A stretch of 64,000 nucleotides of DNA from Dimorphilus gyrociliatus. Taxonomy: Eukaryota; Animalia; Annelida. A model generated the notes under the pieces. The model was not told where the DNA came from and did not search any database. It saw only the letters and a program-made list of their open reading frames with translations. The stretch spans positions 806,001 to 870,000 of the forward strand of contig CAJFCJ010000023.1 in assembly GCA_904063045.1 (NCBI GenBank). Reading direction: 5' to 3'. The translations under genes were made by a program, and so were the position numbers. How positions within the stretch are numbered: the first letter of the stretch is position 1; every line of letters starts with the position of its first letter. Below are positions 1 to 64,000 of this stretch, piece after piece.

Positions 1-963
1 TAAATAGACTGCAACAGATGATAAGGGATTTCAATCGGAAAACAATTCTTTTAAACTCTTCTTATAGATTTTACCAGTTCCATTCATTTTGTTTAGAGAA
101 GCGCACATATTCTCTGCAGATGGGAGGTGGAGGAAGGCGGGGTTAATGACGATGATAATGCTGATGATGATGATGTTGATGATAATGACGATGATGATTA
201 GAAGAGAAAGGAAGAAGAATAGAAAGAATTAAAAAAAAGACTCGAAATCTCTTTTAGAGAAACCCAGCCCTATATTTTTGTAATTTTGAAAAAGAAAAGC
301 ATGATATCCCCATTATCCTTAGGTAAAAGATCAAAGTGAAAAATTGTATCGCGTTGTATCTAAAATTATTCGTTTGTATTTAATGTAGAACAACGAATTA
401 AAAAAAAAGGCAATTAATTTAAGATTTTTATTTCTCTTTCTTCTATACGTTTCCTTTTCTCTATCTTTCTCCATCTTCTCTTTCTCACTCGGTTTCTCAC
501 TCTCTTTCTCTCTCTCTTTCTTTTTCTCTCTCTCCCTTACTCTCTCTTTCTTTCCACTTTTAGCACTTGTAAACCGTTTTAGTAGTCAAACAGAAAAAAA
601 GAAATACAAAGAGAAAGACATTGAGAAAAAAATAGAGAATAACTCTACTATAGGCTTACATGAACAGAACGATACAACGGCATAAACATTAGTCATCGGC
701 ATAGAGCAAAAGCCAAGCTAAACATTTTGTTTACCTCCTTACATATTTCTTTTCTAGTCGAATGATCTCAATGAGGGATCAGGTTTAGTCGAAAAAATAT
801 CGTCCTACTTTGAAGGGATTAGATGAGGGAAGGAGCGCCATCTGTAGTCAGTGCTCGGTACGTTGCTACGAGAAGCCAGCATGGCAGTCGGATTAGAGAC
901 AAGATATTGAACGGTTCGACGATCCCATGAACATATTGTATAGACTAAGAGTAGAAATATAAA

Positions 964-2520
964 ATGTACAAAGATTTCCAGCAGCCACTGGTCCACCTTC
1001 CAGTGGCGGCAACTTCGAGAAGGAGTAAAAGGTCATCTATTGACAAGAAGAACGTTACCGGTTTATTCTTGGCCGCGGAGGGAAATATTGAACCAAAGAA
1101 ACCAATTAGCGTTCCGCCGTTGGCTAGGTCGAGATTGGTTTCCAGAAGGCCTAAAACTCCCAGCGAGAAAAGGAGTCAAGTTGGTTTATTTCGTTTTTTA
1201 TAGATCAATAGACTTGTTTATTTCTTATATTGATTGCTTGTTCGTCTTTCCTATTGGAAATATGTAGAAATTGGTCGACTACTATAGAGGTAATGAAGTG
1301 AAGATAAGGTCCGGTTTTGTTGGAAATCGCTTAAAGGTAAATGCAAAGAGTTTAGGCTTGTTTAAAGTTTCACTTCCGATATAGAGCATGGATTCATTTT
1401 TTCTAATGCATTATTCATAAAAGAAGAGCGTTCAAAGACGAATTGATTAATTTAATGGCGTATCGATGATTTTCTTTTATGAATAGCCTATTGTTCAACG
1501 TTAAATTCCAGTTAAATTCAAGCAAACATTTTCACTCGCTTTCACTTTTTTTCTTCCCTTGCCCCTCTTCACACTACACCTTCTGAAAATTCAAAGAAAC
1601 GTCAACAGCAAAAGAGCTCTACCGTAGACAATAGCCGCGAATGGACTCCTTGCGCAATAGAAGAAGAATACTGGGAAATTCCCGCTCTGAGGAATCGCTG
1701 CTCAACAGCTCCAATAGCCGACGATGACGAGAATATCGACTACAAAAAGGAACTAAAAGGTCTAATGGATTGCTACCAAAAGGTCTGCGGGGTAAGTCTT
1801 TCTTTTTTAAAGAATTGATTTCTGCGAAACAATCACCTAGAATTTTTTAGGCCTAGACTCTTGACAAGTGTTATTGCTTATTCAAAACTTTTTTCATTCA
1901 ATATCTTTTCTATATAAATCATTTATATTATAAAAAGTCAAGAGAGAGAGAGAGAGACAAGGGAAGGGGGGAGCAGGAGGGAGTAAAGAAAAGGTGAGCA
2001 AAGAAGGAAGGAGCGGGTAGGTGGGGGTACCGAGAAAAGGATGGAAAGCAGGAACATTAAGAGGAGGACAGATAGTATAAATAGCTGACCGATAGATTAT
2101 TCAGACAATTTGTACCAGCCTCATTTGATCTCTCCATCAGCTTATTAGCACTAGAATGTACTTTTTTCAAGTGTGATAATAGAACGTAAAACAGAATTCT
2201 TTTGCAGGCGACCTTGTCAACACTCTCTTCCCTGCAAACATTACTGCCTCGTAAACGCTCGCAATCTAGACCTGATCATAACAAGGATTTCCTTTCGATA
2301 AGGTAAATATTGACATTGCTCATATTTTCACCCAATTAAAGAATTTTGTGCATATTTACACGATAGAAGCTTTCAAAGTCCCAGTCAAGCCGAAATAATG
2401 GCCATTTTCCCCCCTCAAGTAACCTCTAGACCTAAAACGTACCCGCACGGAACGTTACGCCCTCTCTCGACTACCCAAGGAACTTTCTACAGTGTAAAAG
2501 GTATTGTTAAGCAACCTTAA
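964..2520 (+). CDS. Multi-exon hypothetical protein (orphan); 3' exons well supported, 5' end uncertain
   Basis: Phase-consistent chain: an exon ending 1791 (...EEEYWEIPALRNRCSTAPIADDDENIDYKKELKGLMDCYQKVCG|gtaagt), exon 2208-2302 (ttgcag|ATLSTLSSLQTLLPRKRSQSRPDHNKDFLSI..|gtaaat), a 64-nt intron, and exon 2367-2520 (RSFQSPSQAEIMAIFPPQVTSRPKTYPHGTLRPLSTTQGTFYSVKGIVKQP*). ORF 964-1203 is the likely upstream exon, but its donor and the acceptor of the exon ending 1791 are ambiguous. No domain recognised. Confidence 0.55.
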
Positions 2521-3031
2521 TTAATTAATTAATTGATCGGCTGAAATTGATTCGAAAGATCCGAGCGTTAGAATGGTTAGATTCTGCGTTTGATTGAAAA
2601 CATTTTGCGTATTTCCATGTATTCAACGTTTATTAAAAGCGTTTGCCTTTTATTTTTTTTTTTAAAAAAAAACTATTAATTTTCTAGATTCTAGACCAAA
2701 TCATCTTTTGATGATATAATTTTAAAGAACTTTCAATAGGTTTAGTTAAATCCATTAACATTTCAATCGCTAAAAAAAGACAGCCTTTGATATTGAGGTA
2801 GTTTTTTTTTCACCTTTTACGCCTCCCCTATTATTGATTAAGCAGGAAAAATAGGCCTATATATTAAGCAAAAGCGTACAATTGAAGTTAGGAGTACTCA
2901 AAGGCGTTACTCCTCTTTCTCTGCTCTCTTGGCCCCGCTCTTTGCTTCAACCCCCTCCTTTCTATTCTATGCTCCCTTCCTTTTTTACTGCTATCTCTCT
3001 TCTTGGTCTCTGTCCCTCATTTAAACCCATA

Positions 3032-3035
<4 letters not shown>

Positions 3036-3089
<54 letters not shown>
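3036..3089. repeat. (CT)n microsatellite (one of dozens of CT/AG tracts in the window)
   Basis: Read directly; a similar (AG)n tract lies at 17065-17104. Confidence 0.95.
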
Positions 3090-3092
<3 letters not shown>

Positions 3093-6000
3093 CCTCTCTC
3101 TCTCACTTTAGCTTGCTCACAAGCTCGAGTCCCTCACTCTCTGGCTCTTCGGCGCTCTCGCTACAAGTGCGTGTGTATGTACGTATCTCTTTGAGACTCT
3201 CTACTCTTTTGTGTCTTCACTCGATGCAATAGCTGTCAACCAAATACCAATCAAGAAAATTTTCGATTATTTAATAAGATTTCTAAAGAAAACTAATAAA
3301 ATAGCTTAAAGACAAAGGAAATAGGGAAGAGACAATCGTAGGATCGTTGTATATTTCGTAAAAAGAAAAAAAGAGAGATAAAGAAAGTAAATATCTTGTG
3401 TCGAATCTCTGCATTCTTCAAGTTTGCTGCTTAATTTGCCTGACTCGGTAAAAGAAAAGTATGATGAGAATTTCGGCTGCATTTCGTCGTACAACTGATT
3501 GGATACTTCAAAAGTTTCATAACAACTCAACTTCTGGTAAGATAATAAGATTATGACGAGTAGATAAGTAAATTGGGATGAATTGAATTCCCTAGTAATT
3601 TCTCTTTTTTTCTTTTTTTGTGTATGTCTGTTTGGAGAAAAGATTCCTTTCTTCCTTAACGAGTAAGGAGAGGGAGCAAGCATTAAAACTATATAATTAG
3701 CAAGGTCATTCAATAAAGTCGCAGTAGATAACAAAAATTGGTGGGTTAGAGAGTTTGTCCAAGTGAAGAATCTTTATCTATATTGCGTGTCTGTGTCTTG
3801 ATTGCCTTAGTTAAATTTTTATCCCCACTAAGCAAGTTCTTTCTTTGTTTTTTTTTCTCTCTCTCTCTCTCTCTCTTATATATATGTGTATACGCTCCCT
3901 CTTTCACTCTCTCTCTCTCTCTCTCTTTCAACGAAAAGGTGAACAAGTGGAAATTTATCGAATTAAAACAATTTTCTTTCTTTACTTTCATAGTAATTAT
4001 TCTATTAATATTTCGACAAAAAATTACGAGGTTTTGCTTTCTGATAAAAAGGTCTTGTGTTATTTCTTTCTTTCTCTCTCTCTCTCTCTTCTATTCTATT
4101 CTATCCTTAGATTTTTTCCCCGAATGACGACATTTAGCTTTAGAGATGACGGGGAAGCTTTAACGCAATTATCACTACTATGAAACGTTTAGGCTAATGA
4201 AAGAAGCCCCTTTTATGATGATTAGCACCTGGGAAGATGTGAAAGAATGAATTCTTTCGGTAAACTGAGAATCGTAATAAAAGTGTACTTAAAGAACTTT
4301 AAAGCGCCTAGATGACTATTCATTCTCGCGGTATAAGTTACCTTTAATTACCATTGACTTTGTTTTTACCCGAATTTATGACAGAGTGCCTTTTTTCTGT
4401 TTGCCTTTGTAGCAAGTTGCTTTCTGTAGTAAGTTATTTAAGAGCTTGAAAGACAGTATAAATTGATATATGTTACGTACATTCGTAGTATGCTATGCAG
4501 TTATAGCAGTTATATAGAGTACACGTTTACATAGAATAATAATCAGTATAAACAGTATATCTACAGTATACGATATACTGTATAACTGCATACTCTATAT
4601 ACAGCGCATAGGGGAGCTGTAGTTGGCTTAAATAGCGTGTTTGTAGAATTCGCATTTTGATTGGATATTTAATTAAGGCAGTGCCTACGAAATCGGTTAA
4701 GACTTCATTTAAATAATACGGATTTTGCATTAGAGAAGGCCGCCAAAGGCGGGTTTTTCGAAGAGAAAAATAGGAACAACCTAAAAGATGCTTATTTAGC
4801 AGTTAATCAAATGGAAGGAGGAAGAGTTTTTCGTTCGGATTAGAGGATTAACCTAATCCGGTTCTCCAAAATCCCAGTTTTATATAATCCTAGAGAGGAG
4901 ACAGGAGTGAAAAAACTCTTTTTATGCCTTTTTTTTTACGCTTTAATGAATAGTATACAAGTATACTGTATACAGTATTTATATTCCTTTCAACTGTTCT
5001 ATATAAAAAAAAAGACTGTCGTAATCAACCGAAAAAAGGACGTGTTTTTTTAGCCGTCGAAACGATTAAGCATATTGTACGTTAGTCGCCTCCATATATA
5101 AGTAATAGAAAGGTAAAAGAAAACTGCAAGGGGGAAGAGAGAGAAAGGAATAGAACATGACCCATAGCGAGAGAGAGTGAGAGAGCAGGAAACGAAAAAC
5201 TTTCTGGATCTCTCCAGTTAGTCTAATATACTATATGTACATTATAAGCTTAGGATTGTAGATATTGTCGCTTTTATTATCAACAAATGAGAAACACAAA
5301 AGTAGGAAAGGAAGAAAGTGAATAGGAATTAGAGATAAATTAGGGAGCAATTAGAAATAGAGGAAATAAGCATTGAAATTCCCTGCTTATCATAGCATCT
5401 TGGCCTTTAATAATTATTTAATAAAGATTCTATACCCCAGCATTTTCTCTTCCTTCGTCTTCGTTGATTATTTGTTAAAGAAATGTCTCGATTCATTTAC
5501 CTGTTGATTCATTCGTTAGGTCATCAATCCGTCTGCTTGTCTGTTCGTTTATACGTCTGTCTGTCTGTCTGATTCACCGGTTTGCTAGCTGGTTGGTTGG
5601 TTGGTTGGTTGTTCGGTTGGTCGTTAACCTGTGAGAGAAGGGACTATGATATATTCGGATGGTGTGTAGAGGAAGGGAGGGGCAGAGGAATGATTAAACA
5701 CACTCTTGCCTATTCAGTATATCTATTATCGTCAAATTATTGTTTTGTTTTCGTCGTGTCGTAATAGATTTGTTCGTAATCGCTTCTGCTCTTTCAGTAA
5801 GATCTATAGAAGCAAAGAATAAGAAATAGTTGAATAAGGAGATAGATAGATGGATAAAATGAATTAGTGAATAGATCTTCTTTTCGATTAATTAGGCAAT
5901 GCTCTTATTAAGGGGCCGCTTTTGGAAGACGCTAATTAAAAAAAATATATAAAAACTACGAGTATTTTTAAAGTGAATAGAACGCAAATGGAGAACATTG

Positions 6001-9000
6001 CAAATTGTTCTGGCACTCTAACTTATATCCATATCCATCCTCCTTCTTCGCCTGTTATTCCATACGTCAGTCTAGGGTTGTTTTACCGCTCCGCTCCCAT
6101 TTTATTCATTTTGCTCAGACTATCTATCCTTTAATAGGGAGTGAAAATGGCTAGTATGTCTGCTTGTTTGTTTATTTTACTCTTATCCATTTGTTTTCAA
6201 CCATCGTCGAATTTGTACAGAAAGGATAGATATGTACAAGTAAACCTTTCAATACGATAATGGCGTATAGGATTGCGATAGTGACTTTTTTCTCGTATAG
6301 TTTGTTTAGTTGTAGCCGTGTGTATAGACGAGGTAAGATTAATCATTGATCTCTTCAATATAATTAATAGCGTGAATAGCTAGCCAGTTGTGTAATCTTT
6401 CGGTTCGAATGAGTAGAGAAGAGAGTGAAAAGAACAGTCTGTGCGGTACTTTTATCATAAATTCTAGACTTATCTGCACCTTATGGAAAATAAAGTATCC
6501 CTTTTAGATTGTGAGTATTAATAGCAAATTCTCTTTCTTTTGTTTTCTTTTTTATCTGACGGCTTACGTCTATAAATAGTTTTGAACAAGTGCGATATTT
6601 GAAAATTTTCCGCCCGTTTCATTCCAATCATTCAACCCTGCTTTAATTATCTAATTAGATTGATTTTCGATTTTTTTCTATCTATATTGAAATAAATGAG
6701 GGTAAAAGATAATGACGAGAAGGGTTTTTTTCTCATTCCATTTAGAGGAAACAAACAGATAAATATATAGAAAGATTGATGAGAAACGGCATTAAAGTCT
6801 GAATAATATCTTGTGTAATTGAACGTCCTCTCTTCTCAGACGTAATTTGGCCATTTCCGACCTATTAGATAGCTAAAAATATAAAAAAAAGGACATGTAA
6901 CGCTGCTTTAATTCTGAGAAAGTGTACAGGTTTTTTTACCATTTATTTTTCAAAGGCCAACTCTAGCTGATCACGTTCCGCATTAGTAGTGAATGGAATA
7001 AAGTCATTTTTGCTCCACCCCCCGCCCACCTGTAATTATCACGCATTATGAGAAAAGTAAATTGTTGATATATTTATATTAGATAGTGAAATTAGCCAAT
7101 TTATTGATCTGTCCAAATATCTCTCTTGAATTCTCTTTCTCTCTCCGTCTCTCTTTCCCTTTCTCTTCTCTTAACATTAAACTGGAGAAAAACTTTGAAG
7201 AGAACGGACAAGAATTGCTTCATTAACGGTATTGATTTCATTTTGAGATTCATTAAAGAAACGAAAAGAAAATATTTGGATTTGAAAAATTATGCAGAGT
7301 AAGTAAATTTTCTCTGTGACGTCTCTAGGTAAATTGCTGGAATGTCTAAGCATATTTTCCCCTCTTTTTCTATTCTCTTTGGCTAGCATTAGTGTGTATG
7401 TGTCCCACTGTCTGCCTGTTAATCAATCCGTCTTTTCCTTTCTTCTAACGCCTTATTTACAACTTATGGCTTGTAACAAATAGAGAAAATGAGCTAGTCT
7501 TGACTTCCGCCAAGTTCTAAAAGTGTGCAAAAAAAAAGAAATGAACAAGAAAATGAATGTAATTACTTTCTGTGTTGTAAGAAGGCCTATATATAAGGTA
7601 TATCAATTACATAATCGAATAGGTAGTGTTGTTTTATTTAGAACAACCTAATCTAACCTCTTCTAGCGCAAAAAACATAGTATTTACATTCTTTTACTAT
7701 CATTCGCCCTGTACGTTTGTCTGTTTGTCTCTTCCTAGTCTCGTCTCTCCCTGTCTCGCTTTCTCCAATTTTATTTCCCTGTTTCTCGCTTCTCGTTCCA
7801 ATTGTTCGTTTCATCGATTCCCTATCCACTCACATCGTGGAGTGAAGCCGCAAGCTAAAAACAAAAAAAGAAATCTTTAAATTTCTAGCTTTCGGGCGAA
7901 AGAAACTTATAGTAGAAAAGACTGGAATTTTTCAAATAGATTCCACTCAAAATTCGACCATAATGAAAAACAGCATCCAATCATTTCCTTCAGATTAAAA
8001 AAAAAGCAGATAGGGAGAGAGGAAGGAGTGGAAAAGGTAGAAGATGGCTGCTAAGGGGTGAAAGTAGGCGCCATCTATTGTACTTGAAACTTTATTAGTT
8101 AGAAAACAAAATAAAGAGTGAAAGAGAATGAAATAGATGAGTTGATGATAATTCTGAGGGAGTAAAAGAGAATTTTCGTCCTTTGTAAAGAAGAAAAAAG
8201 TAAAGAAATTGCAAAGTAGTAGATAATAACGGAGTCGGAAACTCTCCTTAAAACATCTATTGAAATGACGACTGTAGAGGAGAGAGAAGCAAGGTCTTTT
8301 CATTTAATTTGTAAATGATCGAGTATCGTTGGAGGGAAGGAGGGAGAGAGGAAAGTAAAATTTTAGAATACATATGCCGCGATTTGAAACCATTAAAGCT
8401 TAAAAATTGTAATCAAGATGGGAAAAGAGGCTTTGAAGTCGGTGTTTGATTTAATTAAACAAAGCCCTAATCGAAATTACCGACTATTGGCTAAAATAGA
8501 AACCGGTGCTGGGTTTATTAGAGAATGAGAAGTATTAATGTAATAGTTCGTCAGCAACGGGTTAGAATCGAGAAAAGGCGAGAGTAAGGCTGTGGTAACG
8601 GCTGCTGTCTCATCAACCCGCACAATTCGTATTTAATGGCGCAGAGCATGTGTAGGAAAATAATACGTCTCTGCACAAACAGACAGAGAAGATAGGGATG
8701 ATCTGTAAGGGGAGGAATAGTCTTGGATAATCAAATTGAGAGTCTTTTCAGTTTGGAATGCTAAATTTTCCCCTCAATTTCTCTCTCAGGCTTGGCGTCT
8801 AATTTATCGAATTTTAGGGCGTTTATTTTCGTGTATTTGCTTTGTTTTATTAGAAAAAATTTGCGGTTTGATCAAAAGCCGATTTAGTTGAGGAAAGATG
8901 ACAAAAGGAGACAATAATTTACAGCAAATGCGCCGTTTATTACCTTAACTATAATTGAGATCGGATTACTGACTGGTTGATTATAACCAAATTGGATGGC

Positions 9001-9482
9001 TAGACGATCATATTGAGTCTGAGGATTCTTTTTTACTTAAGCCGAGTTGGCTAAGATTAGCGGTTAATCTGGAATATTTTGGTATTAGGGAGGAGAGAAA
9101 ATGGACGTTTAGGATTTAGCGACGAGTGGGTTTATTATTATACGTGCGTATGTGTGAATGAATGAATATAGTGTATTGTATGTGTGTGTAAGTCTGCATG
9201 TGCGTGTGTGAAAGATGATGAGTTGGGAAATGTAAAGATTATATGAAAGAAAGAAAAGTGTTGGTTGAAGGAATAGAGAAAGGGATTGCAAATAGTAAAT
9301 ATGTACAAATATCTCTGTGTTTAAACGTAATACAAAGTGAAAAGCGAAAGAAGAAAAAAAAACGCCTACACACTCATTGTGTTCTTAATTGTATACGTTG
9401 TAGTAATATATTGTAGATAGTATAATGTAGTGCATATATTAGTATATATACAGTATATATCTATAAAGATACACACATACAC

Positions 9483-9524
<42 letters not shown>

Positions 9525-10034
9525 TGCTGTATAATGTCTATATTAGAATAAACACAGTACTAAGTAAATTAGAGACTTGGGGGTTTGTCAAAATATATAA
9601 ATACGACATTAATTAATGAGCGTACGTGTAAGAAGAGTACAGAAATAAATTCTACATGATATTTATCCTGCATCAATGTATAGGTCGATGTTAGGAAATA
9701 AATAAAAATATATATAAACTAGACGTATATACAACTATTCGGTATAGATGGGAATGAGTTTAAGAAGATGATGTGATATATGCATGTTTACAAGGTATAT
9801 AGAAGATATACGGATATACCGTATATGCACCTTATTTACATATAGCTATTTGCTCAATTATAGCATTTACAAACAGTAAGCGGTGAAAAAACAAACTTAA
9901 ATTCTACCTACTTAGACTGTTTATACAAATACACCAATTAATCATTAATTGATATGGTTATGTTAAACCGTTCAAGGTCAGAGTTGGAAAAATGCAAAGA
10001 GAAACGTTCTCCGTCTAGGTGTCGCTTCACTTGC

Positions 10035-10040
10035 TATAAA
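10035..10040 (+). promoter_or_regulatory. Candidate TATA box upstream of the 10138 gene
   Basis: cTATAAAg about 100 nt upstream of the ATG at 10138, in a locally GC-richer island. Confidence 0.35.
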
Positions 10041-10137
10041 GTCAGCGCCTCCACACTTTCTGACATCTGACAAACAAAGAGATCGGTTTTTTAAAATCGC
10101 ATTGCCATTCTATTAGACAAGTACACAATTACCCGAA

Positions 10138-13100
10138 ATGGGGGAGACGCTAACCAAATGCGGAAGAGGAGAAGATACACCGCGTAAGTTTTTCAGAAAA
10201 TTCTCCTTCCTTCTAATCATTGTCGCATCGATTTGCTACTATGTCGCCTAATTACTTGGTGTCAGTCAGTACTGTTTGCAGACGGATACTGCAAGATCTG
10301 CAATAGGTTTATGTAATTTGAGTGCTTCTAGTCTGAGATCTTGGATTCTTAGCATTTTTCGTCCGTAGTGTGTTTACGATTGGCGCGAGTCGAGTCGGTG
10401 ATTAATGGCTGTTGTTTGTCATGGAGAGATAAACAGATAATATTATTTGTAGGGTAAATATAGGCATTGTTTTTCGCCTCTGTGTATGCTAAAAACGTTT
10501 GCGTAAATATTGTCAAATAACTTTTACCAGTTTATTCGTGTAGATTAATTCTCCTAGAGTAATTACCTGTAATTAAGTAAAATGTAAACAAACTTAACAT
10601 TTTATCTCTTTCAAGCCCAAATATATCTTCAATTCTTTCCCTTTTCCTTTTCCCCTCTCTTCCCTCCACTATACACTATTTGTTTTTTGTTTTTCCTTTT
10701 TTATCCTATTCTATTGACTAAATATTTCCTCTTTTTATTCTTCTCATCTTCTCACTTTCTCTGCCTCCATCATCTTTTCATCCTCTTCATTCTTCATTTT
10801 CTCATTCTTAATTATCTCGCCGTCGTCGTCGTCGTCGTCGTCCGCTACTTCTTCTTCTTCTTCTTCATCCTCCTCCTCCGCATCCTCGTTCTTTCTCTCT
10901 TCTCCTTTCTCCCCTCCTCCTCAAGCCACCCACCAACAATCGTATTACATTTTATTTTCTCCTACTCTGTCCTTTATTTTCTCTTCCTGCAATTTCTAAG
11001 TAATAAAAATAGTTTGTCACGGGTGACAAACGACAAAACTAGTCGTTTATTATCCGCCTCAAAACCCATTGCAAACTCTCAACAAATCACAATTAGGAAA
11101 AAGGAGAAAACAACTCTTGAGCTAGTTCTTTTCTTTATGGGGGTTCCACATGCTGAGAAAACTGTTATAGAGCACTTTCATTAATTCTACTTTCGATTTG
11201 ATATTTTTGGTTACCAAGTAATTTCTTGATTACAAAGAATTGCTGTTTGATTTCGTATTTAATTTTTTAACTTGAATTTTGTTACGACGATTATTGAAAG
11301 AATTTCTTTTCTCAGCCTATTCAAATCTTTTTCCGCTATTTGTTCTCTTCCGAGTGCCTGGATTAGTTTTTTTTTTCGTTTTTTTCCCCATATACTAACC
11401 AAAGCCTATTGAAACCTTTCTATACAAACAGATGTTTTACTTTGGTCAAGTGTATAGTTTGGAGAATATTATTATATTTATATATATATATAGATATATT
11501 ACTAATATATATATATATATATCTTGTTTATTTCCTACATTTATTTATACAATGCACACATTTTAAGCGATAATCAATCGTGTCCTATTTAATTTACATC
11601 ATGGATGAACAAGTACACAAGTGGTTTATCACGTAGTCACGTGTCATTTGTTTGTTGCTAAATTTGGCTTAAAATGCTAACGATGTAATGAGCAATAACG
11701 GAAACGACAACTTTTACTAAGGAAATTAAGCCTGGTTATTGAAATATAATCACATATATTTCGTAGATAGCGCTGTTTTAGCGAGGGTTGATTAGAAATT
11801 TAGTTTAGAAATATTGTAGTTGAATAGGAAGAGAAGCGCGCTGTTTTGATTTAAAAGCGCGGAATATTTACATTTGATTTATATTCTTTTCTTTCTTTTT
11901 TCATAATGAAAAACTAATACATTTTGCAACTTTTATGTATTTTTCCCGTCTCTTTAATCTCTATACAATATTTTACCAAGTTTATTAGGCATGTAAAGTA
12001 CAAGTAGACTTGTATACAGTACATAATGTATTTGCAGTAGTTTGTGCAGTAGTTCGTGCAGTCTATATAGTATACAGATATTTATGCTATATATAAATAT
12101 ATATAATTGCTTATGCATGTATATGTGTGTACAGTATGCGTAGATATATAAATATATATATATATATATAGTGTATCTCTTATACTGTCCATACTTCTGT
12201 ATGAGAAAATAAGGCAACAGGCTGTAGGCAACAGGATAATCGTAGGTGAAAAGAGAGTCATTTAAAGTGGCTAGTTGTACGTATTCTTATCAGAGCGCGT
12301 GCCTACATGAGGACATACAGAAGGGACCTCATTTGTCCAACCAATCTATGTACGTTTTGCCCGCAATTTCTTTTCGTATTACTAGCGTTATTTAAAGGAG
12401 AATTTGATTGTGAATAAAATGTGATATTGGAGGAAAAGAACATTTAAAAGTGCTTGTATTTTTTTAATTAATTGAGACGAAAGAAGCTGAGATGCGATGG
12501 ACCAAGAACTGGGATGATGAAAAATATCGGCTTTCCTTCCAAGCAATAGTCCTATACCGTCTCTTGCGATAACAATGTGGCTAATAAGCGAATTAATTGT
12601 AAATCATATGTTGGCGTTAATAGGGCCGTTTACAATTTTGTTTAAGAGATAAAAAATATTTCACACAGAAATAGATTCTTACAAAAGCCTTCTCTCCCTT
12701 CCCCCCTTCACCCGCTGTAAATGGATTTAACCGTCCAAGATGTAATCATCGCAACTGTATATTATGTTCCGTAGAACAGCAGATTCGTTAGTGCACTTTT
12801 CTTTTGTCTATAGCCAATATTTAAAGTATATCATTCTGCAATTATACAAATAGATAGTACATAGGGGAAGCACCTATATACAGTATATTCAGTGTACCAA
12901 TCTATCCGAGCTTGTTGTGATGGTTGCTTTGAAAATACTGTGGTAACTGGTAACGTAGCTTGCTCAGCGTGGCGAGGGGCAGGCAAAATGAGGAAAACAA
13001 GCGGAAGCGCTCGCCTGTCGCTAACAGGAAAGAGAGGAAAAGAAAAGATACGAAATAGGCATATAAACATGTTTTAGGGCAAGAACAAATAGAAAAAGAA

Positions 13101-13306
13101 GATAATTCAGCATAAAAATTGAGATGAATGAAAAGGAGGCAATGCAGAGTTTAGTTTGTGCTACTTTAAGTTTATAATCAATTAACTCTGTCCGCTCTCT
13201 CACACGACCAAAAGCACAGCCTGAGGAGAGTCAGCTTTTAGCATACCCTATAGCATTCATTCGACTGGTTACATATTCTTTAAACGCTAATCCTCTCTTT
13301 TTCTTA

Positions 13307-13341
<35 letters not shown>

Positions 13342-14132
13342 TTCTCGTCTGCATTTCTTTTTTATTCTTTCCCGACAACTGTTTTCCTTCGCCATTTTCG
13401 TGGATTGGATTTCTTTAACAAAGAAGGTTTAGGAAACAAAACTTCCAACTAACCCTAGCCGACTAGCGTTACGCTAAAAAGAAACAAAATAGGCTTAGCT
13501 TGTACCACGAAAATATTACCATGTTCAAAAAAACAAAACGTATGAAATTGCATCCTTTATTATCTCTCCTTTCATGAACAGAAAACATCCTAACAAATTT
13601 AGTTGGGGGAGAAGCGTCGCTGGACGCCTTTAGCTGAAAAGAAAATAGATCCTAGTTTCGAGAAGATGGTATTATCTAAGGCAATTCGCTCTCCTCGAAA
13701 AACGCTTTGTGGGTTGAGTATCGCTCAAAAGATGCTACAAATTTAAAAGAGTGGCAAATTCGCCGTTGGGTGTCTAGAACGCTCTCTGAAACTGTTTAGG
13801 ATTAAAAGGAGAAAGAGGAACATTTATTACTACGTAATTTATTCGTAATCAACGATATCAGGTGTGAAGTAAACGCTGGAAAAATTAGTGAGACAGTTTC
13901 GTTTAGGGAAAGAAATTAAAGCTGCTGTTGTAAAAGTGCTGCGAATAGATTGAAAAAAGGCCTATTTACGAGAATAGATAATAAGCCTATAACTTTTAGT
14001 AGAGTATGCAAGAACAAAAAAAAAAAGAATTCCATACGCATCTACTTAGTTACAAATAATTATTTAAATAAACGTTGTATATATCTTATGTACTTGAAAT
14101 ATCTGCATTTGTATTATATGTATAGATGAGTA

Positions 14133-14172
<40 letters not shown>

Positions 14173-14194
14173 CACTATATATTAATATATATTA

Positions 14195-14230
<36 letters not shown>

Positions 14231-17062
14231 TTTATATATATATCTATATATATACAGTATATATATATATAGATGTACATCTATATATGTAAATTTAGAA
14301 GACACTTGTGTCAGGTGCTGTACAGTACAGTATAGGTGTATAGATATACAGAGAGAGCAGGTGAAAAAAAACAAAGACTGTGAAAAAAAAGGCTTTGAAC
14401 GCTTTTAATTGATTGTAGGATTTCTTTTGCTAGGTGAGGGGAATAAGGGGGAGGGAGGAAGGGAGGGGGGCAGGCGGGGGAATTTAAGATATATTTGCGA
14501 TGTGTATGATAAATAAAGTAATGTGTTGGTTATATTTTTTTAGATTCACACGGCAACTCAAAGAAGCATCCTTCTGAGCAAATTCAACAACAAAAGGAAA
14601 AACAGGTTTGTATAACTAAATATATATATATATATATATAAAAGAAAAAAACCAGAGTAGAAATGGAAGCTCGTCTACGGCCGTTATCAGCAATCCATTC
14701 ATAATTGCTACGCACTGACGCAAATTCGTTCTAAAAATAGAAACAATTCGCACTTTTCTCTTTTTACAGACTGAAGCCAACCCAGCCGACAGAGCTCCTT
14801 GTAACACAGGTATGAAATTTATTACTTTTTTTATATATATATCTTTCTCTTCTAACTGCTTAGTCAGTCAGTCTCTCTCTCTCTCCCATACCCTTCCAGC
14901 GAATTCTTCCTATTCACTTTTCTCTCTTTCCGCGTGACTCTCTCTCTCTCTTTGTCTATTCTTCTCATTCTGTCTCTATATTTGTACATAATAGTAAAAT
15001 ATGTGTGTTGCTCCCTCTATCTTTGACCATCTACTTAATGGGAAGAATAGAAGCAACTTGTCCAGCAATCTTTTTTTCAATCCATATTTAAACGGTGCGA
15101 AATCAATTTATCCGTGTTTTTTATATTGTATAAATATGCCATTAAACTCGAGTGTTTTCTAACTAACAAGAATTCAATAATCGAGTTGGGTAAAAACTAC
15201 CAATAGCGCAATAATATTAAAGGAGAAGAAGAAAAAGAGGAAAAAACTGAAAAAAGAGAAGAAGGAAGAAGGGAAAAAAGAGAAATAATAATAAAAGAAC
15301 TATAAATAAGAAAAAAAAGAAAATTTCATGGGAAAATAAGTTTTTTTTAAATACTTAACAATTTCGGCCTCTTTCTCTCTCTCTCTCTCTTTAAGCATTT
15401 AAGGGTCTATTTGATATTTTTACTCTTTTCTCTCTCTCTCTCTCTTTCCCTCTCTCTCTCTCCCATATACCCCCCACTCACTCCCCCACTCTCTTTCTTC
15501 TTCGTTTCCATCGAATCCGAGTGTGATGTTGGTTTTTTTCTAATTTTATATGTATGTATACTTATTGAGGGGCTTTGGTCAACGCGGTGCTGCGAGCGGA
15601 TAATGGAAAATGTCTTGATGATACATCACCTATTAGAGGGAAACGGGTGCAAAGGGAATTAGGTGTGTTTTTGTGTAGACTCTTATCTATTCTTGTCGAT
15701 TGTCATCTAGAAGAGGGTTAAAGAATAATATTGCGTCGAAGGATTAAGGTTGAAAAATTGACAGTGTTTTTTAGCTGGCTATTTACTATGAATAACAATC
15801 AAGAGTACTTTCTCGATATAACGCTATAGACATTAAGTGCTTTATATTGATTAGTAAAAAATATGATAACGAGGTCTTAAAAAAGATTTTTATATAGGAT
15901 TTATCCTACTACAGCTACCTGCTTATATCATTATTTTTCATACTACGCCATCTATGGTGTGTCTCTCAGTTAGTCTTGCTTTTCATTTATTTTCCGAAAC
16001 GTGTGTGTTTGGCAAGTCAAGTTGTGTAATTTTCTGCATTGACACGTGCTGTCATACGCATACAATATATTATTTCAATTGCTAGTTTCCACTCAGCCAA
16101 AGCTCTATTTCCACACTCTGCCCTCCCTTACTTTTATTTTTCCATCTTTACTTCTCTCTCTCTCTCTCTTATAGCTCTACAGTTTCGTCCCTAGGCTTCA
16201 AATATAATACGAGATTTCTATATTTTTCTCTTCATTTCCCTTATTTATTTTCCTTTTTTTTAGTTTGTATTTAGTTAATTAATGTGATTGTAAAAATCGA
16301 CAGAAGAACCTTCTTCTACACCTCAAGAAAAGATCAAACCGCCTATGATAAGGCAGATGTCTGGAGCCGAGATTGCTTTCAACTTAAAAGATGAGAAAGG
16401 GGATGTCGTCCCTGTAGAAATAGATGGCATAGAAGAGGAAGTTTGCGAAAGGACGCCAACACCAGAGAAGAAAGTCTCCATACAGCAAAGGGTATTAAAA
16501 GCCAGAAATTCCGAACAGCAAATGTCAATTATTGCGGTAAGGCTCGTTGCTGTAGCAACGAATTATAAGCATAAAAATCTAAATGAGATAATTCATAAAT
16601 GAATGGCGAGAGACTATAAAGTAAGAAACGCTTATATAGGAGAGTGAATGATGCAGATGGTCCAGGCACACAGAAGCTAGAGTAGGGAGCTAGGAAAAGA
16701 GGTTGAGGGAAGAAGGGGTAGAGTGATTTTCGGCTATATAGGCCAAACACTTCTAGTATTACATTGATCAAAAGATCATGTAGAAATAAGCTAAATTCGT
16801 CAAATAACGTGAGCAATTTCTTTGTGAAGAGGAAGAAAAAAGGAAAAATTCTTCTCTATTATTAAGTTTGAAAAAAACGATTGAAAAGAAGAAAGAACTA
16901 CGAAAGTCAAAAGTATATGATCTCGAAAGACAAGCTCAATATACAGGGATAGAAAAGAGATAGTCTAGTCCAAATGGACAGTTAAGTTTGAGAAGTGAAA
17001 ATGGGGCAAAGAGCTAGATAGATAGATAGATAGATAGATGGATCGTTGGATATAGAAACACC

Positions 17063-17108
<46 letters not shown>

Positions 17109-17904
17109 AAGAGTGAAAGAGACAGATATATATACAGGCAGACAGAAAACAACGAATGTGCTTTATGAAGCTCTAGTAAATCAGTCCAATATCAGAGGGA
17201 GAAAATGTTAAATAAAAAAATTTCTGTTCGATTGGCATAGAATAAATTCGAATGACTCAGAATGTTATAGCCGAACCGGAAAGACTTTGTAAAATAACTT
17301 AGAAAGAGATAAAATTGAAGGCATTTGTTAATTCAATCTTAATTATATCTCATTGAGTATAAACGAATACGATTAAGTCCAAAAGGCGACAAAGACTGCT
17401 TCCTAACTCAATGAATCAATGTAGAAATAAAGGTATATATTATATTAATATATATAATAGTTCAAGGGACATAGTACGCTTGGAGAGAGAGAATTATTAA
17501 GAGACAGACAGGCAGAGGGATAACAAATGTGCAAGTATGCAGATGCTGTATATATGAGTGCGTGTGGGAGAGATAGAAGAAGAAAGACAGATACGAGAGG
17601 CTATGAGACAAAGACAGCAGAAAGAAAAGTTGATATGATCATTGATCTGCAGGAATACTTTACAGAGCAACGCCTAATTAAGCTTACGAATATTAAGAGT
17701 TTAATGAAACATTACTCTTCTAATTAACTTGATATGCTTCTTACATTTATTTTTTACTAGGCATCGAGAGAAAATAGAAAACAGGAGTGGGTCGAGTTGC
17801 TAGACGAGCATGCGCAGATTGTTAATGAAGTTAATTGCCTAGAGGGCGTTGGCGATAAAGAAAATATAAATGGGCCGTCAGATGGTGCTGCGCAGATATC
17901 TTGA
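10138..17904 (+). CDS. 5-exon, 159-aa acidic orphan protein with N-myristoylation-like start (weak stathmin-like features)
   Basis: Exons 10138-10183 (MGETLTKCGRGEDTP|gtaagt), 14544-14605, 14770-14809, 16304-16491 and 17761-17904 (…RASRENRKQEWVELLDEHAQIVNEVNCLEGVGDKENINGPSDGAAQIS*). All introns are GT-AG, phases 1/0/1/0 match, and the total is 480 nt. TATAAA lies at 10035. The ORF track shows only a fragment (16345-16602). Confidence 0.7.
14136..14169. repeat. (TG)n microsatellite followed by an interrupted (TA)n tract
   Basis: Read directly. Confidence 0.95.
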
Positions 17905-20043
17905 AACTCCCAACGACTCTAGACCTCTGTACTTTTAGTGCCTTGTCTAGCAAGGTTCTGGAGTTGCTAAAAGCACTTGTCTTAATTTGTGACATTCCAG
18001 ATATCGTTCTCGTGTTTTTTCAACTGACACTCATTAAGTCTAGGTGCTGACTGGAATAGCGCTGTTAATATCATCATAAACCTATAAAAACAACATTTAC
18101 AACAAAGAAACAAACAAAAGAAAGAAACAAACAAATAAACAAATAGGCAAGCAGGCAAACAACAAATTACAAAAAAAACAACACAAAATAATAATAATAA
18201 TAACAATAAATCAAACAACAGTAATAACGTTATTAATCATTATGATAATAGCAAGTCAATCTCCTTTCATCTATTCAAATGATCAACAAAATCTATTAAT
18301 ACAAATGTTCATATGTTCTTTATAATGAATGCTATTTAATTGTTGTACTTTGCTCCTCTTTATGCAAAGTCTATATGACAAAAAGAATATAACATACTCC
18401 GATACTGTATGGGCCAACCAATGAAATCGTTCCATACGAAAAAGCCACTAGTTGATCTCATTTGTCTGTCACTCTGTCCGCCCGCCTGTCTATAGGTCTC
18501 TTTCTGTCTGTTTGTCTGTCTGTCTGTGTGTGTGTGTGCGTGTGTGTGTGTGTGTGAGTATGTGTCTCCTTACTCATCTCTATTCGTTATCTAGCTCACT
18601 CTCCTCAGTTTCCCGGTCGTTTCGCTGTTCGATCGGTCTATTAGCTTTACTTGTTGAAAAAAAAAGTCTCTCCGCCAATAAAGGCGTTACAAAAGATTTC
18701 TAAGAAGATTGTCTTCTTGTGTAATTAAACGGTTAATCTGCTTATTTAGCTAAGGCTAGTGTTTAATCGACAAAGCGATTGTCAGCATTATTTATGATTT
18801 TGTGCTCAACTTTTTTGGCTTACTAGCATTTTGAGAAAGAGGCGGAGAGATAGAAAGAGAAAAAAGGAGGAATTAAGAGGCAGGAAGAAAGGATGAAAAG
18901 TGGGCAAAGCTGTTTTAGGTTGAAATTTTGAAACAAGTTGTCTAGGTGAATGGAAAATATCAATATTACCCCATCGATAGTTAGTGCTCAATTACAGTCT
19001 TTACCTTGTACGGATGACCCCTCTCTCTGTCTGTCTGTCTGTCTCTCTTTCTTTCTATCTTTTTCTTTCTCTCTCTTTCGTTTGCTTCCAAATGGAACTA
19101 TTCTTTTTGTTGGAGAGAATCAATGTGATATATAGCCGATATCAAACCTTCTACTCGACGATAACTTTCTTATGTAGCCTTATAAAATAATCATAGCTAT
19201 TCTCTCTAGGTCAATGAAAATACTATACAGACTAGCGGGCCTACATCTTTTAAAGAATAGGATCGATTACCCTTATAGAATAATTTTCTTTTTTTGAAAG
19301 GGCAAGAATTGATCGTTTTTCGACGTTAGCAACGCCAGATATACGCACTACCGATTATTAATGCTAATTTTATAGTGTACGATAGTAATTTATCCAAAGT
19401 AAATCTACAGATACCTTGCCGCTAATATGGAAATTAGATAGGACACTGTGTCCTTTAACGGGGACGAGCCTGATCGGGGTCATTTTTTCGATTAAGCTAT
19501 TATTTGCCTTTAGCCTGTTGGCTTGGAAGTTGGATAACAATTGTCAAATGATATCCCTGCAACCTTTAGTTATATCGTTGCAATTTGTCCATAATTTAAG
19601 AAGCTTTCTTCTTCGGGCTGGCTGCGAGGGAAGCCAACGAAAGCTAGTCTATAATTATCGTAGTAGTGAAGGAGTAATCTAAATGGTTGGAGATGAAAAT
19701 AATAAAAAAAGGGTATTAGAAAAGAGAGAATAAGAAGAGGACGAACAACGGCAATGATGTTGACGACGTTTTGGGGGTTATGGGGGCGGTGGGGGAGGAA
19801 GAAAAGAACGTAGAACAATTATTAGATGTTTATATTAAATAGTTACAAAAGAAGACAGAAATGATGAAAATATATCAAATAGTTAAAGAATAATAACTGA
19901 TTTAGTTAATTTTCGTTTCCTCTTTTATATAATTCTATAATAAATTTGCTGTTGTTACTGATGTAGTTATTTAACTGCTGCTGCCGCTGTTATTAATATT
20001 ATTATTATCATTATTATAATATCATTATCATTATCGTTGTCGT

Positions 20044-20982
20044 TTAGACATTACACGCGTTAATACTGCTATCTTCTTCGCTCACTGCAAAGATTATCTT
20101 CTCCAAGTGTTCACTGTCAGAAATAAGTTCTAAAATATTGAGTAAGGTGACCTTATCCGCTTTGATAAAGGTGTCTAGCTCTTCTAAATTCAATTTTGTA
20201 AGCAAGCTATGGGCATGATTGGCATAAGCAGTTGTTAAACTCCTTCGTATTTTGTTAGACAGTCCGGATTGAATGGCTTCGGTTGGGAGCTCGTTTAGAA
20301 ATTCATCAATTGCGTTCTTTGGTAGGACGGGAATATTGATCTCTTTTATTCTTTCGATATCACTCAACCGATTCTTAGTGTTAAAATGAGCTTCGTTCGG
20401 TTTGTGCTCCTCGTTAGAGCAGTCCACCAAGGCAAATGATCCCAGAAGACTAGTGTTAACAATGCAGTCCTTCTTTAATACTGTCCACGAAAAGTTTTCT
20501 TCGCTGGCTATCTGCCAGTTGGGTTTGGAGGCGAATTGGTGTTTCGAATGGATAAGCTTCAGAGGTCCAATAGGAGAAATTGGTAAGGAGAAGATGGCTT
20601 TAGTTAATTGCGTTTCATTTGTAGTAAGATATATTTGAAAGATGGGAGAGACAAGTTCTCCAAAGTTCGGAGCATCCTTAATATTCCAACTGAGAATTAA
20701 AACAATTGAACAATTTCTTGTAACTGAATTCTGCGGAATAAAAACTTTAACGTTATAGTCATCGAAAATTAATTTTCCTCCTTCGGGCGTCACTCTGAAC
20801 TTTTTAAACAATCTCGATTTGGACATTTCTTGAAAGAGTTTTTTGTTTATAGATAAGGCTGTTTCTAGTTTATTCTCTTCTTTAATTGGTGGCAGTCTGG
20901 CACTTTCAGAAAGGCTTATCTTTGGTAAGGCAGAGGGTCTGAGAACTGGAAAGGTTAAAGGTCTGGAAACTGGACTGAAATC
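20044..20982 (-). CDS. ZU5 domain plus C-terminal death-domain-like protein (UNC5/UNC5CL-like cytoplasmic module), terminal exon
   Basis: FRVTPEGGKLIFDDYNVKVFIPQNSV…ELVSPIFQI…GSFALV matches the ZU5 pattern (GG-L…V-L-IP…L-SP). The C-terminal helical segment LSNKIRRSL…LLTKLNLEELDTF…TLLNILELISDSEHLEKII resembles UNC5-type death domains. The frame stays open upstream of the track's start to an acceptor tttacaag|GAT at 20982. Confidence 0.75.
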   Translation of the reverse strand, partial: DFSPVSRPLTFPVLRPSALPKISLSESARLPPIKEENKLETALSINKKLFQEMSKSRLFKKFRVTPEGGKLIFDDYNVKVFIPQNSVTRNCSIVLILSWNIKDAPNFGELVSPIFQIYLTTNETQLTKAIFSLPISPIGPLKLIHSKHQFASKPNWQIASEENFSWTVLKKDCIVNTSLLGSFALVDCSNEEHKPNEAHFNTKNRLSDIERIKEINIPVLPKNAIDEFLNELPTEAIQSGLSNKIRRSLTTAYANHAHSLLTKLNLEELDTFIKADKVTLLNILELISDSEHLEKIIFAVSEEDSSINACNV

Positions 20983-21358
20983 CTTGTAAAGGCATAGACG
21001 AAGGATATAAACAACACATTTTCTTTTTTTTCATTAACTTATCCTTTATAGGAGAAAAAAAAAGAAAAGAAATGATAGAAGAAAATGAAAAATAGACAAA
21101 AATCTTTTATTTTCTTGATCGGGCTGGCAAGCAGGAGGGATTTAGTTGATTAAAAGCTTTCATAGCCCTTCTGAAAGAACTTATAAGTATATTTTAGAGC
21201 CTGTTCAGGACTAATAATCCAATAATGAAGGGTAGAAGTTGAACGTTGTTAAATTAGCCAGGCGAATGTCTTATCCTTTTTATCATATAGATCCGTGTCA
21301 ATTGTACACCTAAAGGAGGCTCAAAAGGGAGAGGTGATAGATAGACGAAAGGGGGAAG

Positions 21359-21391
<33 letters not shown>

Positions 21392-21567
21392 CGTTAAAGA
21401 AAATGGAAATATAGTCCAAGCAATGAATTATATATATTAGTTATATATAGTATAAGAATATAATATATATATATATATATATTACTAATATATATATAAT
21501 TCCAAGTAAGGTTAATAAAGAAAATATAAAACTTTTCTAAATAAAATAGTAATTGAATATTCTTTCG

Positions 21568-22017
21568 TCATGCCTTTGTTTGTAGTCTTATGGCGGTCAA
21601 AGAATCTGTTTCAGAGTCATTTGAAGTGATACTAGTTGAAGCCCTGCTTTTCTTTGCATACGTTTGTCTTTCTAATAAACTTTTGTTCACCTCTTTTAAT
21701 TGTCCAATCAAATTCTTCTGCCTAGTATCCTGCTGTTTCAACTCTTGATTCTCTTTAACAATCTCTTCAAACATGCTAATCATTTGCTCGACCTCGCAAT
21801 CTGCAACATTCAACAATTGACCTAATTTTGTCTTAACATTTTTAATTTTCCTAGCAGCAGAGATGGTTTTTTGCAATGATCTAATTGTCTTATCAAATGT
21901 GGCATCAGAAGGCAGATTCAAGAGCTGTTTAACAGCGCCGATTTCGGCTTGTCGTATCGAGTTCTCGTCCATATTCCAACTGGCGTAGCAACCGTCTATA
22001 GCGCTGCTGCTTTCTCT
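21568..22017 (-). CDS. Coiled-coil-rich ORF/exon, possibly the 5' part of the ZU5-DD gene
   Basis: 134-aa ORF from the ATG at 21972 with heptad character (MFEEIVKENQELKQQDTRQKNLIGQLKEVNKSLLERQ). The frame is open upstream to an acceptor-like tctctatag| at 22017. It is on the same strand and about 590 nt upstream of the ZU5 exon. Confidence 0.6.
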   Translation of the reverse strand, partial: RESSSAIDGCYASWNMDENSIRQAEIGAVKQLLNLPSDATFDKTIRSLQKTISAARKIKNVKTKLGQLLNVADCEVEQMISMFEEIVKENQELKQQDTRQKNLIGQLKEVNKSLLERQTYAKKSRASTSITSNDSETDSLTAIRLQTKA

Positions 22018-23375
22018 CTATAGAGATTATTGAACGTTGTGTTTGCATTCATATTATTATTCGCGTAATTTTTTATTTGGAGCAAATCTTGCTTGAATGT
22101 AAATATGTTCGTTGTATTTTGACTAGATCTTTATTGAGTGTAGTGTAATTTGGTCGACTATTTTATATGTTTACTGTAAAAAATACTGTATTAATAAGCA
22201 AATTCGCTTACTCTATCATTTTAATGATTATCTTTTAGCAAATAGCCGACTCCTAGCCTTGCCATTTTCAAACAAGAATCCTTTCTAGCCCTTAATAATC
22301 CCTTCCTATATCGCCAATAAACAAGTAGGCTACTTTTCCATGCTCTTCGTCTTCCGCCTCCCTCGTTCTTCTTCTCGTTGCGACAATCCTCCTTACACCA
22401 CTTTCTATTTCATTTTTGCCTTTTTATTTTATAAACAGACTTGTTTATCTTGCTTGAATTCATTTGACAGCTATATATTAGCCCAATAAAAATATGGTAG
22501 ACCTACATAAGAATTCTTCGTAAGACTAAACAGCAGCAACAAGATAAGAGAGAGAGAGAGAGAGAGAGAGAACATTGGTATTTCCTTCTCAGCTCTTCCT
22601 TTTCCCTTTTCGTTAATTTCGTTTTCAATATGTACTGAAGTTTCATAAGAGTTAATTTAATAAAAGACCAATCAGCAATTATTGACTTAATTAACCGAGC
22701 AAATTTCGTCTAATAAACAGAGTGAAATGACATTTCACCTTTCTTTCCTTCTTCTATTGATTAAAATTCTTTCTTTTGCGTTTACTTTTGCATTTCAATT
22801 AACATTCCTTTACTCAACCGCTTTATTGACGGCGTTAACTCTTTCATACCCCTCGTCTTTAAAATTTGTTTCTTTTACACTTTTTTTTACCTCCTTCTCT
22901 CCCTCTACCCAATAATTCACTCATTCATTCATTCATTTAATTCTTTCTTTTTCCTGTCGAATTATTTGTCTCAATTCTTTTCATTTTCTTTTTAGTTTCC
23001 TAAATCTTAGGCTCTCTATACATTCTATTAATGCAATTAAAAATACAAACTTTATGCTTTTCCTCTTTTTTTCGGCTTTTACAACAAAGATGGCGTTAAC
23101 GTAGAGGAAAGCGGTTTCTTTTATCTTTGCCATTGCATACGTCAATGTTTTTATCATTTCTTAACACATAGATTAGCTCTGTGAACATAACAATTTAATC
23201 GGCTTAATCAATTTAAAATCAGCCTATTTTCCTCTTCTTAAATTACTTGACTACAAATAGAACAACTGATAAAATAATTATTACAGCTAACATCCAGCTA
23301 AGACGATAGAGGTCTCTAGATGGCATTATCAACTTTGTTAAACGATGAAAAAAAGAAAGAGGAAAATATGAACAT

Positions 23376-23408
<33 letters not shown>

Positions 23409-25159
23409 GAGAAAGAGAGAGTAGAATGTGTGGATTGCACCAGGGAGTTTATCGAGAGAAAAAAAAGATTAAAAGTGAGACAAAAGAGGGGGTGGGAGAC
23501 AAATAGAGGTAACATGATAAGAAGATCAGGAATTCTTTTTAGTGAGAGAGGGGAGAGAAAATAAGCAATGAGGATGAAGATGAAGACGAAGACGAAGAAG
23601 AAGCAAAGTGAAACGTAGAAATAGAGAAAGAGAAAAAAAATGGGACAAGGCAAAAGGAAAAGGGAGAATAGGAGACATATAGAAAAGGGGGAAAGAGATG
23701 ATTTCTAGAAAAAATGATGCTAGAAAATAAGACAAAACGTCGACATGACAGCAAGATGAATAAAAGAGAAAGAATGCTTTAGTTTGCTTATAGAATCGAA
23801 TTGAAATATTTATTTGAGTTATAATTAAATATTTGATGATAGGAGTGTATTTTGATCGATTAGGCGTCGCAAATGTGTCGTATAATTTAAATATAATGAA
23901 ACTAATGTCGATATTACCCACGCCCTTGATGTAAAATTCAAAAGTCTCCTCTATGCTGTTGACCCTTGAAGATGTACAGTTAATTAGCCATTTGTCTCTT
24001 CTTGGTATTTTTAGCAGGCAGGTTGTAAAATTTAATTGAACCAATAATTATTAATCTACAGTTCCTTTTATCATTTTCCCAATCGAATCGCAAATAGTCA
24101 ACTCTGTTAACTTGAAAAGCCTCGCTCAATGCCACCTTCCCCGCCACCTTGAATTGATTGCGAAAGATATAGAGAAAGATGAATAGAATGAGTGTTACTT
24201 TCTTGAGGCTGTTTCAATAAAAGTTTGTGGTTTTTAACAATAATTCTCTATAAGCTGCTGCTGCTAACTGGAAAAAGTAAAAAGTCAACTTTAAACAATA
24301 GAGAGAAACTGTTAAAGAAGGTAAGAAGGTTGGTGTTGAAGGAGGAAAAAAGAAAAGAACAAAAAGAACAAAAAAGCTGTGGAAGGCTGATAAAGAGTAA
24401 GCGTGTGAAAATGGAAAAGAGATATGTTGCATAATTTAAAACTTATTCATTCCATGGGATGGATTATGATTACAAGGGGAAATATAAAGGATTTTAAGGG
24501 GCAAACAAATCGAATATGTATCCCTGTGTATGTGTGCATTTTACATATATTTGTATACTAGAATGAAAGAACTAATGATTGATTGAATGAATGAATAACG
24601 AGTGGATGAATAGATAAATTTATACACAGTATATACGCTATATTCATTCACATTTCAATATATAGAAATATTAATATAAACAAATGAATAAATAAACAAA
24701 TGAACATTTAAAAGAGTTAGTTACAAAAAGAAGAATATCAATTTGTAGGGAAGGGACGTAAGGAGGAAAGAGAATGGTAAAATAGATATAGATTGATAGA
24801 TAGATAGATTGATAGAAAGACGGAGAGAAGGAAAGAAGGAAAGAAAAAATTATATCAAAAGATTCGTGCTCTTTCACTGGAATGAATGTTTGTAATTCAT
24901 AATTTTCCTTTGGCTAAATTATATTGGAATCAGGAAAAGATAAGGATGAAACTGTAGTAAATAACACGGATTACTAGCGGCTATGCTTTAAAGGCAAACG
25001 ATTAATATAAAGAGTAGCCTACGCCTACATGACGTCTGTTTTAGCGTCTCTAGAGGGATACTTGCCAACGGGATGTGGCATCATTCTTCTCACTTGAACC
25101 TCTTTTACTTTCTACTTTAAAGGGCGCAGAATCAAATTTGCATAAATTTACAGAGACGA

Positions 25160-25189
25160 GCCAATCAGGTACTTTTTGCTACGACGTCA
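25160..25189 (+). promoter_or_regulatory. CCAAT box and CRE-like element in the proximal promoter of the peptide gene
   Basis: gCCAATcag at 25160-25168 and GACGTCA at 25183-25189, 50-80 nt upstream of the ATG. A second TGACGTC lies at 25030. Confidence 0.5.
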
Positions 25190-25238
25190 TTTGTTGCAAA
25201 CGTTTTGGCAAACGGACTTTAACCGACAAATCGCCAAC

Positions 25239-25771
25239 ATGAAGTTTGTTTTTCTAATTGTATTAATACTTATTCCTCTAAGTGACGCTTCTTTCTTCGA
25301 TTTACCACAAGAAAATGGTAAGTTTTTCGAATCTCTTGAATAAACAAACTGTGTTTTGTGCAATAGTTTTCGTTCATCTTGTTTCTCATTTTTTTTCTTT
25401 CTTTATTTCTTTCTTTCTTCCTTCGTTTGCTTCGTTGCTTCCTTTTTTTCCTTCTCCCCTTCCCCTTCCCCCTTCCCCCATACCTGCCCCCTTCCCTCCT
25501 TGTCCACTCCTCGTGGTCCTTTGTTCCTATTGACACTTTCACATATCACCATCAAAAAGAAAACTAAAAACATTTAATACTATACTAGAAAAAGGTCTGA
25601 CATTTGTCTACTTTTAATCTAAATACTATAGATGAAAAGTTACTGAATTGGGATACTTACGCTCGTCGTCCCCTTCAAAAAAAGAGTTCCGTTTCGTGGC
25701 TCTTGGCGGCCACATTGAAAATGTGCGAGAAACAGCCGGAAAAATGTGACGGAATGATTGGAAGGGACTAA
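25239..25771 (+). CDS. 2-exon 72-aa secreted peptide (neuropeptide-like) precursor
   Basis: Exon 1 25239-25317 (MKFVFLIVLILIPLSDASFFDLPQEN, hydrophobic signal peptide, g|gtaagt). Exon 2 25632-25771 (tag|at…, phase 1 matches) gives DEKLLNWDTYARRPLQKKSSVSWLLAATLKMCEKQPEKCDGMIGRD*. It has RR and KK dibasic sites and a terminal G-R amidation signal. Confidence 0.75.
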
Positions 25772-26394
25772 AAGAAATAATCTATCGCCGTTTTTTCGTC
25801 TATTTCTTTAGTCTGTTGTTTTTATTTTCTTCTTCATCTTCTTCTTCTAGTCCTTCTACTTGTAGTTCTTCTTCGTCTTCTTCTTCTTCTTCTTCTTTAT
25901 GGTTTTTTTCCCCACAATGAACTTGTGTTAAGGAAGATAAAAAAAATGGAAGCGATAAAAGTAAAAAGGTGAAGAAAAAAAGATGACAATTATTGATTAT
26001 TTAGTTGATAATTCATTTATGATTTGTGGAGATTTACTATTGTTTTTCTTAGTTTTCTTGTTGCATTTTCATGTATATCTTTGATTGTTTTTTGTTTCGC
26101 AGACAAAAAATAAAACAAGTAAGATTTGTTGTCAGAAAAGAGTACTACTATAATAAATATACGGAAGATAACGACATACTCTATATAGTCTATCTTCTGC
26201 AATACTACTCTACTTTCAATTAGATGTTTCATTAACAACGCAAAGATCGAATGGTCAGAAAATTTTATTATAACATTGTTGGGAAAGGAATATTACTAAA
26301 CATCTGTTGAATAGAGAGAAGACTAAGAGAGGCGGAAGGATGACAGATATACAATATGACTATTAGTAGATAATGTAGTGAAAGTAGTCGCCTT

Positions 26395-26520
26395 ATCAAC
26401 AACAATAACAATTACGATGATAGTTATAGTAGTGTTGGTTATTACAATTAGTACTATCAGTTGTTGTTATTGTTGTGATAGTAGTAATAGTGGTAGTAGC
26501 AGTAGTAGTAGTAGTAGTAG
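26395..26520. repeat. Compound trinucleotide tract (AAC/TAG/TTG)
   Basis: Read directly; it produces the spurious poly-Thr ORF 26396-26593. Confidence 0.85.
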
Positions 26521-27095
26521 TTTTTAAATGAATCGATAATAAGACACGTAAGAAATATTTATTTTCTTTTGTATCATTTCTTCTCATTTCCAATCAATGT
26601 TAGTTAATTAATTGAAAACTTTTTCGACCTAGTTTTTTTGTAAAACTTAATCAAAAAAAAAATGATTCATAAACACCAATTGGAATGTCAGATTTCATTG
26701 CATTGTATTCTATAATTCTAAATGGTTCGCAGCAAAATATTTGATATATATATATATATAGATATATATATATATATATCATAATTCTATATTCATATAT
26801 ATTATTTCTATGAAATAGCTTCATTTTTCGTTTGCTAACTAACGCCATAGTTTTAATATTGAATTTTTCATATGTTGAAAGAAGGAAAAAAAATTCTCCT
26901 CTGCCATTTTACTTCTTTTTTTTTCGTTCCTCTAAACAACAATGAAGAAAGCTGACGGAGAAATTTTTTTCACAGACTTGTGTGGAGAAAGAGAAAGTAG
27001 CGCAAGATAGAGATCGAGCAGATAGCAAAGCCAAAAAAATTATATATACATACACACACACACATATATAAATATATATATACATATACATATAT

Positions 27096-27127
<32 letters not shown>

Positions 27128-27517
27128 AAGCCTTTTAAAATATTAGTTTCTTTTCTTTCTCTAGTTAAAATAGCAAAAAAAAATGTTTTTGTAAATATAA
27201 TAAGCAATAAGAATATAAGCAAATAGAGCGAGCAGTCAGGCGGATAGAAAGAGAAAAAAAAAACGGCACAAAACAAAGCATTTAAATTACCACTTTTTTT
27301 TGATTTTTAGCAAAAAACCTTACATTTAAAAAATAAAAATGAAATATTCATAAATTTTATAAATATTTTCTCGAATTGGTTTCATCATCATCATCCTCAT
27401 TATGAATTATGAATTATGATTATTATTAAATTTTTAATATTTTCTTCTTTTTTTTTTCTTTTTTCAATTCCCACCACCAATAATTTTTCTATTTCTTTGA
27501 TTCTTTCTTTGCTTCTT

Positions 27518-29290
27518 TTACGACGAGTAGATCGTCTTCTGAACGTGCGTCGCCCGATCCTATTTTTGGTGGGGAGAGAAAGAATAAATCAATCAGCGTT
27601 CGAATATTATATTATATATTATATATTATATATATATATATATTAAGAGAAATAAAAAAAAACCAAATTTAGTGAATGAATATGTGTTGATGAATGATGA
27701 AATGTTAAATTTTCCTATTCGGAATAAGATGATAAGCAGCATTCGCATACATCTACATCTACTCATACAGACGCATGCCCAATTATGCATTGAACATGAA
27801 CGAAAGAAGAGATAAAGAAATAAAGAGAACTAAACATAAAAAATTAAAAGAATGAAAGTTTACAAGTTCTATATTTAAATATTTGTTTTTTGCGGGTGTC
27901 TGGATTTAGGGTTAGGGTTAGGGTTAGGGTTAAGTGTCGTTCTACAGCAACAGAAAAAAAGAAAAAAAAACCAAATAAATTAGAGAATAAAATAACTCTT
28001 CGCTTTCTTTTCTTTTACTTTCTCTTCGTAGATTTAAAAGAATATTCATAAATAAACGATCGAAACATAAAGACAGAAGGAAACTCTTAGAAAATTGTGC
28101 ATAGTAAATTATTTGTTTGTTTGTAGGTTGGTTGTTTGTTTTGTTTGTTTGCCTGCTTTGCTTGTTTTATTGGTAATTAAATTTTTTTTGCTGGCTACCT
28201 CATTCGACATATTGATCAACTTAGTAGTAATATTGGCTCCAACTCCGAATGAATCTATGTCAGTCTCGATGTCGTTTGGCCCTCCTCCTGCTCCTCTATG
28301 GCCGGCCCAAACCTATTATTGAACAATAATAAAACTCTCTCGTCTATTGCTGGCCGCCCCTTTTCTTTGTAGAGGCAATGCAGGGTTTTTTTTTGTTAAT
28401 GGTTCAAACCTTGGCCTTTTGGGATGGTCTTAGAGAAAACGATGCAAAAGAGAAATCAATCCTTTTCTTAGGGTCGTTATCGATATTTCTTGTTAAACGC
28501 CATCCGCTTAAATCTTCGATCTTCTTGCCGGTGTTTTCCAGGGCAATGAATCTACCGTCAGCCGAGCATTCTGATATGGCAACTGGTCCCTTTGCGCTTC
28601 TTTGATAAGTGGTTTTGGCCGACATTTCTCCTTTGACCACTTGACTGACTTTTAAGGTGTCTGTAAAGTTAATAGTTCCTCTTTGTCTTTTAAATTATAA
28701 ATAAGAATTCTTTATATTGTTTCTTATTTTTACTTTTTGTTCTTTTATTTTTTGTTTTGGAATTGTTTTTTTTGCTGTTTTTTGCTGGTTTTTTTCACAT
28801 GTTTTTAAAGCAAATTTAAGTTATCATTTATAGTTTTGTTGTTTAGTTTAAAAAGGGAATAATCCTAACAAAACAACAACAAAAAAGAAAAATGCACTTA
28901 GTAAAACACACCAAAACAAAAAATCATCTTGTCTTATTAATATCTTTTTCGTTTCTCTAAAATACCTTAGAAGTTACTGTTTTTTGGGTTAAATTAGTTA
29001 AAATATATAACTAAAAGTGCTATCTCTTTTACGGGGTGCCTTCTAGTAGTTGTTCATCTTTAATTGTTTGTTTTTTTTTTGTTTATCACCTTTGTTAAAC
29101 AAGAAACAACTAAAAAAAAACCATGAGTCTTTTTTAGTTATTAATTTCTCATTTTTTTTAAAAAAAAATTAAATTAAGACAAAAAAAAAGACCAAAAAAT
29201 AAAATAAAAAGCATGTTTGTTTTAAAGGATTAAAGCCATGCAGAAAACTCTTGAAAGAGAGATAGAGAGATTTCAATACACGCATGTAAA

Positions 29291-29343
<53 letters not shown>

Positions 29344-32300
29344 GCGTCCGCATCTCTGAATTAAACATTCAACAATAACGTCATCAATAAGCTCTCTTCA
29401 TTCTTCAGATTAAAGAAAACTGCTAATATAAATACTTATATATTAGCATATACCATATTGTATACAGTTAACTTTATCTGAAGGCGAATTGAACTTGGTG
29501 GTTTTATAACACAGCATTAACCTGCTGGTTGTTGAGTAGGCTTAGATTCTGTTGGTTTAACATCAGCCTTAGCGATAGAAGAAGTGGAAGTGGAAGATTT
29601 TAAAGCCTCTTCCGAAGCCTGACTAATTCCAGTCAGGGCACCGATCAACTGACTTATATCAGAGCTATGTTGTTGGTGCGATCTTTTGTTAGGCAGCGAA
29701 ATAAAAAAAAGAAGCGTATGTTAGTAGAGTGAAGCATTTTTGTTCACATACCATCGTCGTCCATTCTTTGACTCGCTCTGGTTTGCGTGTCAATGAACGA
29801 TTCAACGACTTGACGAAGACCAACTCTATGAACATTTAATTAATACATTAAATATTATAATTATAGTTTCTTTTAACGCTTTCAATGCTTTTCAATTTTG
29901 TATATTATTTTAATTTCAATTCGCCAGATGGCGAAAGTGAAACCTATCGACTAAAAGGTAGAGCTAGCAGCCTGCATTTTTTTTCTCCCCTTTCTGCTTA
30001 ATTAATCCGGTTTGGTGCATACGTATTGATATTTAATCGAGGTTCGCTTGTTGTAATGCAAACGCACGGAATAAATCGACAATAAACTTCTTTTTTATAT
30101 TGTAGATATGTCCTTGTTATAGGTGGCGTTGGTGAAATAAAGAATAGAAAAACCTGGCGAAATAGACTGATAGGTAGACGAAGAAGAAGAAGCCCAGATA
30201 AAGATTATCTATACTGTATATAGTTTTTCAAATTTTTGCGCTGCATTACATCGAAATCGCTAATGAACCGTCGTATAATTAATATAGTTGTAATTAACTA
30301 TAGACTTTGAAATCTATGATCATCCTAAATGAGGTTATGCACTCGGTCTTTTCTTCTCTCTTTCTTTCTTTCTTTCTCTCGTCCTTTTTGTTCAAACTTT
30401 TGCTGGCTGCCGCCACATAGAAGTACAAATCAAAGGAGAAGAGAACTAAAAGAAGAGGAGGAACTTTAAGTAAAAGAAAGTCCCCTCTATGCTCTTTCTT
30501 TAGATATTAAACTCGTCTTATATAAAATATTTATCTTTGGGGATCGCTAGAGAAGGGCAAAATAAATTGACACGTTCCTTCTTCTTCTGCTTCTTCTTCT
30601 TTTCCTCTTTTTTTAATTTTCTCCATTTCTCCTTGTCACCAAAACCGTCCAATACAGAAATAGGGAGATAAATTTAAGACGAAGACGGACAGACGATACA
30701 ACGAAGAATATATTAAAAAGTATTCCACTAACCTATTCTCCTCTCCTTCGAGCAGTTTTCTGTAAGCAGCAATCTCCAACTCCAAGCCAAGCTTTGTATC
30801 CATAATGTTTTGTAATTCTTTCAGAATGGCTTCCATTTCTGCTCTTAGTTTGGCAACCTCTTGCTTCAACTCGTCGTTCTCCTGTTGCCATTCTCTCTCC
30901 TTCTCCTCGTAATCTCTTCTTAGGCTGTCGCACTCCTTCTCTAACATGGCATTTCTTGCTTCCAGATCGGCCAATTTCGACCTCATATCTGACAGTTGTT
31001 GCTTCAAGCGTTTCGACTCCTCCTTTGCATGTTGTGTTTCCATATTTTGACGAGTAGCCCCGGTGCGGAATTCTTGCATCTGTCAAAATTAGAATGAGTT
31101 GAAGGGACGAATGGTACATCGTCTATATATAATTTCTGCTGTCTCATCAACGCAATTACTGCGTTAATAGAAACGGTAGGACTAGTTTTTATTGCGGCAA
31201 AAAAAATCAATAGACGAATTAGATAGACGTAGGCCTGGTAAAAAGACACCAGCGTCACTGACCTTGAGGTTGTAGTATGTTTCCAACTCTCCGCGCATCA
31301 ATTCTAATTTCTCGTCGTACGTGTTGGAGATTTCTCTGAGACATTGGGCCATTTCGTTCTTCCAGAATTCTCTGTTTTCGGCAGTAGTGTCTCTGTAAGC
31401 GAGTGCCGCCAGCTCTTTCATTTCCTAGAGATGATATATGCAACGTAAATAAACAAAAACAACAATAATAATGATAATAGCATCAATAGGCAAACAAGTG
31501 TTTAACTGGCTAAATATCGCTTCTTCTAATTGTACATATATAAAGGATTTGCGTATGGGAAAAGGTATATATTGTATATATTAATTAATACAAAATATAT
31601 TTGAGGTAATTCTCAGTGATCACGTTTCAAAACAAGTTATGTCAATAGTATTTTAGAAATGAAACCGTTTGCTTAAAAACATATGTTTCGCAAGCTACTT
31701 TATAAATTGCCACTGTGTAAACGTTGCCCTATTGAAAAAACTATTCATATCGTTTACTTACCTGTTCGTGCACTTGCTTCATGAATTCCAACTCTTCTTC
31801 GAGTGTCTGGCGTCTGTTCTCAGCGTCTATATGATTTAGAGTTTCATTGTCCAGATCCTGAATAAGTAGGCGAGCAGAGGGGGGTGAAGAAAAAAATGTT
31901 TATTTTAATATTTATTTGAATGAAATTAATAGGGTCCCCGAAGGCTTTTTCCCCTCTTTCTCTCTCTCTCTCTCTCTGTCCCTGCTTGTTAGTCTATAAG
32001 AGTGAATTAAATGATTTAATCACTTTGCCAACTGAAAGGGTTGAATGCGTATAGAGAACCAGCCAACTTGTTCTCAATACGATCAACAACAGTTGAAAAA
32101 ACTCTAAAGAGTTTTTACTATGTCTATTGCGTCGTAGACAGAGAGAAAGAAAGGAAAAAAGAGCCAAAAACATAAAAAGGTATCATTTTTCTTACAATTC
32201 TGGCTCTGTTCAATGCTTCCGTTAGTCTTTGAATCTCTTTCTTGTCTCTTTCGCGATCAGTCTCCAAAGTGTCGACTCTTCTCCTCAAGAGGTTAATTTC

Positions 32301-33907
32301 GCTCTCGTACTCCGATAATTGTTGGTTAGACCTTTCAATTTTTTCCCGATCAACGGCTCTAGCTTGCTGAAGATCTTCGCATCTAGAATTACAAACGACA
32401 ACCGAATAAGTCTAAACACGTTTCGTAAACGTATCATAATTAATTCAAAAGGTCGTTAACTGGTCATAAAATAACCTTCGAAACACTTCTTTTGATGATT
32501 TAACAGGGGAATATATATATATATATATATTCTCTCTATACATCTTTTTATATTAACTATTTGGAAAGAGAATGAATATTCACAATCTTTATTCATTGTT
32601 GGCTTTCTTTCATTCATTCATTCTTTCCTTCTCTCCGTCAGACTGAATACAGACTATAAGTAGGTCTATCAGTCTGTCTATGAGATGATTTATGTACGTG
32701 CATTTATGTGCTTATATTTGAATTTGGATTGCATAAACCTATTCGAATTTGTGTTGATATTTGTTTGTTTATTTGTTTACTTATCTATCTATCTATTTAT
32801 TATCGTTTTGTTGTCGTTATATATCTATCTGATGTGTTATACGTTGGCTTCCAAAAGGAAAATGTTATTGGGTTTGGTCTATGAAAAGTATTAACAATAG
32901 CATTAAATGAATATGGAAGGAGGAGGAGGAGGGAAAAACGTAATTAAATATAATGATATATAATGGATTGTAGCGAAATTTGATGATGATGATGATGATG
33001 AGAAAAAAGTTGTCACATCGAAATTGAAGAGGAAAGAGGAGAAGAAGGCGAAGGAAAGAGAAAAATTAGATTGATAGAAATGTAGGGGAAATAAAAGTAA
33101 AAAGTCAATGAATAAACCATCCAGTTTATTGGAGATAGCCACTTGGCAGGAAAATAGACCATCAGATGACTTTATATTGCCAACTTCCGGCTATCGATAA
33201 AGTAGCCAAGAAGGGGAGGGCCAAGAGTTAAAAGTCTCTCTTAGAGTGTTAAATAAATATTGATATTTTAAATTGTAGAGTTTGCCGAGTAACCTAATGG
33301 TTTTCGAAGTTGGGTGTAAGAATGGAGAAGGGAACCGGAATTTTAAAAATAGCCGGCTATATAAGGAATATTGAAAAACTATTCAAATTTAGTCATTCAT
33401 GCATGCATGCTAGCCGAGAAGATCCGTTCTCTATTTGCGTACGGACGCTTCAAACGAACTTATTCAAATTTCTCGCGTTTAAAACAAACAGAATCGGCTT
33501 GACGGGGAATAAATCACGTCCGTACCTGACGACACCCAAAATTCACATTTTCATAAGTTCATATTTGGTTAAAAAATTTAAATATTTCTCTTTTTTTCTC
33601 TGTTTTTCCCCCCGTCTTTTTTCAACAGTCGCTCTTTCTTAGAAGAAAAGAAAGATGGTATTTAATAAGAAACTAGGAAAAGTACTTTTCAAATTTTCCT
33701 TTTCTTCCTCAGCTTTCTAATCCAATACGTTAATCAATTCATAAATGTCACTTAATATACAAATGCAGCCTATAATATATTCCTACATTTCAATATCCTT
33801 ATTTTTACAGACAGGTATGGTTAAATATAACTAGACGGACAATTATATATATTGTATATATACAGTAGACATAAAGGTGCATTTATATGTTTGTATGAAC
33901 ATATATA

Positions 33908-33954
<47 letters not shown>

Positions 33955-34797
33955 TATTTACACCAGTCTATCCCTTTTCATTCTACATTGTATATGTTGG
34001 TAATTTGTATACAACAAGATTTGGTATGTATGATTATCAACTCTAGCTGGTTGTGCATATTGTTCAAGTTGAATATGATACTCTAATTGTAACCCTGAAT
34101 GACTGAATGAATTTACAAGGTTTAGTGAGGGTGGCGCTGCTACTAAGTTTTAAATCGAATAAAAAAGGAAGCAGCAAAACATTCTCTAATGGAATGTTTC
34201 TGTAGAATGTTGACAAGAATTAAATTCAACTTACTTCCTGCGAAGTTCGTCAATCGTCTGCTCCAAACTTGTGCACTTTATCTCCAAAGTGCCCTTTTCC
34301 TTCTCCGCCTCGTCCAACAATTTTCTCGCTTCGTCCAATTCCGCCTGGTACATAGCCTTAATGGCGGCTGTCTCTTTTCCCCACTTATTCTTTAGATTCT
34401 CCAATTCTTGGGCGAGTTTTCTGTTTTGTGCTTCCAAGAATCTAACCTTCTCTATGTAGCTGGCAAATCTTTCGTTCAGGTCTTGCATGTCCTTCTTTTC
34501 TCTTTCGCGTGACGTTTTTACATTATCGACTCCGACGCTCGACATGGCAGCGTAGGCACCGCTCGGTGCACCGTAAGACATGTTCGACGTTGACCTTTCA
34601 ATCGAATAACCCGAACGACCAGGAGATCTAGCAGGACCCATCGAAGTTCTCTGGATAATCGTAGTCTTCTTACCCATGAGTGGTCTTCGGCTGGCATCAT
34701 CGTCTAGAGAAGAGTTTGTTCTCGACTCGTAAGTTGTCGTACGAACCGTACTTGGGCCCTCGGACGAGGAAAATTCTCTGGTGGCGCGTACACTCAT
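27518..34797 (-). CDS. Protostome cytoplasmic intermediate filament protein (NF60/NF70-type, lamin-tail domain, no CaaX), 611 aa
   Basis: Exons 34797-34235, 32382-32196, 31857-31762, 31424-31263, 31079-30733, 29825-29752, 28660-28410, 28312-28199 and 27559-27518; all GT-AG with matching phases. Coil 1a motif SREREKKDMQDLNERFASYIEKVRFLEAQNRKL, rod-end LEIAAYRKLLEGEENR, and lamin-tail Ig fold (KGPVAISECSADGRFIALENTG…LSGWRLTR…VWAG). It ends DRATHVQKTIYSS*, with no CaaX and no obvious NLS, so it is not a nuclear lamin. Confidence 0.93.
27906..27932 (+). repeat. Interstitial telomere-like (TTAGGG)4.5 tract in the last IF intron
   Basis: ttagggttagggttagggttagggtta read directly. Confidence 0.85.
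29522..29682 (-). CDS. Candidate mutually exclusive alternative exon of the IF gene (alternative to 29825-29752)
   Basis: 161-nt open exon (RSHQQHSSDISQLIGALTGISQASEEALKSSTSTSSIAKADVKPTESKPTQQPA). It is preceded by a TACTAAC branch point and pyrimidine tract with acceptor aaaag|, and followed by donor g|gttaat. Its phase is 2 to 1, identical to the 74-nt exon. Confidence 0.6.
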
Positions 34798-35122
34798 TTT
34801 TCGCGAACTGAATGAGCGACAAGGCCGCTTCCCTTTATTCTTCTCACGACACCTGGCGGCCGAATCGACGTATTTCAGACATTGATATTGAATTTGAGCC
34901 TATGGCTTAGGTTCTATTGATTTTTTAACGATATAAACATTGCTGTTCCCTTTTTCAAGGTTTATTTATTTTTTTCTATAACAGAGCGTCACAAAAACAA
35001 CAGTTAGTAATTAATAACCTTAACGTTGATAAATAATCTGTTAGCTATTGATTTCCTCTGTAAATGATAAATAGACGACTACTATTTTTATACGTAGACA
35101 AGCAAGTAGACAGAGCTGGGAT

Positions 35123-35159
<37 letters not shown>

Positions 35160-35772
35160 GGAAGCAGTAGTTTGATTACCCATATATGCATAAGTGTATT
35201 ATTAAAGAAATGGGCGTCACTGCACTATATCATTTGCTTTTGTACAATTACACGGAAGGTTAGAGTTAAGGGTGAAAGGGAAGCGAAAAAATACTTGTAA
35301 GCATATAACTGTTATTGAGAAATACTTGATAATAGAATGAAATATTGAATAAGTATTTGTCTGAAAGATATTACATAAAAAAAGAAATATCCTTATTAAT
35401 AAGGGAAATATTATTTTCAAGCTGGGCTCTTTAATCGCATGAGCTTTTACAACCTTGCTCGAATTTATTTCTTTTGTCAAACAGTAATAAGACAGACAAA
35501 GCTTTCAAAGTATGAAATACGCTTTAAATTGTTTGCAAAGGACGCGACCCAAAAGCTGGGTTAAAGGGATCTACCGAATAAAGGGTAAACTATAACCAAC
35601 GAATGGAGGAGACCTTGCACGGTTCAAAAGAGAATCTATCTAGAAATAGAATGAAAGGAGAGGGCGTGTGTGAGGGTGTGTGGGAAGGAAGGAGTAGGAA
35701 TGAAAAAAATGAATATATATTAATAAATGAATAAACTAATATAAATATAAAGAGAGAAAGACAGAAAGAAAG

Positions 35773-35812
<40 letters not shown>

Positions 35813-36050
35813 AGCTATTTGTTTAGGCGAAATAACTTGCGGGGAAATAGCCTGAGAAAATTAAAAAAAAAAAAATTAAAAAAAAAACTTAAAAGGTCTT
35901 TGATAAGAGCGTGCTGTTGAATGGGGGTTGAACGTATAATTTGGGTAATAATTAATATGGTATATTGTATTTTGAGCCGGCTGGCTTAAGTATATTGTGG
36001 AGAAAGCATTAGGATTCTTGCAAAATGAGAGGGTTAGGGCAGGGGGGTAA

Positions 36051-36083
<33 letters not shown>

Positions 36084-36470
36084 CCCCCACGTTGAATCTG
36101 CAAAAAGGGGAAAATTGAAATTGAATTGATTTGACGAGTAAATAAGACTACTAATAATTACATGTAAATATGTATTGTAAACAAAGCTAACTGAGAAATG
36201 AAGATAAAAGTAAAATTAAAATAAAGTGAATTAAAATTTGTATAGTTTTACAGGTTGGTGTAAAATATTTCTCAGTCAGATTCTATTTAATCTTTTTATA
36301 CTGAAAACAAATAGAATTTGCATTTACAATTTCTTTTTTAAGAAAAAAAAGAAGAACATATTTTTTATTCTTTCCCTCTTTCTTTTATTTTTAGAAATTT
36401 TTTAACATCTAAATATAAACTTTATTTATCTTTTTGTTTTTTTCTCTCTCTATCTCTCTTCCTTCCTGAC

Positions 36471-36793
36471 ATTCATTCATCTATCCATCTATCTACCTAT
36501 CTATCTATCTATTCATTCTTTTATTCGTTCATTCATTCGTTCATTCATTCATTCAGTAATTCTCTCTTTATTTTCTGATTTTTTATTCAGGTCAAATCCT
36601 ATAATAACCTAATCAGTCCTATTAGAATTATTATTTTTTTTCTCAGACAGCAGGCTCTCCCTCCCTCTAACCGTTTATCTATCTATCCGTTCATCCATCC
36701 ATGAAGTCAAGGAAACAATTCACTCATTCATTCATTCGTTCATTCGTTCATTCGTTCATTCGTTCGTTCGTTCGTTCGTTCGTTCGTTCGTTC
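36471..36793. repeat. Compound tetranucleotide satellite (ATCT/ATTC/GTTC)
   Basis: Blocks of ATTC, ATCT and GTTC units read directly. Confidence 0.9.
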
Positions 36794-38595
36794 AACTCTT
36801 TTTCTCTACCCCTAAACCCTCTCCTACTCTTTTCCCTTTCAACTCATTAAGTTCTGTATTTATTATTTATATTACTTTTCATATATCGCAAACTATTAAT
36901 TTAGGGAAAAATTTAGTCGATTACAATACGAAAACAATTGTTGTCTTCCATTTATAAAAAGGAAAAAATTGATTTTTATAAAAACTCATTTTCACTCTCT
37001 CTCTCTCTTTCTCTGCTGGTTTCCTATTTAAGCCTACACTGTTGCCATCTAGTAAGAAATTTATTATTTTTCTTTTACAACTTTCAAAGCATTGTTAAGA
37101 GTTGCTTGTTTAAAATATAGAATTTCGTGTATTAAAATTTCTTGACAGTTTTTAACTATCGACAATAGATTCTTTCTTACTGTGACGCAATCGGCAGTCG
37201 TCAGGTTTTCAGCAATCAGATGAAGGTTAACGGTTTTAGACGGTTTGCTGGTCTGATTTCGGGACCAGACGTCTAGTGAATATATTATTCAAAGGCCGCG
37301 GTGATTTTTTTTGTCTCTTTTTTGCGTTTTCGGCTTATAGGGAAGAAAGGGAAAGTCTATTAGTTCGACTGCATTTATATTTCTATATAAGTAACTATTT
37401 CCTCTCTATATAAATTTATACAGTATATAGAAATGTATGTGTTTGTTTGTTTCTGCTTTGCTGTTCGTCCATCTACATCTCTCTTTCTTCCTCCTCCCTC
37501 TCCTCCTCTTTCTCTGTCTGTCTATGAGTGGTTTTGCTTCTTTTTAACTGGCCTTTAGGGATTCGTCATCGAATAAAAATTCTTTAGATCAGTCAGGAAT
37601 TCACGCGGCCTAAAATTAGACGTCAAATACTAATTTACAAAGAAAATATAAATAGGAGATTTAAAACAATTTACCGTGTCCGAGTTCAAATCGTTAATCT
37701 TAACTCATCCTACCTATTACGCACATAGAGGATAAGCCTTAATTCAGATGCCCAGTCACGTCCTAAAAACCCAAAAAATTTTAATATTCAACACATAGTT
37801 CACTAGAATTGAGCTCAAACCGGAAGTCGTTGAAAAGAAGAAAGGAAAAATAATGGGAAGAAGAAAAAGAAGAAGAAGTACTGATTGATTAATATACTTG
37901 TACATATAGTATGAGTGATAATCGAGAGAAGATCTTTTTGTAAACGGTTTTAGAATAAAGTGGTGCGATTCAAACAAAAATGAATTGAACGTCTTTTTTT
38001 TGTTTTGTTTATTTGTATGCTTTGAATAGATAGAAATGGAATGTTAATAGTAATAAAGTTGAATGAAATTTGAACTGCTTTAACTTTGATTTTCTTTTGG
38101 GAAAAATGCTTTAAATTCCTGTTTTATGTTTTATTAGTTTTATTCTTACTATTATTATTATTATTGTTATTATTAAATAACAGGTTTCTTTTACCAAATT
38201 TTACGTAAAATTCAATATTGAACTGTACAAATGATAAAGAAAGAACGACATAATGGACAAATTTCTTCTCTTCAACTTTTTCTCCTACTATAGTCAATTG
38301 TTTGCGTACATTTTATTCATTTTTTTATATGTGGCTAGAAGAAGGGAATTAGTAGAAGCAGAAGAAAAAAACTGGTTTTTGGGTTAGGGCTAGACGAGGA
38401 CGACGAAAGGCGGCAATATCAATTAAATTGGCTAATCAAATAGTAATTTGTTTGTGGGTGGGGGGAAGGGGGAATGTGCGGTTTTTTAAGCTTTCAAAGA
38501 ACTAGGTAAATTATTGTAGGCAGAGAGAGGGAGACAAAAGGGAGAAAGAAGATTAAATGACGGGACGAAGGGACAAGTGGATTAAAGTGAAGAGG

Positions 38596-38636
<41 letters not shown>

Positions 38637-41600
38637 CAAACAAACAAACAAACAAACAAACAAACGAAGGAGGAGCGTGACCGCCTACTTAAGTAAGGTA
38701 TGCGAGAGAAATCGCCCAAAATAATAATTTTCTATGGAAATATTTATATTCGGAATACTTTTTACAGTTTTATTTGCAAAGACTAACAAATGCGTTCTAA
38801 AATTTAAATATAGCTAAAATAAACAAGCACAGACATGAAGAATTTTTAAAGGTTCAAAAGAATCTAGGATTAATTTTTATAGGTTATTTTTATTAAATCT
38901 TAGGAAAAGAGGTTTTAACTAAATTATACTACTTTTCCCTTTTCATATTATATCTAAAATATCAACAAATAACAATTATAACAATTGCTCCTTTATGTCT
39001 TCGATTTCTCTTTACTGACCTATCTTTAAGTTTTCATTTTTAGTTTTACCCATTCTACCCTTTCTAAGTTGTCTCTTTTTCTTTCTCACATCCAGTGGCA
39101 GACAGTTTTTCTCTTTCTATTTCTCCTTTCTTTACAGAGAGGGAGAGAGAGAAAGAATAGTTTTCGTAAGCGTTGTAATATTTGTATTGAAATGTTTGAA
39201 AACGAGTAAATAAGCGGAATACATAAGGTAATTAAATAGATGCATTGGGCAATGAGAAAAGTCATTGATGATATAATTACCCTTGTTTCACTTAATAAGG
39301 AGAAAGTATTCATTGAAAGTATATTGTTTATAAGTATTTATTATCTAATAATACTAGAGTAGTAGATAGTAAAAGGACTATTTAACACGAACAGTCTATT
39401 TAGTGTGTATAACGTATATATGTAAAAATTGTCGTTTCTTTTCAAATAAAACTTTATACAAATCATTGCTTAAGCTCTTCATTTAAAAAGCAATAATTAT
39501 AGATTCGCATTTATATTCAATAGCTCAAACTCGTCCGTTAATTTACTTGTTAATAATGAGTTAATAGTCGCCTTTTACTAAAAATTTGTCATAAATTCTC
39601 AATAAATAAAACAAATCCAATTCAACAAAAGAGATTAGATTAGCGGTAGACGCTTTTCTTCTTTTCTATTGTTAATACAGTCTATACAGCTCTTGAATTA
39701 TAGAGTATATCAATTTATTTTCCATCGTGCATTACACTTTACAGTTTTACACATTCTGTGTAAATACATAGAAACAAACATCTCGTTCTTTTCATTCTTT
39801 TACAACAGTCATACTCGATTTGGTTCATTTGCCTGTTGAAGCGCCATCTTCTGCTTTTCCGCCAAATTAACGGGAAAACTATACGTATTGTTTGCTGGTT
39901 GATAGATAAATGATAGGAATAGTAAAGATCGGTCATCTGTAAAAAAAAAAACAAAAAAGACATAATTGAAAACAAGATTAAAAGGATTTTTTAGCCTATT
40001 TTAGGAGATAAGTCTGCAGGGCTGTAATAATTAATTGAGATAAAAAGGTGGAGATAAAGAGAGAGAGAGAGAGAGAGGTAGTGAGGCAAACCAAGAAGAA
40101 ATATATAGATAAATAGACAAAGAAAAGATATAAGGTACACAGATAGGCAGACTTAAACATAAAGAATCGAGTAAAGGGAACGGGGTACAGTATAAAATGA
40201 TACAAACGAGCATAATAGATAAAAAGGACGGAGAGCGATTTGAAAAGAGTGAAAAGTTAATAGGATGATAATATGGTAAAAGAGATTTCTTTTGGATGTT
40301 GATAAAAAATTCATAAGAAATTGATGAGCCTAAAATCCTCGTATATATATTATTATAAGAGTGTAAATATAGAATAAAGTAAAAATAAACTTTTCTTTTA
40401 TAGATAGAAATCCTATTTCTATAAAGTAAAAGTTGGAGTTTTTTTCTGTTTTGTTTTTTATTTTCGCTTTTCTCTTGTCTCAAAAGAACGATCGCTACAT
40501 TATTTTTGCCTTTTCACTCTTATTTACTGTTGGCAGTTTAGCTTTTTATTCGGTTTATTGTATTGTTATAGTCCGGAAATTTAGAAAGGATTTTATGACA
40601 GCGATTTTTAGTTGGCGAGTTGCGCTTAAGATTACAACTTCCGTTCACTTTTTGTTCTTTTTTTTTCTCTTTTCCTTAACTTTTTCACTCTTAATTTTCT
40701 ACTTGAAATAGAAAAAAGTTGACGAAATAGAAGAACAAAAGAGACGACCTCTAATTTAGCCGATTCAGCAAAAAAAAACCGTTAATGATTTTATAATAAA
40801 CTTAAACCTCCCTTCTTTAGCAAACCTCTATTTAAGAAAAAGTTCAACAGCCTCTGAAGAGAAGGTATTTATTTGGAGCTCGAGCATAAAAAGGGCAAAC
40901 TCTAGATCAATTACCAACTTGTAATTGTTGAATGCGGATAAGGAGAGTAAATGACCAAAGTTCTAAAAGGTGTCAAAGATAACTTTACCGCTTGGCTTGG
41001 TATCATTTCAACGAGTGTTTCTCTTTAATAAAAGAGTAAATGCCTTTTTTTACGGCCCCATTGATAATATATATACATATACGTGTGCGTATATATACTG
41101 TATATATACAGTATATTTGTATATTTAACTAAATAATTAAACAAACAAACGATTAAACAGCAAGTATGCTAAATAAACATGGAAATTAATTATATAACAG
41201 ACAAAAACATTTTATTATTTAATTAGTTCAACGGAACTCGATTTAAACAGTTTATACTAAATATTCCCCTTTTCTTCTTTCCCTCTTCAACTTTATCTTT
41301 TTCAACCAGTTTATAAAACTTCATAAAAATGGCGTTTAATTTTTTTAGGATAAGATATGACGTCATCAACTACTGTTGAAATGTTTAGAGACGCCGCAGT
41401 CGCTGTGCGGGAGCCGTTTCATTCAACCGGTTAGTACTTTGATGTTTTTTGCGAGTTTCTCTTCCAAGAGCTGAGTAGTTTATTTCTCGTATTTGAGAGG
41501 ATAAACATTCAAATAAGGAGTTTACAAGCATGTATTTCCTTTATTCTTTTTTTTTTCCTCTTTTCTCTTGTTTTCGTTAGGAAAGTTGAAGATAAAGCAA

Positions 41601-44600
41601 TTAATCCAAAATTGTTACGGCAATTTTGTTTGTTTGTTTGTTTTGTTACACCTATATGTAGATATTGAAGAGAACTCAATTATATCATGTAATTAATCTT
41701 GAAAAAAACCTGTTTAGTTTCTTTTTTTCTCCTTTTCTTCTTTGTTTTTCTATTTCCTCTTTCCTTAATTGGAGACACGACGAAAGAGAATAAGGTAAAG
41801 ATGATTGGTGTGTAGAGAGAATAAGGAGGAAGGAGAAGAAGACGGAGAAAATTTTTTTTTATTACCTTGTAAAGTAAATCGGGAAAGTAATAAACAACTT
41901 TTGACTTGTGTCTTTGTCAAATCAACACATTTCAAAGAAGTTTGATCTTTGAAAAAGTTACCTATAAAATGCCCAATTTACAGTATACAGTGTATATATA
42001 TATAGATACTCTACGTATCATCTGTAGATATCACGTTTAAGAAATATAGGCTTTTTTATTATTCGCTTACATGTTTCTGTTCCTTCTTTACTGTCTGCAT
42101 CCTCGCCTCATCTCTTTTTTCTCTTAGAAAAAAAAGTGTCAAAAACGTCTGTTAACCCTTTCAAAGTATACTTTCAAACAATATAGACGTGAAAACGGTT
42201 GGTTAAAAATAGAGAATTTTTAGAATATAACGATAAAAGTAAACTCTTTTCACAAGTTTTCACAACTAATACACGTAAATCTACTTTTGTGGAAGATAAA
42301 TCTGGGTTAGGGACTTTTTTTATTTCTTTACTTTAACTTTAAATAGAAGAAGAATTCTTCAAATGTACTTTTTCTATTTCCTTTCGTCTTCTCCCCTCCA
42401 CACCTTCGTCACCTTTTAGCGAAAACTTTATAAACTCTTATATTTTCATTGTAGTCTTTATGTAGTTGTTAACTCGTTCAAAATCAATTCTTGTTATTGA
42501 GATCAGTTCTATATTTAGATTTCCATTATATGCATGTTATATATATATATAAAAGCACTTGTGCGTATAATGTAGGAATACTTGTACGAAGTGTAAAGTT
42601 GTGTCTATTAGAAAGTCTCCGGCGCCAAAGTCATCGCGACTCGTTCCCCTCTTTGAAAGTATTGTCATATTGTTTGTACACTTTTCTTGTATTATAATAA
42701 CTACTTTCCTGCTACGAGATTGCTTGATCTTCCAGTACAAACCTGTGTAAGATAATTGAAAATGAAAGGCTAATAAGCATAGCTATAAATATATACAAAT
42801 GTTATAATTAAGTATATTGTTATTTGTATGGCCTTTAAAGAAGCATCTGTTGTAAGAGAGGAATTCGTTTAAAGTTGGTGTACTTTTCGTGTAATTATCT
42901 GAAGAAAGAGAAATATTTTAACAATTAGATATTAATTGTTCGTTTTTTCTCTTTCTTGCTAATTTCTTCGTTCATCTCATCTATATTTGTAATATAAAGT
43001 CTATATATTGCGTTGGATTATAAGCACTCTACCACACGTCTATAGATATTTATAATTCTTTTTTATTATATATATATATACCATGTATTTCTACAATGCA
43101 CACATCTTCTGTGCTATAACCTAGATCTATACGACTCCTATCTATACATATATACAATATATTTATATATACAGTATATATGTTTTCACTATTTCTATTA
43201 TTACTCTGTATATAAAAATGATGATTATAGGCCTCGAAAAAGGTCTTTTGAAGTAAATCACGAATTAGGAAGAATGCATGCTGCGCTACTCCTTCCTTTA
43301 ATTCTGCCTGTAGTCATTATCTGTGTCAGCATGCGACTATTTTTGTACGACTAACGATCACGTGATAACTCTAATTTCGTCGCTGCCGATTATGTACTTT
43401 GAATAGTTAAATTATTGTATGACATTACATAATTACAAATTTCAAAAGAATTCTCTATATTAAGGGAGGGAAAGAGGGGTGGAAAGGAGCAGGAAAGAGA
43501 AAAGTATAGCTTTGGAATAAGAGCGTTTTAGAGGTAGAGAGCTGGAGGGAGGGAGGGAGGGAGGCAGAGAAAGAAAGAGAGAGGGAGGGAGGGAGGGAGG
43601 GAGGGAGGGAGGGAGGGGGAGAGCGCGATAAATCAGGAAGAAAAATAAAGGTTAAAGAAATTTGATTTATAGGGCTTTAAGAGACAATTAAAAGATAAAT
43701 ATTGTAGGGCGAAATTGAAAGCTCGTACATAGCCGAGGGATTAATAATGAAGGGCAAACGTGGCTCTATCAAGTCCATGAAGAAAGCTAATGATAGACAT
43801 CATTTAAATCGTTATCAAAGAGAGAAATACAATAGTTATCGATAGTTTGTGAGAGAAAAATGAGTTATTATCAATAATTAGTTGAATTACTAATTAAGCG
43901 CCGCGATCCTTTTAATTGCTTATACAGCATATCAAACTTTTTCAAAAGAACTCCCGCTATAGCTCTTTTCCCTATGAAAGTAAGTAAATCTTTCGTAAGA
44001 TCCCCCGCGTCTTGACTATTGGATTATTTTTTCACTCCAACTGCAAAATCAGCAAAATTTTTCTCCCATCTTCGAATCCATAGAAAGTAATTCCTTCTCC
44101 AGCACCTTTCCCCAGAGGAGTTTGAAAAAGAAAAGAGAAGTTGAGTAAAGAGAGCAGTTTAAATTGACTATATAGACATTCTATTAGAATGATATTCAAA
44201 TCCATCTAGCAGCCCCAAGCTTTTAAGCTTATTAATAAAGGTAATGATAGGAATCCGTTTTTAAATTTAGTTAAAAAAAACTTCCATCTATGCTTTCTTA
44301 TCAATTTTCAATCTGTTACACCTGAGAAGTGAGAGAGAGAGAGAGAGAGAGAGAGACTTAAAGGAAACTGGAAAACATTAGTGAGAAACAACGAATTGTA
44401 TACTGCTTGTTTAGAGTACTTAACATGTGTGAGATTAGGCGAGTTACCGGTATACGCGGATGAAAGGGAAAGACAGACAAGAGCTAATACAAACGTAAAA
44501 TGAAGATAAAAGAAGCAGGCGCGAATTACAAGTCCTCAATATTAGTTTTTCCCCTCACTAATAACTTTACTACATCTTGCTTAGCGAGAATAAATCAATG

Positions 44601-45661
44601 ATATTATGAAAATTTTTCCTTTTTATATTGTCATGTTAAAATAGACAAATAGCAGAGATATTTCATTTTTTCTTTTACGAATACAACATGAAGAAGGTAA
44701 GCACTTCGCGTCACATCTGACAAGGAAACGATGGCGCAATTAAAACCCTCAGTAGGGAGTCAGTGTCCAGTTTTTTTTTGCGAATAAATCCAATTAGATT
44801 CTTCTCTCCCTACCTATGCATGATTTTGCTCGGAGACAGTTAATCTTGTATAAATTTAGTCAACCATTCCCTTTCTCTTCCGGAAAAAGCAAAGAAGAAA
44901 GTTATACACATTTTAGGTCTTGTTTCAAAAACTTAATATTTCATTTACAACACTCAAAACTACTTTAAACTAACACTTTGTATGCGCCAGAAATGAAAAG
45001 AGAAATAGCAACTAGATGGCGTTTCGGAGCCAGTTTTTCCACATTATTAAAAGCGAGATATTGTGCAAAGTTTGCGATTCAAGCTGACAGAAAAAAGTTA
45101 TTTTTTAGCCGACAATTAGAGACATCTATTTTCTCAGTCTCATTCGCTATTGCAACCGCCCGGAACCTAACGTCCTCATCATTTTAACCATCTCTCTCTT
45201 TTATTTAAGTAAAGTAGATAACTTTTTTACTATTCAAATCTATTATAAGCAATTCAACTCTAATCTTTCATTTGAGAAGCATAAAAAAGCTGAGGAAGAA
45301 GAAGTAGAAGAAACAGAAAAAGATGATAATTATTGAGTTTTGCTGGCAGATTTTACCATATTTCTCATTGAAATACAAAAACAAACCAGCGAACGTCTAA
45401 AATTAAATTATTGCAAATTGCTTTGTATTGGAATATTTTGGAATGTTTTACTTTATGTATTTTTTTCATTTCATTCATTCGTTCATTCGTTCATTCATTC
45501 TTTATTTCATTATTTCGTATTTTCTTAATCATTAAATAAAGTTGTTATTATTCTAATATATATGTCTATATATATGTCTATATATATATATATATATTTA
45601 TTTATTTATTTATATAAACATACTTTTTTTCTGTTTCAGGGTCAGAGAATTATCAAATATC

Positions 45662-46184
45662 ATGCGCTGTATTCTAGCATGTTTAGCTGTTCTTCTTGTT
45701 GAGGCATCATTTGCAAATTTCGCTCCACCGTATCCCATTCAGGACATGGACCCAGAACACGGATGTTTATTCGCTTGTTATGGCTGTTACAAGTCACAGG
45801 TTACTTAATATTTTCTTTATTTATGTTAGCGAGTAAAAATAATAAAAGACAAAGGCTGGGAGAGAGTTATTTTCGGTACAAGGAAGAAAAAATTTTTTCC
45901 TCTTCCTTTTTCGGCCAGAGAAAATAGCTGTTTCCTAGTTTGATAAGAATATAATTGTTCTCATTGTTAGTGTACTCCTTTAATAAAAACATATATATAT
46001 ATATATACTATATATATATATATATATATATATGTATTGAATACAGTCGGAAAAGATTTTGTTGGAGTGCGCTAACCATATTTGCACTGTGGGTTTGATG
46101 ACTGGAACGATTCATAGAAGATGGTTTCACACGTGTCCCGATCTAAAAGTAGTGTTCGATTCGAAATTTAATCAATTAAGTTGA
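45662..46184 (+). CDS. 2-coding-exon 91-aa secreted six-cysteine peptide, eclosion-hormone-like
   Basis: Exon 45662-45799 (MRCILACLAVLLVEASFA|NFAPPYPIQDMDPEHGCLFACYGCYKSQ, donor gttact) plus exon 46047-46184 (acag|SEKILLECANHICTVGLMTGTIHRRWFHTCPDLKVVFDSKFNQLS*), phase 0. The mature region has C-x3-C-x2-C-x11-C-x4-C-x16-C. An acceptor at 45639 implies an upstream non-coding exon. Confidence 0.72.
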
Positions 46185-48646
46185 AGAGAGAAGAGTGAAA
46201 AATAAAGTCAATAAGAAATAAGAAGGACGAATGGTAAAACTTTTATTTATCATTTTCTTCTTTAATTGATAAAATGATAAAAAAATGAAAAAAAAGATAA
46301 ATATTAAAAGAGAGAAATTGTAAAAATTGTATAATGAAAACAATACAAAAGAGAGAAAATTCCTAAATATTTTAGTTATATGATCAAAATGAAATAAATA
46401 TCTTCCTTGAAAACCAATCATTGTATTTTACTAAATATTTTATCCGTTCCTTCCTCCTTCTGCTCTTAATATACTGGCTTTCTTGCTTACTCGCCTACTT
46501 TTATTCCTCCTACTCTTTTTCTCTCTCTCTTCCTTCTTCTATTTCTACATTTTCATCAATTTTGTTAAATCATTCATGTTGCTAGTCTCATCACTAATTT
46601 ATCAATAAACCTCTTTTTCTAATTTCCTCCTTCATTTCTCTTCGTATTTGCTCAGACGTTCGGCGCCATTTATATGATCTATACCGAGAAAACTTTTGGA
46701 AAAAGAAGAAGAGAAAGACAAGATGTAGATAGATAAATTGATAGACAGATAGAAAGAAGGAAAAGGAGTAGGAAAGGTGAAAAAAAAGTAAGAAATAAAC
46801 ACTGGAACAATGAAAAATATGAGAATATCACCACTTTCGTGTTTTTTCTCATTTTAGAAGAAAAATAGAGATGAGAATAAAAATCTTTCACTTTTCTCTC
46901 ACAGCCGTGTTTTTTAGCACTGCAGTGATAATTAATTAAGCAACCCTATCCCTGTACAATAACAGTAAGATGAGCAAGGTACGCTGGAAAGATCTACTAT
47001 CAAAAAGGACAACCGAGTAATAAACTTTTCAATTCTTAGACTCAGCAGCGTTTTGTCCCTTCAATTTGATTTGTCTTTCAAAGGAAAGAGTAGAAATTGA
47101 ATTATTGGCAAATAGTTTAAATTGTTATTAAATGCGTGGGAGCTGTTACAGTTAAAAACTGACTGACACTATCCTGATACGAATGCCAAAAAATTGTAGA
47201 TAGATATATACAGTACTTAGTATATATCTTAGAAAAGAATGGACAATGTTCATTTTGAAATACTATCATGTTCAAAAAAGAATAAAGACAATCTTTAACT
47301 CATTTTTAGGACATTGAAGGTACAGTATTTCTTTTCTTTGTAAATCTCTCTATATCTCAAATAATAGAGTTCTTTTTCTTTTTCTTTCTTCGAACTCCCT
47401 TCCGAGTACACTCTTTTTCGATATAATAACAAAGAGGGGAGGTACTTTCTAACAAAAGAAGGAGTATGGTAGGTAGACGAGTCAATAAAAGCATTTAAAT
47501 GGCATTAGAGGTAATCAGAAAAAGGGAGAAATGATCATTAACATCTATCCATAATTGTGAACCTCACAATGGACTTACTTTTGAAGCTGCAAAAAGCCCA
47601 AAATGCAGCAATTTACTATTTCAGAATCCTACGCTAAGCAAGGGATAATTTCATAATAAAAAGAGAAATACATAGAGTATGCTTAAACATTTTTAGACTC
47701 TTTCTCGCATTTGAGAGAATGCTGAATATGATCTATTTATCTTATTCTACAAAATGAATTAAGAGAGGGAGATGTTGATTCTGTGATGCTATTGTGCTGA
47801 TGCTGCCACTTCTCCTCCTCCTCCTCATCCTCATCACCATTATCATCGCAATGGCAATGAAGGCGAATGTGGCAATCCAATCATAATAAGACTATGACGG
47901 TAGTATCATTGATGATAGAAATCAATGGTTTCATTCTAATTAGATGAAACAGATAGGTATACAAATGAAAATTGGCGCATGTTCTAAAATGGGATACATT
48001 TACCTAGTTCTTTTTTTTATTCTATAACCGATGAAACCACTGAAAAGACAAATTACGCGGAAAAGGACAAACTATTCATAAAAAGAAAAAAAACATTAAA
48101 ACATGACATTTTTTCTTTTCAGCCATTGCCAGGCCAACTGGAACGGCAACATCTGACTGATCAAATGAATGGAGGGAAAATGAAAAAATATGAATAAAAA
48201 TAGGGTAGGAACAAAAGCCAACATGCCACGTCGAGTGGTATTTTGGTCGAGTAATAATGATAAACCAGTTTTGGCAGCGTGAAAAGATATTGGAAGTCTT
48301 GGCGTGTGTTCTCATTTTTAACCATATACAATAGGCCTTTGTCTAATTGTACTTAAAATATAAGGTGTTGTTTACTTGCACGAAGATAAACATTTTGTGT
48401 CTGAAGAGAATTATATACATACATATATACATAATACATAAACTGTATGCATGCTTTTCTTCGGACATATGTGTATGTGTGTATGTGTGTGTGTTTGTCT
48501 TTGTTATTTTCACTGATCTTTCAGATAGTCTCTCTGTAAATGATTCCAATAAAAATGAGCTTATTTTTATCGATATTCCAATAACAACTGCTGTTTGCAA
48601 CTGGTTGGTGTACTCTTTTTTTTCCTTGTATTCTTCTTTTTTGCCG

Positions 48647-48690
<44 letters not shown>

Positions 48691-49185
48691 ACCAACTGCC
48701 CCCTCCCCTTCCCTCCTCCTACGCCATTCCTCCCTATTTTGCTCTCCGACTACAATTCACGCTAACATAATCAGCGAAATTAAGAAAGAATATAATAGGA
48801 GAAAAACATATTTCACAGCATCTGTCATTAGCGGTAGATTATTTTTCCTCAAATGCGAATGCTTCTTCAGAACAGCGCCAAGTCTACGCGTAAGAAACCA
48901 CCTATAGATGCTGTCATCTAAAAAAGATGAAGTTGTCAAAGTAGAGTGCAAACGCTGCACGGTTATGTAGACTAATTTGCATGCTCAGTCGGTTTGGCGG
49001 TAAAAAAAAATGCGAATCTAAAGAGAAAATGGAATAATTTACGACTATATTCTTAACTTTTATTACACAGTCATCTCCCGCAACTCGTCAGCTCTTTGAT
49101 TATTACCTAAAAATTCCTTCTTTTTAAGTATTTCTGCAGAAAAACAGCTCTAAACGACCTCCAAATGTCCGCAATCGAACGTAGG

Positions 49186-49193
49186 TGACGTCA
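49186..49193. promoter_or_regulatory. Perfect palindromic CRE (TGACGTCA)
   Basis: gTGACGTCAa upstream of the 49267 exon. Another perfect copy lies at 41358-41365. Confidence 0.45.
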
Positions 49194-49266
49194 ATAAATG
49201 CACCTGAAAAATAGCGTCACCATGCATTTTAAATAAGCAGATATAAGCATATAGTTGTAGAAAAAT

Positions 49267-49381
49267 ATGGAGGAAAGACGTCTACCGTCCCCAAATTCGT
49301 TAAATTCGAGTATATCTTCAAATGGTGCCCAAGTTGGCGTGATTCGGACTCTAAGCGCGTCTTCGCCCCGTCAACATCACG
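49267..49381 (+). CDS. Putative first exon of unknown gene (Ser-rich), downstream exons not resolved
   Basis: MEERRLPSPNSLNSSISSNGAQVGVIRTLSASSPRQHH followed by g|gtaaaa (phase 1). A perfect CRE lies 80 nt upstream. I found no convincing phase-matching partner exon. Confidence 0.35.
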
Positions 49382-50047
49382 GTAAAAATTGTACGTTTGC
49401 CTTTTACCTATTTTCTATTTTAATTATTCGCATAAATTTTTCACCCCCCCTGTCTTTTTCATTCTTCTTTCCTTCTCCTTCCCTCTGCCATTTTTATCTC
49501 ATTAATTCTCATCCAGCGTTTCATTCAACTTTTATGGACACTCTAACCCTGGCAGCAAAACAGCAAATAGACAACAAAGAAAAAACAATTAGTTTCAAGT
49601 GTAAATTATAATTTATACGATTTGGCTTTATTTTTCTTTTTTCACGTTTGTTCAAGAACAGAAGTATCTTCCTCCTTTTCTTGCTTCTCTCATTTTTGCC
49701 TCTCATTTCTGTCCCTCCTTCCTCTAGTTTACTCAGGGTTAGAAATATATATATATACAGTATATATACAGTATATTAACATTTTGTTTCATGGAAAAAA
49801 ATCAAAGTCTATAGTATTATTTATCAGTTTTCATAGCAACATCTATCGCCTATCGACTATTCTAAGCGGTAGATGTCGCTAATATACAAGAGCAACTTGG
49901 CTATTATTTCGCCACCTACAGATAGAGTTGACATTTCTATTTTTGATAAATGAATCTTCATTCAAAAAAAGGAACATTTTGTTTGCATTTACATTTCCAC
50001 AATCTATAATATTGAATACATCGTATCTATATGACACGTTAAATAAA

Positions 50048-50464
50048 ATGCCAAAATCAACTTTCCTCCCTCAAGTACCATCGCCGATTATTAACTTTAT
50101 ACATTACCAAACAGCCCATGGTCACGTGCTTATAAGGAAAGACACGCCGAGAGTTTTAGATCTTCCCGTAAAAGTACCATCAAAATGCAAACCAACGTGT
50201 GGCTTTCGAGATTTATATAACATGCATTCTTACAAGATTGAAAAGTCGACCGTAAAACAGAAATACTTGACTGCAGGAACTCAAAATGCAACTGAAATGT
50301 TAATCAACTTGGCTCAGATGAATGGTGGCTATGTAAATATAGGAGATATTCCAACAGAGGTAGCTGAAAAAGTTTTTTCAAAGCATCAAGCAACTAAAGA
50401 AAGTGCAAGAACGACTTACGATAAATGTGTATGTTGGTTGAACGCTATTTCATTATCTCCGTGA
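50048..50464 (+). CDS. Hypothetical protein (138 aa from ATG 50048; may have upstream exons)
   Basis: Non-repetitive, normal-composition frame MPKSTFLPQVPSPIINF…TEMLINLAQMNGGYVNIGDIPTEVAEKVFSKHQATKESARTTYDKCVCWLNAISLSP* within track ORF 49928-50464. No domain recognised. Confidence 0.6.
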   Translation: MPKSTFLPQVPSPIINFIHYQTAHGHVLIRKDTPRVLDLPVKVPSKCKPTCGFRDLYNMHSYKIEKSTVKQKYLTAGTQNATEMLINLAQMNGGYVNIGDIPTEVAEKVFSKHQATKESARTTYDKCVCWLNAISLSP

Positions 50465-51936
50465 ACCATAAATCATAGACAGAGCGATAAAACCAAACAA
50501 ATAAAAACAAATAGAATAGTTTTTTTTTTTTAAAAAAAAAATATAAACTAAAATTTTACTTTATCTTTTTATTATTAGCTTATTATTACTTCCATTTTAC
50601 TTTAATTTGTTGTTTTGTTTGTTTTAACTTTTTTCTTTAAAAAAACAAAAAAAGTGAAGATGAATAACAAAAAAAAAAGGAAAAGAAACCAAAACAAAAA
50701 AATATTCATTTCTGCTTCGTTAACGGCCATAAAATGCTTTCTCGTAAAGCGTTCCGCATGGTGGATTTCGCCTCATTTTGGCGCACTTGTGTGTTTATCA
50801 GGCGCTGATACGATAATGAATGTAGTTTAGCGTATTTGCTTGCTTGTTTGCGGGAAATTGACATTTTTCCTCTTTTCATTTGCGTATTATTGTGTAATTT
50901 ACGTTATGGAAATATATGAGACGCAACCGTCCCTTTATTATAGCAGAAGCCGTAAATTCAAGTTGATATACCGAGGAAAATTGCCATAAATCGGCTACAG
51001 TCTATCTTCAAAGGCTAATTTTCGGATTATTGAAGGGAAATGATGAGACCGTGTTAGAATGCGACCGTCTGCTTGTTTAATTCGTGATCTTCCTACTGTC
51101 TTTTCCACATGATAAAGCAAACGTCTAACTCATTATTACTAATAGACAATCAAGCGCAACAAGAGCACCGCAAAAAGTCAGAAAATGGCACGAATTTACT
51201 GAGCTATAGTGTCCATTCGTGACTAACGATTTATTTAATACGCTTCAATAAACAAACAGACTGCAATACAAAAGATGTGAAAATTTAATTTATGTAGCTT
51301 GTTCAAATTTATTCAATGAGTCTTTAAAAAAAAAATAGACTAGTGTTTTATATTCCTTTCTCTCGAACGATTTCTTCCCTCATCTTCCTTCCCTATTCCC
51401 TCCCTCTCTTCCCTTCTCTAAATTTCTATCCCTTTACTTTTCAACTTTTTTTTTATCATAAAAAATAATACCGTAATTTTCTTTCTCTTTACTCGAAAGT
51501 CGACTACCTACGTCATACATTCGACTTATTCTCCACCTCCTCTTCCTCCTCAACTCCTCTTCTATTATTATTAACTACCTAATTATCATGCTCTCTACTG
51601 TGTTCATAATGTATAGAAAATATCCGACAAATTTTCTCTTTCCTTCGCCCCCCTACCTTCTATTAAATTCCCTTCAGGTTATGGCTCGTGACACGTGTAG
51701 TGAGTTTCATCAAAATCTGTTGGTGGTATACCAAATTGGTTTGCTAGTTAAGCGTTAAAAAAGTGTTCAATAATCTCTTGAATATAAAGTTTTTGAATAG
51801 CCTGAAAGTTTTTCGTCAAATTCATATTTTTACATGAATTAGTAAACAAGTTTGCCAAATTGTTAATTGTTTGTTAAATTGCTTCTCTTCCGTTTTACGG
51901 CTACGAGGAAAAAGTTACAAACAAACAAAAGGAAAC

Positions 51937-51974
<38 letters not shown>

Positions 51975-52284
51975 CAGACAAACAGACAGACGGAGAATTT
52001 AAAAATAAGGGCGTCTAATTTTGTGAAATCTGTTCTTTTTGGATTTAAAAATAGAGCTACAAATCAAGAGTAAAAGATTTTTAATTGCAGAAATTAAAGA
52101 AAAATCGCTTAGTGCTAAAATCATCGTAAAACACTCTAATTTACACATAACACTCTTAATACAGCCGCTTTCCGCTTCAACACTTTTGCTCATTAAGCTA
52201 ACAAGTACAGCCTCTCTTTCTATAACACACTTACCATCTTAATCACCCTTTAATTACCCTCTCAACACCGCCGAATCTATTTGG

Positions 52285-52307
52285 CCAATCAGCTACGAGT
52301 TGGGCGG
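52285..52307 (+). promoter_or_regulatory. CCAAT box plus GC box upstream of the homeobox gene
   Basis: ggCCAATcag (52285) and tGGGCGGag (52302), about 250 nt upstream of the ATG at 52547. Confidence 0.45.
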
Positions 52308-52546
52308 AGTCAGCTTCGTGTAATCTCTATGGGGGGTCATTTAATTCTCGCTGCATTTCTAAGTTCTTATCTCTATCGTTTATTTGGCGGCGGTGAAACA
52401 GTATCATTTGTTTATTTAGAAACTTATCTTGTTTAAGGAAGATGTTTAAATTGTTTGGGAAAACAGAGGTAGCTTAATTAGCAATTTAGAAATGGTTGCC
52501 TTGTAAAAATTTTCTTATTGCCTCTGGCCGGCTTCTTTGTGCTTAG

Positions 52547-53687
<1,141 letters not shown>

Positions 53688-56600
53688 GTATTTGCGTTTG
53701 TCGAATTAACTGTTGATTTACCATTTCATTTTTCTCTTCACGTCGCTCGCTCTGTATCTGTCTCTATCTCTATCTCTATCTCTTTCTCTTTCTCTTTCTC
53801 TCTTTCCCTTTGTGCAAGTATGTCTGTTCGTGTTTGTATTTGTTTAATCCATCTGTCAAAATTATCTTGTACTATATTTAAATGAATGTAAAACAATTAC
53901 AATGTGTTCATTATGCAGTATACTGTATTATTATTATTATATTATTAGTATATATACATATATATTTCGAAATGTATGGTATATAACTAAGTATGGTTGT
54001 CGTGCTCAATCGACATAAGTTTTCTTCATTGTTGTTATCCTCGGTAAAAGGGAAAAAGAAGGGAAAAGAGTAGAAAGAAACACGGAAAACCAATATTTAA
54101 TACCTAAATTAGACTAGACTATAAACAAGAGATGGCGCTAGTTTTCAGACAGCAGACTTCTCGATAGGCAACTGCCTGGGAGGGGGGAAAGTATGAATGT
54201 AAAACAGTGATAGCTAACTTAAAGAGATTTTAGAAAGAAACGTAAAATTATTGCTGAGCAAGTTTTTTCCAAGTGATTCAAGTGATTTTATCTGAAAAAC
54301 TATACAAATATCAGAATAGAGCAAAACTATAAAACGATAAGGGAATAAGATTATGAAATTTTGGTGTCATATTTAAAGTTTACTTGTTTGTTTGTTTGTT
54401 TGTTTGTTTATTGGTTTTGTCAATTTTTTCCACATAATAACGCATTTATAAAATACAATTTCTTAATGAAGCGATTACGTAAATACGTCAATTAAATATA
54501 AAGATGATTTTGCATGGATCATTTGAAAATTAAAAAGAAAAAAGGGAGGAATAGTTCAACTCCCCATCCTAATAATTGTGGAATAAAAGAAGACATTTAA
54601 ATCGCCCAAAGCCAGGCAGATGTTGTCCGCTTCGGTCACGCCCACAGAGATATTAATTGTCTAAGAGTGAAGAAAAAGCTGAATTAATATGAAGAGGCGT
54701 CTCGGTGACAGCAACGAAGCTTTTAAGTTTAATGGTACTTATTAGCTTTTATTGTTTTCTAATAAAGCATCTGCACACTGTTTCTTTTTTTTTGTAATTC
54801 TCTATAGCAACTGTGAAATTTTCCAGTTTATAAACACGATATATAGCACATATATATATATTGGTATAGAGCATAATGCTTATAATTCTATACTATAATA
54901 AAAAAATCTATATTTTATTATTCTAAACACGGGAAAAGGAGAGAAAACGATAGGATTATAACCGGTTATGCATGGATGAAAAGGGACCAAAAATAGATGT
55001 TGTTGCCTTTGAAGAAAGCCCACTTTTCACATTTTTGATTGTTTAAAGACCAGAAGAATAAACCATTACAAAACAATTATCCACTTTTTTTTATACAATT
55101 ATTAAATATTAATACAGAAAAAGAATTGGTTTCTATTTGTTGTTTCTATATTTTTATCCATTAAACGCTGCCTTTTTAATAAAACGCTGATGTATCGTTT
55201 ATTTCCTTTGCTCGGTTTTTTTCTGTTTTTAGGCGGATAAGAAAAAAATAAAGTCAGGGGAAAAGATTTATACAAAGTGGAAAAAAATAAGGCGATTGGA
55301 AACCTGATTGGACTTGAAGCTTATATGCTGCAAGGCGTCTTTAATTTACCTACAATTGGACGCTTAAATTCCCACCATAAAAAGATTTAATTTCGCTTAT
55401 TCCTCTTAACGACTTCTTTTTTTTCTTCCTTTTGGATTTTCGGTTTAATTTTTGTATTTCTACGCAAAAAAAGAGTATATTGGTTTATTGAATGGGAGCT
55501 GTAGCCTGTTTTATAAGTTGAAACCTTTACGATTAATCAATTGGAAAGTTGGAGAGATGGGTAGAAAGATAGAGAGAGAGAGAGAGAGATGGCGAAAGAA
55601 GAATTGCATTAGCTTTAGATGGTCGCAAAATTTACGGATCAATTATCGACACCTTAGTAACGTATACAACGATTTTCTGAATTATTCTACATATGTTAAG
55701 ATAAACAGTGTCGCCCGCTTCACGACCGCAAAGCAAGTAAAAGAGAGAGAGGGAGAGAGAGAGCGAAAAATGAAACGGATAATAAAAAGCATTTTACCAA
55801 AAGGTTTATCTCTTGCACGCAGAATCATCTTATACAAAACCGGAATTAGATTCTTGGAAAAAATTTGTCTATTCGACTTACAATAGTAACGATCAATCGG
55901 GGTCGAAGAGAGGAGAAAATTGCTTCTATTGATGGTTTAGGTATCTAATTAAGAAGAAAACTAATTGAAAATTAATTATTTGTCACTAGTTAAAGTAGGG
56001 TTAGAGTAAAATGTACACTGAGAGTAAGAGAGAAGCATGCGCTAAAGCAAGGCTAACGATTAGCAATTAGCATTAAGACAATAAACATATATCGAAGTAT
56101 TGTTATAGGTAAGTTAATTAAAGAAGGTGAAGAGCTTTGCTTTATCTATCAATCCATCAGCTTGTGTATATGTCTTAAGCTCTTCTTTTATATATAGTTT
56201 ATATCGGCTACTGTGCATATAACAGATGTTTATCTCTCTCTCTCTCTTTTAACCCTATTCCATTCCCTTTACATGTGTAGTTGGAGTAATAATATTTCAT
56301 TCGCTTTATACTTAACAAAACAGGAAATGAAAAAATTAATATAACATAAATACAGACAATAGTCTCTTATTCGTATCTGTTTCTTCGCCACCGTCACTAA
56401 TTAATTAATTGATTAAGCTCTACTTTCTAGCCTAACCCTCTCCGTTCCATTCGGCTTGTAGGGAAAAACTTTACGTCGTTGAAAATTACACGAATCTTTT
56501 TTCCCTGAACTAACAAATCAACCTTTTTAGAACTGTATATACTTTTTTACGGTAATAAATAAACAAAATCCTTCCACCCCGTTTTCCCTTCCTCCTTCCT

Positions 56601-57301
56601 TTCTAATTACGAATGTTGCGTGTGTATTGTTTTCATCAGTTATCCGTCAATATTTTACTCAACAAAATTGTCCTAGAAAGAGGATTGTGAAAATGAACAG
56701 GTAAAAACTAATGGATTATTTTTGTTTTTTTTTGCAGGTAGTCAGCAGCAATAAAAAGACATATACTGCAAAAAAAGGAAAAATTGACTAAGAAAACGAG
56801 CTTGCATTTATAATAACTTTCTATTCAGTTTGTGTGAATATATTTACCTTCGACTCCTTCTCTATTTCATTCCCTTATTTATTCAGATCTTTTATATTAT
56901 TTAAAAAAAAGACCGTGTCTTATCCCTTTATAGTTAGGTATCGGAATGACACTCGAGAAAAGAAAATGTCGCTTCCCCTCTCTATTCTTCTCTCTTTTCC
57001 CCTTTCCCCTTTCCCTTATGAGCAAAGGATGAATTTTTTTTTAAAAGAAAACCACTTCTTTCTCTGCATTTAGGAATTAGCTTAATCTTTTTGGGATTGA
57101 AAAAACCTGGTAGACGGCTAACCATCAAAGACACATATGAAGAGGAAATTCGATTGGATTAGAGTTTAATTGCGCAGGAGATTTAATAAAAATCTTAATT
57201 GCGCAATAGTCATAACTAAGAAGAGATGTTTTTCATTATTTTTCTTCTTTTATTTCTTCTTTTATAACAAAATAACCAAATTAATATATTAAATAACTGC
57301 A

Positions 57302-59526
57302 TTATTTAATGAATTCCCAATTCTGGGATAACGAATCGTCGCAGTTTGCCAACTTGATTATTGATCCCATTTTAAGGCCGCTGACGTCCATACATAGTTT
57401 CGTAGGTATATGAACAAGTTGCTGGCCATCGATTTTAAATTTATCTCCTCCAACTAACGTGCTAGTACACGGCTCCATATATACGATATTTTCATCTTTA
57501 GTATTGCGCAATATTGCACAATTCTCTTCCGTTCTTAATTGACTAGTTTCGGTTAGAGTAAATATCTGTTTGTTTATAATTATTTTACATTATTTGTAAA
57601 AAATATTCGTATAAGTAGGCTAGTAGCTTTGCCTATTAGTTTGTAAGCTTAATACCTGATTAAAGCTATCCTGACAATAATAGACGCCCAGGTTGTAGCC
57701 TTTCCTAGGATTTCCGTTGAGCGAGTCTAGGCAAAAGTTTGTTGATGGATTTCGAATTTTTCCGTAGAATTTAACATTTTCATCGAGGATAAACTTTTGA
57801 GGGTAGACATTTTTCAAAAACCAAGAGAATGGATGGCAATTTAACTTTTTTCTCAGTTCAATTCTCTTGGAGACGTCTCCGAATTGCTTGTGTAAAAGAT
57901 CCTTCCTCTTAGCGTAAAAGAATCGTTTATATTCGTCCATCCAAACTTCGGCGACTCTTCTAGAATTAATGCCGTGGTAGTCGTACGTTTTACTTGGAAA
58001 CCCGTACGGATGAGTATCTCTGAAAATATGTCCAACTCTTGAACAGGGAATAAACTCAAGCGATCCACCGCATTGCCAAACTCTAAATGACATCTCTAGA
58101 TTTTCCCCACCCCAAATGTCCATACCTGGATCATAAGCGCCAATATGAAAGAAAAATTTCCTACTAATAGCTAAAAGTCCTCCGGCCATCGTTGGGGATC
58201 TTATAGGATCTATCCTTGTTTTTCTCCTCTTTAGTTCAAATTCTGGTACGGATTCCCAAGTGAAATGCATACTCCAAGTGAATCCACCGATAGACCCGCT
58301 CCCACCTCCGTAGTAGGCCAGTGTCGACGACGAGATCACATCAATCATTGGACAGAGTACGGCAGATTCTTTTTCGTGTATTCTTTTCATTAATGGTTCT
58401 ATCCAACCTTCGGACGCTTCGCAATGAGCGTCCAAAAATATGAGTACCTCCCCTGGAAGAGAACGAAACAAGCGAATGTAGTTGGATAATAAAAAGATAT
58501 TCTCCCCTTTTCATTAGGAGAGTTTTCTTTCGTAAAAGATGATAAAAAATCAGATTAAATCAACAATATTCTATATCGCGTACACTAAATAGAGTATAAA
58601 CATATACAGTATAATTTATATATAGTATATACAGTATATACAGTATATATATATATATATATACTGTATATTAAATGTGAAATCGATAACTTTACAACAA
58701 CCGTCATCGGCTACAGCTGATATCATTCAATCAATGCGTTTGAATTGAAGAATTTTACGAGACAAAAAAAAAGCTGGTTTAACGTATACATAAAAAACAA
58801 ATACTTGACACATATAACGTGGAGAGAAAGAACAGAGAGAGACAGAGAGAGAGAGGGCCAAAAAGACAAATTGTGGAGTCACTATTGACTTTTTGCATTA
58901 TTACCTCTGGCCTGTTCTGCTCCAAATATTTTAGCCCTGATAAGGCCACTTCTCTCTGGTGTCCTAACGATCCTAACGATGTTGTCGGGAAAAGTTTTAC
59001 GTAGATAATTTTGCAGTGGTTCAAAGAGTTCGGGCCTTGTGCTGGAATCATCCACTAATAAAACTTCGTGTAAAAGTTGCGGAGGTGACCTATTGACGAC
59101 GCTATGAACTGTTCTTAGAATAGCTGTCCACTCTTCGTTGAAATATATAATAACGACACTGGCTGCCGGATATTCATTGATATTATATTTTTCGTGTCTA
59201 CAGAGCTTATCTCTTCTATCCGGTATTCGCCTATCCAAACTTATCTTCCTGCTGGCTACGACGTTAAATCCTTCTTTCTTTATTTCGATATCGTGTTGTA
59301 TTTGTTCGTCTTTAGTGATATGAACAGCTTCGCCATTCTCTCCTGGCCCCTTAACTTGTCGATTCAGACTCTTTAAGTATCGCTTTAGTCGAAAAGCTTT
59401 CAACTCTTTTGAACTTATCGAGTGAATTGAATCTGTGTCAGGTTTCAGTAGAGAAACGATTATAAGTAGGGTACAACTTAGAGATAAAAAAACGAGGATT
59501 CTCCTGATTTTCCGCGGTAGCATCAT
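57302..59526 (-). CDS. GALNT: Polypeptide N-acetylgalactosaminyltransferase (GT27), 560 aa, 3 exons
   Basis: Exons 59526-58905, 58452-57656 and 57565-57302, phases 1/0 match. It has a type II N-terminal TM segment, GT-A motifs (SVVIIYFNE, LLVDD, FLDAHCE), the Gal/GalNAc-T motif (SPTMAGGLLA…DIWGGENLEMSFRVWQCGG…CSRVGHIFR) and a C-terminal ricin-B lectin ending QNWEF. Subfamily not assigned. Confidence 0.95.
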
Positions 59527-61567
59527 ACTATTCCTATTAATATTTCCACACCAGAGTCAAAAGTGGAATGAATTTCTTGAACAAATTTTCGAAGCAGCTG
59601 AGAAATGTATTGATGTTTTTATATACGAAAAATTCTCCTCATCTAAACTAAGCTGGGAAGAGAAAAAAATATTGAAATAAATAAACAAGAATCTTCGCTT
59701 TCTTAAAAATAATCTCAGCAATTATCTAACAAATAGTAAATAAAGCAGTTCGAGGCGGTCAGTTTCTTTTTGTTTCTTAACAGAAGTAGGCCTACACAAA
59801 GATTGCGATGCAATTATCAAATAAATAATATTATAATATAGAATAGAGAATAAAAGTTTGAACGTGTCTGGGAAAAGAAACGTTTTTGTTGATTTATAAG
59901 ATTGTCTATGTATAGAAAAATATCTATATATACAGTGTATATTCATTTACGTTGGCAAGGTGTCAAATATTCAAGCAGCTTTTTGGACTAATTCAATTGT
60001 TCAGAAAACGATAGCGTAAAGAATAGAGGTAGGAGGAGGAGGAATAGATGAGCGGGCAGACAAGTGTATACGACCGCAAAAGTATACCACTTGAACATAC
60101 TTGATAGTAAACATCGATTAAAAAAGCTATTGAAGAGAAATCTTAATGATTTAAAGAGAGACGTTAAAAGTGGGAAATGATTAAAAATATGCCAATTATA
60201 TTCTCTAACCCTGTTTCATTTTCTGTTGGAGAGTCCAATCAAATTTGTATAAAAAAAAGGCAACGTTAAGTAAATCTATCGTTCAAAACTGAAAATGTTC
60301 ACATTACCATGATCAAATGGAATATTTCGCTTAGGGCGGAAAAGCGCCATCTGCAGAACAAATACGATGTCGAAAAAACCTGGTAAAGTTGTTCGAACTT
60401 TTCGGAATTGAGAATAGGAAAAGTGCGAGGTTAGGCGGTTTTAAGGAGTGAGAATGATTGATTAATGATCTCTTAGAAGCCATTTATGACTTTTTAAAGA
60501 CGCTTTTGCGTTTTAGTCTAAGGAAATTTATCGACTGAGTAAATGCGCATAGTAAAAGAATCGATTATTGTTTAATTACGCCCACACGTAATAAAATATT
60601 ACTGATAAAAAGTGAGAATACGCGATAGCTAGTTATTATTATTATTAATATAATAATAATTGTAATTGTCCTTGTTATCATTATTATTGAGCCACCTATA
60701 TCACGGCTTGTGCATTTATTAATTCCTTATTTCTTCTCTTTTCCGCCTTCTTTTTTTTTCTTTCACCCCTTTTCCTTTCTATCCTTCTCCTTCTCCTTCT
60801 CTTTTCTTTTCAAAAGGAAAATTCTTCTCCGAAAACCCCATCATCATTGTTTCTCTTTATCCCTTCTCCTCTCTCTCCCTTTCTTAGGTATTTTCTAATT
60901 TATGATATTAAAAATAGAATTAAAAGAAAAAAGGACAAGATAAGAATAAAATGAAAGAAGAGGGAGAGAGAGAGAGATAGAGAGAGAAAAAAAAATATTG
61001 GTAAAACAAAATTAAATCTATTTGTCTTTTTTGTTTGACTTGATTGCTTTTGGACTTTGCTAAAAAGTCCGTGTAGTTGGATAGGAGATTTTTTTTTTCT
61101 TTTTTTTTTATTTCTATATTTATCTTTCTTTTATTCTTTTTCTATATCTCTCTTTCTCACTTTCTCCCTGTCTCTAAGTTTCTTTACCCCTCTCTCTCTC
61201 CCCCTCCCTTTCTACATGTACGCGTTTGCGATGCGTGTGTGTGTGTCTACTGTACATCTTTCTTTCTCTCTCTCTTCATTTTCCTACTCCTCCTCCTTCT
61301 AATATCTAACAACTATACAGCAGCAATTTTTTAAGAGGCAGGCGTCGGCCTTTGTACATAAAACAATTTAGAGTGTTTATTCAAGAAGAGAATAATTAAG
61401 GAAGGAGGAAATCTTATGCTCATATTTTTACGCTGTTTTTCTCAATCTCTTCAAGTTCATTCTCTCAATCTGAACTGAAAACGTAAACTGCATTTTAATT
61501 GGTGCAAAATAAAGAGAAAAAAATCTTGGTACAGAGTCGTCTCGACTTAAATGTTTAAGAGAGCAGC

Positions 61568-61598
<31 letters not shown>

Positions 61599-63107
61599 CT
61601 GCTGTAAAAATGTCTAACAACCTTAGCCTTCAAGACTAAGCAAGGTAATAAACAAGAATATATGTATAATATCTTTATATATATATATATATATATTTCT
61701 TTTGCAATTTACAAGTCATTATATAAATATACATATATAATTTATATATATATATATATATATATATGTATTAATTTATATATACATTAATTTATACATA
61801 TTCATATATATTTATATATCAAAAGAGGACAATTGTAACAGATTTACTACTGATCGATGTATCCATGGATTTTTAAATAGAATTGATAAGTTTACGTCAA
61901 GTCAATCAATATACAGCAAAACAGATTTACGATAGGAATGTCAAGGTGGTCGGTCACTTAAACAATTTCAATATTAACAGGGTCACTGATGGACTAATAG
62001 GTATATACAAACCAAAGAAAACTACAAGAAAAATTCTAATACAGTCTAAGGAACAGCAACGTAAAACAAACCGAAAGGAAGATGGGAAAGAGAAGAATGG
62101 TAGAGAAGGAGAGAGAAAGAGAAAGAGATAGATTGAATTATAATTTTCAAAGGATATTTGTTTATTACTGTTTCTTGTGAATCTATTAACGAGTCAGATA
62201 GGGACGCAATTAATTATTATTAGCAATTAATGACGGTAACACAAAAAAATGTGGGTCTAGTACGCCAACCAAAATATTACAAATAGGTCTAATTGCTTCC
62301 TCCAAGTTTTCTCTTTTTTTTCTTTATTGGATTGTAGATGCAAGAAAACATATCTATAGCTTTCAAAAAAGGTATTGCTATCATAACCACACAAGGTAAA
62401 CGTTTCGCCGTTATCTCGTCCTTTGCCTATTCTAGTTTCTATTTTTAGACGATTGTTTGCGGAATTCTAATGATTAATGTAAGATTAATATCTTTTCACT
62501 AAATGTTACTTAGATTATGTAATTTGATAATCAGGAAGACAAAGGTTGATTAGGTGTTGAGAAAGTGTAAGAGGTAATAAGTGATGGAGAAGGTGGAGGT
62601 GAAGGCGGAGGTGTTGTCTGAAGAAGGAAGAGAGAGGGATATAATTAACAATAACGCTAAGAATTTATTGTTTTAAAGAGTATTTCCTGTCATGCTAAAT
62701 TTTCAGATGTGAAAACTTAGATCTCCGGTAATTAAATGGAAGTGCGAGTAAAACAGACAGAAAGACTGTAAAGAGGGTCAATGAACGAATAAGAGACGAA
62801 GATTGCGCGTATATATATATATATATATGTAAGTATGTGTGTATGTATAGTATGTATAGTATGTATGTATGTATGTATAAGTGTGAAGAGAAGGAAAAAA
62901 AGAAAAAGAGACATAGAGATAGAGAAAGAGTGGATGCGAGAGAGAGAGAGAGAGAGAGAGTAGGGAGAGAAAAGAAAACTTGGGAGAGAGATGCTATTGG
63001 TTGCTGGCTATTGGAAAAAGAATTGATCGCTGAGTGGCGCCAAAAGCGATATATTTTGCAAAGAGCGGTAAAACGTCGTTAACCGTCCGCCAATCAACAA
63101 CTTAACC

Positions 63108-63576
63108 ATGGACGATTTCGAAGCTTTTAAATTGAGAGCATCCGGTAATTTTAGTTCTGCAGAAAAATTAAATTGTCCTGTTGAAGTGACTGTATCAGAA
63201 AGTGAGGATTTCCCCAGATCGAGAAGGAATAGCTTTTTTGGACCTAATGAGAACTTACTAACCGTACCTAACCAGTCAATTTATAAACGGCAAAGATCCA
63301 GATCTGCAGATATGGGAAGGGATAGATCGACACTAGGAGATATCAGGGAGAATGAAGAGGACTCGGAAAAATATGTCAGAGTTCGGAGTTTCTCTTGCAC
63401 GGAAGGAGGTCTTTTGAATCACGGTGATATTCTTCGTTTGAGAGAAGTGAGCAGAGACGCTATCGAAGCAGAAATAAAGGAACACAACATCCTTATAGTA
63501 GGTGCCTCCGGAGTGGGAAAGACGTCACTAGCTCAACAATTTGCAACTTCGGATTATCTCTGCGCACAAGCCGACG
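63108..63576 (+). CDS. Rgk: RGK-family small GTPase (Rad/Rem/Gem-like), first coding exon; gene continues beyond the window
   Basis: Long N-terminal extension with RVRSF…GGLLNHGD, then P-loop ILIVGASGVGKTSLAQQFATSDY, as in invertebrate RGK proteins. The donor gac g|gttggt is at 63577; the track ORF runs on into the intron. Confidence 0.8.
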
Positions 63577-64000
63577 GTTGGTATCTAGGGAATGCTATCA
63601 ATTGTTTCATAATCGTCGTAATTTGTCATCAGTTTGTTAGAAACGATTCGTTCAAGTAAAATCCCATTAAGAGGATCATTATAAAACGGTGTTAATGTAG
63701 AATATTTGTATATAATTGACGAGATTTTAGGCTTAATTAGAGTAAACATACGTTAGAAGAATAGCTAAATGTTGATAAATTTCTAACATTGCGTACTAAT
63801 AGCGTATTATAAAATCTACTACGGACTATATATGTTTATATGTTTTTACTAATATATTTGTGCACTGTCTACCTGATAAAAATGTCATAGGAACACGTAC
63901 TCAACGTATCAGATTCAGTCTTATTGAAAAGGGAAATTTTGCCCTTAAACAAACAGGTATTGGTAAGATGGTTATATTGTTTAAATTATACTTTTGACAT

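Follow-up and report, generated by a model that had tools for sequence, protein, structure and literature searches.

The locus examined here raises the question of whether a short, unannotated segment of the Dimorphilus gyrociliatus genome encodes a secreted precursor of an amidated, disulfide-ringed peptide, or whether AT-rich DNA has come to resemble such a gene by chance. The segment lies in a 64,000-nt stretch of animal DNA (~33% GC), referred to below as the window, from an assembly of 349 contigs and 77.9 Mb in total. Taking codon usage, sequence controls, upstream motifs and homology searches together, we consider the candidate to be probably a real protein-coding gene, while the specific reading as an amidated ring-peptide prohormone is put forward tentatively.

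The candidate gene model and its surroundings

The candidate occupies a 6.4-kb gap between DgyrCDS13101 and an intermediate-filament gene, a gap wider than the mean gene spacing of ~4.8 kb in D. gyrociliatus (PMC7854359), which counts in favour of a real gene at this position. The landmarks around it, one recognised by comparison with D. gyrociliatus gene models and the other three by Pfam on raw ORFs, are as follows:

20044-20826, minus strand: ORF 100% identical to DgyrCDS13101 of D. gyrociliatus
28404-34797, minus strand: intermediate-filament gene with a lamin-tail exon
57620-59526, minus strand: polypeptide GalNAc-transferase (GT2, Glyco_transf_7C and ricin B)
63108-63659, plus strand: P-loop NTPase-like ORF with weak STAND/NACHT matches

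The gap is otherwise packed with simple repeats, exon 2 of the candidate being its GC-richest, non-repetitive segment, and an Rfam search of positions 22000-28500 returned sub-threshold miRNA noise in AT repeats only. We also weighed, and dismissed, two assignments of the region to its neighbours, namely a 3′ UTR of the intermediate-filament gene, the last coding exon of which ends 2.6 kb off on the opposite strand, and a promoter of DgyrCDS13101, the start codon of which is 3 kb distant. Elsewhere in the window, the scan for signal peptides followed by donors also picked up an ATG ORF at 45662-45799 on the plus strand, with a signal-peptide-like start and then a Cys-rich stretch.

A preliminary description of this DNA had proposed a phase-matched two-exon gene encoding a signal peptide, an acidic propeptide, RR and KK sites and a terminal G-R-D followed by a stop codon. 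Every one of these features was located in the sequence where it had been placed, exact to the base, and the full model comprises 72 residues:

25239..25317, plus strand: coding exon 1, 26 codons and one base, ending in phase 1; the acidic spacer begins after the signal peptide
25239-25289, plus strand: predicted signal peptide of 17 residues, with cleavage after S-D-A
25318..25631, plus strand: phase-1 intron of 314 nt with a low-complexity, pyrimidine-rich core
25632..25771, plus strand: coding exon 2 including the TAA stop (25769-71), encoding the remaining acidic spacer, RR, KK, the predicted peptide and G-R-D
25664-69, plus strand: RR, within the acidic spacer
25679-84, plus strand: KK, ahead of the predicted peptide
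25685..25759, plus strand: predicted mature peptide of 25 residues, C-x6-C with Pro at loop position 4
25760..25768, plus strand: Gly-Arg-Asp, a putative amidation-donor Gly and monobasic cleavage site, with the stop codon next to it
26109..26114, plus strand: first AATAAA past the stop, a possible poly(A) signal 338 nt 3′ of it; a second lies at 26152

The ATG at 25239 has a good context with A at position −3, and the N-terminus that it opens, with M-K as its n-region, 12 hydrophobic residues as its core and S-D-A in positions −3 to −1, passes a simple signal-peptide heuristic. The donor G/GTAAGT at 25318 agrees with the consensus at six of seven positions, and the acceptor tAG at 25629-31 is preceded by a YTRAY-like TTAAT located 13-17 nt 5′ of it. 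A phase-1 intron soon after the signal peptide is typical of secretory genes. With 314 nt, the candidate intron is ~5 times the D. gyrociliatus median of 66 bp (PMC7854359). A 3′ UTR running to either AATAAA would measure ~340-380 nt, this hexamer being weak, uninformative evidence because it is common in DNA of such composition.

Within the predicted peptide, the Cys codons at 25724-26 and 25745-47 flank the six-residue loop E-K-Q-P-E-K, and the second is followed by the tail D-G-M-I. The amidated, oxidised form has a computed monoisotopic mass of 2764.34 Da and a pI of 5.9, making the predicted peptide neutral to slightly acidic, and its N-terminal half is oddly hydrophobic, two traits that count against the prohormone reading. 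AlphaFold2, run in single-sequence mode on the exon-2 piece only, placed a helix over the N-terminal 15 residues of the peptide (pLDDT ~79), a moderate-confidence element that we judged insufficient by itself as evidence of a fold family.

Judged from sequence only, the precursor has the generic prohormone layout, with KK before the peptide and Gly before the C-terminal basic site. Prohormones are classically marked by a terminal G-R with a dibasic site upstream of it, and the basic residue at P8 fits the usual rule for monobasic cleavage. Both elements have parallels among the published precursors of D. gyrociliatus, in which the G-R-D context occurs in NPY/F 3, NPY/F 4 and the sulfakinin-like precursor and KK flanks the repeats of the WI and achatin precursors. 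The RR in the acidic spacer is directly followed by Pro, which makes it a poor convertase site that probably escapes cleavage, and this counts against the prohormone reading.

Coding signal and upstream sequence

Codon usage was scored with a log-odds table, the 14,327 training codons of which came from 55 long, non-repetitive ORFs in the window and 200 kb of the same scaffold. Exon 2 scored 0.133 per codon, compared with a mean of 0.138 for known coding pieces of the same length; short open frames averaged −0.120, and exon 2 fell in the top 3.4% of 2009 of them, a rank that is supportive rather than decisive because the score also favours purine-rich low-complexity frames, for which reason it was set aside as a stand-alone discriminator. 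Exon 1 scored approximately zero, as might suit a signal peptide. The GC content of exon 2 is 45%, compared with 28-37% in its flanks.

We then defined a complete model as a signal-peptide-like ATG ORF with a donor agreeing at six or more of seven consensus positions and an acceptor with a pyrimidine tract, joined in phase to a terminal exon, 30 codons or longer, with an internal dibasic site, a terminal G-[KR] and a codon score of at least 0.1. Across 264 kb of real sequence, read on both strands, the candidate locus alone yielded such a model, and the reversed 264-kb control yielded zero. Multiplying the component rates of the reversed control gave an expectation of ~0.009-0.012 chance models per strand-Mb, or ~1.4-1.9 per genome, with the true false-positive rate being higher, several-fold so for the genome-wide figure, since the thresholds were set after the candidate had been seen. 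Signal-peptide-like ATG ORFs numbered 44 in reversed and 34 in real DNA, so that the signal peptide alone carries little weight, and approximately half of random donor positions reach some open downstream exon. By the reversed-sequence control and by codon usage, the gene model as a whole is internally consistent and statistically unusual.

The same description had placed a CCAAT box and a CRE upstream of the gene. Both motifs are there and the CCAAT box is strong, but the CRE is a non-canonical site with a 7/8 match, and a further site of this kind, missing from the earlier account, lies 5′ of the CCAAT box:

25030..25037, no strand assigned: CRE-like site TGACGTCT, matching 7/8 of TGACGTCA
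25159..25167, plus strand: CCAAT box AGCCAATCA in an extended NF-Y context, fitting RRCCAATSR
25182..25189, no strand assigned: CRE-like site CGACGTCA, a 7/8 match to the palindromic CRE, 50 nt 5′ of the ATG

In 264 kb of genome, the GACGTC core occurs at 0.14 per kb and RRCCAATSR at 0.098 per kb, the latter with five copies in the 64-kb window. Here, two GACGTC cores and one RRCCAATSR fall inside 160 bp, in a cluster that ends 50 nt before the ATG, and by our own arithmetic from the two rates ~0.006 such clusters are expected per window. Judged by its motifs, the CCAAT/CRE cluster is rare and promoter-like. The CCAAT box is 78 nt and the nearer CRE-like site 50 nt from the ATG, distances so small that they would leave an exceptionally short 5′ UTR, which counts against the model. 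The 163 nt preceding the start codon are free of ATG, with ~3 predicted from base composition, and the nearest upstream in-frame stop is at 25143.

Two further observations concern this type of sequence. Perfect palindromic CREs (TGACGTCA) are found in the window at 41358 and 49186 only, and the second of these precedes the apparent first-exon ATG at 49267 by 80 nt, with a further GACGTC at 49277, suggesting that a short CRE-to-ATG geometry may be normal in the window; CRE-type sites may mark promoters in the D. gyrociliatus genome. In addition, a non-repetitive open frame of 62 codons (25054-25239, plus strand) with a mildly positive codon score spans the CCAAT/CRE region, its closing TGA overlapping the candidate ATG, and we read this frame as non-coding promoter or leader sequence.

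Relatives and rival readings

Homology queries were run exon by exon rather than as the joined 72-residue model. Queried with exon 2 (45 aa) and the surrounding 54-aa open frame, a word-index search of proteins of 25-94 aa returned no candidates, and HMMER found zero matches among 1.84 billion representatives, the length of which was unrestricted; the candidate model was found in neither the 5.8 billion nor the 1.84 billion protein collection. Pfam contained no family for the candidate, and the ESM Atlas gave low recognition with bacterial fragments only, which we treated as noise. Paralogue searches of the genome with exon 2 as DNA and protein, exon 1 as protein and the promoter region recovered the locus itself only, which argues that it is not a repeat, an LTR or a member of a gene family.

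The published list of D. gyrociliatus precursors contained no match, by string or by eye. Because that list was built by BLAST and repeated-cleavage patterns, an approach that misses single-copy orphans, absence from it is weak evidence; approximately half of its precursors carry no gene-model id, so that being unannotated is normal for small prohormones in this species. A relative whose protein is 72% identical to DgyrCDS13101 (~80% in coding DNA) was found in the Logan runs SRR23372216, SRR23372228, SRR23372229 and SRR23372231, in contigs of ~1.1 kb with a terminal poly(A) run, which suggests that they are probably RNA-derived. Among the transcript-derived proteins of this relative, as given by the gene calls on these short contigs, no exon 2 orthologue was called; as gene calling often passes over short ORFs in contigs of 1 kb, we count this as mildly negative.

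That these features are a chance arrangement is quite possible, although we incline against it: an open frame of 55 codons would happen to lie in phase behind a hydrophobic ATG-ORF and a GTAAGT in AT-rich DNA, with no protein made from them, and the island of unique sequence with its CCAAT/CRE cluster may then act in regulation or as promoter for a non-coding transcript. The equal abundance of signal-peptide-like ORFs in the reversed control (44 versus 34) and the ease with which about half of random donors reach an open exon fit this reading, as do the blank result of every homology and paralogue search, the long, low-complexity intron and the stretch of ~340 nt past the stop with no canonical poly(A) signal; moreover, a genome-wide scan should yield at least one to two such models, and more under looser criteria. 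Against it stand the controls, in which the full feature set is ~100-fold rarer than one per window, the coding-like codon usage and raised GC of exon 2, and the promoter-like cluster directly upstream with no intervening upstream ATG. The explanation that we tentatively regard as best is an unannotated, lineage-restricted two-exon gene of D. gyrociliatus encoding a 72-residue secreted prepropeptide.

Such a gene need not serve the nervous system, and its product could be a small secreted protein or peptide of non-neuronal kind, for example one that serves in defence or reproduction or as a gland secretion, and it may lack KK cleavage and amidation. The signal peptide and gene structure would be identical under this reading. 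Secreted peptides of the effector type are typically fast-evolving orphans, and the predicted layout, in which a short disulfide loop at the C-terminal end comes after a helix, is reminiscent of helical host-defence peptides that end in a loop. Nevertheless, the pI of 5.9 is unlike that of cationic defence peptides, and the G-R end with its upstream dibasic site is a prohormone signature that D. gyrociliatus uses as such, leaving a non-neuronal product unlikely. Far less probable still is a highly diverged paralogue of allatostatin-C (ASTC) or EP/CCHamide. The six-residue loop, the Pro at loop position 4 and the placement of the peptide behind a basic site at the very end of the precursor would suit ASTC, and the spacing of second Cys, Gly and amide would suit an arthropod CCHamide; however, the absent loop Asn, the non-aliphatic Glu in first place and the phase-1 rather than phase-0 intron speak against ASTC, the distance from the signal peptide, the missing loop aromatic or His and the missing GG/GA speak against EP/CCHamide, and canonical members of both families, two for ASTC and one for EP, are already present in D. 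gyrociliatus.

Proposed maturation and comparison with known peptide systems

Under the ring-peptide prohormone reading, we infer that the gene is transcribed and spliced and that its product passes through each of the steps below and serves as a signal. Transcription would proceed from a TATA-less CCAAT/CRE-type promoter at ~25030-25230, the 314-nt phase-1 intron would be spliced out, and the signal peptide would be cut after Ala17 (S-D-A). A prohormone convertase would then cleave after KK (residues 43-44) and after Arg71, a carboxypeptidase would trim the basic residue, and peptidylglycine alpha-amidating monooxygenase would convert Gly70 into a C-terminal amide on Ile69, while a Cys58-Cys65 disulfide would close the six-residue ring. 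The predicted product is a 25-residue peptide, helical in its N-terminal half and both ringed and amidated at its C-terminal end, that would act as a neuro- or endocrine signal. The wider proposal of the preliminary description, an undescribed peptide signalling system, is hypothetical: we think it unlikely that the locus encodes a 25-residue neuropeptide or hormone, amidated and disulfide-ringed, that is confined to dinophilids, lacks detectable kin and acts via an orphan GPCR of the worm, having arisen anew, or changed until its origin is unrecognisable, within a miniaturised annelid.

If true, the prohormone reading would enlarge the D. gyrociliatus neuropeptide repertoire, previously described as ‘canonical’, by an orphan ring-peptide precursor, and it would mean that precursors present in single copy and specific to one lineage escape both genome annotation and peptide mining by BLAST or motif. 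As Dimorphilus combines a tiny, tractable nervous system with a compact genome, peptide localisation and receptor pairing would be quick, and the Logan contigs of the 72%-identical relative are a ready comparator for the conservation of small genes in D. gyrociliatus. Annelids have many small orphan precursors, and the gain would be incremental unless a receptor and a function were found.

Neither the searches nor the family feature tests produced a clear match to an already named peptide family. The geometry noted in the preliminary description, C-x6-C with an amide spacing like that of CCHamide and Pro at loop position 4, stands, but the other family features are missing, and its statement that the residues match neither CCHamide nor allatostatin-C agrees with our comparison, in which the defining features of both are lacking. 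On the features tested, the candidate resembles a ring-peptide prohormone yet would belong to neither ASTC nor EP/CCHamide.

The candidate matches the arthropod CCHamide spacing C-x6-C-x-G-x-x-amide. EP/CCHamide peptides have two Cys and an amidated C-terminus, occur as a single peptide directly behind the signal peptide, carry in the loop an aromatic residue and often also His, and have GG or G plus A between the second Cys and the C-terminus (PMC6617912). Similarly, the candidate has two Cys, a predicted amidated C-terminus and a single peptide copy. By contrast, its peptide is C-terminal, 27 residues past the predicted signal-peptide cleavage, its loop contains neither an aromatic residue nor His, and no GG/GA follows the second Cys.

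In allatostatin-C, the protostome loop has exactly six residues, Asn among them, annelid and mollusc loops begin with an aliphatic residue, and the precursors share a phase-0 intron (PMC9048919). The candidate likewise has a loop of exactly six residues, a single peptide at the C-terminal extreme of a short precursor with a basic site before it, and one intron within the proregion. In contrast to ASTC, its loop is charged, lacks Asn and begins with Glu, four residues and the amide follow the second Cys instead of one or two residues, the intron is in phase 1 rather than phase 0, and sequence similarity is undetectable. The two canonical ASTC genes of D. gyrociliatus (ASTC 1 and 2), which stand beside one canonical EP in its repertoire, have the loops L-V-N-I-V-S/A.

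A further comparison is with the orphan annelid proneuropeptides of the Platynereis and Dimorphilus lists, such as MNC, QERAS and HFAamide. These are known from transcriptomes and some of them by mass spectrometry, whereas the candidate is known from genome sequence alone, and it differs from them in that no orthologue was found for it, even within annelids. In its organisation it is like them: the precursor is short, contains one peptide and shows a signal peptide, basic sites and Cys residues, and it is of a kind in which kin are confined to a narrow lineage.
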